Part shown: positions 1-64,000 of the stretch, one piece after another
Numbering within the stretch: the first letter of the stretch is position 1
Layout of the letters: the number at the start of each line of letters is the position of its first letter
Source: Pirellulales bacterium
GTDB lineage: Bacteria > Planctomycetota > Planctomycetia > Pirellulales > JBGAPH01
Reading direction: 5' to 3'
NCBI GenBank assembly: GCA_046349955.1
Contig: JAXMBI010000004.1
Coordinates: forward strand, 28,237 to 92,236
Length of the DNA stretch: 64,000 nucleotides
Program-made: the position numbers and the translations under genes
The notes under the pieces: model-generated
What the model saw: the letters and a program-made list of their open reading frames with translations, nothing else
The model's database searches: none
Told to the model about the DNA's origin: nothing

Positions 1-740
1 CGCTGGCCCGTCTGCCCGAGTTCAGCAAGCGGCTTACCTGGTATCTCAAATACCGGCCCGAGTTGGCGAACCTGGTGTCGCGCTGGCACGTGCCGGGTTC
101 AGGCGACCGGAGGCTCTTGTCGCTGTTGCGCGGCCACCGCATGAAGAAGCTGCTCTCGCGGATGCTCGACGAGACCGAGTTCCTGTCCGACTACGGCGTG
201 CGGGCGCTCTCGAAGTACTACGGCCAGCACCCCTACAGCTTCGACTGCCTGGGGCACCACATGACCGTGAGCTATGAGCCGGGCGAATCGACTTCCTCGG
301 TCTTCGGCGGCAACTCCAATTGGCGCGGGCCGATCTGGTTCCCGGCCAACTACCTGATCATCGAGTCGCTGCAGAAGTTCCACCACTACTACGGCGACGA
401 CTTCAAGGTCGAGTGTCCCACCGGCTCCGGCAACATGGTCACGATCCTCGACGTGTCGGAAGAGCTGACGCGGCGGCTGCTCAAGATCTTTCGCCGCGAC
501 GAACATGGCCGCCGGGCCTGCTTCGGCGAACGGGGCAAGCTGCAGAACGACCCGCACTTTCGCGACTATCCGCTCTTCTACGAGCACTTCCACGGCGACA
601 CGGGGCGCGGCCTCGGGGCCGAGCACCAGACCGGCTGGACCGCGCTCGTGGCCAAGCTCTTGCAGCCGCGCCGCTCCACCGCGCCCGACCATGTGAAGGA
701 TGGGCAGCAGACGGCCCAGGCGGCGGTTCTGCAGGCGTAG
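1..740 (+). CDS. C-terminal part of a GH63-like glucosidase (MGH1/YgjK-type alpha/alpha-barrel); the 5' end lies outside the window
   Basis: Frame 3 is open from the window edge to the TAG at 738-740. The motifs GGNSNWRGPIWFPANYLIIESL and FYEHFHGDTGRGLGAEHQTGWTALV resemble the C-terminal barrel of GH63-type glucosidases (recognised from memory). Third codon positions are G/C-rich. Confidence 0.6.
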   Translation, partial: LARLPEFSKRLTWYLKYRPELANLVSRWHVPGSGDRRLLSLLRGHRMKKLLSRMLDETEFLSDYGVRALSKYYGQHPYSFDCLGHHMTVSYEPGESTSSVFGGNSNWRGPIWFPANYLIIESLQKFHHYYGDDFKVECPTGSGNMVTILDVSEELTRRLLKIFRRDEHGRRACFGERGKLQNDPHFRDYPLFYEHFHGDTGRGLGAEHQTGWTALVAKLLQPRRSTAPDHVKDGQQTAQAAVLQA

Positions 741-796
741 TGCTGGCCGCTCGCCGGCGACGTGGTTGGCGCCTTGAGGGCAGTCGACCTGCAGCG

Positions 797-1612
797 CTAC
801 TCGGGGGAGACGGTCACGAGCTCTTGCGACACGGCCTCGATCTGCGTCGCGCCCAGCGTGGGCTGCTCTTCGGCAAAGCCGATCAAGAGTGCGAGATCGC
901 ACAGGCGATTGATCCGCCGCGGCAGGCCGCGCGTGAGGTAGAACACCGCCTCGAGGGCGTCGTTCTCGAAGATCGTGCGCGAGGCGCCCGCCGCCTTCAG
1001 CCGGTGGTTCACGTAGCTGATCGTCTCTTCCAACTGCAGCGGACGCAGCAGGCACTTGACGGCCATCCGCTCTTCGAGCCCCGGCATGCGGTCGAGCGCC
1101 GGCAACAGGCCGGGCTGGCCGACCAGGAGGAGCGTAAGCGCAGAAGCCCCTTGGTGTTCGAAGTTCAAAAGCAGCCGCACCGTCTCGAGGGCGTTGCCGT
1201 CGGCCAGCAGGTGGGCCTCGTCGATCGCCACGACGGCGTGCCGCCCGCGCTCGCAGTTTTGCAGAAACGCCCGCGACAACGCCCGCACGCTGGCCTCAAT
1301 CGAGGTCGAGCCGCCCAAATTTCCGGCGCCCATCTCTTCCGCGAGCCAGATCAGCAGTTGCGGCCCCGGCATTTGCGGAAACACCAGATGCACGAAGGGA
1401 GCGAAGGATTCGGGCAATTGGCGCTCGAGCGCGCCGACGAGCAACGTCTTGCCGACCCCGGCCGGTCCGGCCAAGAGCGCCGCTCCGCGGCGGTTCTCGA
1501 TCGTGTAGCGCAGCTTGAGCAGCGCGCCCTGGTGGGCCTCGCACGGGTAGTAGAAGGCGTCGAGGCCGCTATCGAACGGCCGACAGCTCAGGCCCCAATA
1601 GGATTCATACAT
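797..1612 (-). CDS. ExeA/GspA-type AAA ATPase, core domain only (271 aa)
   Basis: It has Walker A GPAGVGKT and Walker B VVAIDEAH. The length and layout resemble the ATPase domain of ExeA-like secretion ATPases. No C-terminal TM or peptidoglycan-binding extension is present. Confidence 0.85.
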   Translation of the reverse strand: MYESYWGLSCRPFDSGLDAFYYPCEAHQGALLKLRYTIENRRGAALLAGPAGVGKTLLVGALERQLPESFAPFVHLVFPQMPGPQLLIWLAEEMGAGNLGGSTSIEASVRALSRAFLQNCERGRHAVVAIDEAHLLADGNALETVRLLLNFEHQGASALTLLLVGQPGLLPALDRMPGLEERMAVKCLLRPLQLEETISYVNHRLKAAGASRTIFENDALEAVFYLTRGLPRRINRLCDLALLIGFAEEQPTLGATQIEAVSQELVTVSPE

Positions 1613-1674
1613 GTTGTTCGCTCACGGTTCGGGCGTCGCGATCGACGCCCAGGTGGGTCCGCGGTGCGGACCAA

Positions 1675-2886
1675 CTAACGCGGTCCGGCGCTGCCCATCG
1701 CCGAAGTGAAGTTCTCTACAATCCCCACCAGGCCCACGCCCGTGGCCTGGAGATCGTCGGTCAGCGTCGCCAGGTCATGCGCGGGGCGGCGACGGTCAGA
1801 CACTGCCAGGAGGGCGTCGATCGCTCCTTGCCGGCAGAGGGTCTGCAGAGCCAGGGCCGACAGGCCCTCCCACGGTCCGGCGTCGATCAGCACCAGCGAG
1901 TAGTACTCGCCGAGCACGCCCAGGTCGACGGCCGCCTCGAGCTTGGCCAGGAGTTGCACGTCGCTGGGCTGCGGGTTCGCCAGCGGCAACAGCGCACAGC
2001 GGTCACGCCCCGATTCGACCAGGGCCTCGGTGAGCGGCACCTGTCCCGTCAGCACCTCCTCCCAGCCCACCTGCGGCTGCACGCCCAGGCGGCGGGCTAA
2101 CTGCGGACGGGCGAAGTCGGCGTCGATCAGGCAACAGGTCGTGCCCTGCTGAGCGAGGTAGGCCGCCAGGCTGGCGACGAGCGTGGTGCGTCCTTCGCCG
2201 CGTTCCCGGCTGGTAATCGCGACGCGAGCGCCATCGCCCAGCTTGCCGAGCGTTTGGGCCAATCGCGCGAGATGTTCTCCCCGCTCGGCGACGATCGTGC
2301 GGCAGATTTCCGGCCAGAGAAAATACGGCACCTCGAGCGCCGGGCGAAACACTTCCACCTTAGGCGCCGCGGCGAACGCCGACAGCGGCTTGGCCTGAGC
2401 AGGCGCCGGCGGGGCCGCGGCCTGCGAAGTTGCCAATAGTTCCGACCAGGAAACGGTGTTCTCGTGGGCCGCCGCGGTGGCTGACATCTCGGCCCACGCG
2501 GTCGCGACGGAAGCCTCTGGTGGAGGCGGCTGCGGAGATGAAGCGTTCTCCGGGAGCGGCTTGGTGGCCGGGGCCGGAACCGCTGCAGCCTCAGGCTGCC
2601 GATCCTCCGCCGGGAGCGGTTGCGTCGTGGGCTCATCGCCGCGTTTCTTGCCCACTAAGGGGAAGCGCAGATGCGGCGCCGGCACGGCGGTCGCCTGTTC
2701 GAGGCGGAAGACGGGTTGGGCTGGCGCGCGCGGCGGCTCTGCGGGGGCCGCAGGCGCCGCCGGAGCCGCGTCCGTCGCTTGCGCGGGCTGGGGAGCGAGC
2801 TCGTGGTGCGGCGCGGGCGCGCCGCCGGCCGCCGGCCGCGGACGCTGCTGAAAGGCCTTGATGAAGGCTTGGTTGAATTCGGGCAT
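1675..2886 (-). CDS. Pro/Ala-rich protein with a C-terminal CpsD/CapB (BY-kinase)/ParA-MinD-like P-loop domain and a degenerate Walker A
   Basis: The C-terminal half reads VAITSRERGEGRTTLVASLAAYLAQQG...CCLIDADFARP...LVLIDAGP, giving Walker A', A and B spacing typical of BY-kinase catalytic domains. The Walker A Lys is replaced by Arg (GEGRTT, nt 2182-2199). The N-terminal ~190 aa are low-complexity P/A-rich. Confidence 0.7.
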   Translation of the reverse strand: MPEFNQAFIKAFQQRPRPAAGGAPAPHHELAPQPAQATDAAPAAPAAPAEPPRAPAQPVFRLEQATAVPAPHLRFPLVGKKRGDEPTTQPLPAEDRQPEAAAVPAPATKPLPENASSPQPPPPEASVATAWAEMSATAAAHENTVSWSELLATSQAAAPPAPAQAKPLSAFAAAPKVEVFRPALEVPYFLWPEICRTIVAERGEHLARLAQTLGKLGDGARVAITSRERGEGRTTLVASLAAYLAQQGTTCCLIDADFARPQLARRLGVQPQVGWEEVLTGQVPLTEALVESGRDRCALLPLANPQPSDVQLLAKLEAAVDLGVLGEYYSLVLIDAGPWEGLSALALQTLCRQGAIDALLAVSDRRRPAHDLATLTDDLQATGVGLVGIVENFTSAMGSAGPR

Positions 2887-2910
2887 GTCAGCCTCCCCCG
2901 GGCCCGGACA

Positions 2911-4116
2911 TTATTTCTCGATGCCGCCCTGCAAGCGGGCGACACCCTCTGCCGCGCCGTAGCTGCCGTCCCACACGCGCACCGGCTGCGGAGCGCCGTA
3001 CGCGGGCCCGTAATCGGGCGTTGCGGCCGACTTGGCCTCGGTCCCCATCCGCGCGGCCAGCGCTGCTGCCGGCATCGACCGGAGCTGATCGAGCTTCGCC
3101 AGCTCGGTGACGTATTCGGTTTGGGCGATGCCCATCTCCGCAGCAGCCACTTCCTTGGCCGTCAGCAGTTGCTCGAGCGAGCCTTGACCGCGGACGTTGC
3201 GGATGTGGTCGCGCTCCGACACTGCGGCCTCGAGTTCGAGCCGAGCGCGGTCGACGGCCAACTCAGCAAGTTGCCGTTCGCTGGTGGGGCGGGCGCCCTT
3301 GCGAACCAACTTTCCCAGGCGTTCGACATCGTGCTGGGCCTGCACCAACTTGGCCTGCTGCTCGGACACCGCCTTCTCGGCGGCCAGCAGATCGCGGCCG
3401 TTGCCGCGATTGAATTCCTCGAGGGCACGGCAGGCCCCAATAAACTCCTCTTGGGCGTGTGAGCGATTGGCCCGCGCCTGCTCGACCTTCATTTCCTGGT
3501 CGAGGATCGCGTTGGGTTCGCCCATCGGCGCCGAACGCATGTTGAACGAAGCGTCCGAGCCAGGGAGCGACTCGGAATCGGGCGCCCGCAGGTTCGGTCC
3601 GGCCTCGTCGTCGAACGGCGCCCCTTGGCCACGGTCGGGGGCCTGGGGAAACCGCGTCTCGCCGTGAGGCGCCGCGGAGTCGCGCGAATAGGTCGGGGAA
3701 CCGTGGCCCGCGTGGTCGTCGGGCAGCGTGGCCACCGGCGAGGGGCCCATCCAGGTGGGCGCCTCGGTCGACGATGTCGCCGTAGGGGCCTTGGCCGCGT
3801 GTTTGGTCGTAGTCGTTTTGGTCGGGGGAGTGGTCCCCTGTCGGAAGACCATGGCCGTTAGGGCGACGATCACCACCATCATGCCGGCCAGAGCGAACCG
3901 CGGCTTCGAAGTCCAATTCCAAGGGGCTGGCTGGCTCAGCGGAGGCCGCGCGGCAGGCTGCGACAAGTCCGGCATCGACAGCAAGACCGTGGCCGCGCGC
4001 GATCCGGAGCCTGCCGGCGAAGGCGAAGCGTGGTGCGGAGATTCGATGGGGCTGGTCAAGGATCCCTCCCTGGATGCTGACGGCCGCAATTTGCCCACGT
4101 TCGGTCGCCAAGGCAA
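2911..4116 (-). CDS. Membrane-anchored coiled-coil protein (chain-length-determinant/PCP-like architecture); an alternative start at 3975 is more likely
   Basis: A single TM segment (FALAGMMVVIVALTAMVF) is followed by a disordered S/T/P-rich linker and a long heptad-like region (EQARANRSHAQEEF...LAELAVDRARLELEAAVSERD...). The gene ends 24 nt upstream of the next gene on the same strand. The ATG at 3975 (MPDLSQPAARPP...) precedes the TM segment. Confidence 0.55.
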   Translation of the reverse strand: MPWRPNVGKLRPSASREGSLTSPIESPHHASPSPAGSGSRAATVLLSMPDLSQPAARPPLSQPAPWNWTSKPRFALAGMMVVIVALTAMVFRQGTTPPTKTTTTKHAAKAPTATSSTEAPTWMGPSPVATLPDDHAGHGSPTYSRDSAAPHGETRFPQAPDRGQGAPFDDEAGPNLRAPDSESLPGSDASFNMRSAPMGEPNAILDQEMKVEQARANRSHAQEEFIGACRALEEFNRGNGRDLLAAEKAVSEQQAKLVQAQHDVERLGKLVRKGARPTSERQLAELAVDRARLELEAAVSERDHIRNVRGQGSLEQLLTAKEVAAAEMGIAQTEYVTELAKLDQLRSMPAAALAARMGTEAKSAATPDYGPAYGAPQPVRVWDGSYGAAEGVARLQGGIEK

Positions 4117-4337
4117 CGCCCATGCGCCGCACGTGGTCCGTCGGCGCGTTCGGGCAAGAACATCGCCGCAGGAGAGTTATCGGTTCCGTCCGTATCGTTC
4201 TTGAGCCTTAGTCAGGTTGGGGCCTTTGGCGCGAACGCGCGGAGTTTAGGTAGACAATCCCGAGGCGCAAAGGTCGGTTTTCCACCCGGGCCGAACCCAA
4301 ACCGTCCGAGCCCCGTACCAGAGGGGAAGGGCCGGCG

Positions 4338-4367
4338 TTGCCGCGCCTCGGCGGTCAGTGCTACGAT
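4338..4367 (+). promoter_or_regulatory. Candidate sigma70-type promoter for the Cys-rich gene pair
   Basis: TTGCCG (4338-4343), an 18-nt spacer, then TACGAT (4362-4367), about 40 nt upstream of the ATG at 4408. This is a pattern match only. Confidence 0.2.
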
Positions 4368-4407
4368 CGAGTTCAGGCTTACGCAGAAATCCGCCTTCGG
4401 CCAACCC

Positions 4408-4836
4408 ATGATCACACGCCACCCACTGCCGGTCCGTCTGACTGCCCTGGTGGCAGCCGTGGCGTTGGCGCTGGGCTCGTGGTCCCCGCTGGCGGCCTGT
4501 GGGTGCGCTCCTTGCGGGGCGGCGCTCGAGGGCTGCAGTTCGGGGTGCTGCTCGGCCAAGTCCCTCTGCCAGAGCTGTTGTGACCGCCAGGGCGAAGACG
4601 AATCGCCCGCAGATTGCCTGGCCGACGGTGGCTGCCTGTGTCACCCAGTGAGCGCTCCGACTTCGGAGCAACCGCGGGTTCCGCAGTCCGACCAAGTGGC
4701 GCAGGCCTTCGTGGTCCTGCCCAGCGCGATCAGCGCGCTGCCGAGCCTAATCGAGCCGACGGCGGTTGTCGCGGCTCCCCCTCTCTCGCGTTCGGGCGCG
4801 GAACTCCGCGTCCTCTACTGCTCGCGTCTGGAATGA
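4408..4836 (+). CDS. Exported (possibly lipoprotein) Cys-rich protein, 142 aa
   Basis: The internal ATG at 4408 gives MITRHPLPVRLTALVAAVALALGSWSPLAAC, a signal peptide with an L-A-A-C lipobox-like motif. Twelve Cys lie within the next 48 residues (CGCAPCG..GCSSGCC..SLCQSCC..DC..GGCLC), and one more lies near the C-terminus. The upstream part of the listed ORF (4201-4407) looks non-coding. Confidence 0.55.
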   Translation: MITRHPLPVRLTALVAAVALALGSWSPLAACGCAPCGAALEGCSSGCCSAKSLCQSCCDRQGEDESPADCLADGGCLCHPVSAPTSEQPRVPQSDQVAQAFVVLPSAISALPSLIEPTAVVAAPPLSRSGAELRVLYCSRLE

Positions 4837-4903
4837 TCCGCTTCTCGCGATCGACTTGCTGATTTCGTTTTCACAAGTGTTCTCGAGTTTGGAGTTTCGT
4901 TCC

Positions 4904-5068
4904 ATGTACACGGCTTTGATGCTGATCTCGTTCTTGCTTCCCACCTCCCTGGTCTCGCACGCCGCCACGGCGGAGTGCTCTTGCGCCAAGGCTTGCGCTT
5001 GCTGCAAGTGCTGCGACACCGGCACGTGCACCTGCGGCGACGCCTGCAAGTGCGCCTGCTGCAAGTAG
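4904..5068 (+). CDS. Small exported metallothionein-like Cys-rich peptide, 54 aa
   Basis: The ATG at 4904 has a GGAG about 11 nt upstream. The sequence is MYTALMLISFLLPTSLVSHA followed by ATAECSCAKACACCKCCDTGTCTCGDACKCACCK. That tail has 13 Cys in 34 residues, all TGC codons, with no His or aromatic residues. Third positions are G/C-rich, like the neighbouring genes. A hairpin terminator follows. Confidence 0.55.
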   Translation: MYTALMLISFLLPTSLVSHAATAECSCAKACACCKCCDTGTCTCGDACKCACCK

Positions 5069-5145
5069 CGCAGGTTCAGACCGCAAGTCGCCGCTTCGGA
5101 ACTGCCTGCTGAGTTGCCGAGGTGGCGCCTGCTGATTGACGCAAG

Positions 5146-5176
5146 AGGCCCCCGGAGTGCTTGCACCCGGGGGCCT
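5146..5176. terminator. GC-rich hairpin between convergent genes (likely a bidirectional terminator)
   Basis: AGGCCCCCGG (5146-5155) pairs with CCGGGGGCCT (5167-5176) as a perfect 10-bp inverted repeat with an 11-nt loop, followed by TTGCATT. Confidence 0.5.
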
Positions 5177-5349
5177 TTGCATTGATGCCCCCGGGCGGCG
5201 TCCGGCTTGCGCCGGCCTTGCCCGGGGCTATTCTCGGGTCGCCCCTGCCGGGGCTGCATGCCGCGCCTCACGCTTCGCAGATGCCAAAGCGCAACTTCAA
5301 AACTGGCGCTGCGGACTAATATGGCACAACCCGAAAAACAGTCAGAGCA

Positions 5350-6909
5350 CTAAAAGGCCTGGTAGAAGACTTCGCACAGGCGGCCCAGCGTTTTGCCGGC
5401 CTTCTCCGTGCCGCTCGCGTCGGGCATGTGGACCAGGTTCACGAACATCGCGATCGCCACTTCGCGGCCGCTATGACATGTGCCGTAGCCGGCCAGGGCC
5501 TTGCTCGTAAGCAGGCTCGTGCCGTTCAGGGCGTTGTTCCAGAGGAGCGTGCCTGTTTTGGCCTGAAACTTTCCATAGGCCAGGCTGTCCTTCGGCGCCA
5601 CGCCGGCCAGAGTGCCGTCTTGGCCAAGGATGGGCATTGCATCGCGATAGACTTGGAAGTCGGGGCGTTCGGCCATCGCTCGCAGCAGTTGCACGGCCGC
5701 TCGCGGGGTGATGAAGTCGGCCCGGTCGCCGCCGGCGCCGCCGCCAAAGGAGATCGTTGCGGTGTCGACGCCCAGGCCCTCGAGAATCGCCTGTTGGCGG
5801 CGCAGACCCTGGCCCAGCGTCCGTTCGCCGTGTTTGGCCGCCAACAGCAGCGGCAGCGTGCTGGCGTGCAGGTTGTGGCTGACCTTGAGGATCAGTTTGG
5901 CTTCTTCCGAGAACGGCGGCGATTCGAGTTCAGCCACCTTGGTGAGCTTGCCGTAGCCGTCGGCGGGCGGCAGCTTGCCGGTCGAGTTGGGCGCGAGGGC
6001 CGAAGCGGTCATTTCCACCCCGGAGCGGCGCAGGGCCTCGATCAGCAGCGTGCGGGCGAAGGAGGCCGCGTCGCCGACCTCGTGGATCGTCACGAAGGGG
6101 CGGTGTCCCAAGGGAATTTGGCCGCGGACGGTGATCCGCTCCCCCTCCGAGGAGACGTCGATCGCCACCTTCTCGCCCGCCTTCACGGTGTCGACGCGGG
6201 CGTCGACTTGCACGAACTCGGTTTGCGGGCGCCAGCGCACTCGAGCCGGCGTGCCAATCGTGGTGGGGGTGATCTCGAAGTCGATCAGGTTGTCGTTCAC
6301 GATGATGGGCGTGAGTCGACCGGGGCCGCTGCCGGTGCCGGCCGCTTTGTCGAACAAGCGGTCGTCGATGATCACGTCTCCCTCGATCCGCTTGATCTCG
6401 ACCTCGGTGACCTGGCGGGCCAACTCCTCGAGTCCGGCCAGTGGGTCGGGCTCGGTGAGTTCGGCCTTGGCCGAGAAGCCTGCGTAGATGTGGTCGGTGT
6501 TGGCGAAGGCCACGTGCCCCTGCGGATCGGTGCGGCCGCCGAACGTCAGGTCGCCCGAGGCGACCAGGATCAGGTCCCCCTTGAGCACGCCGTTTTCGAT
6601 CGGCCCGCGGGCATACACCGGGGTGCGGAAGCGGTGGTTGGCGCCGAAGGCCTCGAGCGCCGCGGCGGTCGAGAAGAGCTTGGTCGTCGAGGCGGGGGCG
6701 AACAGCTTGTCGGGGTTGTGGGCGAACAACACCTCGCCCGTCTTGCGGTCGACGACCAGCAGGCCCCAATGGGCGTGCTTGTATTCGGGGGCATCGATGA
6801 TCTGGCTGACCTCGCCCGCCAAATCGGCCGCCTGCGCGGCGTGCGTCGGCGCGCTGGCCAGGGCCGCGAGGACCAGGCTGGGCACGAGAAACCGAACACG
6901 ACGTCGCAT
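5350..6909 (-). CDS. dacB: D-alanyl-D-alanine carboxypeptidase/endopeptidase, PBP4 family (peptidase S13)
   Basis: It has SxxK (ASTTK), SxN (SHN) and KTG (KTGT) in the right order and spacing. The ATG at 6909 gives a signal peptide, MRRRVRFLVPSLVLAALASAPTHAAQA. The longer listed ORF start (7083) adds a non-signal extension. Confidence 0.85.
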   Translation of the reverse strand: MRRRVRFLVPSLVLAALASAPTHAAQAADLAGEVSQIIDAPEYKHAHWGLLVVDRKTGEVLFAHNPDKLFAPASTTKLFSTAAALEAFGANHRFRTPVYARGPIENGVLKGDLILVASGDLTFGGRTDPQGHVAFANTDHIYAGFSAKAELTEPDPLAGLEELARQVTEVEIKRIEGDVIIDDRLFDKAAGTGSGPGRLTPIIVNDNLIDFEITPTTIGTPARVRWRPQTEFVQVDARVDTVKAGEKVAIDVSSEGERITVRGQIPLGHRPFVTIHEVGDAASFARTLLIEALRRSGVEMTASALAPNSTGKLPPADGYGKLTKVAELESPPFSEEAKLILKVSHNLHASTLPLLLAAKHGERTLGQGLRRQQAILEGLGVDTATISFGGGAGGDRADFITPRAAVQLLRAMAERPDFQVYRDAMPILGQDGTLAGVAPKDSLAYGKFQAKTGTLLWNNALNGTSLLTSKALAGYGTCHSGREVAIAMFVNLVHMPDASGTEKAGKTLGRLCEVFYQAF

Positions 6910-7140
6910 GGCTCTTCTCACGGGGGCGTAGGACCAAGGGGCAGGCCAGCGGTGAGGCGGGACTGCTATTATGTTTGCCGCCGGCGAGAGCCACCAGGGC
7001 CGGGCTGCGCGAAGAAACGCCCAAAGGTTCGTGGCAAGAACAGCCCTGCCTGGCGGGCTATCCGCCCGGCAGGGGCCTGCCATAATAGAGCAGGCCCGGG
7101 TGAATAACCTCCGGGCCTGCTCGATGACAAGGGCGCGCTG

Positions 7141-8556
7141 ATGATGCCGAAAAATTTAACAGCCCAGTCGCCTCGCTGGCAAGCCCGCGCTTGCGTCTCT
7201 CTGCGCGGCGCTGGCCCCCTGTTCGTCGGGGCGGTCGGGTTGCTGCTCATGCTCTCGCTGGGCGCAGCTCCAGTGCGAGCCGGCGATCCGGTCAAGCCCT
7301 GGGTCGAAGCCCAGCTTCCGCGGCTGCTCGAGTTCTACAAAGAACTCCACCAGGCGCCGGAGCTCTCGCTGCGTGAAGAGCAAACTGCCCAGCGCGTCGC
7401 CGCACAGTGGCGAGACGCCGGGTTTCAAGTCACCGAGCACGTGGGCGGCCACGGCATCGTGGGCCTGCTCCAGAACGGCGACGGTAAAACGCTGATGCTC
7501 CGTTGCGATCTCGACGCCCTGCCCGTGAGCGAGCAGACGGGCCTCAAGTACGCCTCGACGGCGACGACCACGGGCGAGGATGGTTCTACGACCGGCGTCA
7601 TGCACGCCTGCGGCCACGACGTTCACATGACCTGCTCGGTCGGCGTGGCGGCGTTTCTGGCCGCGCACAAAGACCTATGGCGCGGCACGGTGATGCTGGT
7701 CGGCCAGCCGGCCGAGGAGCGGGGCATGGGCGCCCGCGCGATGCTCAATGACGGCCTGTTCGACCGCTTTCCCAAGCCAGACTACGCAGTCGCTCTGCAC
7801 TGCGACTCGACGATTCCCTCGGGGCAGATCGGCTACCGCCCAGGATACGCGCTGGCCAATGTCGACAGCGTCGACATCACGGTCCGCGGCCGCGGCGGGC
7901 ACGGCGCCTATCCGCACACCACGATCGACCCGGTCGTGCAGGCAGCTCACCTGATTCTCGACCTGCAGACGATCGTCAGCCGCGAGGTGAAGCCCACCGA
8001 GCCTTCGGTGATCACGGTCGGCTCGATCCATGCTGGCACGAAGCACAATGTGATTGCCGACCAGTGCAAATTGCAGCTCACGGTGCGCAGCTATTCCGAC
8101 GACGTCCGCGCGCAGCTCAAGGCGGCCATCGTCCGCAAGGCCAAGGCCGCCGCAGCCGCCTTCGCTGCTCCCGAGCCGACGATCGAATTCACCGACGGCA
8201 CGCCGGCCATGTTCAACGACCGCCAGCTCGCGGAACACGTGGCCGAGGTCTTTTGCAAGCGGTTTGGGCACGAGCAGATCGTGCTGACCGACCCGTCGAT
8301 GGGAGGCGAGGACTTCAGCGAATACGGCCGCCGCGGCGTGTCGAGCTTCATGTATTGGCTCGGCACGATCGACGCCCACCGTCTGGCCGGCTACACGCGC
8401 GTCGGTCAGGCGCCTCCCTCCTTGCACTCGCCTCTCTTCTACCCCGACCCCGAGCCAACCCTGAAAACGGGCGTCGAGTCGTTGGCCGCGGCCGCGCTCG
8501 ACCTGTTGGCGGTCGAGAAGGAAGACAAGACTGATAAGCGCAAGGCAGCGCCGTGA
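7141..8556 (+). CDS. M20D-family amidohydrolase (N-acyl-amino acid amidohydrolase/hippuricase-like), exported
   Basis: It carries the HACGHDVH metal-binding motif, the GQPAEE motif and a dimerisation-domain layout typical of M20D, plus an N-terminal hydrophobic signal. Confidence 0.85.
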   Translation: MMPKNLTAQSPRWQARACVSLRGAGPLFVGAVGLLLMLSLGAAPVRAGDPVKPWVEAQLPRLLEFYKELHQAPELSLREEQTAQRVAAQWRDAGFQVTEHVGGHGIVGLLQNGDGKTLMLRCDLDALPVSEQTGLKYASTATTTGEDGSTTGVMHACGHDVHMTCSVGVAAFLAAHKDLWRGTVMLVGQPAEERGMGARAMLNDGLFDRFPKPDYAVALHCDSTIPSGQIGYRPGYALANVDSVDITVRGRGGHGAYPHTTIDPVVQAAHLILDLQTIVSREVKPTEPSVITVGSIHAGTKHNVIADQCKLQLTVRSYSDDVRAQLKAAIVRKAKAAAAAFAAPEPTIEFTDGTPAMFNDRQLAEHVAEVFCKRFGHEQIVLTDPSMGGEDFSEYGRRGVSSFMYWLGTIDAHRLAGYTRVGQAPPSLHSPLFYPDPEPTLKTGVESLAAAALDLLAVEKEDKTDKRKAAP

Positions 8557-8942
8557 GCGGCGGGCGCAAGCGGATTGTGCTGGCTTGGCTGGCCGGGTGG
8601 CTGTTGCTCATGGCTGGCGGCGGGTGGCTGCTCGCCGACCTGCGCGCGCGAGTGCTCGAGGAAGGAGCCCAGACCGAAGCTCGCCAAGAGTGGCAGACCT
8701 GGAAGGAGGCCGTGGAGCGCGGCGATGCGCAGCTTGGGCCGGTAGCCCGCCGGCCCCTCAAGAGCGACGAGCCCCCCGCGGTGGTGCTCCTGCGCGACCA
8801 TTTTGCCGCGGTGGCGGCGGGCTGCGGAGTGTTCGTCAGCCTGACCTATCTTTTCTTGGCCGTGACCGTGACCGGCCTCTGGTCCTCGCCCACCCATGGC
8901 GCGACCCCGCGTCCCGCGCCCAGCACCCATGACCGCAAGTAG
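8553..8942 (+). CDS. Small two-TM membrane protein of unknown function
   Basis: A GTG start overlaps the upstream TGA (GTGA), which suggests translational coupling. It has two hydrophobic segments (VLAWLAGWLLLMAGGGWLL and GCGVFVSLTYLFLAVTVTGL). Confidence 0.45.
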   Translation: MSGGRKRIVLAWLAGWLLLMAGGGWLLADLRARVLEEGAQTEARQEWQTWKEAVERGDAQLGPVARRPLKSDEPPAVVLLRDHFAAVAAGCGVFVSLTYLFLAVTVTGLWSSPTHGATPRPAPSTHDRK

Positions 8943-9384
8943 CGAGCCGCGCATCGTCGCCGCCCCGGTTATGCATCGACCGGTGACCGTGCGATCGTGG
9001 CCCGCCCGAGACGCGGGCTGGTGGGCTGTCGTTTCCGCCGGTGGGCTCTGCGCCTCAGCGGCGTTGCTCGGCCTGACGTGCCGCAGTTGGCTCGTGGGGG
9101 CAGCCGGCGGCGGCCTCGTGGCCTTCGCCTCGTGGCGCTATTGGCTGCCGGTCTATTTCGATCTCGACGCCAGTGGAATCACGCAGCGCCTTGGCCGGCG
9201 GCGCTGGCGCATTCCGTGGACCGCTATCGGCGGCTACGCACTCCGCCCGCAGGGCGTAGCGCTCTGGGCCGCCGACGCCGGCAGCCTGGCCGCCTCGGCG
9301 CGAGCGATCGTGATTCCTTGGAACGGGCAGAGCGGCACGCTGCTGGCGGCCATTGCCGAACACCTGGGGCCGCCTACGGCCTGA
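8896..9384 (+). CDS. Membrane protein with a bacterial PH-like C-terminal region (unknown function); the start may be the ATG at 8929
   Basis: Two TM segments (WWAVVSAGGLCASAALLGL and GGGLVAFASWRYWL) are followed by GITQRLGRRRWRIPWTAIGGYAL, which resembles YdbS/bPH-type domains. It overlaps the upstream gene end. Confidence 0.45.
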   Translation: MARPRVPRPAPMTASSEPRIVAAPVMHRPVTVRSWPARDAGWWAVVSAGGLCASAALLGLTCRSWLVGAAGGGLVAFASWRYWLPVYFDLDASGITQRLGRRRWRIPWTAIGGYALRPQGVALWAADAGSLAASARAIVIPWNGQSGTLLAAIAEHLGPPTA

Positions 9385-9434
9385 ATTGCTCGTCGGCTTT
9401 GGGCTACTACCCCGCGTTGCGAGGACAGCGCGGG

Positions 9435-9839
9435 TTACTCAGCCGCCTGATCGGCCAAGACTTCCTCGAGCGGCACTTGGCCGACCTTTTGATAGCCCAG
9501 GCCTCGCAGGACTTCCAGCAGCTCGCTGCAGGTGGGGAACATCCGGCCGCTCTTCCGTTTGTATTGGTCGAGGGCCTGCATGAACTCGACCTCTTCGTTC
9601 GTGTAGTCGCGCTCGCAGGTGGTGGGATCGATCTGCCGGCGGCGATTCACTTTGGCGCGGCGCTCGAGCGGCCGGCGCTCGACCGTGGGGCTGGGCGCGG
9701 CCGACGCACTGGCGGCCCGCTTCTCGTTCGTCCGTCGCTCGGTGCGGCGACGATCCACGGTGACGATCGATTCTCCAGCAGACGCCTTCGATTGACGGGC
9801 CTTGACCATGCCTGCGAATTCCCCCGAGGAAGGATGCAC
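9435..9839 (-). CDS. Hypothetical protein with an Arg-rich disordered N-terminus and a conserved-looking C-terminal helical domain
   Basis: The C-terminus is [45 protein letters not shown]. The ORF has a coding-like codon pattern. An alternative start lies at 9809 (MVKARQ). Confidence 0.5.
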
Positions 9840-10028
9840 GTGCTAAGCTGGGAAGTTTAGCTCGACTGTTGCATTAAGGAATCGGCAGTAAGTCCCTTCC
9901 TCTTGCGAAGCTGGCGAAACAAGCGAGGGTTTGCCGGCTGGATCGATTGTGCCGGCGCGGGGAGGGCCCGGGCAGGACATAGAAGGCCGCCGCCAGGGGG
10001 CTTCGTCCCGCCTCGATTCCCAAGGGTT

Positions 10029-10988
10029 CTAAGGCAGCACGACGGGCAGCTCGTCGGTCCGGTTGCCCAGCCGGCGGTGCATTTCCAGATCGATGGCGTA
10101 GCTGATCCACCGCACCGAACTGTCGCACATCGCCATGGCGAAGGAACCGACATGGGGGCTGCCAAAGCAGCTCGACTGCGACACGCCGGGCCGGTCTTGC
10201 TGCGGCGGATAGCTCTTGCCCGTCCAGCGCGTGATGTCGACGGCGTGGCCGCAGAAGGCCGTCTCGTTGTTGCCGGCGTCCGCGCCCCCCTCGTAGTCGT
10301 CGGGCTGCAGATACTTCTCGCCGACCAAGTAGGTGTTCGTCGTGCCGTCGAAGATTTCCGCGATCTTCACCTCGCTGCGGAAATAGATCACGCCGTTCAA
10401 GTGAGCGGTGCTGGGCCAGTTGTAAGTGGCGCGATCCGCCGCCTCGAGGGTCGAGGGACCGAGATTCGTGGGAAAGATCGTGTCGCCGCCATTCGAGGCG
10501 TAGTCGTTCTTGGCCACTCGCTCTACATAGCTGGCGTTGTAGTAGGTGAACTCCGTGTACAGCACCCGCGTCCGCCGCCGCGCGGGGCAGTAGAACATGT
10601 TGACCGGCGTGGCCAGCCGCTCGGCGATCGCCTTGGCGCGGGCGGTCGACGTGAGGCCGCGCCCCCAGTCGTGCAACGCTCCCTGCTCGATGAACGGCAG
10701 CACGTTGTAGAGCCAGCCCCCCGGCTGCTCCTTGCCATACCCGCGGTCAGGGTCGCCGGTCCACAGCGTGTTCCAACCGTTGGTGGGCAGATGTTTTTGC
10801 TGGTCATGGTGAATCGCCATTCCCAGCGAGATCTGCTTGAGGTTGTTGGCGCATTGCGTGCGCCGGGCGGCTTCGCGCGCGGACTGCACGGCGGGCAGCA
10901 ACAGCGAGATGAGAATGCCGATGATGGCGATCACCACGAGCAGTTCCACCAAGGTGAAACCGCTCCGCCTGCGGATGTTGTTCAGCAT
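10029..10988 (-). CDS. DUF1559 domain protein with a prepilin-type N-terminal cleavage/methylation motif
   Basis: The ATG at 10988 gives [46 protein letters not shown]. The C-terminal H-x9-D motif ([12 protein letters not shown]) is typical of the planctomycetal H-X9-DG family. Confidence 0.9.
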
Positions 10989-11074
10989 CGCCGTCGCGTC
11001 GTCTCGAGGAGATGGCCCCCTGCCTCTGGCCATCCTAAGCGATTTCCGCCAAAAAGAGCAACGTTTGGGCGAGT

Positions 11075-11152
11075 GGCGAGCGGCCGGCGAAAAGCCGGCC
11101 GAGATTTTTGCGATTGGCCCTCTCATCAGCCGGCTGACGCCGGCCGCTCGCC
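11075..11152. repeat. Palindromic intergenic element of the GGCGAGCGGCCGGCG family
   Basis: The left arm is GGCGAGCGGCCGGCGAAAAGCCGGC (from 11075). The right arm, AGCCGGCTGACGCCGGCCGCTCGCC (to 11152), is its near-perfect reverse complement. Each arm contains its own GCCGGC-N3/4-GCCGGC hairpin. The architecture matches 55805-55897. Confidence 0.8.
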
Positions 11153-11181
11153 GTCAGGGGCAATGGGCAAGCCTCGAGTGA

Positions 11182-14145
11182 CTAGTTGACCTGGCCCAGA
11201 TAGGCCAGCAGATCGGCCATGGCTTGCGGGTCGATTTGCTGCTCGAGCCCTTCCGGCATCAGCGAGCGCCCCTGGCTGGTCATCGACTCGACGTCGCGGC
11301 GGGCGACCGTGTCCTCGAGCCCCTCGGCGCGGCGCAGCACGATGCTGGCGCTCGATTCCGAGGCGATCATCCCCGTCAGCACGCGGCCATCGGCGGTCGT
11401 GAGCGTGTACGACACATACTGCGGGTTCACCTCGCGGTTGGGCTCGAGCACTGCCAGCAAGATCGCCTCGGGGCCACGGGCCTTGATGGCCGCCAGCGGC
11501 GGTCCGATCTCGTGCCCTACCCCTTCGAGCTTGTGGCAGGTAGCGCACTGGGCGCGAAACACGGCGCGGCCGCGATCGACATTTCCGCTCAGTTCGAGGG
11601 CCGCCCGGTAGCGGGTGGTCAGCGTCGCCCGCGCGCTCTCTTCGGCGGCGGCGAAACGGGCCACCGCCTGGCGAACGTTTTCCTCCGGGTGGGCTCGCAG
11701 TTGTTGCCGCTGCGCCGTGGAGAGTTCGTTCCAGGGGAAGCGTTCGCCGGCCAGTGCCTCGGCCAACGGCGCGGTCAGCGCAGGGTACGAAAGAACCACA
11801 TCGACGAGCGGCGCTCGTGCCGCGGGCTCCAGCTTCAACAGCGCGGCAAAAGCCTCTCCCGCATCCGTACGCGCCAATGCCGCGAGCGCGTCGCGTTGCA
11901 GTTGGAGCGGCTCCTCGGCCGCCAACAAGGGCAACAATGCGGCCGGCTCTGCGCCCTTCAGCCTTACCATCAGCGCGAGCGCCTCCTGCCGCTGAGCGTC
12001 GCGTTGCTGGCGATCTGTCAGAATCGCGGTGGCCCGCGCCGCTTGCTGGGCGATGAGCCGTTCGGCGTCAGGGCCCAGGTCCTTCCATCGCACTTTCCAG
12101 TCGCCGCCACTGCGAGCCAGTCCGTCGGTTACCCCTTTGAGCACGGCCGCCGCGATCTCCGGCATTGCTTTTTGGCAGGCGGACACGAGCGCGGTGAGCT
12201 CGTCGCGTCGTCCCTGTCCACCGACTTGGCGGGCCAGCGATTCGAGCAGCGTGGGCGCAGCCGATTCGGCGCAATAGGCCTCATCCTCGAGTAGCGTTGT
12301 CAGCAGCTTGGCCGCGGAATCGGCGACCGAGCTCTGCACCGCGAATCGCATGAGCGGCTCGGCCCCATCGCGCCGCGCCAGCGCCGCCAAGGCCGGAGTG
12401 CGGAGGTCGGCCGGCAAGCCCGCCAGGCGAAATGCCAGCTCGAGCCGCACGCGCGGATCGGGATCGTTCATCAGCTCCTGTGCGAGAGCCGACAGGCGCG
12501 CTGAGGCGGCGAAGCGCTGTTCCGCCAACCGCACGGCGTGCTCCCGCACGCGGGGATGAGCGTCGACGAGCGCGCTTGCCAGATCGTCGTCGGCCAGCGC
12601 GCTCCGCCCGGCGAGCAACCATAGAGCTTGTAAGCGACGTTGGGCCAAGCCGCTGCCGGAGAGCGCCTTGCGCAGCCCATGTTCGGCCGCTGGGTCGGCG
12701 CGCTCGCGGAGCAGCCGGGCAGCCGTTTCCCGCTGCCAGGAGCGCGGGCTGTCGAGCGCGGCCACAAGTTCGGACGTCGTCGCCCGCTCCAGCGGGCGCA
12801 CCGGTTCTCGGCGGAAGTTCTCCGGCACGACCCGGTAGATCCGGCCCCGGTCGTTGCCGCTGTTCAGGTCGAGTTGCTGCTTGATCGGGCCGGGTAAACT
12901 CGCGGGATGCTCCACCACCTCGCGGTACATGTCGGCTACATAGAGCGACCCATCGGGGGCGTTGGCGAACTGCACCGGGCGGAACCAAGTGTCGTCCGAG
13001 GCGATGAACTCGGCGCCTTCGTCGACCCGCTCGGCCCGAAGTTCGAGGCCGTGCTCCACCAGACGCTTGCGATGGACGAGGTTGCTGCCAACGTCGGCCA
13101 CCACGGCCCAGCCGCGCATTTCGGCGGGCCAGGCATCGCCGCGGTAGATCGTCACTCCGGTGGCGCTCGTGAAGTAGCCCGAGGCCCGGCCTCCCCCTTC
13201 GACGGGCCCCTCGACCTTGCCGGCCACGCGCAGCCGCGTGCGCAGGATCCGCCACGGCTCGACAGGACTCGCGCGAAACACTTCGGCCTGCGGGCCGTCG
13301 GCGGCGATGCTGACGGTTGGCTGCGGCGCCGGGGCCCAGGGATTCCGCGTGTGCAAATCGTCGTCGACGAGCACCTGGCGAATGTGATCGCTATTGGAAC
13401 AAACGAAGCGCCGACCCCAGTCGTCGAACGAAAGGCCGTGCTGCCCGCCGCCGGTCACGGCCGCGAGTTCGAGCGTTCGCGGATCGAAAGCGAAGTCGCG
13501 GCCCCGTAGGTCGACCGCCTCGCTCTCGGGCTGCTCCGGCCGCCGCACGTGCCCGCCCGAGGCGCTCGTGGCCCCGTAAATCCGGCCATCCAGTCCCCAG
13601 GCGAACGAGTTGAGCAGCCCCTGCACGTTGCTGCGGCCAAAGCCGGTGAGAACTACCCGGCGCTGGTCGGCCCGTCCGTCGCCGTCGTCGTCCCTAGCGA
13701 ACAGGATGTCGGGCGCCGCCCCGACAAACACTCCCCCGTTTGCGCAAATCACAGCAGTTGGCCACGATAGGCCCTCGAGGTAGACCGCGCTGCGGTCGTA
13801 GCGGCCGTCGCCATCGGTGTCTTCCAACCGCCGCACCCTGCCGAGGCGGTCTTGGTCGCGCTCCGAGTAGTCGCACATCTCGACGACGTACAGGCGGCCG
13901 GCTTCGTCGAAACTCATGGCCACCGGATCGGCCAGCAGCGGCTCGGCCGCGGCGAGTTCCAAGCGAAAGCCCGGGGCAACGTGAAACGACTCGAGCGCCT
14001 CTTCGGGCGGGCGCGGGGCGACGCGGGGGAGTTCGGGAGCCGCAAGCTCGTCGGCAGGCTCCGCCGCGGCGAGCAGCGCCGGCATCGAGAGCAGTGCGAG
14101 CAGAGCCGCGGCCCACCGGCAGCGATCGGTCATGAGGGAAATCAC
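11182..14145 (-). CDS. PVC-type heme-binding CxxCH protein (membrane-bound dehydrogenase-like beta-propeller, HEAT repeats and a C-terminal cytochrome c domain)
   Basis: It has a signal peptide and an N-terminal propeller-like region with DGDGR/DDGDGRAD loops. Long HEAT-like helical repeats follow (DPRVRLELAF..., HPRVREHAV...). The C-terminal CATCHKLEGVGHEIGPPL is a cytochrome c motif. Confidence 0.85.
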   Translation of the reverse strand: MISLMTDRCRWAAALLALLSMPALLAAAEPADELAAPELPRVAPRPPEEALESFHVAPGFRLELAAAEPLLADPVAMSFDEAGRLYVVEMCDYSERDQDRLGRVRRLEDTDGDGRYDRSAVYLEGLSWPTAVICANGGVFVGAAPDILFARDDDGDGRADQRRVVLTGFGRSNVQGLLNSFAWGLDGRIYGATSASGGHVRRPEQPESEAVDLRGRDFAFDPRTLELAAVTGGGQHGLSFDDWGRRFVCSNSDHIRQVLVDDDLHTRNPWAPAPQPTVSIAADGPQAEVFRASPVEPWRILRTRLRVAGKVEGPVEGGGRASGYFTSATGVTIYRGDAWPAEMRGWAVVADVGSNLVHRKRLVEHGLELRAERVDEGAEFIASDDTWFRPVQFANAPDGSLYVADMYREVVEHPASLPGPIKQQLDLNSGNDRGRIYRVVPENFRREPVRPLERATTSELVAALDSPRSWQRETAARLLRERADPAAEHGLRKALSGSGLAQRRLQALWLLAGRSALADDDLASALVDAHPRVREHAVRLAEQRFAASARLSALAQELMNDPDPRVRLELAFRLAGLPADLRTPALAALARRDGAEPLMRFAVQSSVADSAAKLLTTLLEDEAYCAESAAPTLLESLARQVGGQGRRDELTALVSACQKAMPEIAAAVLKGVTDGLARSGGDWKVRWKDLGPDAERLIAQQAARATAILTDRQQRDAQRQEALALMVRLKGAEPAALLPLLAAEEPLQLQRDALAALARTDAGEAFAALLKLEPAARAPLVDVVLSYPALTAPLAEALAGERFPWNELSTAQRQQLRAHPEENVRQAVARFAAAEESARATLTTRYRAALELSGNVDRGRAVFRAQCATCHKLEGVGHEIGPPLAAIKARGPEAILLAVLEPNREVNPQYVSYTLTTADGRVLTGMIASESSASIVLRRAEGLEDTVARRDVESMTSQGRSLMPEGLEQQIDPQAMADLLAYLGQVN

Positions 14146-14313
14146 TTGGCAGACGGCGGGAAGCGGGCGGAACGGAGGCCGAAAGGTGCGGCGACCCGTA
14201 TTCTGCGAGGGTAGTCCCCCGGCGGCTGAGCCGCAATTGCTCCTGCGTTGCTTGCCCGGCTTACCGGATCAATGAGCGGTTCATGAGGAATTGATGAGAA
14301 AGCCAAAAAACAG

Positions 14314-14342
14314 TTGACTTGGCATGCGGCTGGCCGCAAAAT
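14314..14342 (+). promoter_or_regulatory. Candidate sigma70-type promoter upstream of 14390
   Basis: TTGACT (14314-14319), a 17-nt spacer, then CAAAAT (14337-14342). AAGGAAG lies just upstream of the ATG. This is a pattern match only. Confidence 0.25.
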
Positions 14343-14389
14343 CCAAGACGCACGCAAGGCCCAAGCGGCGTTTCGCCTGAAGGAAGTCG

Positions 14390-15124
14390 ATGAGTGCGGC
14401 TGCTCCCCTGATCTGTCAGCCCTTCTGGGCTACCCATTTCTACGCGTTTCCTTGGTCGGAGCATCCGCAGGAAGCGCCCGGGCTCATTAAGTACCTGTAT
14501 TCGCTCCGCGACCAGCAGGCCGCCCGCGTTTCGAGCGGGGTCGCCGTGGCGGCGAAGTCGAGCTACGGGCTTTACGAGGGGGATTTCGATCTTTTCGCCC
14601 GCGAACACGCGGGACTGTCGAAGCTCAAGGCGTTCATCGTCGACTCGGTGAAGCGCGCCGTGATCCATGTCAACGGCGGCAAGCAGGACGCGTCGCGCCT
14701 AGCGGTCGAAATCGACGACGCCTGGTACCACATCACCAACCAGGGCGGCTACCACGACACGCACGTGCATGGGGGCTGCTCCTGGTGCGGCATCTACTAC
14801 CTCCAAATTGGCGATTCCGGTCGGCGCCGCGAAGGGGGCGCGCCCAACGGCGGCAGCCGCTTCTATTCACCGCTGTGGCGCGGCGGCGGCCATTCGGACT
14901 ACGGCAACAACTATCTCAGCACCAGCTACGTCGATCCGCCCATGCAGGATGGCGTGTTGCTGCTGTTCCCTTCGTACCTGCTCCACAGTGGCCTCCCCTA
15001 CACGGGCCAGCAGGACCGGATCGTGATTGCCTTCAATTCCCGCACGAAGCTGTTGCCTGCCGGGGTGGCGGTGCCCAGCGACGCAGGGGCCGCGGCGTTA
15101 TCTGCTGTTCCGACAACCGCTTGA
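14390..15124 (+). CDS. TIGR02466-like putative 2OG-Fe(II) oxygenase superfamily protein
   Basis: AWYHITNQGGYHDTHVHGGCSWCGIYYL and LLLFPSYLLHSGLPY match my memory of the conserved H-x-(D/H)...H jelly-roll pattern of the TIGR02466/2OG-FeII_Oxy_5 family. Confidence 0.6.
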   Translation: MSAAAPLICQPFWATHFYAFPWSEHPQEAPGLIKYLYSLRDQQAARVSSGVAVAAKSSYGLYEGDFDLFAREHAGLSKLKAFIVDSVKRAVIHVNGGKQDASRLAVEIDDAWYHITNQGGYHDTHVHGGCSWCGIYYLQIGDSGRRREGGAPNGGSRFYSPLWRGGGHSDYGNNYLSTSYVDPPMQDGVLLLFPSYLLHSGLPYTGQQDRIVIAFNSRTKLLPAGVAVPSDAGAAALSAVPTTA

Positions 15125-15291
15125 GTTGAATCAGGCGCGATCCGGGGTGCGCCTGGGCCGCGGCGCCGTCCTGACTCCGGACCGGCCGGCAGGTATACTA
15201 GGGAGATTCGGCCCTTTGCGGGCCTGGGCCGTTTCTGATCGGCTCCGTGATCTCCGTCTGAGTTTCCGCCGGACAAGCTGCGTCGCAACTT

Positions 15292-16779
15292 ATGATCTGT
15301 GTGAGCATTGGGCGGGGCCGCCACCGCCACATGATCGCCGAGCACAAGCACCTGGTGGAGCAAGGGGCCAAGCTGGTCGAGCTGCGGCTCGACTACATCA
15401 ATGGCGAGGTGAACCTGCGCCGCTTGGTCGACGACCGTCCCTGCCCCGTCATCGTCACCTGCCGCCGCGAGCGGGACGGCGGCAAATGGGCCGGCGACGA
15501 GGCCTCCCGGCTGATGCTGCTGCGCTCGGCGATCGCCAAAGGGGTGGAGTACGTCGACCTCGAAGAAGACGTTGCCACGACGATCACCCGCTACGGACCG
15601 ACCAAGCGGATCATCAGCCTGCACGACTTTCGCAAGACGCCCGATGACTTGCCCGCGGTGTACGCCCGCCTTGCGGCGCTCGACGCCGATGTGGTGAAGC
15701 TGGCGACGATGGCCAACAATCCGCACGACAACTTGCGGATGCTCGAGCTGATCCGCTCGAGCAACAAGCCCACGGTCGGCATGTGCATGGGGGAGATCGG
15801 CACCCCCTCGCGAATTCTCAGCGGCCGGTTTGGCTCGCCGTTCACCTACAGCACCTTCAGCCACGAGCGGACGCTCGCCCCCGGGCAACTCAGCTTCGGC
15901 GACATGAAGGATCTCTATCACTATGAGGAGATCAAGCCCGACACCGCCGTCTACGGCGTGATCGCCGACCCGGTGCGGCATAGCATGAGCCCGCTCGTGC
16001 ATAACACGGCCTTTCGCAAGCTCGGAGTGAACGCCGTGTATGTTCCCTTCCGCGTGCCGCGCGAGGACCTGGCGCAGTTCCTCGACGACGCGCCCGGCTA
16101 CGGCATCCGCGGCCTGAGCGTGACGATTCCGCACAAGGAGTCGGTCGTGCCCAAACTCTCGAAGTCCGACGGCGCGGTCCGCGGCATCGGCGCGGCCAAC
16201 TCGATCGTCTTCGAAGGGGAGGAGCGGCTCGGCTACAACACCGACTACCGGGCCGCCATGGACAGCCTCGACAACGCCGCGGGGCACCTGGGCGGCAAGC
16301 AAAACTTCTTCGAAGGCCGCAAAGCCATGGTGCTGGGGGCCGGCGGCGCGGCCAAGGCCATCGCCTTCGGACTCAAGCGGCGCGGCGCCAAGGTGATGAT
16401 CACCGGCCGCACGCCGGAGCGGGCTGCCGAGCTGGCCCAGCGGCTCGAGTGCAGCGCCGTGGAATGGGACCTCCGGCACGGCCTCCGGCCCGAGGTTCTG
16501 ATCAACTGCACGCCCGTCGGCATGCACCCGCACGTCGACGAATCGCCGTTCGACCGCGAGTACTTGCAGCCCTCGATGCTGGTGTTCGACACGGTCTACA
16601 ACCCCGAAAACACGCTGCTCGTCAAGGAAGCCCGCGGCCGCAACTGCACGGTCATCACCGGCGTGGAAATGTTCGTCCGCCAGGCGGCCCTGCAGTTCAA
16701 GCTGTTCACGGGGCAAGACCCGCCCTGGGAGCTGATGCGCGACACGCTGAAGCGGGCGATCGGGCCCGTGAAGTACTAG
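15292..16779 (+). CDS. aroDE: Bifunctional type I 3-dehydroquinate dehydratase / shikimate 5-dehydrogenase
   Basis: The N-terminal half is a type I DHQase pattern (ELRLDY..., VVKLATMA with the Schiff-base Lys context). The C-terminal half is an AroE pattern (HSMSPLVHNTAF, GLSVTIPHK, VLGAGGAAKA Rossmann). Confidence 0.9.
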   Translation: MICVSIGRGRHRHMIAEHKHLVEQGAKLVELRLDYINGEVNLRRLVDDRPCPVIVTCRRERDGGKWAGDEASRLMLLRSAIAKGVEYVDLEEDVATTITRYGPTKRIISLHDFRKTPDDLPAVYARLAALDADVVKLATMANNPHDNLRMLELIRSSNKPTVGMCMGEIGTPSRILSGRFGSPFTYSTFSHERTLAPGQLSFGDMKDLYHYEEIKPDTAVYGVIADPVRHSMSPLVHNTAFRKLGVNAVYVPFRVPREDLAQFLDDAPGYGIRGLSVTIPHKESVVPKLSKSDGAVRGIGAANSIVFEGEERLGYNTDYRAAMDSLDNAAGHLGGKQNFFEGRKAMVLGAGGAAKAIAFGLKRRGAKVMITGRTPERAAELAQRLECSAVEWDLRHGLRPEVLINCTPVGMHPHVDESPFDREYLQPSMLVFDTVYNPENTLLVKEARGRNCTVITGVEMFVRQAALQFKLFTGQDPPWELMRDTLKRAIGPVKY

Positions 16780-16833
16780 CGCTGCGTCGCAGCCCGGGAA
16801 CAAAGCTGTACACAGCGCTCGCGCCCTCGCCTG

Positions 16834-29906: not shown

Positions 29907-32501
29907 CTAGCGCGGTTTCTGGAATTCGGCCGGAATCGCTTCCCCGCGTCGCTCGGCCGCGGCGCGGGTAGTGACGATCAGGCTCGGCGAATCCTCGCCG
30001 GGGCCGGCCGCCTTTATCACATATACCAGCTTACCTTCGGGGCTCGCCAGCAAAAGGATTTTCCGCAACACTTCCTCGGCGGGTTTTTGGTTCAGATCGA
30101 GGCCAAACGACTGGTTGCGCGTAATGCTCTCAACCTCCAGATCGCTTCCCTGAATCGCAATCTTGACTTCCGCCGCCTCGCCCCATTGTTGCAGGGCGGT
30201 TTCCAGCGTTTCCCTGGGGAAAACCAGGGAGATGGGCTGCTGCAGCCGTTCGGCCAGCGGCCGCGCCGCCGGCCGTGCCGGCGCCGCGCTCCCGGCCGCG
30301 CGCCCCGTTTCCAGGGCCAGCAGTCCCCCGCCCAGGGCCAGGTTGTGGGCGGCGCGGGCCGGCAAATACGCCCGCAGCACCGCCTGACCTTGCTCGGTGT
30401 CGCTGCGGGTATAGGCGGCCAGTTCTTCGATCATCCGCGGCAGGTCGAGCAACACCTCCCGCGAATAGGGCGACAGATTGGCCGTGTGCACGGCTTCCTT
30501 CACTTGGTTCGGCAGCGCTTGCAGCCGCGCGGCCAAGTCTCCGGCCAACGCCCGCGCGCGAGCATCGGCCCGGCCGACGGCGCGCAGCTCGACAAAGAGG
30601 TCCTCGTCGTGCAGGTGGATGCTCAGGGCTACGGCCGAGAGCGCCTCGCCCAAGAACTGTCGCAGCGGCAGTTCCAGCCCCGCGGCGCTGCCTTCGAATA
30701 CCCCTTGGCCGGCAAGAAAGAAGTAGGCGGGCGCCGCGACGAGCGTGACTTGCCGATCGCGGTCGGTCGCCTGGAGCAGCCCCTCGAGCTCGCGGCGCAG
30801 CGGCGGCGACTCGGTGGCTGCGGCGATCTCGCGAAGGAGCGGCAGCTTCGCCACGGCAAAAGTCCGCTCGCGCTCCCGCGGCACGAAGTAACTCCAACCG
30901 TCGGTCTGGTAAACCGTGCCGTTCGTCACGGGACTGGCCTGAGCTCCTGGCCAGCGGCTCGCCAGGTCGGGAACTGCCGCGCGGGTGCGGACAACGAAGG
31001 ACACGTCGATCGCCCCTTCTTCGCGGGCATAGACCGCCAGCAGCACCGACTCGAGTTCGCTGACCGGCAGTCCGGTGACCGATTCGAGCCAACCAGCGGG
31101 ATCGAAGCCCAGGGTTTCGACGCTGCCGACGAGCCGCTCGCCTTCGGGATTCGCCCACAGCTCCGCGGGGCGTACGGCGAGCAGAAGTTGCGTGCCGGCG
31201 CCGAGCAAACCCACGTCGAGCGGTTTGCCTGCGGTGGGCGATGCCCAGAGCGAGGCGCCATCGTCCGCCGCGGGTTCGGGCGCGGTGGGAGTTTCCGGTT
31301 GCGACGTAGCGGCTGGCTCGGGGGGCGTCGCGGCAACATCGTTCTGCCGAGGTCGCCGCGCGCCTTCGCGGGGCCAGAACGACCAGACGACCGTTGCCGC
31401 CACCAGGGCGAGAACGGCGGTGACGCCAAACGACACGAGCAAGGGAGTGCTGGTCGCTGGCGCCCGGCGCGTCCGCGGACTCGCCACGGCGCCGGGCGAT
31501 TGAATGCGGATGTCGATCGGGGGCGCAGCAGCAATGGGCGTCTCGAGCGGCGGATCCTGCTCCGCTTGGGCTGCGGGGCCCGGGGAACTCTTTTTGCGGC
31601 CAGGTCCTCGGTGTTCGGCCAGCCAAGCCACATACGCGGCCCGCCGCCGCGAGGGCTGCGCCGCCGCCGGCAGCGCCGACGAAAGAGGCAGGAGCGCGGC
31701 GGCCGCCTCGCGCGCCGTGGGCGTGGCCGCGGCGTCCGCCGGCGTGAGCCAGTTCAATACCCGTGCCAGCTCCGGCGGTTCGCTCGGGCCGAGCAAACTC
31801 CGCAACAACCGGGCCAGGCCGCGGACATCGTCGGCCGGCGTGCCTGCGCTTGGCGGCGGGAGCCACAACAGCTTCGGGCCGAGTTGCTCATCAAGCCACA
31901 GGTTTTCCGGCGACACGCGGCCATGCACGAGCCCGGCCGAGTGCAGTTCGTCGAGCGCCAGCGCGGCCTCACGCGCGAGGGCGCAAGCATCCGCCGACGA
32001 ACGTTCGGCTCTGATGCTCTCGGCGGCTGCGGCCCCGCGGAGCGACTCGTGGACGGCGAACGCGTAGGGCGTGTGGTGGACAAGCTCGTAGCTGCGCACG
32101 AGCCGCGTCTCGGCTTGCTCCGCGAACTTGGCAGCGCGAGCCGCAATCTGCTGCCACTCGGGCGAACCAGGCCGCGGCGACTTGAGAAACTCGAGCAGCA
32201 CCGGGCAGTTCGTGGGTCGATGAATCGCGCGAAACAGGCCTGCCAGACGGCCCTGGCCGATCTTGTCGGTCACTAGGTACTTGCCGAATGCAAAAGGTCC
32301 TGGCCGACCCGCAAGGAGCACTTTGGCCTGATACGGCGTGATCACGCGCTTGCGCACGAGCCAGTGAGCCACATCAGCCGCGCTCGCCGGCTGCTCCCCC
32401 CGCTTGGCATGGTGCTTGGCCGCCAGCCGCGCCTGCGCCGCCGCGCTGAACAGCCGCGCCGTCACGGCCAACTGCCACAGGTCTTGCTCGGAATCGGGCA
32501 T
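29907..32501 (-). CDS. Ser/Thr protein kinase-like protein with degenerate catalytic motifs (predicted pseudokinase), a TM segment and a large C-terminal domain
   Basis: It has a kinase-like fold signature: GQGRLAGLFRA (G-loop-like) and LHSAGLVHGRVSPENLWL (catalytic-loop position, nt 31902-31925). The VAIK Lys, the HRD Asp and DFG are not recognisable. A TM segment (LLVSFGVTAVLALVAATVVWSFW) is present. Confidence 0.7.
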   Translation of the reverse strand: MPDSEQDLWQLAVTARLFSAAAQARLAAKHHAKRGEQPASAADVAHWLVRKRVITPYQAKVLLAGRPGPFAFGKYLVTDKIGQGRLAGLFRAIHRPTNCPVLLEFLKSPRPGSPEWQQIAARAAKFAEQAETRLVRSYELVHHTPYAFAVHESLRGAAAAESIRAERSSADACALAREAALALDELHSAGLVHGRVSPENLWLDEQLGPKLLWLPPPSAGTPADDVRGLARLLRSLLGPSEPPELARVLNWLTPADAAATPTAREAAAALLPLSSALPAAAQPSRRRAAYVAWLAEHRGPGRKKSSPGPAAQAEQDPPLETPIAAAPPIDIRIQSPGAVASPRTRRAPATSTPLLVSFGVTAVLALVAATVVWSFWPREGARRPRQNDVAATPPEPAATSQPETPTAPEPAADDGASLWASPTAGKPLDVGLLGAGTQLLLAVRPAELWANPEGERLVGSVETLGFDPAGWLESVTGLPVSELESVLLAVYAREEGAIDVSFVVRTRAAVPDLASRWPGAQASPVTNGTVYQTDGWSYFVPRERERTFAVAKLPLLREIAAATESPPLRRELEGLLQATDRDRQVTLVAAPAYFFLAGQGVFEGSAAGLELPLRQFLGEALSAVALSIHLHDEDLFVELRAVGRADARARALAGDLAARLQALPNQVKEAVHTANLSPYSREVLLDLPRMIEELAAYTRSDTEQGQAVLRAYLPARAAHNLALGGGLLALETGRAAGSAAPARPAARPLAERLQQPISLVFPRETLETALQQWGEAAEVKIAIQGSDLEVESITRNQSFGLDLNQKPAEEVLRKILLLASPEGKLVYVIKAAGPGEDSPSLIVTTRAAAERRGEAIPAEFQKPR

Positions 32502-32562
32502 GGCGGAGGAAAGCGTTTGTTCTCTTGAACTCCCAGTGCTGCGTCACAGCTAAGAGTTCGGG

Positions 32563-32739
32563 TCGGCGAGCGGCGGGTTTTACCCCCGCCGTGCCGCGCG
32601 ACGAGGGAATCGGGGTTCAGGCGCCGCGAGCCGTGATCGATTCGCGAACCCGCCGCACGTTGGGAGTGATCGCAGCTGCCACTCTGAACGAGTTCGTCAC
32701 CGGGGCCCGCCGGCGTGAAGCCGGCGGCTCGCTGAGCCG
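32563..32739. repeat. Diverged inverted pair of ~57-nt hairpin-containing elements related to the GGCGAGCGG family
   Basis: The left arm contains CGGCGAGCGGCGGGTTTTACCCCCGCC (hairpin 32572-32590). The right arm contains CGCCGGC-GTGAA-GCCGGCG-GCTCGCTG (hairpin 32708-32726). Both strands translate to ...AAGFTPA.P.DE..., which shows the inverted symmetry. Confidence 0.6.
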
Positions 32740-33027
32740 TTTGCTCCCCGGTCATCCGGACCCGAAAAACAAGCTGTGACAAAGCACTAGTTTAGCCCGG
32801 GGGTTCCGGCAACCGAACCCAGCCGCATGTTTTGGTTGGCCCCAGGGTCAAGGTGCAACCGCAAAAGCGCTTCACCGACGATCCCGGCATGGCTCTTGCT
32901 CTTCTAGGGAAGCCGGTCTCCCGGCCGACGTTCGGGAGGGGGCCTGAAAATCCGGAACAGTTTGACCTAGAATTCAGTGGCCGGAAACGCGACAATGTGC
33001 GTCCGCCCGCCCTCTCTCGGAACTTTC

Positions 33028-33276
33028 ATGACCGATCCGACCTGCGCCGCCGCGTTCGATCTCCCTCTGGCGGAACCTCTTGTGCCGCCGGTGACGGAGC
33101 TCTACGCACCTGCAGATTGGGTCTTGGAGCGACGGGCCGACGGCGCCGTGTTGGTCCGGGTCCCCTCCCTCTTTCGAGGGGATCACACCTTGCCGGAGGC
33201 GGTGTTCTCCTTCCGGCTGGGAGACCCCCAGTATGCGTACTGGGAAGGCGAACTCTTGCGTCGCTTGGAGCAGTAG
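33028..33276 (+). CDS. Hypothetical 82-aa protein
   Basis: The ATG at 33028 opens a frame with mostly G/C third positions (MTDPTCAAAFDLPLAEPLVPP...YWEGELLRRLEQ). No family was recognised. Confidence 0.4.
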   Translation: MTDPTCAAAFDLPLAEPLVPPVTELYAPADWVLERRADGAVLVRVPSLFRGDHTLPEAVFSFRLGDPQYAYWEGELLRRLEQ

Positions 33277-33332
33277 CGGGAACAGGGCGCTGCTCAGGCC
33301 TCTCGAGCGTCGCCGTAGGGCAGCGTGTCTTC

Positions 33333-34430
33333 CTAGATCCAGCCTGCCTCGCGGCACCAGTTCATCGTTTCCGACAGCCGCTGTTCGAGCTTCGCCTCCG
33401 GGGCCCAGCCAAGTTCGCGATGCGCCTTGGCCGCCCTGCAAGTCCACGACCCAGCCAGACCTTCGCGGGCTTTGTCGAAGTTCAGAGCGGCGGGTCGGCC
33501 GATCAACCGCGACCAGACCGCGTTGAATCCAGCGGCCACGTAGATGGACCGCGGAGGCATCATCACCACGCGGGTCCGCCGCCCCAAAGCCCGCCCCATC
33601 ATCCGCCCCAGTTCCGCGTAGGTCGGCATCTCGTCGTCAGCCAGGAAGTAAACACCCTTCGACCAGTCGTCCGGCGTCGCTCCCGGAGAAGGCAGCCGCT
33701 CCCCGGCCTCCGCCACGCGGAGCAAGCCTTCGGCCAGATCGGCCACATGGACCAGCGAATACCGCCGCGCTCGCCAGCCTGGAACGAAATGCAGTCCCGT
33801 GCGGGCAATCGACAGCGCGATCGCAAACACGTCGCGCTCGCCGGGGCCGAAGACCATCGGCGGGCGGGCGATCGAAATCGGCCCCCACCCAGCAAACTGG
33901 CGGGCCGCAGTTTCGGCGGCGCACTTGCTGCGCCCGTAGTCCGAAACGGGGACAGGCTGGTCGGACTCGGTGCGAGGCTGATCGACGGGCGACGGCCCGA
34001 CTGCCGCCAGCGACGAGACCAGCACCACCTGCGGCGGCGTCTGGCGGTCGACGCAAGCGGCCAGCAAATGGCGCGTCGTCTGCACGTTCCCTTGGTCGAA
34101 TTCTTGGGGACGAAATGCCTTGGTCACACCCGCCGTGTGGAACACGCACTCGACGCCGGCCAGAGCCCGCTTCAGAGCCGGTAAGTCGGCGAAATCTGCC
34201 CGCTGCACTTCGACGTCGAGCCCGGCCAGCGCACTGATATCCGAGGTCGGCCGGGCAATGCAGCGCACCTGGTCGCCGCGGGCCGACAGCGCCGCAACCA
34301 AGTGGCGGCCGACGAAGCCCGTCGCGCCCAGGACCGCGCATTTCAGCCGGCGGGCTGAGGCCCGTCGGAGCGGCCGCTGTAGATGGATTGCCCCAAAGTT
34401 GGCTGTTTCAGACGCTTGCGAGGTGGACAT
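33333..34430 (-). CDS. NAD-dependent epimerase/dehydratase (extended SDR) family protein
   Basis: It has the Rossmann motif VLGATGFVGRHLV and the YGRSK catalytic Tyr/Lys motif (SDYGRSKCAAE). Confidence 0.85.
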   Translation of the reverse strand: MSTSQASETANFGAIHLQRPLRRASARRLKCAVLGATGFVGRHLVAALSARGDQVRCIARPTSDISALAGLDVEVQRADFADLPALKRALAGVECVFHTAGVTKAFRPQEFDQGNVQTTRHLLAACVDRQTPPQVVLVSSLAAVGPSPVDQPRTESDQPVPVSDYGRSKCAAETAARQFAGWGPISIARPPMVFGPGERDVFAIALSIARTGLHFVPGWRARRYSLVHVADLAEGLLRVAEAGERLPSPGATPDDWSKGVYFLADDEMPTYAELGRMMGRALGRRTRVVMMPPRSIYVAAGFNAVWSRLIGRPAALNFDKAREGLAGSWTCRAAKAHRELGWAPEAKLEQRLSETMNWCREAGWI

Positions 34431-34445
34431 GCTTTCTCGGCCGCG

Positions 34446-35405
34446 TTAGCCGCGGGGATGAAACTGTCGGTGGACGTTTTTGAGCCTCGTCGGGTCGACG
34501 TGGGTGTAAATCTGGGTAGTGGCGATGCTCGAATGCCCGAGCATTTCCTGTACCTTGCGCAGGTCGGCGCCGCCGGCCAGCAAGTGCGTGGCAAAGCTGT
34601 GCCGCATGGTGTGAGGGCTGGCCGCCTGGGGAATTCCCGCCCGGCCGGCATACTTCTTGAACAGCTCCCAAATCCGCTCGCGGCCCAAGGGGCGGCCGCG
34701 CCCCGAAAGCAGCAGGGCTTTCGGGGGCGGATCGAGTCCGGCCGCGGAGTCGGGGCGCTCCTGCTCGAGGTAGGCCCGAATGGCGGCGACGGCTCGATGG
34801 TTGATGGGCACGAGGCGCTCCTTGTCGCCTTTGCCCCGACAGCGGCAAAAACCTTCGTCCAGGTGGACATCGGCCAGGGCCAGGCTCGAAATCTCCGAAG
34901 CCCGGCAGCCGGTGGCGTACAGTAATTCAAGCAAAGCGCGGTCGCGCCGCCAATGGGTTTCTCCCTCGAACGGGGCCACAAACAAGCGTTCGAGCAGCTC
35001 CTCGCTGAGCACGTTCGGCACGCGCTGCCAGAGTTTTTGGGTTCCCAAAAGCTCGGCCAGGTTGTCGCGGAGCAGCCCCTCGAGCTGCAAATAACGGAAA
35101 AACACCTTGAGGGAAATCACATGGCGGGCAATGCTCGCCGGGGCCAGCCCCTTGCGGTGCAGCCAACCGGCGTAGTCAGCCAGGTCCTGGATCGAGAGCC
35201 GGGTCGCGTTGCGGCCCCCCAGCCACTGGCCAAACCGACGCAGGTCGCGCGCGTAGGCCGCCACAGTGTTCGCCGACAGGTGGCACTCGCTCCGCAGGTA
35301 GCCCAGAAAGGGCTCCTCGTAGCGCCCCACGCCGACAGCGGCCGGGGCGGCCGCGGAGGCCGTCTGTTGCAGTCGAGTCAGGCGGGTGCGACGAGGGATG
35401 GTCAT
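34446..35405 (-). CDS. xerD: Tyrosine site-specific recombinase, XerD/XerC type
   Basis: LLYATGCRASEI (Arg I), GKGDKERLVPI, HTMRHSFATHLL (H-x-x-R) and LGHSSIATTQIYTHV (catalytic Tyr) are all present. The ATG at 35405 gives a 319-aa protein. The XerD-versus-XerC call is tentative. Confidence 0.85.
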   Translation of the reverse strand: MTIPRRTRLTRLQQTASAAAPAAVGVGRYEEPFLGYLRSECHLSANTVAAYARDLRRFGQWLGGRNATRLSIQDLADYAGWLHRKGLAPASIARHVISLKVFFRYLQLEGLLRDNLAELLGTQKLWQRVPNVLSEELLERLFVAPFEGETHWRRDRALLELLYATGCRASEISSLALADVHLDEGFCRCRGKGDKERLVPINHRAVAAIRAYLEQERPDSAAGLDPPPKALLLSGRGRPLGRERIWELFKKYAGRAGIPQAASPHTMRHSFATHLLAGGADLRKVQEMLGHSSIATTQIYTHVDPTRLKNVHRQFHPRG

Positions 35406-35643
35406 CGGGGAGCGACGGGTGGGGAGCGAGCCTGCGGATCGTAGGGGGCGGGCGCGGCCGGCAACCAGTCGCTTCGCCGGCGCCTGGCATCGCTTTACGG
35501 TCGGCCATTGCCCAGATCCGACTTCATCCGCGTTATACGATGAAGTAAAGTTTCGCCTGTTCGTCATAGAGCGACCGGGGCGCCTGGATCCGGTCGCAGG
35601 GCGAGCGGCTTGGCGTGAGCCGGCCGACAGTCTTTCCTGGCGG

Positions 35644-36864
35644 ATGCACGGCATGCAACGCGTCGTCTTTGAAGACCCCTACCGGTTCATCCCACCGCAC
35701 CGCGGCCGGCTCTGGCCCGATTTCATTCAGCTCTGGCTCGACGGCTACCTGGCGCGGGCGTTCGGCGTGGTCGAAGTCGAGTGCCGGGGCGTGGAACACG
35801 TGCGCCGCTCGATCGACGCCGGGCACGGCATCCTGCTCGCGCCCAACCACAGCCGCACGGCCGACCCCATGGTGCTCGGCATCTTCTCGCGGAAGATCAA
35901 GCGGCATCTCTACGCCATGGCGAGTTGGCACTTGTTCAAACACTCGCGCTTTCAGTCGTTCATGATCCGCCGGATGGGCGGCTTCAGCATCTATCGCGAG
36001 GGGGCCGACCGCGCGGCCGTGAACGAGGCGGTCGACGCGCTCGTGAACGCCGAACGGCCGCTGGTGATCTTTCCCGAAGGGGTGACCACCGGTTCGAACG
36101 ACTTGGTCTATCCGCTGCTCGATGGGCCGGCGTTCATCGCCCGCACTGCGGCCAAGCGCCGGGCCAAGGCCGGCGCCCGGGGAGGCGTGGTGGTTCATCC
36201 GGTGGCGATTCGACACACCTTCGAAGGGGACGTCGAGGCGACGCTCGCGCCGATCGTGGCGGAGCTCGAAGCCCGGCTGACTTGGCGCCCGCACCCGGAG
36301 CGCCCCTTGGCCCAGCGCGTGCTCGAGGTGCAGCTTGCCTTGCTCGAACTCAAGGAGCGCGCGCACTTAGGAGCTCCGCAGCGCGGCGACGTGCAGCAAC
36401 GGCTCACGCGGCTGATCGAACAACTGCTCGCGCCCGTGGAGCAAGAATGGAATGGCGGGCCCAACGAAGACCATGTCGTGGCCCGGGTCAAGAAGCTGCG
36501 GGCAGCGATGTTGCCTGACATGATCGCCCGCAAGGTCACCGCGGAGGAAAACGCTCGGCGTTGGCGTCAGCTCGCGGATCTTTACCTGGCGCAGCAGCTT
36601 GCGTTCTACCCACCGGCCTACTGCCACGAATTGACGCCGGACCGGCTGGTGGAAACCGTGCTGCGGTTGGACGAAGACATCAACGACGATGCGCGGGTCA
36701 TCCGGCCCTGGAAAACGGTGATCGAGGCGGCGCCGGCCATCGAAGTGCCGGCCGACGCCGGGCGCAGCTACGACGAGCAGCTTTCGAGCGAAATCAGCCG
36801 CACGCTGCAAAGCATGCTCGACGCCTCGCGCCGCCGGCAGACGCCGCTCGCGACGGGTTGCTAG
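35644..36864 (+). CDS. Lysophospholipid/glycerol-phosphate acyltransferase (PlsC-like) with a C-terminal extension
   Basis: It has the H(x)4D motif in LAPNHSRTADP and block III FPEGVTTG. The start is at 35644 or 35653. Confidence 0.8.
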   Translation: MHGMQRVVFEDPYRFIPPHRGRLWPDFIQLWLDGYLARAFGVVEVECRGVEHVRRSIDAGHGILLAPNHSRTADPMVLGIFSRKIKRHLYAMASWHLFKHSRFQSFMIRRMGGFSIYREGADRAAVNEAVDALVNAERPLVIFPEGVTTGSNDLVYPLLDGPAFIARTAAKRRAKAGARGGVVVHPVAIRHTFEGDVEATLAPIVAELEARLTWRPHPERPLAQRVLEVQLALLELKERAHLGAPQRGDVQQRLTRLIEQLLAPVEQEWNGGPNEDHVVARVKKLRAAMLPDMIARKVTAEENARRWRQLADLYLAQQLAFYPPAYCHELTPDRLVETVLRLDEDINDDARVIRPWKTVIEAAPAIEVPADAGRSYDEQLSSEISRTLQSMLDASRRRQTPLATGC

Positions 36865-37055
36865 CGGCAAGCGACGTGCGGTTTGAACGCGCGCTCGATT
36901 CCTGGCCAAAACGACAGCCATTTAGGCTGTCAGCGCACGTCGGATTACGTGCCCAAAACGCGACTCGTTGTTAGGATCAGACAGAGACGAGGGCGTTCGA
37001 TCGGCTGCTGGCGGATCGCCCCTCATCGCAGCTCATCTGGCTCGGAACGAGGCTC

Positions 37056-39248
37056 GTGCGGCAAACGAGGTGGCGCATGCGCGGCAAGCGTAGGCATGTG
37101 AGTGCGGGCAATCGCTCGCGGCGGATCGGTCTCGAGTTGCTCGAGTCGCGTTGGGCACTCTCCGTCAGCTCACTCACGGATAATGCTCTCTCGCAGACCT
37201 GCCTTGCTGCCTCCCCTTCCCACTCGGGCGAGGCGTCCGCCGCGTCGACGGTCGACGTCGGTCCCCTTGACGGTCAGAAGTCGTACAGCGGCTCGGTTTC
37301 TTGGTACGCGCCGACCGACTGGTTCGTCTTCGATCTCAAAGACGCAAGCCACTGGAGCGCCAATCTAACGGGACTCACGGCCGATGCCGACCTCTACCTG
37401 CTCGCCGCGGATGGGTCGCTGCTGGCGTCGTCGACCAATTACGGCGCTGCAGCCGAAAATGCCTCGCTCAATCTCGACGCCGGTACGTATTACGTGGGCG
37501 TGATGGGCTACTTGGGGGCCTCCACGCGCTATCAGCTCGCGCTCTCGGCAACGGCCGACGCGCCGGCCCAACCCGTCGACACCGCTGGCAGCACCTTCGA
37601 CACCGCCCGCGATCTGGGGACGCTGAGCACCTCTTTGGCAGCGTCGGAGGCGGTCGGGCCGAACGACGTGGTGGACTTCTTCTCCTTCGATGTCACGCAG
37701 AGCGGCACCGGCCAGATTCAACTTGATACGCCGGACGCTACGAGCGCCGTGTTCGCGGTGTTCAACGAACAGCACCAGGTCGTCAACGTGCAGACGGCAG
37801 TCGATCCGACTTATTCCGGCAGCCTGACGACCGGGCGGTACTATGTGCTCGTCTATAGCCCGGCCGACTTGAGCTACAACCTGCACCTGACCTTCACAGC
37901 CGACGCGCCGCCCAACAATCCGGGAGATACGCCCCCGGCGGTCCTGCCCGACGTGCCGACTTTCGGCGGCGCGAACGATTGGAACTTGAATGCCATCAAC
38001 GCCCCCGAGGCCTGGGCAGCCGGCTACACGGGCCAGGGCGTGACCGTGGCCGTGATCGACACCGGCGTCGATCTCACGCATCCCGACCTCCAGAGCCAAC
38101 TCTGGGTGAACCCCGGCGAAATCGCCGGCGATGGCATCGACAACGACGGCAACGGCTACGTCGACGATGTTCACGGCTGGGACTTCGTCGACAACGACGC
38201 CGTGCCAGACGACGAGAACATGCACGGCACGCACGTCTCCGGCACGATCGCCGGGGCCAACAACGGCACCGGCGTGACCGGAGTCGCCTACGGCGCGAAC
38301 ATCATGGCGGTCCGCGTGCTCGACGCCACGGGGAGCGGCAGCCTGGCCGACGTGGCCGCCGGGATCCGTTACGCAGTCGACAACGGCGCCCAAATCATCA
38401 GCATGAGCTTGGGGGCCACAAGCACCTCGGGGCAAATGGGCAGCGCCCTGCGCTACGCCCAGCAGCACGGCGTGCTCGTGGTGGCCGCCGCCGGCAACGA
38501 TGGGGCGGCGCAGCCCGATTGGCCGGCCCGCTATTCCGCCAGTCTCGACAACGTGCTGTCGATCGGCGCCTACGATTCGTCCCTGAGGCACGCCAGCTTC
38601 TCCAACAACGTCGGCTCGAGCGGCGCCGCGCAGGTCGATGCGCCTGGGGTCAACGTGTATAGCTCACTGCCGGATGGCCGCTACGGTCGGTTGAGCGGAA
38701 CCAGCATGGCCACGCCCCAAGTGGCAGGGCTGGCGGCGCTCGCACTCTCAGCGAACCCGCATCTCACGGCCGCCCAACTCCGGACGCTGATCGTCGAAGG
38801 GGCGAACTCGAGCGTGGCGGGGTCGGATTCCGCTGGCGGCGTGAACGCCGCCGTCACGGTGGCCCAGGCCTTGAGGTTGGGCGCAGCTTCGACCAATGGC
38901 CTCACGGCAACCAGCTTCGACGGCGGCGGCAGCAGCACGAACGCGCGCGTGGCGGCACGCTCGGCCGCTGCGAATGCCGCGCACGGCGCGCAGATCGCGC
39001 CTGGTCCGGCGTCGAGCGCCGCGTGGAGCGGCGCGACCGACGCGGCTCTTGCTGACTACGAACCGCATGTTGCCGCCGAACAACCGCTGTACATGCCCGG
39101 CGCGGCGCGAGTCCGGGGCGGACTGATTGAGGATTCGTCGGCGGATTGCGGACGAGAGTTCGCCTCGACGAGGAGCAAGCCTTCGACCACTTCGGCAAGC
39201 GATCTGCCTGGGGAAATCGATTGGGGTTTGGTGGCAGAGCTCATCTAG
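37056..39248 (+). CDS. Secreted subtilisin-like serine peptidase (S8) with N-terminal pre-peptidase/bacterial collagenase-type beta domains
   Basis: The catalytic triad contexts are VAVIDTGVD, HGTHVSGTIAG and SGTSMATPQVAG. The N-terminus has the basic stretch plus the LELLESRWALS motif. Confidence 0.9.
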   Translation: MRQTRWRMRGKRRHVSAGNRSRRIGLELLESRWALSVSSLTDNALSQTCLAASPSHSGEASAASTVDVGPLDGQKSYSGSVSWYAPTDWFVFDLKDASHWSANLTGLTADADLYLLAADGSLLASSTNYGAAAENASLNLDAGTYYVGVMGYLGASTRYQLALSATADAPAQPVDTAGSTFDTARDLGTLSTSLAASEAVGPNDVVDFFSFDVTQSGTGQIQLDTPDATSAVFAVFNEQHQVVNVQTAVDPTYSGSLTTGRYYVLVYSPADLSYNLHLTFTADAPPNNPGDTPPAVLPDVPTFGGANDWNLNAINAPEAWAAGYTGQGVTVAVIDTGVDLTHPDLQSQLWVNPGEIAGDGIDNDGNGYVDDVHGWDFVDNDAVPDDENMHGTHVSGTIAGANNGTGVTGVAYGANIMAVRVLDATGSGSLADVAAGIRYAVDNGAQIISMSLGATSTSGQMGSALRYAQQHGVLVVAAAGNDGAAQPDWPARYSASLDNVLSIGAYDSSLRHASFSNNVGSSGAAQVDAPGVNVYSSLPDGRYGRLSGTSMATPQVAGLAALALSANPHLTAAQLRTLIVEGANSSVAGSDSAGGVNAAVTVAQALRLGAASTNGLTATSFDGGGSSTNARVAARSAAANAAHGAQIAPGPASSAAWSGATDAALADYEPHVAAEQPLYMPGAARVRGGLIEDSSADCGREFASTRSKPSTTSASDLPGEIDWGLVAELI

Positions 39249-39308
39249 TGCCAGCTCGGGCTGCTCTCTGATACTAGCCCACAGGAGCCAGGGACAGCCC
39301 CTTGGCGA

Positions 39309-40292
39309 TCACCATCCGCGGCCAAACCCTGTGCCGACGCCAGCGCCGAACCCTCCGCCGCCCCAGCCACCGATCGACGAGCCGATCACACCGCCGAGTC
39401 CGACGCCGGGCGAGCCATAGTACCCGCCGCCGTAACCCGGGCCATATCCGGCCCCGTATCCCGGACCATACCCGCCGTAGTAACCGCCCCCGTAGCCGAA
39501 GGCCCGGCCGTAACCGGGATAATAGGTCGGCGGGCTATAGCGGCCGTAGCCATAGCTTCGATAAGCCGGCCCGACGCCACGATAGCCCATCGCCCACTGC
39601 CGCGGCCCAAGCGTGTAAGTCGTCACGGTCCCCGCAGGGTAGCTCGCGATTCCGTTCGCGCTCTTCGACGCGTTGATCGGCGTCGATTCGACGAACGCAC
39701 TGCCGCTCGTTGCCCCCGTTTTACGGGCATAGAGGGCGCCTGGCTGGTAGGGCACCCAGCGGTCGGCTTGCAGAATCCGCCAGGTCTTGTCGGTCGTCCA
39801 GTACCACCAGAGATCATCGTGCCACTTGAAACGCCAGGCATCGTCCGCGCTTCCTGCGGGCGGGGCTGGCAAACCAGCCCGGGCGGGGAGCGGCCTTGGG
39901 GCAGCACGAGTCGCGGGGCTGGGCGATTGGCCGGCGGTTGCCGGCGACGGTCTGGGAGCGACGACGGCCGGTTGTTCTGGGAGTGCGACCGGATCGGGGC
40001 CCGTTGTCGGCCCGGCCGATTCTTCGCCGAGGTTGGCCGCGTCACGGCGAGCCGCCTCCGACGAATCGTTCGACGGCAACAGGCCTGGCGTCACGGCGCC
40101 TTGGTCCGCGGTTGTCTCGCGGGGCAAGCTGAGGCCCGGAGTCTCTTCGAGCCCCGGCGTCTCTTCGAGCACAGAGCCGGGGAAAGCGTCGGGCGCAGCA
40201 CCACCAAGAGGCTGCGCTTGGATCGAGGCGGCGAACGGACCAACTGCTAGCAGGGCAATTAGCGGCGCGAGAGTGAGCAGATTAGCGCGCAT
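39309..40292 (-). CDS. Secreted protein with a W-rich central region and a Gly/Tyr-rich low-complexity C-terminal tail
   Basis: It has the signal peptide MRANLLTLAPLIALLAVGPFAASIQAQ. The tail is YGYGRYSPPTYYPGYGRAFGYGGGYYGGYGPGYGAGYGPGYGGGYYG...GGWGGGGFGAGVG. Confidence 0.6.
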   Translation of the reverse strand: MRANLLTLAPLIALLAVGPFAASIQAQPLGGAAPDAFPGSVLEETPGLEETPGLSLPRETTADQGAVTPGLLPSNDSSEAARRDAANLGEESAGPTTGPDPVALPEQPAVVAPRPSPATAGQSPSPATRAAPRPLPARAGLPAPPAGSADDAWRFKWHDDLWWYWTTDKTWRILQADRWVPYQPGALYARKTGATSGSAFVESTPINASKSANGIASYPAGTVTTYTLGPRQWAMGYRGVGPAYRSYGYGRYSPPTYYPGYGRAFGYGGGYYGGYGPGYGAGYGPGYGGGYYGSPGVGLGGVIGSSIGGWGGGGFGAGVGTGFGRGW

Positions 40293-40370
40293 CGAAAGGG
40301 CTCCTTCGTTGTCCTTGAACTACGCAGGCATTTCTTGTCTTGTTCTTGGCGAACACTGCCCTTGGCCGTC

Positions 40371-40889
40371 CTAACCTTCGCGGAGCGGTACCGGCTCGGC
40401 CCCCGTGTCGGCCAGAATCTGCGAAGCCTTTGCCAACGTGGCGACATCGTCGGGATCTCGCGCCTCGGCGGCGACCAAAATCTTGCCCGCTTGCACCGCC
40501 TGGTCGTAGTAGTTGGCCAGTTCCCGTTCTACGCCGCGGGTCATCATAGCGCCGGCCAGGCCGCCCACGACTCCGCCGGCCCAGGCGGCCAAGCTGCCGA
40601 ACACGAGCAAGCCAGCGCCTCCCGTCGCCACGGTCGCTACGGCGGCGGTCAGCCCGCCGATCACCGCGCCAATCGTTCCGCCGGCCACGGCCGCCGCCGG
40701 CGTGTGCGAGCCGGCCGGATCTTGGTGCTCGAACGGCCGAAACTTGGCTTCGATGGCTTCGTTCGAGCAGACGACGGTGATTTGATCTTCCGTGAAACCC
40801 GCGGCGAGCAGACCCCTTACGGCCGCATCGGCCGAGGCCACTGTGCTGAAAACGCCCGCGCGGATGGGTCGATCATGTAGTACCGCCAT
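40371..40889 (-). CDS. General stress protein 17M/YflT-like domain protein with a Gly/Ala-rich membrane-like middle segment
   Basis: The ATG at 40889 gives MAVLHDRPIRAGVFSTVASADAAVRGLLAAGFTEDQITVV, which matches the YflT-type N-terminal domain. The central GGTIGAVIGGLTAAVATVATGGAGLLVFGSLAAWAGGVVGGLAGA is glycine-zipper-like. Confidence 0.65.
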   Translation of the reverse strand: MAVLHDRPIRAGVFSTVASADAAVRGLLAAGFTEDQITVVCSNEAIEAKFRPFEHQDPAGSHTPAAAVAGGTIGAVIGGLTAAVATVATGGAGLLVFGSLAAWAGGVVGGLAGAMMTRGVERELANYYDQAVQAGKILVAAEARDPDDVATLAKASQILADTGAEPVPLREG

Positions 40890-41453
40890 GACTCTGTCCT
40901 CCCAGCAAGGTTGGTGCGAAATGTTGGCTGAATTAGAAGGCAATTCCCGTGCCTAGGTTTGCGAGCTCGCGGTTGCCGCTACGATCGGAGAATGCAACTG
41001 CTCGGCGTCTGCTGATTGGTCGCCCCGCCTGCGGGCTGGTTCATTCGTAGCCACCGGCGATTGCCCCTTCGCGAATCGCAAGGCATTTGCGCTGCGCCGC
41101 TAATTGTCTGCATGCCATCGGAGCGATTCGAGTTATGACTCGCGGAGGTCGCGATTGCGCGGCTGATTGATGGATTGGGCACGAATCGTGCGGCAAATCG
41201 CAATTCGTCACCCAATTGGGTGCTCGCGTTCGCGGTGATCGGTGCATGGGCGCCAGCGCACGAGTTACGAAACAGCAATTCACGAAATCGCGGCGCTTTC
41301 AGGCGGCGTCCGCATGTGCCTCGACCAGGATTGGCGCGAGGTCTCTGCGCAAGACTGCGCTCCCTAGGTTGCGCGTTCGAGCTGCGCTTGCGGCTGCGCG
41401 CTCGGGGGCACTTGCCTCCCGCCACCCTTTTTTCGTTTGATGAGGAGATCATC

Positions 41454-42356
41454 ATGAACCGTTCCTGGATTCGTCGCTTCGGCATCGCAGGCGCGTGCGC
41501 CGCCCCGCTGACCATGGGGGTAGCAGCCTGGGCCCAGGCCACCGACCAAGCCCGCGATCCGGCCGCGCAGAACCAGTCCGAAGCTGCTCAGGAGAGCGGT
41601 CGCCAACGTGACCGGCAGCCGGGCCGGGCGAGCGACGCAGAGCGCGAGCGGGTGCATGCCGGCGAGCATGCCGCTCAGAAGTTGGACGACCGCACCCTGG
41701 CCGCCCTGCTGCTGATCGGCAATCAGAAGGAGGTCGCAGTCAGTCGGCTCGCGGCAAACCGCGCTCAGAACGCCGAAGTGAAGCAGTTCGCCCAAGAGAT
41801 GAGCCAGGCGCACGGTCAGTTCATCGCCAAGCTCGCCCAGTTGGCCGGCGCTCGAGAGCGGGCCGATGGCGCCGCCAATCCCTTCGCGCCGCAGCGCGAT
41901 CCGGCGGGTCGCGCCGCCAGAGACGCTGACTCCAAGGCCAACAGCGGGGCCGACGCCCAGGCACGGACCGCCACCAACCCCGCGCATGCAGAGCAAGGTG
42001 ATCGGCAGCGGGGGGAATGGCAGCGCTATGACCTCGGGGCTTCGCCGCTGGTGAGCTTCGACCGTGAATTGGCCGACCAGTGCTTGCAGAGCACCGAGCG
42101 GTTCCTCGGTCAGCAGCAGGGCGCCGAGTTCGACAAGTGGTTCATGGCCCTGCAGCTCGTCGAGCACATGGGCATGCGCGACAAGCTGCAGGTGGCCCAG
42201 CGGCATGCCACGGGCGAGCTGCGGGCGCTTGTCGATCAGGGCATTCAGACGACCGATCAGCACATCCGCCAGGCGGAGCAAGTGATGCGGCAACTGCCGC
42301 ACGCGGGCGGCAGCGCGGCGCAAACGAGCAGCCGGCCCGGCGCGACGAAGCAGTAA
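41454..42356 (+). CDS. Exported DUF4142 domain protein (two copies of the domain)
   Basis: GAGGAG lies 8 nt upstream of the ATG. A signal peptide is present. LDDRTLAALLLIGNQKEVAVSRLAANRAQNAEVKQFAQEMSQAH matches the DUF4142 pattern, and a second copy lies near the C-terminus (FMALQLVEHMGMRDKLQVAQRHA). Confidence 0.7.
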   Translation: MNRSWIRRFGIAGACAAPLTMGVAAWAQATDQARDPAAQNQSEAAQESGRQRDRQPGRASDAERERVHAGEHAAQKLDDRTLAALLLIGNQKEVAVSRLAANRAQNAEVKQFAQEMSQAHGQFIAKLAQLAGARERADGAANPFAPQRDPAGRAARDADSKANSGADAQARTATNPAHAEQGDRQRGEWQRYDLGASPLVSFDRELADQCLQSTERFLGQQQGAEFDKWFMALQLVEHMGMRDKLQVAQRHATGELRALVDQGIQTTDQHIRQAEQVMRQLPHAGGSAAQTSSRPGATKQ

Positions 42357-42584
42357 GCTTGCCGGTTCACTGTTCCAGGGCCGCGGAGCGCCGTTGAGGA
42401 TGGCGCTTCGCGGCCTTTACTTTGCGCGTGAGTCCGCGCTGGCAAAAAAGCCCGGGCTTATCCCGCTCGAGGGGTGGTTTTCATCAATCGACGTGGCAAA
42501 CTTTGTCGATCATGCCGAAGACGGAAGCTTTGCCGGCTAGGGAATGCCCCGCGCCCGCGGCGAACAAGGAGGTCCGACGGCAGC

Positions 42585-44234
42585 ATGCGATTCGGCGCTT
42601 TGCGTGCAACGACTGCGGCATTCGCAGCGCTAGCCTGGGCAGGGCCGGCATTTGCGCAGGCGGCGCTGGTCGAGCCGCTGCCGCCGGTCGCCGAAGCGCC
42701 GGCGCCAGCAATCTCGGTCGGCCCCGCCATTTCTGGGGAACCGCTGCTGAGCGGCCCGCCCGCCCTCGCCGCCCCGTCTGCTCTGCTAGCAGCGCGGCAA
42801 GCCGAGGCGCCCACGCCGGCCCAAGCGCCCTCCGACACGAACCCCGACGACGTGCAAAACGCCCCGGGCGCCGACGACGGGTATCAGCCGCTCGACCTGT
42901 ACGAAACGATGCTCCGGGAGGCCGACTCCGAACTGCCTGGCGTAGGGCCGGTGCCACTGGCCGATTACGCGCCGCGGGGCTACGAAGCGCGCGAGTTTCA
43001 AGATGCTCCCGGCGCACCTGAGTTCGTCCGCATCAGTCCGCCCGTCCGCGTGACGGCCGAGGAGCGCGAGAAGTTCGTCGTTCGCGGCATCATGCCGGGG
43101 TCGTTCTTAGTGCCGGGCACGAACACTTCGTTCCGGTTGCGCGGCTTCGTGCGGCTGACGGGGCTCTACGATTTCGATCCGATCGGCAGCCGCGACGACT
43201 TCGTGACCAACACGATTCCGGTGCCGCAACAGGTGGGGCAGAACCAAAACTTCAGTGCCCGCTACAGCCGCTTCGCGCTCGAGACTTGGACACCCACGAA
43301 CGTGAAGGACTGGAACGTCCACACGTTCATCGAGGGCGACTTTTTCAACGGCCCGAACCAGGCCGTGGGTGGCGGCGGCAATCCGTTTCGCTTGCGGTTC
43401 GCGTTCGTTGATTTCGGCTACTTCCGCTTCGGCCAGCAGAACACCGTGTTCATGGACGGCAACGCCTGGCCCTCGACGGTCGACTTCGCCGGGCCGCGCG
43501 GATTGGTGAACCAGCGGCGCCCCAGCGCCCGGATGACGCTGCCGCTGGGATGCCATGGTTGGTTCTGGGCCGCCGGCGTCGAGGGGCCCTTCTCCGACAT
43601 CACGACCAACGGCCAAGGCACGCCGGTGCAAGACATCCCAGACGCGGCCACGCACATTCGCTACGAAGGGGACCTTGGGCACATTCAGATCTCCGGCGTG
43701 GCGCGCTCGATCGGCTACCGCCCCAGCTTTGGCGCGGTTACCCGCCGCAGTGGCTGGGGCGTAAGCGGCAGCACGGTCTTCCATCCCTGGGCCATGTTCC
43801 TGGGCACGAACCCCGTGCGCGACGAGAACCCCGACGGCCTCACCCGCAGCCGAATCCTCGCGCAGTACACATGCGGCTGGGGCATCGGCCGCTACATTCA
43901 GGACACCGCCGCCCTGGGGCTCGACGGCCAGGTCGATCCGCTCACCGGCAACTTCAGCACGCTCTACACCGCCGGCTGGAGCACCAGCTACGAACACTGG
44001 TTCGACGACAAGTGGCTCTGGAACACCACCTACTCGGAAGACTTCGTCGGCGCCAACGGCGGCCAGGCCTCGAGCACCTATCACGGCGCGAAATACCTGG
44101 CCTCGAGCGTGTGGTACATTCCCGTGCGCAACATGTCGCTGGGCGTCGAGTATGTCTGGGGCCAGCGGGCGAACATCGACCTGCAAAGCGCGCGGGCCGA
44201 CCGGGTGAACGCGCTGTTCCAGTACAACTTCTAG
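42585..44234 (+). CDS. Outer-membrane porin-like beta-barrel protein
   Basis: The ATG at 42585 gives the signal MRFGALRATTAAFAALAWAGPAFAQA. A long alternating beta pattern follows. The C-terminal ...VNALFQYNF has the aromatic-terminal OMP signature. Confidence 0.6.
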   Translation: MRFGALRATTAAFAALAWAGPAFAQAALVEPLPPVAEAPAPAISVGPAISGEPLLSGPPALAAPSALLAARQAEAPTPAQAPSDTNPDDVQNAPGADDGYQPLDLYETMLREADSELPGVGPVPLADYAPRGYEAREFQDAPGAPEFVRISPPVRVTAEEREKFVVRGIMPGSFLVPGTNTSFRLRGFVRLTGLYDFDPIGSRDDFVTNTIPVPQQVGQNQNFSARYSRFALETWTPTNVKDWNVHTFIEGDFFNGPNQAVGGGGNPFRLRFAFVDFGYFRFGQQNTVFMDGNAWPSTVDFAGPRGLVNQRRPSARMTLPLGCHGWFWAAGVEGPFSDITTNGQGTPVQDIPDAATHIRYEGDLGHIQISGVARSIGYRPSFGAVTRRSGWGVSGSTVFHPWAMFLGTNPVRDENPDGLTRSRILAQYTCGWGIGRYIQDTAALGLDGQVDPLTGNFSTLYTAGWSTSYEHWFDDKWLWNTTYSEDFVGANGGQASSTYHGAKYLASSVWYIPVRNMSLGVEYVWGQRANIDLQSARADRVNALFQYNF

Positions 44235-44252
44235 CACCGTGCAGCGACGCCG

Positions 44253-46295
44253 CTACTTCACGCGGCTGAAGCTCAACCCCGGATCGTCGGCCGGCGCGCC
44301 GTTGAGGGCGAAACGCCACTTGTCGGCGCCCAGCGGCGTGGCGACGCCGTCCATCGAGCCTTGGTCGGCGCTGGCCAGCACGAGCTGATCGCCATCGGCC
44401 TGAAGGTCTCCCTTGAGCGACACCGCCGGCTTGCCGGGCTGCTGCGCCTTCCAGGTGAACTGCGAGTCGTCGCCCACGCTCAGGTCGATCGTGGTGTCGC
44501 CCGCCTTGGCGCGCCAGGTTCCCACCAGGTCGATCTGCGGCTCGTCGCCGCTGGGGGCGGCAGCAGGTTTCGACGACGTTTCCGGCGGCTGTAGCGCCGC
44601 CAGCATCCGGGCAGCCGTGGTGTCCTTGGGCTGATTCTTCACAACGACCTGCAGCGCTTGGATCGCACGGTCCTTATCGCCCAGCACGAGCGCATGATAC
44701 GCCAGCACGAAGTGCGAGGCCGGATCGTTCGGGTGGGCCTGCGTGTAGGCGTCCAGCTTGTTGAGCTGCGCCTGGTACTGGTCGACATCTCCGTAGAGGC
44801 TGCTCATCGTCGTCCAGTCCATGCCGGGGGCCGAGGAGAGGAACGAGTTGAGCGCCGCCGCGGCCTGTTTGTAGTCGCCCAGGGCAAACAGCGCGAGCGC
44901 CCGAACTTCGTGGACCACCGGATCGTCCGGCAGCTTCTGAAGCGCCGCATCGAACTTGGTGAGAGCGCCGCGGTAGTCGCCCGATTTGAACTGCGCGAGT
45001 CCCGCGTCGAAGAGCTTGGTCGCCTGCTCCGTGGCCGGCGATTCGGCCGGCGGCGCGGCGGCGACATCGGCGCTGGCGTCGCCGTTCACGTAGTTGTTGA
45101 CCACCACGGGTTGCGAGTAGTCGTAGGGGACCGAGCTGCTGGCGACGTAGTACGGGTTGTAGTAGCTCGTGCCATAGCCCCAGCCCGAGGTCCACGCGCC
45201 GAGCCCCCAACCGACGGCCGTCCAAGCCAACGGCCGATACCAACTGCTGCCCCAGTAGCCGCGGTTCCAGCAGCCGTTGTACCAGCCGTAATGGTTGCGG
45301 ATGCAGTTGTTGTGCCAGTTGCCGGCCCAGCCTCCGCCGCCCCAACCCCAACCGGGGTTGTTCCAGCCGTGATCCCAACCGGGGCGGTTGCCGACGACGT
45401 TGCCGCCGCCGATGTTGACCCGGTTCCCAATGTTGATGTTGCCGTTGTTGATGCGGTTGCCGCCGCCGAGCACCGGCCGTTCCGCAGGGCGATCGCGGTC
45501 GCCAGGGCGATTGCCGCCGCCGATGTTGGGGCGGTCGCCCGGCCGGCCCGGTCGATCTCCAATGCCAGGCCGGTCGCCAATGCCTGGCCGATCGCCAATG
45601 TTGGGCCTGTCGCCAGGGCGCCCGACTCCCGGTCGATCGCCGATATTCGGCCGATCGCCGGCGCCAGGTCGGTTCCCGATGTTTGGTCGGTCACCCACGC
45701 CAGGCCGTCCTACGTTGCCTGGCAGCGTGCTGGGCCGCCCCGCGTTGCCGAAGCTCGGCCGATCGACGCCCCCGCCAACCCCGCCCGGCCGGCCAGCCAG
45801 GTCGCCGACGCCGGGACGAGAGCCGGCGCCTGGGCGGCTCGCCAAGTTGCCGGCGCCCCCTTGGGGCAGCGAGGGGCGGCTCACCGGATTCACGTGATTC
45901 GGCGGACGAACCGAGGGTCGGTTGCCGGCGCCCGCGCCGCCCGGCCGAGCGGCCAGATTGCCGGCGCTGGGCCGTCCTCCTGAGGGATTGAAGTTCGCAG
46001 CGCCGCCGCCCCCGGGACGAGCCGCGGGAGACGGGCGCGACGCATGCGCCATCGACGGCCGATTGACGTTCGGCCGCGCGGCCGCGGAATGAGCGCCGCC
46101 GCCGCCATAGCCCCCCATGGAGCGTCCGCCGCCGCCCCCCACATGTCCCATCGAGGGCCGGCCTCCTCCGCCGCCAACGCGTCCTCCTCCACCGCCGCCG
46201 CCGCGACCGCCGCGCCCTAACGTCACGGAGGAATCGAGCAGCAACCCTGCGATTGCCAAACTGCCGGCCAAAATGGTGATGCGAGAGAGGGCCAT
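44253..46295 (-). CDS. Secreted protein: Gly/Arg/Pro low-complexity repeats, a Trp/Gly/Asn-rich region, TPR repeats and a C-terminal beta domain
   Basis: It has a signal-anchor MALSRITILAGSLAIAGLLL and GDRPNIG/GDRPGIG reiterations. It also contains WGWGGGGWAGNW, TPR-like helices (AGLAQFKSGDYRGALTKFDAALQ..., ALFALGDYKQAAAAL...) and a C-terminal TWRAKAGDTTIDLSV... module. Confidence 0.65.
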   Translation of the reverse strand: MALSRITILAGSLAIAGLLLDSSVTLGRGGRGGGGGGGRVGGGGGRPSMGHVGGGGGRSMGGYGGGGAHSAAARPNVNRPSMAHASRPSPAARPGGGGAANFNPSGGRPSAGNLAARPGGAGAGNRPSVRPPNHVNPVSRPSLPQGGAGNLASRPGAGSRPGVGDLAGRPGGVGGGVDRPSFGNAGRPSTLPGNVGRPGVGDRPNIGNRPGAGDRPNIGDRPGVGRPGDRPNIGDRPGIGDRPGIGDRPGRPGDRPNIGGGNRPGDRDRPAERPVLGGGNRINNGNINIGNRVNIGGGNVVGNRPGWDHGWNNPGWGWGGGGWAGNWHNNCIRNHYGWYNGCWNRGYWGSSWYRPLAWTAVGWGLGAWTSGWGYGTSYYNPYYVASSSVPYDYSQPVVVNNYVNGDASADVAAAPPAESPATEQATKLFDAGLAQFKSGDYRGALTKFDAALQKLPDDPVVHEVRALALFALGDYKQAAAALNSFLSSAPGMDWTTMSSLYGDVDQYQAQLNKLDAYTQAHPNDPASHFVLAYHALVLGDKDRAIQALQVVVKNQPKDTTAARMLAALQPPETSSKPAAAPSGDEPQIDLVGTWRAKAGDTTIDLSVGDDSQFTWKAQQPGKPAVSLKGDLQADGDQLVLASADQGSMDGVATPLGADKWRFALNGAPADDPGLSFSRVK

Positions 46296-46347
46296 GAAGA
46301 GGCTCCTTGCGAAGAATGCGGTCGAGGGCGGCGCGGGACTGCTAGTG

Positions 46348-47247
46348 CTACTTGGCCGCGCTGGGCGGACGCCGCACGACGGTGATCTCGAAATCGGGCT
46401 CGCGGTCGCTCCCCACGATGCGCTCGGTGCCGGCCATCGTGAAGCGATTCTTGTCGGCCGGCACGATGCTGACGGTGGCCGAGGCCGTGGTTCCGTCGGG
46501 ATTGACGGAAGCCGATTTGATCACGACGCCGTCGTCGACGATGGTCCACACCCCTTCGGCGAACCCGCCATCGGAGTCGAACAGCCACGAACGCAGCTTG
46601 CCGGCCGCTGGATCCCAACCGATCCGCTGCGACGACTTGCGCGCCGCTCCCTCGCCCGGATTGAACTGGAACTCGCCGAGCAGGAAGTTCTTGTCCTCCG
46701 ACCAACGATAGGTGATGGCGACCTTGCCGTCGGCCCCTTCGTTCACCCAGTCTCCTACGAGCCAGGCGACGTCTTGCAGGCGCTCATGGGCCGTGGGCGC
46801 GGGGTCATCGGCGAAGTCTCGGATCGAGGCGAGCTTCCAACCGGCGTCGGTCTTGACCCGCACCGCCAGGAAGCGGAACTGCGACTTGGTGGCGCCATCC
46901 TTCGTGGTGATCGTCCGCGTGCCTTCCTCGATGGCGATCGGGCCCAAGAGCCGAATCGACTCGATGTTGACCGACAGCTTCGCTCCCGGGAAGCGGGCGA
47001 AGAACGCCTCGAGCAGGGCCTTGATTTCCTTCGCCCCCTGATAGACCGTGCCCTCCTCGTCGATGACCTCGCCCTGGGGCACGAACATGGCCACGATTTC
47101 GTCGGTCTTGCCGGCGTCGAACGCGACGGCCAACTGCTCGGCCGCCTTGCGCACCGCGGCCTCCTCCTGAGCCCATGCCCCGGGGGTCACGCTCGCGCCT
47201 GCGAGCAAGGTCAGCAGCGCCACCGCCAGATTTCTGATTCGACACAT
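46348..47247 (-). CDS. Exported tandem NTF2-like (SnoaL/DUF4440, SgcJ/EcaC-type) domain protein
   Basis: It has a signal peptide. AVRKAAEQLAVAFDAGKTDEIVAMFVPQGEVID...WKLASIRDF is the DUF4440-like pattern. A second similar half is present. Confidence 0.65.
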   Translation of the reverse strand: MCRIRNLAVALLTLLAGASVTPGAWAQEEAAVRKAAEQLAVAFDAGKTDEIVAMFVPQGEVIDEEGTVYQGAKEIKALLEAFFARFPGAKLSVNIESIRLLGPIAIEEGTRTITTKDGATKSQFRFLAVRVKTDAGWKLASIRDFADDPAPTAHERLQDVAWLVGDWVNEGADGKVAITYRWSEDKNFLLGEFQFNPGEGAARKSSQRIGWDPAAGKLRSWLFDSDGGFAEGVWTIVDDGVVIKSASVNPDGTTASATVSIVPADKNRFTMAGTERIVGSDREPDFEITVVRRPPSAAK

Positions 47248-47456
47248 GGGAGAGCGTCCTCAGTCAGGGTCACAAAGGGGTCGGCCGGGCCGGTCCGTAA
47301 AGCATAGCTGACTGCCGGCGATGTCAAGACGCAACTGGGTTTTCGCTGCGTTGCCGAGAAAAGGGGGGTTGCGCGCGGGAGAGCGCGCTCGACTGCCGAA
47401 CTGGGACCGCCCACGCGACGCCGCTTGCACAGCACACGGAGACTCTTCTCGCCTGG

Positions 47457-47474
47457 TTCCCCCGCAAGGGGGAA
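47457..47474 (+). promoter_or_regulatory. Perfect 7-bp hairpin with a GCAA tetraloop in the 5' leader of the SLC13 permease gene
   Basis: The hairpin is TTCCCCC-GCAA-GGGGGAA, about 50 nt upstream of the ATG at 47526. Its function is unknown. Confidence 0.2.
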
Positions 47475-47525
47475 TGCGGTAAGGTTGGGGCCAAGCGGGT
47501 CTGGGCGATCCTGGAAGGGCGGTAC

Positions 47526-49352
47526 ATGAGCGGCGCGTTGGCGGCGGTGTTGGCGTTGTTGGCGGCTGCGATCGTGATGTTCGCGATCAACCGGCCGCGT
47601 ATGGACGCCGTGGCTCTGATCGCGCTTACGTTCCTGCCTTTCACCGGCGCGGTGACGATGAAGCAGGCCCTGGCCGGCTTCAGCGATCCCAACATCGTGC
47701 TCATCGCGGCCTTGTTCGTCATCGGAGACGGCCTGGTGCGCACCGGAGTTGCCCGGAGGCTCGGGGATTGGCTGGCGGCCAAGGCCGGCAGCAACGAGCT
47801 CAAGCTGCTCGTGCTGCTGATGGTCGTGGTGTGCGGCTTGGGCTCGGTGATGAGTTCGACCGCCGTGACGGCGATCTTCATTCCCGTCGTGCTGCGAATC
47901 GCCCAGAGCACCGGCACGTCGGCGAGCCGGCTGATGATGCCGCTGAGCTTCGCCGCGCTCATCTCCGGCATGACCACGCTCGTGGCCACCGCCCCCAACC
48001 TCGTCGTAAACAGCGAGCTCGTGCGGAGCGGGGCGGTAGGGTTCAACTTCTTCAGCTTCACTCCTTTTGGACTCACGGTGCTGGTTCTCGGCGTGCTGTA
48101 CATGACGTTCGCCCGACGGCTGTTGCCCGTCGGCGAAAAGAGGGCGGCCGGGGCCGGCCGGCCAAGCTTGGGAGACTGGGTCGAGCAATATCAGCTCGCC
48201 CAGCGCGAGTACCGAGTGCGCATCGGCTCTGCATCGCCGCTCGTGGGAAAGACGCTGGGCGAATTGCAATTGCGCGACTCCTTGGGCGCGAGCATCATCG
48301 CGCTCGAACGCCAATCGCGACTGGCTCGCGAAGTGCTGCGCGCTACGGCGCAAACCGAGCTGCACGCGGGCGACATTCTGCTCGTCGATCTTTCAGAACC
48401 GCAGGAGGACATCGAGGCCGTGCGCAAGCGGCTCGATCTGGAGTTGCTGCCCATCTCGGGCGCCTACTTCAACGACCGCTATCAAGAAATCGGCATGGCC
48501 GAGGTGATGGTGCCCCCCGGCTCGGAACTAATCGGCAAATCGGTTGCCGAGGCGGGGGTGCGAACCCAAATGGGTCTGACGGTCATTGGGCTGCGCCGCG
48601 GCACGAAGGCCGTTGAGCGCGGGCTGCGGGCCGAGGGCCTCAAAATGGGCGACACGCTGCTCGTCGTCGGCCCTTGGAAGGACATCGAGAAGCTCCGCAA
48701 CGATGGCCGAGACCTCTTGATTCTCCGCCTCCCCATCGAACTCGAGGACGTGCTGCCGGTGGCCGGCAAGGCGCCGCAGGCCGTGTTTTGCCTGGTGCTC
48801 GTGGTGGGGCTGATGATCAGCGGCTGGGTGCCCAACGTGCAGGCGGCGCTGCTGGGGTGCTTGCTCATGCTCGCGTTGAAGTGCGTGAATCTCACGAGCG
48901 CCTACCGAGCGATCGATTGGAAGACGATCATTCTGATCGTCGGCATGTTGCCGTTTTCGACGGCGCTGCAATCGACCGGCGGGGTCGACCTGGCGGCCGA
49001 CGGCCTGATGGCGGTCACCTCTGGAATGGGAACTTACGGGGTCTTGGCCTGTCTGTTCGCCATCACCGCGGTGCTGGGCATGTTCATCTCGAACACGGCC
49101 ACCGCCGTGCTCATGGCCCCCGTGGCCCTGGCGGTGGCGCACGAGCTGAAGGCCTCGCCGTATCCGTTCGCCATGATCGTGGCTCTGGCGGCTTCCACGG
49201 CTTTCATGACGCCCGTCTCGTCGCCGGTGAACACGCTCGTGGTGACGCCGGGCAACTACACGTTCGGCGATTTCGTGAAGATCGGCGTGCCGTTCAGTCT
49301 GGTCGTACTTTTGGTGAGCGTGCTGCTGGTTCCCCTGCTGTTGCCCCTCTAA
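47526..49352 (+). CDS. SLC13/DASS-family permease with two central TrkA-C (RCK_C) domains
   Basis: N- and C-terminal multi-TM halves flank two repeats of the RCK_C pattern (VRIGSASPLVGKTLGELQLR..., EVMVPPGSELIGKSVAEAGVR...). Confidence 0.85.
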   Translation: MSGALAAVLALLAAAIVMFAINRPRMDAVALIALTFLPFTGAVTMKQALAGFSDPNIVLIAALFVIGDGLVRTGVARRLGDWLAAKAGSNELKLLVLLMVVVCGLGSVMSSTAVTAIFIPVVLRIAQSTGTSASRLMMPLSFAALISGMTTLVATAPNLVVNSELVRSGAVGFNFFSFTPFGLTVLVLGVLYMTFARRLLPVGEKRAAGAGRPSLGDWVEQYQLAQREYRVRIGSASPLVGKTLGELQLRDSLGASIIALERQSRLAREVLRATAQTELHAGDILLVDLSEPQEDIEAVRKRLDLELLPISGAYFNDRYQEIGMAEVMVPPGSELIGKSVAEAGVRTQMGLTVIGLRRGTKAVERGLRAEGLKMGDTLLVVGPWKDIEKLRNDGRDLLILRLPIELEDVLPVAGKAPQAVFCLVLVVGLMISGWVPNVQAALLGCLLMLALKCVNLTSAYRAIDWKTIILIVGMLPFSTALQSTGGVDLAADGLMAVTSGMGTYGVLACLFAITAVLGMFISNTATAVLMAPVALAVAHELKASPYPFAMIVALAASTAFMTPVSSPVNTLVVTPGNYTFGDFVKIGVPFSLVVLLVSVLLVPLLLPL

Positions 49353-49413
49353 AGGGGCTATGCTTGCTCAGTATCGGGTTCGAACAAACACCCCGCAGAA
49401 GACCGTGGTTTGC

Positions 49414-50949
49414 ATGAACGCAGCCGCTCCGCCGAAAAAGGGATTGATGCAACGATTTCTCGACCTGGTGGAAACGGTCGGGAACAAGGTGCCGCATCCG
49501 GCCGTGATCTTCATGATTCTGATTGGCCTGGTGATCGTGCTCTCGCACGCGCTCTTTCTGGCCGGGGCCAGCGTGAGCTATCAGGTGATCGACCCGGTGA
49601 CGCATGAGGCGGCCAACGAAAGCTCGGCCGCCAAGAGCCTGCTGACGGGCGAAGGCCTGCGGTTCATGTACACGTCGCTGATTCCCAACTTCATGGGCTT
49701 TACGGCCGTGGGACTGATGATCGTGGCCATGGTCGGCGCCGGCGTGGCCGAGGCCTCGGGCCTGGTGACGGCGCTCATCCGCAAGCTCGTCAGCGTGTCG
49801 CCCCCTAAGGCGCTTACCTACATCCTGGTCTTCGTCGGCATCCTCTCGAGCGTGGCCGCCGACGCCGGCTACCTGGTGCTGATTCCGCTGGCCGGCACGG
49901 CCTTCATCAGCGTGGGCCGGCACCCCCTGGCCGGCCTCGCCTGCGGATTCGCGGCGGTGGCGGGCGCGTTCACGGTGAACATGCTCATCAAGCCGCTCGA
50001 CGCCGTGCTCACCGAGTTCACCAACGACGCGATCCACCTGGTGAACCCCGGCGTGTCGATCGATCTCACGGCCAACCTGTGGTTTTCGTTCGCCTCGGTC
50101 GTGTTCCTCACCTTCGTGGTGGCGCTCGTGACCGAGCGGATCATCGAGCCCCGGCTGGGCAAGTACGTAGCGGAGACGCCGGGCGATGAGCAGGCCGGAG
50201 TGTCGGCCGAGGAGGGGCGCGGGCTCAAGTTCGCCGGCTTGGCCGTGCTCGGCGTGCTGGCGTTGTTCGCGGCGCTCGCGCTGCCGCCGGGCGCGCCGTT
50301 GCGGAATCCCGACACCGGCGCACTCATCGGCAACTCGCCCCTCATGAACGGCTTGATCGCCGTGATCATGGTGCTGTTTCTGGCCTCCGGCGTCGGCTAC
50401 GGAATCGGCGCCCGCACGATCGCCAGCGTCGGCGACGTGATCAAGGCGATGGAAAAGGCAATCTCTGGCCTCGGCGGCCTGATCCTGCTGCTCCTGATCA
50501 TCAGCCAGTTCGTGGCCTACTTCAACTACACGAACATGGGCACGATCCTGGCCGTGAGCCTGGCTGACCTGCTCAAAGACGCCAACATCGGGGCGTTGCC
50601 GCTCTTGATCGGGTTCATCATCGTCGTCGGGATCATCGATCTGCTGATTACCGGGGCGATCGCCAAGTGGGCCATCTTCGCGCCGGTGTTCGTGCCGCTG
50701 CTCATGCAGTTGGGCGTGTCCCCCGAGGCGGTGCTGGCGGCTTATCGCATCGGCGACTCGCCGATCAACGCCATCACGCCGCTCAACGTCTATTTCGCCA
50801 TGGTGGTGGGCTTCGCCCAGAAATACGACAAGAACGCCGGCGTCGGCACGGTCGTGTCGCTGATGCTGCCGTACGTCGTGATCATGTTTGTGCTCTGGAC
50901 GGCCCTGTTCGCCGTGTGGCAGGTGCTGGGGCTGCCATGGGGGCTGTAG
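49414..50949 (+). CDS. abgT: AbgT-family (p-aminobenzoyl-glutamate/antimetabolite) transporter
   Basis: The ATG at 49414 gives MNAAAPPKKGLMQRFLDLVETVGNKVPHPAVIFMIL, the characteristic AbgT N-terminus. The protein is a multi-TM protein of about 510 aa. Confidence 0.85.
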   Translation: MNAAAPPKKGLMQRFLDLVETVGNKVPHPAVIFMILIGLVIVLSHALFLAGASVSYQVIDPVTHEAANESSAAKSLLTGEGLRFMYTSLIPNFMGFTAVGLMIVAMVGAGVAEASGLVTALIRKLVSVSPPKALTYILVFVGILSSVAADAGYLVLIPLAGTAFISVGRHPLAGLACGFAAVAGAFTVNMLIKPLDAVLTEFTNDAIHLVNPGVSIDLTANLWFSFASVVFLTFVVALVTERIIEPRLGKYVAETPGDEQAGVSAEEGRGLKFAGLAVLGVLALFAALALPPGAPLRNPDTGALIGNSPLMNGLIAVIMVLFLASGVGYGIGARTIASVGDVIKAMEKAISGLGGLILLLLIISQFVAYFNYTNMGTILAVSLADLLKDANIGALPLLIGFIIVVGIIDLLITGAIAKWAIFAPVFVPLLMQLGVSPEAVLAAYRIGDSPINAITPLNVYFAMVVGFAQKYDKNAGVGTVVSLMLPYVVIMFVLWTALFAVWQVLGLPWGL

Positions 50950-51149
50950 ACTGGCTGCTACACTTACCCGGAGCGCCAGCAAGGAAGAAGTGCGCCAGTT
51001 GGGCGCGCTGGCCGAAGATGCCGCCCGGTCCCGTGAAAGGGTCAGCCGGGCTCGGCAACGGACGTGTAGCTCCCCTTGCTGGCGCCGCGGGCTAGTATCG
51101 AATTCTCCTCGCAATTCCTCCGTCTTCCTCCTGGTTAGAAAGCCGACCC

Positions 51150-52346
51150 ATGGCCGCCTCCCTGCCGCTCGATGAGCAGACCGCAATCGATCACCTGCTG
51201 CGCTTTCTCAACGTGGAGGGCGTGAGCGGCGAGGAGCGGGCGATCGCCGAGGCGGTGTCCGACGAGCTGCAGAAGTTCGGCGTTCCCAAGTCGGCGATTC
51301 GCTACGACAAGGTCAACGAGCGAATCCCCCTGCCCACACAGACCGGCAACCTCTTCGTCGATCTGCCGGGGACGAAGCCGGGGCCGCGGCTCGTGTTCTC
51401 GACGCACCTCGACACCGTGCCGCTCTGCGCCGGCGCGAAGCCGCGCCGCGAAGGGGACCGCATTCTCTCGGACGGAACCACGGCCCTCGGCGGCGACAAT
51501 CGCACCGGCTGTGCCGTGCTCGTCTCGTTGGCCGAAACGCTACTCAAACACAAGCTGCCGCACCCGCCGATTACGCTGCTGTTCACTGTGCGCGAAGAGA
51601 GCGGCCTGCAGGGCGCCCGCTACATCGACCCCGCCGACCTGAAGGGCACGGCGATGGGCTTCAACGTCGACGGCAAGTTGCCGGCCGACCTGATCCTGGG
51701 CGCCGTGGGGCAGGAGAGCTTCACGATCGAGATCCGCGGCAAGGCGGCACACGCCGGCGTCGCCCCCGAGAAGGGCATTTCCGCGACGCTCGCCGCCGCA
51801 CTCGCCCTCGAAGAGGTGCATCGGGGCGGCTGGTTCGGCAAGATCGTCAAGGGGGAGAGCCGCGGCACGAGCAACATCGGCGTCTTCGGCGGCAAACCTG
51901 GCAAGCCGGCGGGGGACGCCACGAACGTCGTCACCGACTACGCGTTCCTCAAGGGGGAGGCGCGCAGCTCCGATGCGGCGTTCGCCTCGCAGATCACGGC
52001 GGCCTACCGCGCGGCCTTCGAGAAGGGCGCCGCCGCCGTCAAGGACATCGGCGGCGAGTCGGCCAAATTGAAGTTCGAGGCCCACGTCTCCTACCCGCCG
52101 TTCAAGCTGGCCGAGAGCGACGCGGTGATCGCCCACGCCAAGCGGGCGGCCGAGTCGATCGGCCTTACGCCGACGTGCCACTTCTCGAACGGCGGCCTCG
52201 ACGCCAACTGGCTGGTGGAACACGGCCTGCCGACCGTGACGATCGGCGCCGGGCAGTACGAGATCCACACGGTGAACGAGTACGTGGTGCTGCCGGAATT
52301 CCTGCAAGGCTGCCGACTGGCGGTGGCGCTGGCGACCGTAGTTTAG
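51150..52346 (+). CDS. M20-family metallopeptidase, peptidase T-like
   Basis: FSTHLDTVP, GGDNRTGCAVL and TVREESGLQGA match the metal ligand contexts of M20B/PepT-like enzymes. Confidence 0.75.
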   Translation: MAASLPLDEQTAIDHLLRFLNVEGVSGEERAIAEAVSDELQKFGVPKSAIRYDKVNERIPLPTQTGNLFVDLPGTKPGPRLVFSTHLDTVPLCAGAKPRREGDRILSDGTTALGGDNRTGCAVLVSLAETLLKHKLPHPPITLLFTVREESGLQGARYIDPADLKGTAMGFNVDGKLPADLILGAVGQESFTIEIRGKAAHAGVAPEKGISATLAAALALEEVHRGGWFGKIVKGESRGTSNIGVFGGKPGKPAGDATNVVTDYAFLKGEARSSDAAFASQITAAYRAAFEKGAAAVKDIGGESAKLKFEAHVSYPPFKLAESDAVIAHAKRAAESIGLTPTCHFSNGGLDANWLVEHGLPTVTIGAGQYEIHTVNEYVVLPEFLQGCRLAVALATVV

Positions 52347-52347
52347 T

Positions 52348-52540
52348 TGCTCGCTACGCCCAACGATGCCAGCCACCACAACGGCGAGCGGCCGGCGTGA
52401 GCCGGCTGACCAAACCGGCGTCCACGCCCTCACGCGCAGAATCGGCCAGCTTACGCTGGGCCGCTCGCCCATTGCGGTGCTCGCTACGCCCAACGATGCC
52501 AGCCACCACAACGGCGAGCGGCCGGCGTGAGCCGGCTGAC
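52348..52540 (+). repeat. Tandem ~130-bp structured repeat: one full unit (52348-52477) plus the first 63 nt of a second (52478-52540)
   Basis: The 63 nt at 52478-52540 are identical to 52348-52410. The unit contains the inverted repeats GGCGAGCGGCC (52383-52393) / GGCCGCTCGCC (52459-52469) and the hairpin GCCGGC-GTGA-GCCGGC (52391-52406). Confidence 0.9.
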
Positions 52541-52556
52541 AAAGGCGGTGTTCCCC

Positions 52557-52892
52557 ATGGCCAACCAGCACGTTAAGGCCGCCACCAAGACAATCGTCGA
52601 ACTCTTGGTTCTTGGAGACTATGAGCAGGTCGAACGTTTGACCGAGGGAAGGCGCATGGATAGGCAAGCCATCTATGGAGCGATTCGCGACTATGGTCGG
52701 ACGCTCGTTCCCGTTCCGGACCAAGCGTACGACTCACTCGACATTGTGCCGATCAAGTCCGCGCGATCCGCGTGGTCCGTGCGGCTTCATCTCTGGACAG
52801 CGGAAGAGGGTGAGTCAGATCTGTCCGTGGAACTGACGATCCTCGAGGGAGACGGCCTAACTGTCGAACTCGACGATATCCACGTGCTCTGA
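52557..52892 (+). CDS. Hypothetical 111-aa cytoplasmic protein encoded on a lower-GC insert (possibly immunity-protein-like)
   Basis: The ATG at 52557 opens the frame; the listed GTG at 52527 lies inside the repeat. The product is MANQHVKAATKTIVELLVLGDYEQVERL...WSVRLHLWTAEEGESDLSVELTILEGDGLTVELDDIHVL. By hand count it has 193 G+C in 336 nt (57%), compared with 78/120 (65%) in the last 120 nt I counted of the upstream gene. Confidence 0.55.
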   Translation: MANQHVKAATKTIVELLVLGDYEQVERLTEGRRMDRQAIYGAIRDYGRTLVPVPDQAYDSLDIVPIKSARSAWSVRLHLWTAEEGESDLSVELTILEGDGLTVELDDIHVL

Positions 52893-52935
52893 ACCGCTTG
52901 CTGCAGAGCACAGCCCGACTCGCGCATCCCTCCTT

Positions 52936-53189
52936 CGGCGAGCGGCCGGCGTCAGCCGGCTGACCAAAACCCGCGTCCGCGCCCTCACGCGCAGAGTCGG
53001 CCAGCTTACGCTGGGCCGCTCGCCCCCTTGCGTGCTCGCCACGCCCAACGTTGCCAGCCACCACAACGGCGAGCGGCCGGCGTTAGCCGGCTGACCAAAC
53101 CCGCGTCCGCGCCCTCACGCGCAGAATCGGCCAGCTTACGCTGGGCCGCTCGCCCCCCGGCGTTGCTCGCCACTCCCGACGTTGCCAGC
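52936..53189 (+). repeat. Continuation of the ~130-bp repeat array: the 3' 97 nt of a unit (52936-53032), a full unit (53033-53163) and a 26-nt partial unit (53164-53189)
   Basis: These align directly to the 52348-52477 unit with a few substitutions. The hairpin loop reads GTCA in the first of these copies and GTTA in the second. Confidence 0.9.
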
Positions 53190-53205
53190 TGAGTGCTTGC
53201 CAGCT

Positions 53206-54282
53206 CTACAGCGCCGCCACCACCAAATCCCCCACCTCGCGCGTCCCGTAACCCATCTTGCCGGCCGACTGGCTCTTCATCTTCGTGCCGGTCACGACCT
53301 CGATCGCCTTCATGATGCGGGCGGCGGCCTTGGGCTGGCCCGAGTGCTCGAGCAGCATAGCGGCCGCGCCGATCGCCGCGATCGGGTTGATCACGTTCTG
53401 GCCGGTGTACTTGGGGGCGCTCCCTCCCATCGGCTCGAACATGCTCACGCCGCCGGGATCGGGGTTGATGTTCCCACCGGAGGCCACGCCCAGGCCGCCC
53501 TGCAGCATGGCGGCCAGGTCGGTGATGATGTCGCCGAACATGTTCGTGGTCACGATCACGTCGAAGTATTCCGGCGTCTTCACCATCCACATGCAGCAGG
53601 CGTCGACGTGTTGGTAGTCGGCCTTCACGTCGGGGAATTCCTTGGCCACCTCTTGGAACGTGCGCCACCACAGGTCGTGGCCATAGGTCAGCACGTTCGT
53701 TTTGGCCACGAGCGTCAGCATCTTCTTGGGGCTGTTCCGCTTCCGCGTGAAGTCGAAGGCCCAGCGAATGCAGCGCTCGCAGCCCTTGCGAGTGAAAATG
53801 GCCGTTTGCGTGGCGACTTCGTCTTGGGTGTGCTTCTTGAGAAAGCCGCCGACGCCGCAGTACAGGTCTTCCGTGTTCTCGCGGACCACCACGAAGTCGA
53901 TGTCGGCCGGCTTCTTGTCCGCCAGCGGCGTTTCCACCCCCGCGAAGAGCTTCACTGGCCGCAGGTTGATGTATTGGTCGAGCTGGAACCGCAGCTCGAG
54001 CAGCAGCCCCTTCTCGAGCACGCCAGGCGGCACCTGCGGGTGGCCGACCGCGCCCAGGTAAATGGCGTCGAACTTACGCAGTTCGTCGACCGCGCCGGCC
54101 GGCAGCGTTTCGCCCGTCTTCAGGTAGCGTTCGCCGCCGAAGTCGAACTCGGTGAGCTCGTAGCGGAAGTTCTCGAGCGCCGACACGGCCTTGAGCACCT
54201 TGAGCCCTTCGGCGGTGACTTCGGGACCCGTGCCATCGCCTGGGAGAACGGCAATCTTGATCGGAGCGGCGCTGGCGGCCAT
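53206..54282 (-). CDS. Isocitrate/isopropylmalate dehydrogenase family enzyme (3-isopropylmalate dehydrogenase or tartrate/D-malate dehydrogenase-like)
   Basis: The ATG at 54282 gives MAASAAPIKIAVLPGDGTGPEV. The motifs DQYINLRPVK, VVVRENTEDLY and NMFGDIITDLAA are present. At 358 aa it is LeuB-sized, but the sequence also resembles the TtuC subgroup. Confidence 0.85.
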   Translation of the reverse strand: MAASAAPIKIAVLPGDGTGPEVTAEGLKVLKAVSALENFRYELTEFDFGGERYLKTGETLPAGAVDELRKFDAIYLGAVGHPQVPPGVLEKGLLLELRFQLDQYINLRPVKLFAGVETPLADKKPADIDFVVVRENTEDLYCGVGGFLKKHTQDEVATQTAIFTRKGCERCIRWAFDFTRKRNSPKKMLTLVAKTNVLTYGHDLWWRTFQEVAKEFPDVKADYQHVDACCMWMVKTPEYFDVIVTTNMFGDIITDLAAMLQGGLGVASGGNINPDPGGVSMFEPMGGSAPKYTGQNVINPIAAIGAAAMLLEHSGQPKAAARIMKAIEVVTGTKMKSQSAGKMGYGTREVGDLVVAAL

Positions 54283-54446
54283 CGGCAATCGGTCTCGTAC
54301 GGGGAGGGGTTGGGGAAAGAGCCGATTGTAGCCCGCTGCCGGAGGGAGCGGAATGCCCGGTCCGCCGGCTCCCCGCTCGCGAGCAGTTCGAGGCCTTTTA
54401 CCAGGTCGGCAAAGTCCTCGGGTCCTGGCAGCCCCGACTGCGAAAG

Positions 54447-54704
54447 TCAGCGCAGCGCCCGCAGAAAGAGGAGCGTGCAGACGCCGCCCAGCAGCACCAA
54501 GAAGATTGCCCACAGGCGGAGCAGCACGCTTTGCCGCTGCAGGAGGCGAGCGTAGGTCTCCCGCGACTGGCGCTCCGCTTCTCGCGCAAACTCCAGATGC
54601 GCCTGAGCGAACTCAGCGCTCTCGCGAGTCCGCTGATCGTAGAGCGCGAGCAGCCTTTGCAGCGTATCGTGAATGTCGGAGAGCAGTTTGTTCGGGTCGT
54701 CCAT
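54447..54704 (-). CDS. Hypothetical 85-aa protein with a C-terminal TM anchor
   Basis: The internal ATG at 54704 gives MDDPNKLLSDIHDTLQRLLALYDQRTRESAEF...LRLWAIFLVLLGGVCTLLFLRALR. Confidence 0.4.
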   Translation of the reverse strand: MDDPNKLLSDIHDTLQRLLALYDQRTRESAEFAQAHLEFAREAERQSRETYARLLQRQSVLLRLWAIFLVLLGGVCTLLFLRALR

Positions 54705-54793
54705 GTTCGGCCACCGCGGAGTTTCGCACGCCTGTGAAGTTTCTGACGGATACGTCGTCGAGGCACGCAAGACCTCAGGAAACCAACCTGCCC

Positions 54794-55786
54794 TTACGCG
54801 TGCAACTCCACCACATCCTTGTCCCGCAGCACGTGATCCCCCTTCACCTGCGAGCCGGGGTGCGCGTCTTGTCCCCACAGCCGGGCGAACTTCAGGTTCG
54901 CGGCGATGTCTTTATGGACGAGTTCCGCCACGTCGAGCACGGTGCCCCCTGCGCGGAGCGTGAAGGGGCGGTCGTAGTCGGGGTCTTTGCGGGTGGGCAG
55001 TTTCGTGTAGACGCGGATTACATCGAGAGCGCGAAAGATCGCTCCCCGCAGCGCTTCGAGCCCTGTGCCGTGTTGGGCGGAGATCAGGTACTCGGGGAAG
55101 TCGAGTGGGCAGAGCTCGTGCAGCAGTTCTAAGCGTTCGGAGGCCCCTTCGGCGTCGAGCTTGTTGGGGGCGAGCAGCGTTTGCGTGAAGCTCAGGCCCA
55201 CGTCTTCTTCGTCGAGATACGAGCGCGCGGCGAGCCGCGTCTTGGTGCCGGCCAGCTTGTCGAGCAGCTCTTGGAGCTGTTCGATCCCTTCATCGGCGCC
55301 GAGATCGACGACGAGCACGGCCACGTCGGCCCCGCGGATCATGCCTTGCATGTAGGTTTCGAGATAGTCGGCCGTGATCGGCGGCGTGTCGATCAACTGC
55401 ACGGCCACGTCCTCGAACTCCATCATCCCGGGGAGCGGGGCGCGGGTAGTGAACGGGTACGGGGCCACTTCGGGCGTGGCGCGGGTGAGGCTCGCCAGGA
55501 GTTGGCTCTTGCCGGCGTTGGGGCCCCCCAGGAGCACGGCCGTGCCGGCGCCTTGGCGGAGAATGCGTACGGCGTTCCCCTTCTTGCCGGCCTTGCGCTC
55601 GGCCTCGGCCTCCTGCTTGGCCTTGCTGATCTTCTGCTTGAGCTCCGACTGCATCTTCTCCGAAGCTTTGTGCTTCGGCAGTTCGCGGAGCATGACCTGC
55701 AGACACTCGAGCTCCTCGGCGGCCGTGGCGGCGCGGCGATAGGCTTCTTCGGCCTTGAGGTACTGGGGAGTAAGGTTGGCGGCCAT
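54794..55786 (-). CDS. Obg/DRG-family GTPase with a C-terminal TGS domain
   Basis: It has G1 GGPNAGKS, G2 YPFTT and G3 DTPP. An N-terminal coiled helix precedes these, and a C-terminal TGS-like segment (GDHVLRDKDVVELH) follows. Confidence 0.8.
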   Translation of the reverse strand: MAANLTPQYLKAEEAYRRAATAAEELECLQVMLRELPKHKASEKMQSELKQKISKAKQEAEAERKAGKKGNAVRILRQGAGTAVLLGGPNAGKSQLLASLTRATPEVAPYPFTTRAPLPGMMEFEDVAVQLIDTPPITADYLETYMQGMIRGADVAVLVVDLGADEGIEQLQELLDKLAGTKTRLAARSYLDEEDVGLSFTQTLLAPNKLDAEGASERLELLHELCPLDFPEYLISAQHGTGLEALRGAIFRALDVIRVYTKLPTRKDPDYDRPFTLRAGGTVLDVAELVHKDIAANLKFARLWGQDAHPGSQVKGDHVLRDKDVVELHA

Positions 55787-55804
55787 GGTGCGAACAGCGG
55801 TAAT

Positions 55805-55897
55805 GGCGAGCGGCCCGGCGTAAGCCGGCCGAGGGAACGGCGACGACTAAAGCACAGCGATGGCGATTCATCAGCCGGCTTACGCCGGCCGCTCGCC
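55805..55897. repeat. Palindromic intergenic element of the GGCGAGCGGCC(C)GGCG family
   Basis: GGCGAGCGGCCCGGCGTAAGCCGGC (from 55805) and GCCGGCTTACGCCGGCCGCTCGCC (to 55897) are reverse complements apart from one indel. They are separated by about 44 nt. The layout matches 11075-11152. Confidence 0.8.
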
Positions 55898-55929
55898 CCT
55901 GCGGTGGCTGGCCAGATCAGCGGCCCCGG

Positions 55930-57513
55930 TTAGTCCTTGCCTTTGTGTTCCACTTTCGGCCAGTAGGTTTCGAACTCGAAGTGGGGGCTGTTGTCGTGGT
56001 CGTGGCACTTGAGGCAAAGGTTCTGCTCGGCCTCGGCCTTCGTGCGGCGCACGCTCTGGCGGAGTTTGTCTTGCAGCGCCCGGTCAGAACCGCGCTCCGC
56101 CGCGGTGTGCGCGCCGCCGGGGCCGTGGCAGTTCTCGCAGCCGTTGCCGGCCAGCAGCGGCGTTTCGTTCATGCTCAGGAAGCCGGTGGCGTAGGGGAAA
56201 AACTCCTTGGCGTTCCAACCGGTCGAGTGGCAGCTCAGGCATTCGGGGTCGAACTGCCGCGGCGGATCGAGCTTGACGAGCGTGTCGGTGGCCGCAGCGT
56301 GTCCACGGCCATGATCGGAGAACTTGGGCCGGCTCTCCCAAATGCGGAAGGCCTTCTTGTGGCACTCGCCGCAGGCCTTGGCCCCGACGAAGTGCCCGGC
56401 CGGATCGTTGGGCCCGCTGGCGTTGGGATGGACCGAAGGAGTAACGCCGAGCCCGGCCAGGCCCACGGTTTCGAGCTGTTTAAGGTAATCGCGCAACAGT
56501 GCGGTCATCTCCTCGCTGGGCGGAAACCGCGAGTCGAGCGGCACGCGCTGGTAGCGCGGCGGCTTGCCGTCGTCATAAAAGCCGAGCACCACCGCGAACA
56601 TGCTCTTGTGCCCTAGCTCGACGAGCGCACCGCGCTCGCCCAATTTCTGCGGGGCGCGCGGCGGCTCTTCGGCCCCTTCGGCGGTGACCACGATATCGAA
56701 CTGCGGGAACTTGGTGGCGAGCGCCTTCGATTCGCTGGGCGGAGCATCGGCCAACAGCACCAGGTGATCGGCCTTGGCGGCCTCGAGTTCCGGCAGGATC
56801 GCCGCCAGGGCTTCGGCAGGGTCGGTGAAGACCAGGTCCTTTTCGTCGTCGATCGTGACCCGCGTCTGATACTCTTTCCCAAGCACGCTCGTGACGCCGA
56901 TCTTGCGGCCGGCGACTTCGACGATTTTGAACTTGGGCAGTTCCACCCCCGGCATGCTCACGTTCGCGGAGACGAAGAGCGCGGGACGCTCGACGCCGCT
57001 GAATTGCGAAAAGAGGGCGCCGCCGCTCATCAGCCGCAAGTCCTCGACGCCCAGCCCGACCGCGCCGTAGCCGAGCGTTTGCAGCGCGGCGAGGGTTTTG
57101 TCGAACTTGATTTCCGACTGCGGCCCGGCGCGGCGCACCTGATCTCCCAGGTCGAGCGGCAACGGGTTCCAACCGTCGGCGGCCAGCTTCTTGATCAAGC
57201 TGTGGCGGCGGCTCAGCCCTCCCTTTTGGTTCTCGAGCCCCGCGCAGCCGCACGGCTCGAGGTAGCCGAACTGGCCCCCCGTGATGACGAACGAATAGGC
57301 GGGCTTGGGCCAATCTTCGAAAATCGGCCCGTTCTCGTTCACGGGATCGAAGGGCGCCTTGGCCGCGCCGCCGTAGCCTGCCGGCGCAGCGGCCGTTTTC
57401 CCCGGCGGCGTGCCAGGGGGCGTCGAGCTGGGACAGCCGGCGACGCCGGCCATCGTTCCGCCGAGCAACGCGGCCGCCACACACACGTTCCGCAGGGGTC
57501 GACAAACTGGCAT
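55930..57513 (-). CDS. Lipoprotein with an N-terminal metallophosphoesterase/5'-nucleotidase-like region and a C-terminal tetraheme cytochrome c (cytochrome c554-like) domain
   Basis: The ATG at 57513 gives MPVCRPLRNVCVAAALLGGTMAGVAGC (lipobox-like). There are four CxxCH motifs: CGECH, CLSCH, CENCH and CLKCH. Confidence 0.75.
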   Translation of the reverse strand: MPVCRPLRNVCVAAALLGGTMAGVAGCPSSTPPGTPPGKTAAAPAGYGGAAKAPFDPVNENGPIFEDWPKPAYSFVITGGQFGYLEPCGCAGLENQKGGLSRRHSLIKKLAADGWNPLPLDLGDQVRRAGPQSEIKFDKTLAALQTLGYGAVGLGVEDLRLMSGGALFSQFSGVERPALFVSANVSMPGVELPKFKIVEVAGRKIGVTSVLGKEYQTRVTIDDEKDLVFTDPAEALAAILPELEAAKADHLVLLADAPPSESKALATKFPQFDIVVTAEGAEEPPRAPQKLGERGALVELGHKSMFAVVLGFYDDGKPPRYQRVPLDSRFPPSEEMTALLRDYLKQLETVGLAGLGVTPSVHPNASGPNDPAGHFVGAKACGECHKKAFRIWESRPKFSDHGRGHAAATDTLVKLDPPRQFDPECLSCHSTGWNAKEFFPYATGFLSMNETPLLAGNGCENCHGPGGAHTAAERGSDRALQDKLRQSVRRTKAEAEQNLCLKCHDHDNSPHFEFETYWPKVEHKGKD

Positions 57514-57642
57514 GATGGGTCCTTGAGGAAGACGGCGGGGCCTGCGGCAAGAATGCCGGCGCACTCGCGGACTAGCGATAGCCGATTCGCGCGCCGGCGT
57601 CCAGGGCACTCGCCCCAGCCTTCCTACGCGCGGGCGTCTCCG

Positions 57643-58806
57643 CTATTCCCCTTGGGTGGCGAACCGCACGTAGAGCGACAGCGGCTTCCCGTCGGCGCGG
57701 TCGGTCTCGAGCACAATTTGGCCCAGCGGCCCTTGGCTCGAGCCGAGCCGGTTGAGCGGCCGCGTGCCCGGCGGGATCAGGATCTCGAGCGGCAGCACCA
57801 GGTTCTTGGTGCCGCCGAGCTTCTCGGGCGCTCCCAGGACGACCTGCATTTCGGGCGGGTCGACCTTGGCGATGCGGAACTTGCTGGCGTCGTGGTGTCC
57901 GCCCGCCAGGCGGACCTCGAGCCGGCGGCGGGCCCCTTCCTTGCCGGAGACGATGCCCAGGTTCAGCCGCTGGGTCGAGTCGTCCCAGTTCGGTCCGTCG
58001 ATCGAGATGTCGCTCGTCACCTCGCCGCGCGCCAGCAGTTCGACGGGCTTCTCCGCGGCGTTCAACCAAACCTGCAGTCCCTGACGAATGGGGCCCTGCG
58101 GCAAGCCAGGCTTGACCTTGAGCCGGACCAGGAGACCGCTAGTGGCGTCTTCGCGTCCGGTGGCTTCCTTCGCGAGCGGCTCGAACTCGACCTCGAAGTA
58201 GTCCTTGGTCGACGGCTCCGTGAACTCCCACTTCTTCACTTCCAAGGGCGCGGCGCCAAAGCCGAACAGCCGAACCAGCGCGGCCCGCGACTGCTGGAAG
58301 TACATGCGGCCGAATTCGAAGAAGTCGGACTGCGCCTCATACGACTGCACGATGTTCCCCTGCAGCTCGAGCTGTACGAGCAGCCGGCGACGGTCGCTGG
58401 TGTGAATGGGAATCGTCTTGCGGAAGGGGCCGGGCGATTGGTCGGTCGTCCAGCCGACGACCACCTCGGTCGATTCGCCGGGCTGGAGCAGCGACTTCTC
58501 GACGATCGGCGTGGTGCACTTGCAAGGAGGATCGCCCGCCCGCAGCAAGAGCGGGCCCTTGCCCACGTTGCGGAACACATATTTGTGTTCCCCCTTCTGC
58601 CCCCGCTCCATGCGGCCGAAGTCGTATTGCTCGGCCTCCACTTCCACCTGGGGCTGCGGAGAGTTCTCCGGGAGGAGGTCGACCTTGGAATCGCCGTCGA
58701 GCTGAGCTTGGCTCACGAAGTATCCCAGGTCGAAGGCCGAGTGGCCCACGCCCACCGCGACGCCCACGAGCAGCAGCGCCGCCATCAGCAATAGACTCTT
58801 GATCAT
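57643..58806 (-). CDS. DUF1573 domain protein (signal-anchored, multiple Ig-like beta modules)
   Basis: It has an N-terminal TM/signal. YDFGRMERGQKGEHKYVFRNVGKGPLLLRAGDPPCKCTTP matches the DUF1573 signature. Confidence 0.75.
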   Translation of the reverse strand: MIKSLLLMAALLLVGVAVGVGHSAFDLGYFVSQAQLDGDSKVDLLPENSPQPQVEVEAEQYDFGRMERGQKGEHKYVFRNVGKGPLLLRAGDPPCKCTTPIVEKSLLQPGESTEVVVGWTTDQSPGPFRKTIPIHTSDRRRLLVQLELQGNIVQSYEAQSDFFEFGRMYFQQSRAALVRLFGFGAAPLEVKKWEFTEPSTKDYFEVEFEPLAKEATGREDATSGLLVRLKVKPGLPQGPIRQGLQVWLNAAEKPVELLARGEVTSDISIDGPNWDDSTQRLNLGIVSGKEGARRRLEVRLAGGHHDASKFRIAKVDPPEMQVVLGAPEKLGGTKNLVLPLEILIPPGTRPLNRLGSSQGPLGQIVLETDRADGKPLSLYVRFATQGE

Positions 58807-58926
58807 GACAGTCGGCTCCCAGAATTGAACCGGGCGGAATGAAACGAATGAGAACGCCGGCCGTCCGCGTCGATAGATGGGTCGGGAAGGCCGAATACTC
58901 GATTTTCAGCCGCCGGGTGCAAGGTG

Positions 58927-61131
58927 TCAATTCGCCGCGGGCGGGCTGGCGAGGCGGCGCATCGCCTGTTCGGCGTTTTCACCGCTGGGGGCCTGCGGGT
59001 CCTCGAGTTTCTGCCGGGCCAGCTTTTGCTCGGCGTGCGGGTTGAGTCCGTCGAGTTCGAGGGCGCGCGCGGCCTGCGCCGCGGCCTCAGGGTCGCCCGC
59101 CAGGCTGAGCGCCCAGGCCAACCGCGCGTGCCCTAGCGCCCGGTTGGGAAACAACTCGACAGCGCGGCGAAACGCTTCCACCGTTCCCGCCAAGGCCGAC
59201 GCTTCGCCCGCCCGATAGGCCGCCAGCCGCCAGATCCCCACTTGCGACCAGCCGGGCGCCGAGTGCGGATCGAGGGCGAGCATGCGCGCCGCGGCCTGTT
59301 CGAACCGCTGCCAACCGTCGGCGGTGGGCTGGGCGCGCCACGCTTGAAACCGCAACTCGGCCAGGCCGTTCCAAGGCTCAAGCGCACGCGGGTCTGCGGC
59401 GGCGCCGGCAAGGAGCAAGTTCTCAGCCTGAAAGCCATCGCCTTTCGCTGCTGCATCCCGCGCGCGGCGATCGAGCTGTCGCATTCGATACCCAGGCCAA
59501 GTCGAGGTCGACCAACACAGCACCGCGAGGCACAGCCCGCCCAGGCCCAGCGGCCAGCGGAAGGACTTTGGCAGAGTGACCGTTGCCCCAGGGCTTGCCA
59601 GATTGAGGCTCAGCGCCAGCAACAACAGCAGCGAACCCGAAAGGGACGGAAACGCCAAGGCGCCCCCCGCCTGCAAGTTCAAGGCGAGGGCGCCCGCGGC
59701 CAAGAGCGCCGCTCCGGACGGAAAGCGGCCGTTGACGATCCAGGGCCCGTGCAGCGCGCCGACGCCGCTGATCGCCAGGCCGCCCACCAAGCACAGTCGC
59801 AACGACGGCGGCACCTCGGTCCAAGGACCAAGCAGCCAACTGGCGGCAAACCCCACCGCGCCCCCCAACACAACCCAGCGCGGGTCGACAGGCTCCGGGA
59901 CCGTATCGAGCTTCGTGCCCCTGGCCCTGACCACGCTCCAGCCCACTGCCGCTAGCGCCGCCACCAGCATCGCCAGCGCCGGCAACCCAGCGGTCGCCCC
60001 GACTTCGAACAGCAGGTTGTGTGGGTCCGCGATGTTCTCGCTCGCCTGCGGCAGCTTGTAGCGCGGGTAGTTCGCCTGAAAGTTGCCCGGCCCGACGCCC
60101 AACCAGGGATGATCGGCGATGAGCGCGGCGGTCGACTCCCAGTATTCGAGGCGATAGCCGAGCGACTTGCGCGCTTCGGTGAGAAGTTTCAAATCAATCG
60201 CGCCCAGCCACCCCAATCCCGCCAACACCACTGCGCCGCCGAGCAAGATCCCAAGGCCGGCGCCGGCGGCTCGGCGAAGCGGCCAGCCGCGCGCTGCGCT
60301 GTAGACGGCGAGTATGCCTGCACTGGCCAGCCCGGCTAGGTAGCCGCTGCGGCTCTTGGTCAGCACCAGCCCCAGGCCCATAACCGCTGCCGCGGCCAGC
60401 GGCGCGATCCAGGCCGTTGGCGGCCGTCGCGCGAGCGCCGTGACGACGCCGGCCCCGAGCGCGGCCACAGCCCACGCCACCAGGTAACCCGCCAAGGAAT
60501 TGGTGAGCGCGAACGTGGCCACGGGTTCTAAACTGGCCAGCCGCTGTTCGAACAAAAACCGCTCCGGCGAGCCCGGGGGCGCCGAGATGCCGACCTCCTT
60601 GAGCATCTCTTCCGGAGCGCGGGCATACTCAGCGCGCGTCCAGGGCAACTCCCAGCCAAACTGATAGAAGGCATAGGCGGCGAGAAACACTCCTGCGCCA
60701 ACTCCCACGGCCACGGCCGCACGCGCGAGTGGCGGGCGCGAGAGAGTTTGTCGAAATACGAACCAAGCCGCCCCCAATCCCACCCATTCCCACAACATAT
60801 TGAGGGCGGGTCGCGGCGCGCCGGTGCGCAGCGCCGCTAGTCCCGCCAGGCTATGCCAGGCGAGCAGCCCCGCCAGCAGCCAATCTGCGAGCTCCCAGCG
60901 CAGACGCACGGGGCCCCTGCGGGCTGCGGCGATCAGCCAGGCCGACGCGAGGGCAATCCAGGCCACGACGAGCAGTTGTCCGTCTCCGTGGGTCGCGGCG
61001 GCCTCGGCCGGAAACGCCAACCGCGCGGCGAAGAGTCCCAGGGCGATGGAGAGGATGCCGAGTTCCGTCGACTCGAAGCCGCCGCTTACCGGCCGACGGT
61101 GGCTCGCCTTTTGCGTGTGCTTCTGCGCCAT
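58927..61131 (-). CDS. O-antigen ligase/polymerase (Wzy_C)-like polytopic membrane protein with C-terminal TPR repeats
   Basis: The ATG at 61131 opens a protein with about 12 or more hydrophobic segments and the Wzy_C-like loop (TKSRSGYLAGL). A TPR-like C-terminus follows (AWALSLAGDPEAAAQAARALELD...). Confidence 0.7.
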   Translation of the reverse strand: MAQKHTQKASHRRPVSGGFESTELGILSIALGLFAARLAFPAEAAATHGDGQLLVVAWIALASAWLIAAARRGPVRLRWELADWLLAGLLAWHSLAGLAALRTGAPRPALNMLWEWVGLGAAWFVFRQTLSRPPLARAAVAVGVGAGVFLAAYAFYQFGWELPWTRAEYARAPEEMLKEVGISAPPGSPERFLFEQRLASLEPVATFALTNSLAGYLVAWAVAALGAGVVTALARRPPTAWIAPLAAAAVMGLGLVLTKSRSGYLAGLASAGILAVYSAARGWPLRRAAGAGLGILLGGAVVLAGLGWLGAIDLKLLTEARKSLGYRLEYWESTAALIADHPWLGVGPGNFQANYPRYKLPQASENIADPHNLLFEVGATAGLPALAMLVAALAAVGWSVVRARGTKLDTVPEPVDPRWVVLGGAVGFAASWLLGPWTEVPPSLRLCLVGGLAISGVGALHGPWIVNGRFPSGAALLAAGALALNLQAGGALAFPSLSGSLLLLLALSLNLASPGATVTLPKSFRWPLGLGGLCLAVLCWSTSTWPGYRMRQLDRRARDAAAKGDGFQAENLLLAGAAADPRALEPWNGLAELRFQAWRAQPTADGWQRFEQAAARMLALDPHSAPGWSQVGIWRLAAYRAGEASALAGTVEAFRRAVELFPNRALGHARLAWALSLAGDPEAAAQAARALELDGLNPHAEQKLARQKLEDPQAPSGENAEQAMRRLASPPAAN

Positions 61132-61259
61132 GACGTAGGAAGGGTATGTCGCCTGCGCCGGGGGGAAACTTGCTTCGACGTCGCGCGACCGGCCGCCTAC
61201 AATGCGCGTCCCGGCGCAAGCCGGACTTTCGCTCCCACCAGACACTAGCACGTACGACA

Positions 61260-61766
61260 ATGCAAGACACGGTCCGTTCTCTGATGCAGACGCCGCCGAG
61301 AGTGATCGACAGCTCGGCCTCGCTGGCGGAACTCGAACGCGCCTTCCTCGAAACGGGCGTCCGCAGCTTTCCCGTGGTCGAGCGCGGCCGGCTGGTGGGA
61401 ATCGTCAGCCGCAGCGATGTCGTGCGGCAACTGTCGGTCGAACAGACCTTGGCGGAAAACGCCTCTTACGCCGAGCAAGAGGTCAGCGGCTTCGAAGACG
61501 AGCAGGAAGAGGCCGAACAGGCCGACGACCGGGTGGGGGATCAGGTTGGCCAGCGGCTCGAGGGGCTGCACGTGTCCGACGTGATGATTCGCCGCGTTCA
61601 CACGATCGCGCCCGACGCTTCGCTCGGCGAGGCCGCCCAGCTGCTCGTCTCCAAACGCATTCATCAGGCGCCGGTGGTGGAGGGAGACAAGGTGGTCGGC
61701 CTGCTGTCGGCCCTCGATTTCGCCCGCCCCTTCGCCGAGGGCCGCGTGCGCTGGGAGCGGTCATGA
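61260..61766 (+). CDS. CBS-pair domain protein
   Basis: It has two CBS motifs (FPVVERGRLVGIVSRSDV and APVVEGDKVVGLLSALDF) separated by an acidic linker. Confidence 0.8.
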   Translation: MQDTVRSLMQTPPRVIDSSASLAELERAFLETGVRSFPVVERGRLVGIVSRSDVVRQLSVEQTLAENASYAEQEVSGFEDEQEEAEQADDRVGDQVGQRLEGLHVSDVMIRRVHTIAPDASLGEAAQLLVSKRIHQAPVVEGDKVVGLLSALDFARPFAEGRVRWERS

Positions 61767-63232
61767 TCACTCGACGGGCGATGTTGGCGGCGGGGCTGGG
61801 GCTGGCGACGGAGTTGGCCGCCCCCGGTGCGGCGCGATCACAGGCCCTGCCGCAGGGCAACCAGCCGGGGCGCCGCGGGCCATCGCTGCGCGAGCCGCTG
61901 CCGGCCTCCAGAGCGCCGCGCTCGAGCCGGCTGCCGGTGTTCACGGGATCCGTCGACCATTTCGGTTGGGTCGTCGCTCCCACGTCGCGTTTCGTCGACC
62001 TTGTTGCTCCTCCCTGGCCCCTGCACGTCGCGGTGTTTCACGTCTCCGACGACCAAGTGCGGGTCGACGATCCGATTTCCGGGCGGCCGCAGGGACCGGC
62101 GAAGCTGCGACAGGTGATCGCAAAGTTCCGCCAGCACACGCCGCGGGCCGTCGTGGGCGCCTATCTCAGCGGAACGGCGGTCGGCACCCGGGAGATGATC
62201 GCCGAGCGCAAGAGTTGGCCCGCCAATTTGCTCGAGCCGCAGGCGGCGCTGCGCAAATTCCTGATCATTCCGCCGCGCGCGCCAGCTTGCTATGCCACGA
62301 TCAACCTCGATCTGCCCGACGCGCGCCGCATTTGGGCCGAACTGCTCGCTCGGGAGTTGCTCGCCCGTCGGCGGGAGTTTGGCTATCAGCTCGGCTATCT
62401 CGATGAGTTCGCGCACCCGACGGCCGACCCTCGAGGATTCCGCTGGGCCAACACGTGCGACCTCTTGCAGCAGGTTCGCAGGCGGCTGCACGACGAGGGG
62501 ATGGCGCTGGGCATCAACGTCAGCCTGCCGCTGCGTGGCGAACTGCGGGAGGATCTCGATCTCCTGCTGGCGAGCGTCGACTTCATTTCCATCGAGGGCT
62601 TTGCCAGCCGAGAGGTGTGTTCGCAGCAGTTCTTTCCCCAATTAGTCGACAATTTGCGCTACCTGCTGCGGGCGGGACTGGCGATCGGGCTCATTCCGAT
62701 CACCGATCCGGTCGAGAACCGCCGCGGCCGCCGTGTGACCGAAGTGGCCAATGCCCCCGAGGGAGGCCTGCGGGTCGTGTGCGACGGCCCTCATTGGCTG
62801 GCCGACACTGCGACCAAGACCGTGAGGCTGGCGGGGGTGCATGCCGAGCTCGAGGATCTGGCCTTCCCGGCGACCACCGTTTCCGACACGACGTTTGACC
62901 TGCCCTCGGCGCCCCGTGTGGGAACGATCCGGCCCGGCGCCGCGGCCAAGGCCTGGTTCCTGTTCTCGGATTCCGAGCCGACCGCCGCGATGATGTTGAT
63001 CGCCAAATCTCAAGCCGAGGAGCGCGGCTACGTGTTGACCTCGCCGGGGCTCGAGCTGCCTTGGGCCGAATGGCCGCGGACCAAGGGGGTGCGGACTTCC
63101 GACTATTCGATCCGCGAAGTGACGGACGCGGGCCAGGTGAAACTGGTCACCTGCGACTTCGCTGCGGAGCGACTGTTTGTCGATCTGCAGGAGCGGCACG
63201 TGTGGTTCGAACCCCTCACGGCGCGCAAATAG
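61763..63232 (+). CDS. Hypothetical exported protein with a Tat-like signal (possible TIM-barrel glycosidase-like fold)
   Basis: Its ATG overlaps the upstream TGA (ATGA). The product starts MITRRAMLAAGLGLATELAAPGAARSQA, with a T-R-R-x-M-L twin-arginine pattern. No family was firmly recognised. Confidence 0.6.
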   Translation: MITRRAMLAAGLGLATELAAPGAARSQALPQGNQPGRRGPSLREPLPASRAPRSSRLPVFTGSVDHFGWVVAPTSRFVDLVAPPWPLHVAVFHVSDDQVRVDDPISGRPQGPAKLRQVIAKFRQHTPRAVVGAYLSGTAVGTREMIAERKSWPANLLEPQAALRKFLIIPPRAPACYATINLDLPDARRIWAELLARELLARRREFGYQLGYLDEFAHPTADPRGFRWANTCDLLQQVRRRLHDEGMALGINVSLPLRGELREDLDLLLASVDFISIEGFASREVCSQQFFPQLVDNLRYLLRAGLAIGLIPITDPVENRRGRRVTEVANAPEGGLRVVCDGPHWLADTATKTVRLAGVHAELEDLAFPATTVSDTTFDLPSAPRVGTIRPGAAAKAWFLFSDSEPTAAMMLIAKSQAEERGYVLTSPGLELPWAEWPRTKGVRTSDYSIREVTDAGQVKLVTCDFAAERLFVDLQERHVWFEPLTARK

Positions 63233-63276
63233 CGACGCTGCGCCGTCGACGGGGGGCGCGCGGTCCACAAACACCG

Positions 63277-63313
63277 GCAGCCGCCAACCCCTTATATCAA
63301 GGTTGGCGGCTGC
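63277..63313. terminator. Strong hairpin between convergent genes (bidirectional terminator candidate)
   Basis: GCAGCCGCCAACC (63277-63289) and GGTTGGCGGCTGC (63301-63313) form a perfect 13-bp inverted repeat with an 11-nt A/T-rich loop. Confidence 0.6.
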
Positions 63314-63379
63314 GTGCTGCTCTTGATTCGGCGCAGGCGTCCCGGCGAAAGGCGGCCCAGCCGCTCGAGCAAGAGAGCG

Positions 63380-63847
63380 TTAGCGACCGATCGAGGCCGG
63401 GTTGCGGGCCAGGAAGTCGCGCGGCCCGCGGGTCGTGTAGTACGGATAGGTGACCGAGCCAGCGTTCTGCACGTTGTAGCCGTCGCCTGCGTTGGCGGCT
63501 TCTTGGTTGCCAGCCACGCGCTCGGCGTGGTTGCTCGTGTGTCCCGCCGCGCAGTCGCGGCAGCGATTATGCTTGGCCCAGAAGAAGCCCTTATACGGCT
63601 TTCCGCAGCCCTCGCAGGTGCTGCCCCCGCAGCCTCCGCCGCAGTTGCCGCAGCCTCCGCCACAGTTTCCGCAGCCCGGGCTCAGGTAGCCGTCGGTGCT
63701 CCAGTCGCCGCCGCAGCAGGTCTGGTAGCAGCCCGACCACATGCCACAGCCGTCCCAGGAGTGGCAGAACAAACGCTCGAGGGCATAGCAACCGCTCGAG
63801 GTCGAGAGCATGAGGGCCGCGAAGGCGGCCAGCAACAGTCGTCGCAT
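63380..63847 (-). CDS. Exported Cys/Gly-rich protein (possible lipoprotein), 155 aa
   Basis: The ATG at 63847 gives MRRLLLAAFAALMLSTSSGC. There are 15 Cys, including GCGNCGGGCGNCGGGCGG. The C-terminal YPYYTTRGPRDFLARNP motif is one I believe recurs in planctomycetal hypothetical proteins. Confidence 0.6.
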   Translation of the reverse strand: MRRLLLAAFAALMLSTSSGCYALERLFCHSWDGCGMWSGCYQTCCGGDWSTDGYLSPGCGNCGGGCGNCGGGCGGSTCEGCGKPYKGFFWAKHNRCRDCAAGHTSNHAERVAGNQEAANAGDGYNVQNAGSVTYPYYTTRGPRDFLARNPASIGR

Positions 63848-64000
63848 GGTATTTGGATTCCTTTCCACGAGGCTGGGTCTTGCGCTTGGGGTACAGGGCG
63901 CCCGAGGCGGGCGGGCGCTCCCGTAAGCGGGGGTGGCTTCCGGGGGCCGGCGGCGGCCCGCGGCGCGGTTTCGCGCGGCGTTGGCCCGCCAGCAGCAGCC

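Follow-up and report, generated by a model that had tools for sequence, protein, structure and literature searches.

A conserved two-gene unit for thiol-dense, export-type proteins in a narrow clade of Pirellulales, with possible roles in metal buffering or envelope cross-linking

Two neighbouring genes, ORF1 and ORF2, lie in a 64-kb stretch of Pirellulales DNA (the window, that is, the whole of the stretch that was analysed); they are genuine, conserved and co-occurring genes under purifying selection. Their carriers form a small group, a narrow clade of Pirellulales (Planctomycetota), and the pair is a new, rare and under-annotated family that matches no described one. The original prediction had presented the two ORFs as an adjacent pair of exported Cys-rich proteins, the smaller being metallothionein-like; its coordinates and sequences were reproduced here, and both proteins do carry hydrophobic export-type N-termini. 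As for function, the reading ranked first, which is nevertheless tentative, is that of a self-contained Pirellulales module of two Sec-exported, thiol-dense and largely unstructured proteins that would buffer metals in the periplasm or envelope; a reading in which the same proteins would cross-link the envelope through disulfides is ranked second and is almost equally likely. The features of the locus are collected in Table 1.

Table 1. Coding and non-coding features of the ORF1-ORF2 locus, in window coordinates
Feature	Position	Strand	Description
Conserved non-coding element	4156..4266	+	~110 nt, 142 nt ahead of ORF1; candidate leader RNA or promoter/operator
ORF1	4408-4836	+	142 aa
ORF1 predicted signal peptide	4408..4497	+	aa 1-30; R4, R10, hydrophobic stretch LTALVAAVALALG; ends L-A-A ahead of Cys31
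ORF1 Cys-rich domain	4498..4641	+	aa 31-78; 12 Cys, invariant core Cys; ends GGC[LV]CHP
ORF1 variable linker	4642..4791	+	aa 79-128; Pro/Ala/Ser-rich, least conserved coding part
ORF1 C-terminal motif and stop codon	4792..4836	+	SGAELRVLYCSRLE; invariant in variants
Spacer	4837..4903	+	AT-richer, highly conserved; GGAG at 4891-4894, 9 nt ahead of ORF2 ATG
ORF2	4904-5068	+	54 aa
ORF2 N-terminal hydrophobic export-type segment	4904..4963	+	aa 1-20, MYTALMLISFLLPTSLVSHA; 16-residue hydrophobic stretch, central Pro
ORF2 mature Cys-packed peptide and stop codon	4964..5068	+	ATAECSCAKACACCKCCDTGTCTCGDACKCACCK; 13 Cys/34 aa, invariant spacing
Terminator-like GC hairpin closing the two-gene unit	~5141..5180	+	folds at -32 kcal/mol

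The two genes form a unit of fixed order, with ORF1 followed by ORF2 in the same orientation in all eight distinct sequence variants, which derive from public metagenomes and one Pirellulales MAG; the spacer between them measures 65-78 nt (67 nt in the window). The co-occurrence in relatives that had been proposed as a check is thus borne out, as is the reality of both genes: indels among the variants are in-frame only, and dN/dS is 0.16-0.53 for ORF1 and 0.05-0.44 for ORF2 between the window and its relatives, rising to 0.69 in one pair of relatives (L003-L009). Nucleotide conservation stops exactly at the stop codon of ORF2. Cys accounts for 0.9% of codons across 15 confident genes of the window; among all stop-free 34-residue stretches in its six frames, the highest Cys density belongs to ORF2 (13 in 34 residues) and the second to ORF1 (9 per 34), all other stretches having 8 or fewer. 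Codon usage is native, as had been proposed, with GC3 values of 0.78 for ORF1 and 0.91 for ORF2; the latter value, together with the depressed dS of ORF2, suggests that this gene may be highly expressed.

The sequence of ORF2 found in the window is absent from a collection of 15 billion proteins. An antisense ORF (4747-5271, minus strand, 174 aa) shares wobble positions with ORF2 and is often chosen by gene callers in its place; it was rejected as a gene, since the part of it that runs past ORF2 measures anywhere from 20 to 308 nt and is non-homologous between loci, and it is a shadow ORF. A word-indexed homology search with ORF2 returned nothing, while phmmer, run exhaustively against 1.84 billion proteins, found two relatives of ORF2; a third match (P0007), a eukaryote-type CCCH zinc-finger repeat protein, was discarded as compositional. 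Searches of Pfam and NCBIfam (E<=1) gave no family for either ORF, so that ORF2 fits neither SmtA/BmtA, from which it had already been distinguished, nor any other curated metallothionein family in these libraries. The PDB sequence search (E<=10) produced no metallothionein match and no usable match for either protein; ORF2 and human MT2A, in a single BLASTP comparison, share a 17-residue match with E=0.04. Paralogy between ORF2 and the Cys domain of ORF1 was also considered and rejected (BLASTP E=3).

The last 34 residues of ORF2 include 13 Cys (38%), all encoded by TGC, and neither His nor aromatic residues, exactly as first described. The Cys pattern, CxC-3-CxCCxCC-4-CxC-3-CxCxCC, is identical in the six variants compared, and its spacing is unchanged down to 49% identity. 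Mature ORF2 contains two 13-residue pseudo-repeats, CSCAKACACCKCC and CTCGDACKCACCK, linked by DTGT; only small or charged residues lie between its CxC, CC and CKC motifs, and its net charge is close to 0. The number of Cys is odd, 13 or, in the distant variant L008, 15. His and F/W/Y are absent from the Cys-rich part in five main-clade variants, and one His is found in L008; the metallothionein-type composition ascribed to the peptide is supported. The hydrophobic stretch that precedes it, of about 16 residues, is too short for a typical membrane anchor and is followed in all variants by a conserved small-x-small site, with small residues at -3 and -1 (S-H-A in the window; A-A-A, S-L-A and G-F-A in relatives). 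Lys and Arg are absent from the n-region in five of the six compared variants, and L008 has K3. The short hydrophobic segment and the charges of its flanks would favour an N-in/C-out orientation, and the signal is probably cleaved after about 20 residues.

ORF1 has Cys at residues 31, 33, 36, 43, 47, 48, 54, 57, 58, 70, 76, 78 and 138, so that 12 of them do fall inside 48 residues (31-78), as originally counted. Those at 31, 33, 47, 48, 70, 76 and 78 form an invariant core and the remaining ones come and go, giving totals of 12, 13 or 15 for the mature protein; since both count and parity vary, disulfides probably do not form a fixed framework within the molecule. The last CxC keeps a neighbouring His (CLCH, or HCGC in L008), and several H-C dyads occur in ORF1 of L008. 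The hydrophobic stretch of the predicted signal peptide reaches a maximum Kyte-Doolittle 13-mer value of 2.4. The first Cys is invariant, and the residues ahead of it conform to [LVAG][ARGS][AS] in all variants; the proposed lipobox-like L-A-A-C is present in the window, but it is only partly conserved, the variants showing LAAC, LSAC, AAAC, AGAC, VRAC and GGSC, the last two among relatives. The tail is Pro/Ala/Ser-rich, as had been noted, and to this description must be added that it ends in an invariant motif holding the 13th Cys: LR[VI]L[YH]C[ST][RW][LI]E-COOH is found in all eight variants, including L008 with 31% identity, and synonymous changes occur within it. Nucleotide identity in the linker is 54-82%. 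A PEP-CTERM sorting signal in the tail was rejected, since PF07589 gives no match and the hydrophobic stretch after 'IEP' has just 9 residues. AlphaFold2, applied to ORF1 with six sequences as input, found no fold (pLDDT 41, and below 50 over most of the linker), the outcome to be expected if metals are required for folding.

Conservation extends to non-coding parts of the locus. The upstream element is 82-100% identical in five relatives, against 54-82% for the stretch that follows it (4267-4407), and a covariance model recovered it in all seven close-clade variants searched and did not detect it in the distant L008 and L011. RNAalifold draws a plus-strand hairpin within it, in which all seven one-sided changes keep pairing and none is compensatory; the MFE z-score relative to shuffled sequences is about +1 on both strands, and Rfam contains no match to the element. 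Its conservation suggests that the pair may be subject to regulated expression, although the link between element and pair is uncertain. A sigma-70 promoter scan of positions 3900-5500 found nothing. The spacer is 86-100% identical in pairs of variants whose ORF1 dS is about 2, the distance from GGAG to ORF2 is the same in L008, and a separate promoter for ORF2 could lie within this AT-richer region. The hairpin that had been reported downstream of the pair is conserved in its stem (AGGCCCCCGG/CCGGGGGCCT, invariant in relatives), with a variable loop and a surrounding 3' flank of 54-77% identity; a simple terminator scan does not call it because of its weak T-run (TTTGCATTG), and L008 has a canonical hairpin followed by a T-run in the equivalent place. 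A Cys-sensing leader peptide or attenuator was also considered; this conserved terminator and a convergent gene follow the pair, leaving nothing downstream to regulate, and the hypothesis was rejected.

Main-clade variants have the pair between envelope genes, Wzc/Wzz-like EPS genes on one side and PBP4 on the other. In L008, L007 and L011 it is kept among wholly different neighbours, with GroES/EL, RlmN and an S9 peptidase upstream and TM2 and an aminotransferase downstream, so that it is an autonomous module, equipped with a GGAG ribosome site and a conserved terminator hairpin of its own. No gene for a P-type ATPase, RND/CusCBA system, multicopper oxidase or MerR/CsoR/ArsR regulator adjoins the pair in any context. 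Domain scans likewise found no MNIO/DUF692, DUF2063, LanM/LanB/C, YcaO or peptide-maturase-type radical-SAM protein either in the 64 kb of the window or up to about 10 kb from the pair in L008, L011 and L007 (for MNIO and DUF2063 the scan covered 41 window ORFs and the called genes of L001, L007, L008 and L011); the sole radical-SAM match of the L011 context is RlmN, an rRNA methyltransferase 5 kb away, and none lies near the pair in the window. The statement that neither a RiPP maturase nor a metal efflux gene is adjacent is thus extended to the relatives. Plasmid and viral collections contain no relative of the pair, so that nothing points to a mobile cassette for metal resistance.

In the reading ranked first, ORF2 would lose a signal peptide of about 20 residues, and the remaining 34 residues, two half-units rich in CxC and CC, may bind soft metals, most likely Cu(I), or else Zn or Cd, in thiolate clusters outside the cytoplasm. 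ORF1 would either be a lipoprotein whose first Cys attaches it to a membrane or be freed at that residue; it would expose, on a spacer rich in Pro and Ala, a further metal-binding domain rich in Cys and His, possibly acting as acceptor, donor or anchor for ORF2; from export, cleavage and lipidation to metal binding and the interaction of the two proteins, each step is inferred. The metallothionein-type Cys motifs, odd Cys number and tandem pseudo-repeats of ORF2 speak for metal binding, as does the His by the last CxC of ORF1. Indeed, mature ORF2 is smaller than 10 kDa, dense in Cys motifs and poor in aromatics and His, which are operational marks of a metallothionein, and it resembles the vertebrate MT beta-domain, the 25-aa Cu-MT of Neurospora and MymT in its very small size, at least 30% Cys, CxC/CC/CKC motifs, small or charged residues between Cys without His or aromatics, tandem half-units and the lack of a predicted stable fold. 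It differs from these eukaryote-type and fungal proteins and from MymT in its export-type segment, its Cys-rich exported-type partner and the absence of detectable homology, and from curated metallothioneins in matching no family and in having an export-type N-terminus instead of a cytosolic form. SmtA and BmtA are also bacterial and Cys-rich, and the SmtA signature is echoed, at chance level, by the strings KCAC (ORF2) and CLC (ORF1); however, SmtA is a cytosolic protein with a zinc-finger fold, His ligands and aromatics, while mature ORF2 has no His or aromatic residue and no match to PF02069 (Metallothio_Pro).

Metallothioneins are normally cytosolic, and an export signal had therefore been called unexpected; the original prediction, however, had overlooked Csp1 and the bufferins, which are precedents for the export of Cys-thiolate copper proteins. 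Csp1 of M. trichosporium is a Tat-exported Cys-thiolate store that binds 13 Cu(I) (PMC7558416), although it is a pre-folded tetramer of four-helix bundles of about 120 aa, whereas ORF2 would yield a 34-residue mature peptide without RR motif and without sequence similarity to it. Bufferins, small Cys-containing proteins with a Sec signal, build up in the periplasm, where they buffer copper (PMC11626156). These proteins (BufA, DUF2282, and BUF_6/12Cys RiPPs) resemble ORF2 in small size and Cys content, and ORF2 has an export-type N-terminus where they have a Sec signal, but they have 4, 6 or 12 Cys in a folded core of 60-100 aa and need adjacent MNIO (DUF692) and DUF2063 proteins, none of which is encoded near the pair; neither ORF matches DUF2282 in Pfam, and the libraries searched include no model of the BUF_6/12Cys group. 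Most known periplasmic Cu(I) proteins rely on Met and His, since exported thiols tend toward oxidation; this preference counts against metal buffering, together with the absence of adjacent metal-related genes and of metallothionein-family homology, the envelope-gene neighbours in the main clade, the Cys-rich proteins held by planctomycete envelopes and the missing positive charge in the n-region of five of the six compared ORF2 variants. The proposal that ORF2 is the first natural Sec-exported bacterial metallothionein, storing or buffering Cu(I), Zn or Cd with a lipid-anchored ORF1 and with no modifying enzyme, is somewhat unlikely.

Planctomycetes share the PVC superphylum with Chlamydiae, and the closest architectural analogy of the pair, which the original prediction had not named, lies with the chlamydial omcA/omcB operon and with planctomycete wall proteins rich in Cys. 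OmcA, a small Cys-rich lipoprotein, shares a polycistronic mRNA with OmcB and belongs to a disulfide-linked outer membrane complex (PMC2811131), and planctomycete cell-wall preparations contain Cys-rich (YTV) proteins (PMC8567305). The analogy puts the envelope or disulfide alternative, which the original prediction had listed, roughly level in likelihood with the metallothionein reading. In this alternative ORF1 would serve as a small lipoprotein rich in Cys and ORF2 as a multivalent Cys 'rivet', both oxidised after export and forming intermolecular disulfides with each other or with wall proteins, thereby stiffening the planctomycetal envelope, a possibility that is a serious one though still short of probable. 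Tandem Cys-rich exported-type proteins recall OmcA/OmcB, the lipobox-like motif of ORF1 being LAAC in the window and VRAC or GGSC in relatives, and YTV proteins are likewise Cys- and Pro-rich, exported and planctomycetal; export-type N-termini on both proteins, a Pro-rich spacer typical of wall proteins in ORF1, the main-clade location between the EPS genes and PBP4, and a high GC3 and low dS that would fit an abundant structural protein all agree with cross-linking, and the odd Cys counts of ORF2 (13, 15) always leave at least one free Cys for an intermolecular bond. Conversely, the partner of OmcA has 60 kDa against the 54 aa of ORF2, Cys density is much higher in the present pair and there is no homology; no Pfam match (E<=1) to the OmcA/OmcB families or to the YTV repeat, and no YTV motif, occurs in either ORF, and YTV proteins are much larger and widespread in Planctomycetales, while the pair is confined to a narrow Pirellulales clade, a more restricted distribution than expected of a core wall component. 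The envelope-gene synteny is gone in L008; the Cys content of ORF2 (38%) and its adjacent CC and CxC would make pairing within the peptide hard for most of its Cys; a promiscuous cross-linker would not need such strict conservation of small residues and spacing, and the conserved His next to Cys in ORF1 has no cross-linking role.

Much less weight falls on three further explanations. ORF2 might be secreted as a bioactive peptide knotted by disulfides (bacteriocin, toxin or signal), ORF1 being its immunity protein, carrier or co-peptide; a small export-type peptide with an invariant Cys framework, a putatively membrane-tethered partner and an independent two-gene module that stays the same when its genomic place changes would suit such a role, yet it is improbable given the net charge near 0 and a surface free of hydrophobic and aromatic residues, which set it apart from peptides of the defensin or bacteriocin type, the odd Cys number, the absence of an adjacent ABC exporter or C39 peptidase and of copies on plasmid or viral contigs in the collections searched, and identical frameworks and very low dN, which argue against an arms-race molecule. 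Enzymes of RiPP pathways are almost always clustered with the precursor, and none of the maturases sought was found in the window or within about 10 kb in L008, L011 and L007; no radical-SAM maturase of the kind that defines SCIFF/ranthipeptide systems is adjacent, no match to DUF2282 or other Pfam families was obtained, and the always-adjacent partner is a Cys-rich exported-type protein rather than an enzyme. It is thus very unlikely that ORF2 (perhaps also ORF1) is a RiPP precursor whose N-terminus serves as leader and signal and whose Cys are turned by enzymes encoded elsewhere into thiooxazole, thioether or lanthionine-like groups of a secreted metallophore or other natural product, even though ORF2 is precursor-sized, contains Ser/Thr besides Cys, and has a counterpart in bufferins, whose Sec-signal, Cys-containing precursors bind periplasmic copper (PMC11626156, PMC12452194). 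A similarly slight chance is given to an uncleaved N-terminus that would anchor ORF2 with its Cys tail in the cytoplasm, as a membrane-tethered cytosolic metallothionein or an Fe-S/metal relay: K/R residues are missing ahead of the hydrophobic stretch in five of the six compared variants, several Lys lie in the tail, and MymT, a cytosolic metallothionein, is likewise a small, Cys-rich, unannotated ORF (PMC7558416), but the hydrophobic stretch of just about 16 residues with a central Pro, the net neutral first 15 residues past it, the K3 of the distant homologue, which favours N-in/C-out, the conserved small-x-small site and the classical (predicted) signal peptide of the partner ORF1 all point the other way.

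Should metal buffering be the role of the pair, binding outside the cytoplasm would break the rule of cytosolic metallothioneins and would add a third, enzyme-independent route to periplasmic soft-metal buffering beside Csp1 and the bufferins; the ORF2 peptide is short enough for synthesis, so that metal binding is quickly testable. If cross-linking is instead the true function, Planctomycetes would possess a chlamydia-like Cys-rich envelope module, with a bearing on the long-standing question of what stabilises the envelopes of the PVC superphylum. Whatever the function, the pair is a concrete case of small proteins missed in high-GC genomes.

The two ORFs lie on the plus strand with exactly the sequences described in the original prediction, and their Cys clusters were reproduced. 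ORF1 (142 aa) starts with a classical N-terminus, positively charged and hydrophobic, ending in L-A-A-C; 12 Cys follow within residues 31-78, then a Pro/Ala/Ser-rich stretch and a C-terminal SGAELRVLYCSRLE. ORF2 (54 aa) consists of MYTALMLISFLLPTSLVSHA followed by ATAECSCAKACACCKCCDTGTCTCGDACKCACCK, with 13 Cys in 34 residues, all encoded by TGC, and neither His nor aromatic residues. No other stretch in the six frames of the 64 kb is as dense in Cys as this segment, and ORF1 comes next; Cys accounts for 0.9% in ordinary genes of the window. Mature ORF2 contains two 13-residue pseudo-repeats, CSCAKACACCKCC and CTCGDACKCACCK, linked by DTGT, has a net charge of about 0 in all variants and is devoid of hydrophobic residues. 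Its hydrophobic stretch, 16 residues long, has a Pro at its centre and runs into a small-x-small site; K/R is absent ahead of the stretch in five of the six variants compared, the exception being K3 in the distant L008. Because of stretch length and flank charge, the N-terminus is more likely to act as an N-in/C-out cleavable signal than as a membrane anchor. The proposed lipobox of ORF1 fits most variants (LAAC, as in the window, LSAC, AAAC, AGAC) but less well two of them (VRAC, GGSC). ORF1 has 12, 13 or 15 Cys, with seven core Cys and the C-terminal one invariant; a His is retained beside the last CxC, and several H-C dyads occur in the L008 homologue. Neither ORF matches Pfam, NCBIfam or PDB sequences, and AlphaFold2 modelled ORF1 with a pLDDT of 41. 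Elsewhere in the window, a 162-aa ORF appears to encode a second exported-type Cys-rich protein: its signal (LSTSSGC) is lipoprotein-like, and its repeat region, CGNCGGGCGNCGGGCGG, is rich in Cys and Gly. No Pfam family matches it, and its sequence shows no relation to ORF1 or ORF2.

Six cluster representatives homologous to ORF1 were found among 5.8 billion protein clusters, while an exhaustive phmmer search of 1.84 billion representatives gave two true relatives of ORF2, P0005 (79% identity) and P0006 (49% identity; 62 aa, 15 Cys). The exact ORF2 sequence was not found in a 15-billion-protein collection, and in every source the relatives are named only "hypothetical protein". A Pirellulales MAG is the only species-representative genome holding a relative; none was found in plasmid and viral contigs. 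On the fetched contigs, neither gene occurs without its partner, and in all eight distinct sequence variants (the window with near-identical L004/L005, L001, L002, L003, L009, L010, L012 and L008) gene order is constant and the spacer measures 65-78 nt. Indels stay in frame, and dN/dS is 0.16-0.53 for ORF1 and 0.05-0.44 for ORF2 against the window, reaching 0.69 between two relatives. The small ORF is indeed kept: its spacing CxC-3-CxCCxCC-4-CxC-3-CxCxCC is invariant, apart from one additional CxC in L008, nucleotide conservation ends exactly at its stop codon, and GGAG lies 9 nt ahead of the ATG in both the window and L008.

Features of the locus and window; identities were computed segment by segment between window and relatives
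Feature	Position	Strand	Identity	Remarks
Coiled-coil protein	within 797-4116	-		no family
Wzc/EpsG-like tyrosine-kinase ATPase	within 797-4116	-		long Pro/Ala-rich N-terminus
PEP-CTERM-system-associated AAA ATPase	within 797-4116	-		match below family cutoff
Upstream element	4156-4266	+	82-100%	~110 nt, non-coding
Spacer after upstream element			54-82%	
ORF1	4408-4836	+		
ORF1 body			54-92%	
Last 45 nt of ORF1			75-98%	
ORF1-ORF2 spacer	4837-4903		86-100%	
ORF2	4904-5068	+	83-99%	
3' flank			54-77%	
Antisense ORF	4747-5271	-		174 aa
Second predicted hairpin	5069-5135	+		GCCGCTTCGG...CCGAGGTGGC
PEP-CTERM protein	21812-22840	-		
Tyrosine recombinase	34446-35654	-		phage-integrase family, XerC/D-like domains; adjoins epimerase and acyltransferase
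Wzy_C O-antigen-ligase-like gene	58927-61260	-		
162-aa ORF	63380-63868	-		
Annotated shadow ORF, contig L002	5079-5417			
Annotated shadow ORF, contig L003	890-1318			
Annotated shadow ORF, contig L004	1056-1526			
Annotated shadow ORF, contig L005	551-934			

Spacer and ORF2 look constrained at the nucleotide level, whether by an internal promoter, by a translation-control element or by extreme codon bias. Between the same genomes, dS in ORF2 is two to seven times below that of ORF1, and ORF2 GC3 is 0.91; strong codon bias due to high expression would fit this, as would a conserved translation-initiation/promoter region, or both together. The upstream element, 142 nt 5' of ORF1, is more conserved than most of ORF1; it is present in all close-clade variants searched and absent from the distant L008 and L011. 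It contains a direct repeat, TATCG(G)TTC, and a palindrome, GCGCGAACGCGC; the pairing of its plus-strand hairpin survives 7 one-sided changes, with no compensatory changes, an MFE not better than that of shuffled sequences and no Rfam match. Candidate roles are a leader RNA or a promoter/operator that also serves the divergent EPS-like gene. The predicted terminator lies about 75 nt downstream of the pair (-32 kcal/mol), with a stem invariant in close relatives and a canonical hairpin with T-run at the equivalent place in L008. A second hairpin, between the ORF2 stop and the terminator, is less conserved; the whole 117-nt 3' region folds at -64 kcal/mol.

The window has a high GC content (67%), and it holds genes typical of Pirellulales (DUF1559 with N-methyl motif, DUF7133 with cytochrome c, a PEP-CTERM protein). 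In the close clade, envelope gene groups flank the pair on both sides: a divergent EPS-type set upstream (coiled-coil protein, Wzc-like tyrosine-kinase ATPase, PEP-CTERM-associated AAA ATPase) and a convergent PBP4 D-Ala-D-Ala carboxypeptidase downstream. Together, the three co-directional upstream genes of the window are reminiscent of an EPS chain-length/export set. The distant L008/L007/L011 context shares none of these neighbours: on the upstream side it has GroES/EL, RlmN and an S9 peptidase, on the downstream side an unknown protein, TM2, an aminotransferase and ArgG. The two genes themselves are therefore what is conserved as a unit.

The original prediction holds as an observation, and its interpretation is supported in part. 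The composition of ORF2 agrees with every sequence-level element of the operational metallothionein definition, but homology to any metallothionein family is absent, and ORF2 would differ from these families by its export segment. Thiolate copper proteins can be exported, by Tat for Csp1 (PMC7558416) and by Sec for bufferins (PMC11626156), therefore metal binding is compatible with export; even so, the defining features of both families are missing from the pair. A metallothionein-like periplasmic metal buffer is tentatively ranked first. It is suggested by the 38% Cys of ORF2, where CC and CxC neighbours cannot readily pair within the peptide, the conserved small residues between Cys, the His retained next to Cys and the variable Cys parity in ORF1, and the very narrow phylogenetic distribution.

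The same sequence facts fit disulfide cross-linking in the envelope, a tentative reading placed only just after the metal buffer. Chlamydiae belong to the same superphylum as Planctomycetes. Their OmcA, a small Cys-rich lipoprotein, is encoded beside a second Cys-rich protein, both being disulfide-linked into the envelope (PMC2811131); by analogy, the two adjacent Cys-rich genes of the pair may have an envelope role. Planctomycete wall preparations also hold Cys-rich proteins (PMC8567305), exported thiols tend toward oxidation, an odd Cys number always leaves one Cys free, and envelope genes neighbour the pair in the main clade. Further, no metal gene lies near the pair. As originally noted for maturase and efflux genes, neither RiPP maturase, metal pump, multicopper oxidase nor metal regulator was found among 41 scanned window ORFs or in the other contexts. 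A RiPP precursor is very improbable, as is a cytoplasm-facing anchored Cys-rich tail, which would need the anchor disfavoured for ORF2; a bioactive knotted peptide is also improbable, its neutral charge and absence of hydrophobic residues speaking against it.

The antisense ORF shares wobble positions with ORF2 and is favoured by several gene callers; it was rejected as a gene and considered a shadow ORF, since neither its extent nor its N-terminus is conserved. The pair forms a rare, under-annotated two-gene family that has not been described before; its chemistry would be metal thiolate or disulfide. Automatic callers annotated the shadow ORF in place of ORF2 on 4 of the 11 related contigs examined, and therefore this small-protein family is systematically under-represented in protein databases.

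Follow-up and report, generated by a model that had tools for sequence, protein, structure and literature searches.

The systems most like the repeat analysed here are the REP/REPIN elements of E. coli and Pseudomonas fluorescens and their RAYT transposases. As in our case, they are short GC-rich hairpins with a conserved unpaired foot, which occur in more than 100 extragenic copies, mostly near the 3' ends of genes, and have the inverted doublet (REPIN) as their main form. A single small HUH/Y1 gene is flanked by its own REP in inverted orientation, an arrangement that we have seen in other genomes, and among relatives the REP sequence changes along with the transposase, as it does here. Our family is unlike these systems in that the cognate transposase is missing from the genome under study and from its congener, and in that the spacers inside the doublets are not conserved between sites. 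The foot is also different: classical class 2 REPs have GT[AG]G 5' of the hairpin, whereas the foot here is GGCGAGCG and the 5' tetranucleotide on the other strand is GTCA.

The BIMEs of enterobacteria are, like the arrays described below, clusters of REPs in alternating orientation with a few recurrent linker types, and in both cases a doublet combines two different arm variants. However, the sequences are unrelated and the period is longer here (~130-139 nt). Among the CGTC-tagged REPs, there are families without a flanked transposase in the host genome (Di Nocera et al. 2013, PMC3733652). Our host genome likewise has no transposase flanked by the REP in question, but the tag differs and the cognate transposase exists in other genomes. 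As regards the enzymes, the class 3 TnpA-Y1 proteins are reported mainly from Planctomycetes and Acidobacteria, together with REP-like structures described as atypical (Quentin et al. 2018, PMC6006769). Table 1 of that study gives them a length of ~178 aa, the motifs NHVH, W[TA] and YV[VI][AENY]EQ, and an extended conserved N-terminus (PMC6006769).

The window, i.e. the whole stretch of 64,000 nucleotides that was analysed, comprises positions 28237-92236 of contig C4 of the genome G000, which has a size of 6.89 Mb and a GC content of 66%. The repeats lie in the 859-nt gap between the stops of two convergent genes. On the left is an M20-family peptidase (PepT-like) gene from the ORF list (51150-52346, forward strand, stop at 52344-52346; Pfam Peptidase_M20, E=6e-16, and M20_dimer), and on the right a gene of the isocitrate/isopropylmalate dehydrogenase (IPMDH) family (53206-54288, reverse strand; Pfam Iso_dh, E=4e-93). 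A first-pass annotation, made from the letters alone, had described almost all of this gap as being built from one unit of about 130 bp. The copies that it named were all found (52348-52477, 52478-52540, 52936-53032, 53033-53163 and a stub at 53164-53189), but the repeats make up only 447 of the 859 nt. When the repeat region was searched with BLAST against its own genome, the 395 nt from 52541 to 52935 turned out to be unique, and they hold a gene that had been missed. The gap is thus not a single array, but consists of two repeat clusters with a small real gene between them. This gene (52557-52892, forward strand) encodes 111 amino acids and matches the complete Pfam profile of DUF7668 (PF24705, positions 1-100 of 100, E=1.5e-23, 83.5 bits). 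It is present in a single copy in the genome, and since its GC content of 57.7% (GC3 0.68) is below the 65-68% of the neighbouring genes, it was probably acquired from a foreign source, as judged by composition.

Downstream of the peptidase stop, the first cluster (all coordinates on the forward strand) consists of a 35-nt linker copy (52348-52382, TGCTCGCTACGCCCAACGATGCCAGCCACCACAAC), a full inverted doublet (REPIN 1, 52383-52469), a second linker copy of 43 nt (52470-52512) and a solitary left REP arm, or half REPIN (52513-52540), which matches positions 1-41 of the family model and lies 16 nt 5' of the DUF7668 start codon. Within REPIN 1, the left arm reads GGCGAGCG-GCCGGC-GTGA-GCCGGC-TGAC and is followed by a spacer of ~31 nt and the right arm GGCCAGC-TTAC-GCTGG-GCCGCTCGCC; the ends of the second linker prolong the palindrome imperfectly (ATTGCGGTG / CACCACAAC). 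After the DUF7668 stop come 44 nt of unique non-repeat DNA (52893-52936) and the second cluster, which runs up to the stub before the IPMDH-family stop. It contains the full doublets REPIN 3 (52937-53024), the first 28 nt of which repeat the solitary arm, and REPIN 4 (53068-53154; delimited by family profile, alignment and fold). Comparison of the repeats places a third linker copy between them (53025-53067) and a truncated fourth one, the stub, at the end (53155-53189). Tandem Repeats Finder reports a period of 130 nt with 93% matches for 52936-53189, and the array units are 91-96% identical to each other, with differences at several positions. The outer stem GGCGAGCGGCC (52383-52393) / GGCCGCTCGCC (52459-52469), the inner hairpin GCCGGC-GTGA-GCCGGC (52391-52406) and the left loops GTGA, GTGA, GTCA (REPIN 3) and GTTA (REPIN 4) were all present as the annotation had them. 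The additional pairing that it proposed, GCGTGAG/CTCACGC, falls in the variable spacer and is not kept across the family.

Within the 130-nt unit, only positions ~35-122 are widely repeated in the genome according to BLAST. The conserved core is a ~87-nt inverted doublet of one hairpin. Its left half is GGCGAGCG-GCCRGC-GTNA-GCYGGC-TGAC and, after a variable spacer of ~28-34 nt in the alignment, its right half is GTC-GGCCRGC-TTAC-GCYGG-GCCGCTCGCC. Each hairpin thus has an unpaired 8-nt foot, a 6-bp stem and a GTNA loop, and in the right arm there is usually one bulged base. An iterated nhmmer profile search of the genome, which provided the census of copy number and distribution that the annotation had suggested, yielded 146 non-overlapping copies at 101 sites on at least 39 contigs. 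Full doublets of about 86 nt account for 91 of the 146 copies and the other 55 are partial, mostly single arms. Tandem clusters were found at 31 sites; their period is mostly ~130-139 nt and the largest has 6 units. The annotation was right to call the unit a real, structured and dispersed palindromic element. In the window, the 24-nt arm GGCGAGCGGCCGGCGTNAGCCGGC occurs six times, compared with 0.03 expected occurrences, and it recurs as stated in two single REPINs of the same family, at 11129-11152 in the element at 11075-11152 (C4:39312-39388; profile match and fold) and at 55874-55897 in the element at 55805-55897 (C4:84042-84133; profile match and fold). A third location, 32563-32739, had been taken for a diverged copy, but the family profile gives no match there; the arm at this position is similar to those of a sister family, present in 36 copies, that shares the GCGAGCG foot but has a GCGGGG stem. 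The family alignment shows nearly invariant arms and spacers that cannot be aligned between sites. Three recurring types of linker, the ends of which weakly prolong the palindrome, are common to unlinked arrays. The explanation that we favour below gives no detailed account of the shared ~134-nt period and of these recurring linker types.

The annotation could not place the repeat in a described class, but it had suggested a search for a RAYT-like protein, and it was this search that gave the identity of the repeat, by way of other planctomycete genomes. All Y1_Tnp loci of eight REP-bearing genomes were collected and their flanks were scanned for the hairpin. In four other planctomycete genomes, a HUH/Y1 RayT gene for a protein of ~175 aa has this hairpin on either flank, in inverted orientation. 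The exact motif is found at two of the loci (L146 and L149), and a variant with one base changed in the foot at the other two (L157 and L158). The protein encoded at L146 (genome G439) has 178 aa and the motifs SHVHLVV, WWTE and YVLHRQ. A full REPIN is located 10 nt before its ATG, and on the 3' side a REP overlaps the last codons and the stop, so that the C-terminal residues GERPA are encoded by the REP; four further arms lie beyond. The L149 protein is 64% identical to that of L146 and has the same REP on its flanks. At L157 and L158 (68% and 65% identical to L146), which were found via a protein database, the flanks hold arrays of GGCGAACG-GCCGGC-GTSA-GCCGGC. On the flanks of more distant relatives (L147, L148 and L160-162, 46-59% identical) there is GCGAGCG-GGGGGC-GTNA-GCCCCC, a hairpin with the same foot and loop in which the stem is altered on both sides. 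At L146, L157 and L158, the RayT gene has a PSD1-domain gene on one side and a DUF1501 gene on the other. RAYTs typically occupy a conserved genomic location in this way.

The repeat is thus an ordinary member of the known REP/REPIN (BIME-like) kind, since RayT genes in other planctomycetes are flanked by the same hairpin; it is neither a dedicated structured RNA gene nor a new class of element. With Pfam PF01797 (Y1_Tnp) the RayT family scores 33 bits (cut-off 23), and with the NCBIfam model REP_Tyr_transpos it scores 38, which is below the cut-off of 80. It has more than 600 relatives, which carry the JGI name 'REP element-mobilizing transposase RayT'. Among 13 aligned members of 170-200 aa, the HUH histidines and the tyrosine are invariant in all 13, and N/SHVH, WW[TA], YV.(.).Q and the N-terminus are conserved. 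When compared with the description in Table 1 of PMC6006769 alone, the family resembles class 3 TnpA-Y1 in its length (~178 aa), its similar motifs and its conserved N-terminus. The gap between Y and Q is four residues in class 3, but three in most members here. The Solibacter structures of class 3 (PMC6006769) have a GTCA loop and start with CCGAGC, which is close to the GCGAGC...GTCA found here, while the class 3 foot, given as CnGA in the same paper, fits our foot only loosely. The exact hairpin motif was not found in the literature that we searched, nor is it listed in Table S1 of Quentin et al. 2018 (PMC6006769).

In the host genome itself, the transposase is missing. None of its four Y1_Tnp genes is flanked by this REP; each has hairpins of its own that differ from it, including some classical GTAG REPs. 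A tblastn and six-frame search for the cognate RayT gave no close homologue in G000 or in the congener G001, and the best E-values, 0.006 and 0.03, were to other Y1 classes. A lost RayT was not found between the best PSD1-DUF1501 gene pairs of the genome either, where the gaps hold other inserted genes. Nearby pairs of REPs in the genome do not bracket a transposase, and the genes that they do bracket are ordinary and appear from their translations to encode a PEP-CTERM-like protein, an alanine dehydrogenase-like protein, an oxidoreductase and a transporter-like protein. In the reverse direction, a tblastn search with the RAYTs of the host genome against 115 REP-bearing loci of other genomes returned a single, unlinked match. 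Mobilisation in this genome is thus not supported, because no transposase is flanked by this REP here and the link between the two rests on other genomes.

Queries made of joined flanks showed that, of the 13 single sites of G000 that could be assessed, at least 10 have a copy at the same position in the congener, where the flanks are mostly 87-98% identical; the site at 11075-11152 is occupied there. At the locus itself, G001 has the DUF7668 gene and a left cluster with the same layout of 1.5 units, with REPIN 1 and the solitary arm at their orthologous positions and an unrelated sequence in place of the first linker copy. The right-hand piece from ~52893 to ~53193, including the unique 44 nt, is missing, so the distance from the DUF7668 stop to the IPMDH-family stop is 11 nt in G001 as compared with 313 nt in G000. 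In G000, this piece is bounded by GCTTGC (52897-52902 and 53195-53200), which fits a deletion in G001 mediated by the short repeat as well as an insertion in G000.

The exact motif occurs in 116 arms in G000 and 65 arms in G001. Beyond these two species, 1 of 39 other genomes from the order has it, as does 1 of 400 genomes drawn evenly from the phylum, and we have rejected an ancient element conserved throughout the phylum on these counts. Among the 40 genomes of the order that were sampled, no other genus has the motif in abundance. When one genome per species was scanned, the exact 24-mer turned up in no fewer than 115 stretches belonging to many planctomycete MAGs. A selfish element and its transposase would be expected to have such a patchy distribution.

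We therefore consider it very probable that the repeats are non-autonomous REP elements, present as REPIN doublets and BIME-like tandem clusters, and that they are inherited orphans, given that the transposase is absent and that most sites are common to the sister species. The REP hairpins would be set as inverted doublets and joined by a ~44-nt linker into BIME-like clusters. By analogy with the TnpA of IS200/IS605 and the TnpA-REP of E. coli, RayT would recognise the folded single-stranded hairpin together with its foot, and cut and rejoin beside it. Pieces of DNA bounded by REPs would thus move in trans. In this genus, the only changes to the copies would now be local duplication, deletion and recombination, and we infer that the right-hand cluster, which is present in G000 and not in G001, may be one such local change. 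The gap between the two convergent genes would be a place that tolerates insertions; it also holds the low-GC DUF7668 gene bracketed by the clusters.

The alternative that survives best is that the elements have been adopted by the host as 3'-end hairpins which act independently of a U-tract, either by stabilising mRNA or by attenuating transcription between convergent genes, and that selection keeps the arms. This reading is compatible with an origin from REPs, and REPs of E. coli are known to stabilise upstream mRNA, but we regard it as rather unlikely. The positions of the repeats would fit such a role. In the 82 assessable sites, the gaps that hold repeats are convergent in 35 cases, co-directional in 38 and divergent in 9, while 15, 52 and 15, respectively, would be expected (chi-square p=9e-8). 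The repeats are thus enriched 2.3-fold in convergent gaps, and their median separation from a stop codon is 42 nt, from a start codon 153 nt. These figures are based on 4648 genes from a crude GC3-based caller, and most of the calls that place a repeat within a gene are artefacts of this caller. Still, a position near gene 3' ends would equally be left by purifying selection against harmful insertions. Furthermore, our tally of the sites in co-directional gaps showed the orientation of the repeats relative to transcription to be about even, without a bias, and there are no T-tracts or terminator-like sites at the repeats, the single terminator-like site of the region being located outside them. 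The conservation of positions between the two species can also be counted in favour of a host role, but the sister species can do without the right-hand cluster and the patchy distribution in the phylum fits a selfish element. Finally, the arms vary much less than the spacers. As a rough estimate, ~59% of the arms would still be perfect after neutral decay since the two species separated, and uniform arms next to wholly different spacers could also reflect selection on the arms for a host function.

A further scenario is one in which the REP family has outlived its transposase in this genus, host selection keeps the hairpins at convergent gene ends, and the ~134-nt unit of doublet plus linker amplifies and disperses without RayT. 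If true, such RayT-independent, host-kept elements would account for the near-identical arms, the common period and linker types, and the conservation of most sites between species. We nevertheless think that this is quite unlikely.

We judge the reading of the first-pass annotation, namely a dedicated structured non-coding RNA gene or array that is selected for its RNA structure, to be highly improbable. Predicted folds are stable and contain the outer stem in the single strand, with z-scores from -2.0 to -2.8 for the array units and from -5.6 to -7.4 for two single elements. The annotation had argued that structure rather than sequence is selected because the loops vary between copies while the stems are kept. 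This argument is weak with regard to the loops, since G, T and A of GTNA are nearly fixed: the loop has this form in 184 of 198 arms and varies at position 3 alone. Conservation at the level of sequence thus extends to three of the four loop bases, and it is also seen in the 8-nt foot. In the stem, position 4 is G-C in 123 arms, A-T in 71 and not paired in 4 (n=198), and the remaining positions are paired in more than 95% of the arms. The compensatory evidence for the small hairpins is thus real but limited, and the one compensatory position could be the result of a single ancestral event that split two subfamilies. A G-C arm is combined with an A-T arm in 34 of 48 parsed doublets (of 90 full doublets), counts that should be read qualitatively because the bulged base of the right arm allowed the regular expression to parse only about half of the copies. 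An RNA gene is difficult to reconcile with an element that is palindromic at the DNA level, lies in both orientations relative to genes, has ~146 copies with variable spacers, and flanks transposase genes elsewhere. No promoter-like site was seen in the region scanned. The Rfam search that the annotation had suggested produced no meaningful match for 51500-54000; at E<=1 there were only two chance-level matches (E=0.39 and E=0.99), far below the gathering scores.

It is just as improbable that the repeat is a MITE which has the 11-nt outer stem as its terminal inverted repeats and was derived by deletion from an insertion sequence of the DDE type. The ends GGCGAGCGGCC / GGCCGCTCGCC can be read in this way, and the element is small and present in many copies. 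However, the flanks of 34 single copies have no consistent target-site duplication, the 55 partial copies are mostly lone single arms, and no IS with such ends was found between nearby copies. In addition, tandem arrays of single arms flank a Y1 rather than a DDE transposase. That the tandem structure is an assembly artefact is hardly credible: short-read assemblies are prone to collapse or expand repeats, but here the units differ at several positions, the layout of the left cluster is the same in the independently assembled sister genome, and ~30 other clusters share the architecture. A CRISPR array was also rejected, as the unit is 130 nt long, there are no unique spacers between copies, and the element is dispersed over 101 sites.

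What is new here is modest: a planctomycete REP family with the foot GGCGAGCG, the stem GCCRGC and the loop GTNA that is paired with a cognate RayT clade, and a genus, that of G000, without this transposase. To our knowledge, the Planctomycetota are a phylum in which REPs have been little described. For the annotation of the locus, the outcome is that the missed DUF7668 gene is added and the candidate "novel structured RNA array" is removed. The RayT relatives that keep the foot and the loop but have a changed stem are a pointer to the parts of the hairpin that are read by the enzyme. The probable orphan state in the genus would provide a small natural case for how REPs behave after their transposase has been lost.

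In several of the RayT proteins, the class-3-like HUH/Y1 transposases of other planctomycete genomes, the flanking REP encodes the stop codon and the final residues (GERPA), as at positions 1807-1824 of locus L146 and likewise in P0009 and others. The TAA stop of these genes is supplied by the GTAA loop of the REP. In some other genomes (L052, L056, L066, L084 and L158) the studied REP arm is arrayed head to tail, and the period is as short as 31-45 nt. The repeat unit of these arrays is a single arm and not a doublet, whereas the arrays of the Pirellulales genome (G000) consist of a doublet plus linker of about 134 nt.

Unusually long gaps occur in the two PSD1-DUF1501 gene pairs of G000 that most closely resemble the pair in which the RayT gene lies elsewhere. 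The gap of about 980 nt at C3:292757-293734 contains a hypothetical gene of about 200 aa, with another repeat (TTAACCGCGGAGACGCGGAGG...) on its flanks, and the gap of about 765 nt at C22:97660-98425 contains a two-gene pair that, by its translations alone, looks like a toxin-antitoxin pair. Insertions may recur in the space between the PSD1 and DUF1501 genes.

Between two REP clusters of the window, a small DUF7668 gene (52557-52892, 111 aa), which appears to be unannotated, is enclosed by two convergent housekeeping-type genes. Its GC content is atypically low at 57.7% (GC3 0.68), and it is kept in the sister species (G001). The gene was probably acquired horizontally.

The GCGAGCG foot of the studied REP is shared by a sister hairpin family with the stem GCGGGG/CCCCGC and a T..C loop, which has 36 copies genome-wide and which the arm at 32563-32739 of the window resembles. 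Another small family has 8 copies of GCGAGCG-GGGGAC-GATA-GTCCCC; it adjoins the transposase gene at C9:196403-196741 of G000 and brackets a transposase remnant (L142) in the sister species. The C9 gene is one of four further HUH/Y1 transposase genes in G000 (L001-L004), the others being located at C6:260000-260341, C2:126091-126426 and C7:246917-247150. The REP around the C7 gene is GTAGCCTGCACTCTCCGAGTGCGG, and that around the C6 gene is CCAGGGGC-GCTA-GCCCCTGG. A very distant class-3-like RayT relative (TTYGTWLRGDERGW ... LWTEGY ... RYI; tblastn E=0.27) was seen at C1:113877-114281 within an open frame of 312 aa, and its flanks do not contain the studied REP. As each of the four transposase genes is flanked by its own REP family, several REP systems coexist in G000.

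Follow-up and report, generated by a model that had tools for sequence, protein, structure and literature searches.

The window analysed in this work, a stretch of 64,000 nt from a Pirellulales planctomycete, contains an array of structured repeats that is interrupted by a single small open reading frame (ORF). Array and ORF together form the spacer between two convergent genes, an M20-peptidase gene and a leuB-like gene (Table 1), and the stop codon of the M20 gene lies 2 nt upstream of the array. The neighbours of the ORF are AbgT, the M20 peptidase, leuB and an Obg-like GTPase. Orthologues of the M20 peptidase are found on the contigs L001, L190, L191 and L193, and the leuB-like protein shows 98.7% amino-acid identity to its counterpart on L001.

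Table 1. Features of the interrupted repeat array, its neighbouring genes and the solitary module copies, in window coordinates.
Feature	Coordinates	Strand	Remarks
Second solitary inverted pair of the REP module	11085..11153	-	Directly after a stop codon; -59.6 kcal/mol, z = -6.5
M20/M28-family peptidase gene, tripeptide aminopeptidase-like	51150..52346	+	Pfam Peptidase_M20, M20_dimer, Peptidase_M28, Peptidase_M42
Repeat unit U1	52349..52478	+	About 130 nt; -65.4 kcal/mol, z = -4.3
Truncated unit U2-left	52479..52540	+	5' extension and forward REP module 52513-52539, without inverted partner
16 nt spacer AAAGGCGGTGTTCCCC, REP module to start codon	52541..52556	+	About 9-11 of 16 positions like the normal loop; conserved in L001
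DUF7668 (PF24705) gene, 111 aa, intact	52557..52892	+	Pfam E = 1.5e-23
8 bp perfect stem-loop GTGCTCTG-N12-CAGAGCAC	52884..52911	+	Spans the ORF stop codon
Unique 3' flank of the ORF, 43 nt, non-repeat	52893..52935	+	Absent from L001
Right part of split unit	52936..53033	+	-57.4 kcal/mol, z = -4.3
Full unit U3 (53034-53163) and 26 nt partial unit U4 (53164-53189)	53034..53189	+	
3-Isopropylmalate/isocitrate dehydrogenase-family gene, leuB-like, convergent	53206..54360	-	Pfam Iso_dh E = 7e-93
Solitary inverted pair (REPIN-like) of the REP module	55805..55898	-	Between two co-directional genes

The repeats are built around a self-folding module of 27 nt that reads GGCGAGCG tail, GCCGGC stem, GTNA loop, GCCGGC stem and TGA. 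Forward and inverted modules alternate along the array with fixed spacers and a period of about 130 nt. Unit U1 is composed of a 5' extension, a forward module (52383-52409), a 33 nt loop, an inverted variant module (52442-52469) and a 3' extension. The truncated unit that precedes the ORF is identical to the start of U1 at 62 of 62 positions, while the right part of the split unit consists of a forward module (52937-52963), the loop, an inverted module (52997-53024) and the 3' extension. The units differ from each other by point substitutions that follow a consistent pattern. The z-scores for folding of the sense strand of the repeat units range from -4.3 to -6.5. A 4 nt loop on a perfect stem of 5 bp or more was counted in 201 GGCGAGC contexts among the matches listed, and the stems covary: GCCGGC, GGGGGC, GGGGAC, GTGGGC and others are each perfectly complemented and retain the GTNA loop and the TGA tail. 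A search of the whole window against Rfam gave no family at the gathering thresholds and, on the array, sub-threshold miRNA-like noise alone, and a known RNA family was rejected for the array on these grounds.

The structured repeat is a REP/REPIN/BIME-like array (for these elements see Gilson, Higgins; Bertels & Rainey, PMC3116915; Ton-Hoang 2012; Di Nocera 2013, PMC3733652). It shares with these elements the short self-folding palindrome, the arrangement as inverted doublets (REPIN) and decayed singlets, and the quick gain and loss between close relatives; judged by the window and the contigs listed, it also appears to be dispersed and extragenic, often just after stop codons. Clusters of alternating orientation with fixed spacers and tandem amplification are features in common with BIME-2. 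The 29-mer that contains the module is matched six times in the window, against none expected by chance (100 shuffles), and the 64 kb hold three intergenic module loci with six forward modules and their inverted partners. The solitary pair at 55.8 kb carries the same 5' and 3' extensions as the units of the array; the copy at 11 kb starts at the module boundary and has no 5' extension. Beyond the window the module is present in at least 120 metagenome contigs (among the matches listed), in MAGs of Pirellulales, Gemmataceae and Planctomycetaceae, and it is absent from all alphaproteobacterial loci examined. The non-redundant copies among the matches listed number 133, of which 71 form inverted pairs with 5-31 nt between the partners, a further 40 are paired with a variant module and 22 (17%) are singlets. 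An occasional copy lies in frame inside a gene, as on L149. Such in-frame copies are a further likeness to REPs, for which they have been reported in Opitutus and Rickettsia.

Other properties set the module apart from the classical elements. Its hairpin is flanked 5' by GGCGAGC(G) and 3' by (C)TGA, and at this foot the classical GTAG or CGTC tetranucleotide was not found. Classical REPs are specific to a species or genus, whereas the planctomycete 27-mer is nearly unchanged across several orders of Planctomycetia. Unlike in REPs, partners with different inner stems imply two hairpins and a closing stem. A tblastn search with two Y1 queries and a motif scan, which covered the window and 1.9 Mb of related loci, revealed no cognate RAYT. 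To our knowledge, a REP-like family with this unusual tail and this broad conservation across Planctomycetia has not been described: we found no description of the motif in the searchable literature.

The ORF is the only gene encoded by the insert. An earlier note on this DNA, made from the sequence by eye, could name no family for it, but the ORF is real and conserved and belongs to DUF7668, with a match of 83.5 bits (cut-off 27) that covers model positions 1-100 of 100. In an alignment with 27 homologues it keeps all seven invariant and eight near-invariant columns, and its dN/dS relative to L001 is 0.23. The AlphaFold2 model has a pLDDT of 95.9 and its Foldseek matches are NTF2-like domains; the product is thus predicted to have an NTF2-like alpha+beta fold. 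Comparison with PADLOC, NCBIfam and PDB sequences returned nothing useful, and no mention of DUF7668 was found in the searchable literature. The GC content of the ORF is 57.4% (193/336), lower than the 65% (78/120) over the final 120 nt of the gene upstream, as had been counted before. Because its GC3 is 0.67, compared with 0.85-0.91 in the neighbouring genes, the ORF is probably foreign and horizontally acquired.

Homologues of the ORF belong to arrays of small genes that share one strand and follow the genes for RHS/YD proteins. Their neighbours include a 2220-residue RHS protein with Imm53, a YD-shell protein, a weak SUKH match and a faint Imm33 match, and tandem and fused copies of the family exist. 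The guess in the earlier note that the product is of the immunity type agrees with these contexts (Rhs/YD, Imm53 and SUKH-like arrays), and judged by the neighbourhoods of its homologues the ORF encodes a putative orphan immunity-type protein. It resembles the orphan immunity genes of polymorphic toxin systems (Rhs/YD, CDI) in encoding a cytoplasmic-type protein of about 110 residues with a predicted NTF2-like fold and in its atypical GC content. Unlike those genes, the copy in the window is isolated between housekeeping genes, with no toxin gene adjacent or nearby. The description of the ORF as promoterless is also supported: the region yielded neither a sigma-70-like promoter nor any match to a promoter or terminator consensus, and transcription probably proceeds by read-through from the M20 gene. 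A stem-loop as good as the one over the stop codon arises in 143 of 20,000 shuffles of the 66 nt segment, and the L062 homologue likewise has an inverted repeat directly after its stop. The stem-loop is probably part of the ORF's own 3' flank, a 43 nt segment that has no match in the other loci examined.

The second repeat unit ends at 52540 after CGGCGAGCGGCCGGCGTGAGCCGGCTGAC (52512-52540), and the array resumes at 52936 with a second copy of these 29 nt (52936-52964). The two copies are identical at 28 of 29 positions, the sole difference being a loop base (G versus C). When 52479-52540 is joined to 52965-53033 a unit of 131 nt is restored, which is identical to U1 at 125 and to U3 at 124 of 130 positions. 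The split, the duplication and the restored unit are thereby as first described. The junction is also located at the GCCGGC hairpin as proposed, but the duplicated segment is more than a hairpin arm. It is a complete self-folding module that is found alone elsewhere, and the 29 nt direct duplication equals exactly one REP module. As the module is dispersed and often a singlet, two direct copies need not stem from an insertion. The left breakpoint may lie at about 52556 rather than at 52540, because weak similarity to the normal loop continues for about 16 nt beyond the 29-mer, up to the start codon.

A search of genome contigs with the M20 protein gave L001 as the only syntenic relative, with 91-96% nucleotide identity. 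Look-ups for exact matches to the ORF product and to the M20 protein returned nothing. L001 has the ORF and the left junction (truncated, at 11354-11400) and is without a block of 305 nt that corresponds to 52893-53197 of the window. The breakpoints of this difference carry CTGA. Because L001 is without this right-hand part, the duplication is not a conserved cassette boundary. Hairpin repeats turn over fast between the two sequences: the 55.8 kb spacer holds a different hairpin-repeat family in L001, and L001 has extra elements at 9780-9950. We also considered whether the left cluster of L001 is orthologous to the right cluster of the window, the gene having moved, and dropped this idea, since with five to six differences per unit the comparison does not discriminate. 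Homology to every relative but L001 ends at the M20 stop codon. Homologues with 88-98% amino-acid identity (L190, L191, L193 and L194) lose synteny exactly there; in L190/L191 and in L193, gene order breaks in the slot that follows the M20 gene. An empty site, that is an intact unit without the ORF in a relative, had been suggested as a check. None was found, since L001 has the ORF and the others break off at the M20 stop; the insertion is thus inferred rather than shown.

Repeat-containing reads of a metagenome-assembled genome could in principle have been mis-joined, as the sequence appears to be a MAG contig and tandem repeats of 130 nt are difficult to assemble. Such an artefact is hardly credible here: L001, which was assembled independently, has both the left junction and the ORF at this locus and diverges from the window to a normal degree, the unique 43 nt flank links the ORF to the right-hand array, and the point substitutions between units form a consistent pattern.

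In our judgement there is a somewhat better than even chance that a foreign gene recombined into the REP array at a REP module, with no dedicated cassette machinery. As the 29-base duplication is exactly one module, repeat-mediated recombination is a better explanation of it than a new gene-cassette system. A fragment of 395 nt, which carries the DUF7668 gene and its own 3' stem-loop, would have entered an array that already existed, at one of its REP modules. It would have done so by homologous recombination or by illegitimate recombination that homology facilitated, with the REP serving as a short portable homology. The in-phase copies of the 29-mer fit simple recombination only if the donor carried a REP or if repair duplicated the module. 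Because the whole phylum shares this module, the donor fragment may have arrived with a REP copy of its own. The insertion would predate the split from L001. Afterwards, either a deletion between the CTGA microhomologies would have removed from L001 the 305 nt that follow the ORF on its right, or the window would have gained this block. By analogy with E. coli REP/BIME elements, the hairpins would have two roles, one at the 3' ends of mRNAs and one as hotspots of recombination.

Known REPs are sites of insertion and recombination: IS1397 and ISKpn1 insert into REP loops, and REP-mediated tandem duplications occur in Salmonella. The present locus is similar in that foreign DNA lies in a REP cluster with a junction at a hairpin, and in that the array differs between relatives in copy number and possibly by a deletion. 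It is unlike an IS1397/ISKpn1-type insertion in that the cargo is a single gene without transposase, and in that the duplication comprises an entire REP module instead of a short target site. Terminal inverted repeats, also expected of such an insertion, were found neither in the 395 nt insert nor in the 305 nt right-hand block; a MITE or IS was rejected for want of such repeats and of a transposase.

The same split-plus-duplication architecture is present on an unrelated contig, L100, where a single methyltransferase gene is located just 3' of a REP module and the module is duplicated. The direct duplication spans about 77-80 nt with the module included, and about 25 nt of it reaches into locus-specific coding sequence. 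With respect to the module, the junction is placed as in the window. The search for further split-unit insertions that had been called for yielded one independent contig, and the two cases are the only ones among about 125 REP loci (among the matches listed).

The ORF might instead have entered a repeat-free spacer, after which REP/REPIN elements spread separately upstream, ending in a singlet, and downstream. The 29 nt duplication and the in-phase split would then be coincidences of modular repeats. This sequence of events would account for the absence of right-hand repeats from L001, which does have the ORF and the repeats to its left, and it is in line with the change in REP content of spacers within the window-L001 divergence (the 55.8 kb family and the elements at 9780-9950 of L001) and with the 17% of singlets among the matches listed. 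Furthermore, the first REP of the L001 cluster and the 11 kb copy both begin at the module boundary without a 5' extension. We nevertheless regard it as rather unlikely. It takes at least two REP gains plus loss in L001 of the 43 nt flank with its stem-loop, compared with one deletion if a unit was split. In the left copy the 5' extension is complete and loop-like sequence runs on for about 16 nt as far as the start codon, removal of the insert restores a unit that close to U1, and in L100 the same architecture has a duplication that extends into unique flanking sequence.

The earlier note had also likened the locus, in spirit though not in detail, to the capture of an integron cassette. Like a cassette, the insert is a promoterless single ORF of foreign composition with very short flanks, next to an imperfect palindrome that folds as ssDNA. 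However, no intI, attI or Pc is present at the locus (neighbouring genes checked), and neither a recombinase nor attC features were found nearby. An integron attC was rejected: the R''/L''/L'/R' organisation is missing and GTTRRRY is absent from the plus strand of 52300-53250, its minus-strand matches being inside the 5' extensions and the ORF and not at 52540/52541 or 52935/52936. The palindrome here is a dispersed repeat and not cassette-specific, and there is one ORF and no cassette array. None of the DUF7668 homologues elsewhere is flanked by this REP module or has such a site, and they resemble the locus no further than the stop codon. With no integrase or Y1 transposase nearby, no attC-type core at the junctions and a closest relative that has the ORF and left junction without the right-hand repeats, the likeness to cassette capture is not sustained.

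Mobility of REP-bounded cassettes could also be driven by a dedicated Y1/HUH enzyme (RAYT or class 3 TnpA_Y1) that would cut ssDNA just 3' of the hairpin, after CTGA. The segment between direct modules would be excised as a circle with one REP and re-inserted 3' of another REP, which would give the order module, gene, module, remainder of the target unit. In part as in the IS200/IS605, RAYT and class 3 TnpA_Y1 systems, similar hairpins in direct orientation bound the segment and the junctions are at a fixed distance from the hairpin beside a tetranucleotide, CTGA(C); IS200/IS605 chemistry needs no classical target-site duplication. Both junctions of the 424 nt segment (insert plus one module) are immediately after GCCGGCTGA(C), the L100 junction is equally placed relative to its module, and CTGA is also at the breakpoints of the 305 nt difference. 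CTGA contains a TGA stop codon, however, and its matches may be fortuitous. In Planctomycetes and Acidobacteria, class 3 TnpA_Y1 genes are reported to be flanked by atypical hairpins that have a CnGA foot and are present in hundreds of copies in the genome (PMC6006769), but that foot is 5' of the hairpin, whereas CTGA here is 3'.

A DUF7668 homologue on L187 does adjoin a hairpin-flanked Y1_Tnp gene. Used as a tblastn query, this Y1_Tnp matches L141 alone, where the gene is not flanked by the REP, and the hairpins flanking the L187 and L141 genes are different ones. An approximate E. coli RayT query gave one weak tblastn match, on L033 (E = 0.012), unlinked to any REP locus, and a regular-expression scan for HUH/Y motifs found nothing. 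No Y1 transposase was found within the window or close to any of the REP copies, no association between this REP and a Y1 gene was seen in the window and the 1.9 Mb, and the left end of the insert contains no hairpin. In addition, a hairpin-directed cut does not explain the extension of the L100 duplication by about 25 nt into coding sequence, and two such cases among about 125 REP loci (among the matches listed) are few. Nor are singlets enriched for a downstream gene start (7/19 versus 24/100, no clear difference), and singlets were rejected as general marks of gene-insertion junctions. Taken with these points, dedicated cassette mobility is quite improbable. A long shot, too, is the wider proposal that the phylum-wide REP module is the recognition hairpin of a single-strand HUH (Y1) enzyme with a cut just after CTGA, that any gene between two direct modules can be excised and moved 3' of another module, and that REP arrays are landing pads for promoterless single-gene cassettes, with the ORF in the window and the L100 methyltransferase as two captures that follow an integron-like logic.

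Should a Y1/HUH enzyme prove to move such cassettes, this would be a new gene-capture mechanism for REP/RAYT systems, the benefit of which to the host is still debated. If ordinary recombination into the array holds, the locus is a clear example of REP-type arrays as recombination-prone sites where acquired genes settle, in this case a putative orphan immunity-type gene.

The stop codons of the M20-family peptidase gene and of the convergent leuB-like gene face each other across a spacer that consists of a set of ∼130-nt repeat units (U1, U2 and U3; see the table). One of these, U2, is split by a 395-nt insert bracketed by a 29-nt direct duplication; the coordinates and the 28/29 identity reported in the earlier note are borne out. 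Joined without the insert, the two halves of U2 give a 131-nt unit that is identical to U1 at 125 of 130 positions. The 29-mer occurs six times in the window, against none expected by chance, and past it a weak likeness to the loop of the unit continues for ∼16 nt more, reaching the ATG of the ORF. The duplicated segment had been taken for a hairpin arm; it is indeed a hairpin, but a complete repeat module rather than an arbitrary hairpin piece.

Features of the array and of related repeats (window positions unless a comparison locus, L plus number, is named)
Feature	Position	Strand	Detail
M20-family peptidase gene	51150-52346	+	left border of array; stop codon faces array
Repeat unit U1	52349-52478		full unit
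Repeat unit U2, left part	ends 52540		last bases CGGCGAGCGGCCGGCGTGAGCCGGCTGAC
First 29-mer copy	52512-52540		
Insert	52541-52935		
DUF7668 ORF	52557-52892	+	
Second 29-mer copy	52936-52964		28/29 identical to first; sole difference is a loop base
Full unit U3, right of insert	53034-53163		follows rest of split unit; then 26-nt partial unit
leuB-like gene	53206-54360	-	convergent; stop codon borders array on right
Solitary inverted pair, same module	∼11085-11153		just after stop codon
Solitary inverted pair, same module	55805-55898		just after stop codon
Exact 27-mer GGCGAGCGGCCGGCGTNAGCCGGCTGA	52383-52409 and others; L032 4005-4089; L058 17051-17114; L067-L186		
End of homology at M20 stop	52337-52346		and orthologous positions in L190, L191, L193, L194
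Second hairpin family (CCCTTGCTTGCGCTGCGGGCTAGT)	51068-51095; L001 9757-9780, 9889-9912, 14695-14830		
Third hairpin family (CACRGGCTGGAAGCCYGTGCCAC)	L193 5520-5620; L187 8472-8523		HGLEARAT in one frame; in L193, spacer 3′ of M20
leuB-upstream region to Obg-like GTPase gene	54704-54786; L001 13248-13668		∼340 nt longer in L001
Locus of the same architecture in marine contig L100	L100 1681-2603		
Methyltransf_11 gene of L100	L100 1802-2503		

The 27-nt module is built, in order, from GGCGAGCG, a GCCGGC stem, a GTNA loop, a second GCCGGC stem and TGA. Each 130-nt unit combines a forward module, a 33-nt loop and an inverted variant module (stem CCAGC/GCTGG), the pair being bounded by short 5′ and 3′ extensions. 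Both the array units and the two solitary pairs form very stable hairpins on the sense strand (z = −4.3 to −6.5). Judged by sequence, the module has the anatomy of REP/REPIN elements and the tandem alternating array that of BIME-type clusters, except that the planctomycete module lacks the GTAG/CGTC tag of classical REPs and that neither the window nor 1.9 Mb of loci yielded a cognate RAYT. No Rfam family matches the repeat. By analogy with the REP/BIME biology of Escherichia coli, the hairpins may protect mRNA 3′ ends, terminate transcription partially between convergent genes or act as recombination hotspots. Other internal repeats of the window, of ∼327 and ∼87 nt (24868-25640, 16843-16996 and 21932-22085), lie inside large coding regions and represent repeated protein domains unrelated to the array or the ORF.

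The exact 27-mer is common to MAGs of three planctomycete orders or families, labelled Pirellulales (L001), Gemmataceae (L032) and Planctomycetaceae (L058), and to at least 120 of the metagenome contigs scanned for it. The GC content of the carrier loci spans 52–75%, and the module is absent from every alphaproteobacterial locus fetched. Among the matches listed, the same module is inverted 5–31 nt away in 71 of 133 non-redundant copies, while the inverted partner of 40 others shares the CGCTCGCC tail but differs in its inner stem. There is covariation in the inner stems (GCCGGC, GGGGGC, GGGGAC, GTGGGC and others): each is perfectly complemented, and the loop (GTNA) and the tail (TGA) stay the same. 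As classical REP families are confined to a species or genus, the breadth of this 27-mer suggests that it has a conserved function or a conserved partner acting in trans. In one carrier contig (L149; 4780-4806 and 5245-5271) module copies lie in frame within a 1296-aa isoleucyl-tRNA-synthetase-like ORF, encoding ASGRCKPAD...GADAPRSP and ASGRREPAD, much like the palindromic-element insertions known in Rickettsia and Opitutus.

The 111-aa ORF in the insert matches Pfam DUF7668 (PF24705) along the whole model (E = 1.5e-23) and retains all invariant residues in an alignment with 27 homologues. Database gene calls for the window protein and its L001 orthologue (P0032 and P0001) start at the internal Met34 and give 78 aa, omitting window 52557-52655; the family alignment supports the form starting at ATG 52557 as full length. 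The AlphaFold2 model (pLDDT 95.9) is a four-stranded curved sheet with four helices packed on it, for which Foldseek returns only NTF2-like domains (E from 1.6e-3, TM ∼0.5), namely the N-terminal domain of PBP2a/PBP5 and SnoaL/ketosteroid-isomerase-like proteins. The family comprises ∼1,666 representative clusters, mostly stand-alone proteins of 110–118 aa, although some copies are tandem or fused; homologues are found among small genes arrayed on one strand. In L188 the homologue lies downstream of an RHS protein of 2220 aa and has DUF8255 and Imm53 as neighbours; in L062 it adjoins a YD-shell protein; and in L060 its neighbours are a giant PATR protein, a weak SUKH/SMI1_KNR4 protein and a faint Imm33 match. 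These contexts fit the earlier guess of an immunity-type protein, and from them we infer a putative immunity protein of polymorphic toxin systems, here an orphan.

The hand counts of G+C in the earlier note, 193/336 for the ORF and 78/120 for the adjacent gene end, are exact on recount. At 57.4% GC and a GC3 of 0.67, against 0.85–0.91 in four neighbouring genes, the ORF is probably foreign. No promoter or intrinsic-terminator consensus is found in the region, which would be consistent with read-through expression. The stop codon is spanned by an 8-bp stem-loop within the 43-nt 3′ flank (0.7% of shuffles give such a stem), and one homologue has a similar inverted repeat 3′ of its stop. Two homologue loci contain duplications of their own. 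In L187 (5950-9100) the genes for topoisomerase VI B and A are separated by an insertion that includes the homologue (P0009). The start of top6A, 84 nt long, is present in three direct copies (6381, 7570 and 9017), each of which heads one of the successive inserts; a Y1_Tnp gene (6575-7030; Y---Q--HH motif) in one insert has inverted hairpin repeats of 40 nt, from a different family, on either side. In L065 a 30-nt direct repeat (5976-6005/7120-7149) brackets two small genes beside an rve_3 transposase.

Only one syntenic relative was found, the Pirellulales MAG L001, which shares 21 kb with the window at 91–96% nucleotide identity. Its left junction is the same: inverted pair, extension plus forward module, 16-nt spacer, ATG and the same ORF. 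That the split unit is an assembly artefact is highly improbable. Between the two genomes the ORF has a dN/dS of 0.23 (13 synonymous and 10 non-synonymous changes; neighbours ∼0.03), as for a gene under constraint, if weak; a 1-nt insertion close to the N-terminus in L001 reflects a sequencing error or the onset of decay. On the right, L001 has 10 nt between the ORF and leuB stops and lacks window 52893-53197 (305 nt: the 43-nt flank and the entire right-hand array), with CTGA common to the breakpoints. As the missing block contains the gene's own 3′ stem-loop, this is most simply read as a single deletion in L001, although it may instead be a gain in the window. In L001 the second hairpin family takes the place of the GGCGAGCGG pair found in the 55.8-kb spacer of the window (55788-55929), and upstream of M20 L001 contains an additional element of ∼170 nt whose termini are inverted (ACTAGTGCTGCGTCAC...); hairpin repeats thus turn over within the divergence time of the two genomes. 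Independent colonization by repeats of the two spacers beside the ORF is unlikely as the origin of the layout.

In more distant relatives the gene order upstream (AbgT, M20) is preserved, and divergence begins precisely at the stop codon of M20. In L190 and L191 (M20 88–89% identical in amino acids) an unrelated small gene (159/196 aa) and then IF-2B follow, and in L193 and L194 the third hairpin family precedes an MFS gene; these stand in place of DUF7668 and leuB. By these comparisons, with four different downstream neighbours in four lineages, the slot 3′ of M20 is a recombination breakpoint, where synteny ends in a spacer rich in repeats. The empty site proposed as a check, an intact unit without the ORF, is present in none of L001, L190, L191, L193 and L194.

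A dedicated, integron-like cassette system is not supported: no recombinase lies near the locus, the insert junctions carry no attC core sites and DUF7668 homologues elsewhere have no REP nearby, the likeness between loci ending at the stop codon. Singlet modules are common (22 of 133 non-redundant copies among the matches listed), which counts against a dedicated cassette system, and show no enrichment for a downstream gene start. The in-phase split of U2 and the ORF, which is compositionally foreign and hence probably inserted, speak for some link between module and gene insertion. The same architecture occurs in an unrelated marine contig, L100 (L179 is the same sequence reversed). There the surE 3′ end and a forward module are followed by a 756-nt insert with one SAM-methyltransferase gene, a direct duplicate of ∼77–80 nt (surE 3′ end plus one module), which stops where the module does, and the remainder of the inverted pair. 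In the 1.9 Mb of loci, direct repeats of 24 nt or more lying 250–2500 nt apart are rare. A Y1/HUH-mediated mechanism for REP-bounded cassettes would agree with junctions directly after CTGA and with the hairpin-flanked class 3 TnpA_Y1 genes reported in Planctomycetes (PMC6006769), but we consider it improbable: the L100 duplication extends ∼25 nt into locus-specific coding sequence, so that recombination through a stretch of homology fits better than a hairpin-directed cut. We lean, with moderate confidence, towards a foreign immunity-type gene having recombined at a REP module into a REP/BIME-like array, which would afterwards have eroded or grown. What makes the locus notable is the unusually broad conservation of the module, together with a small chance of a REP-based gene-capture mechanism.
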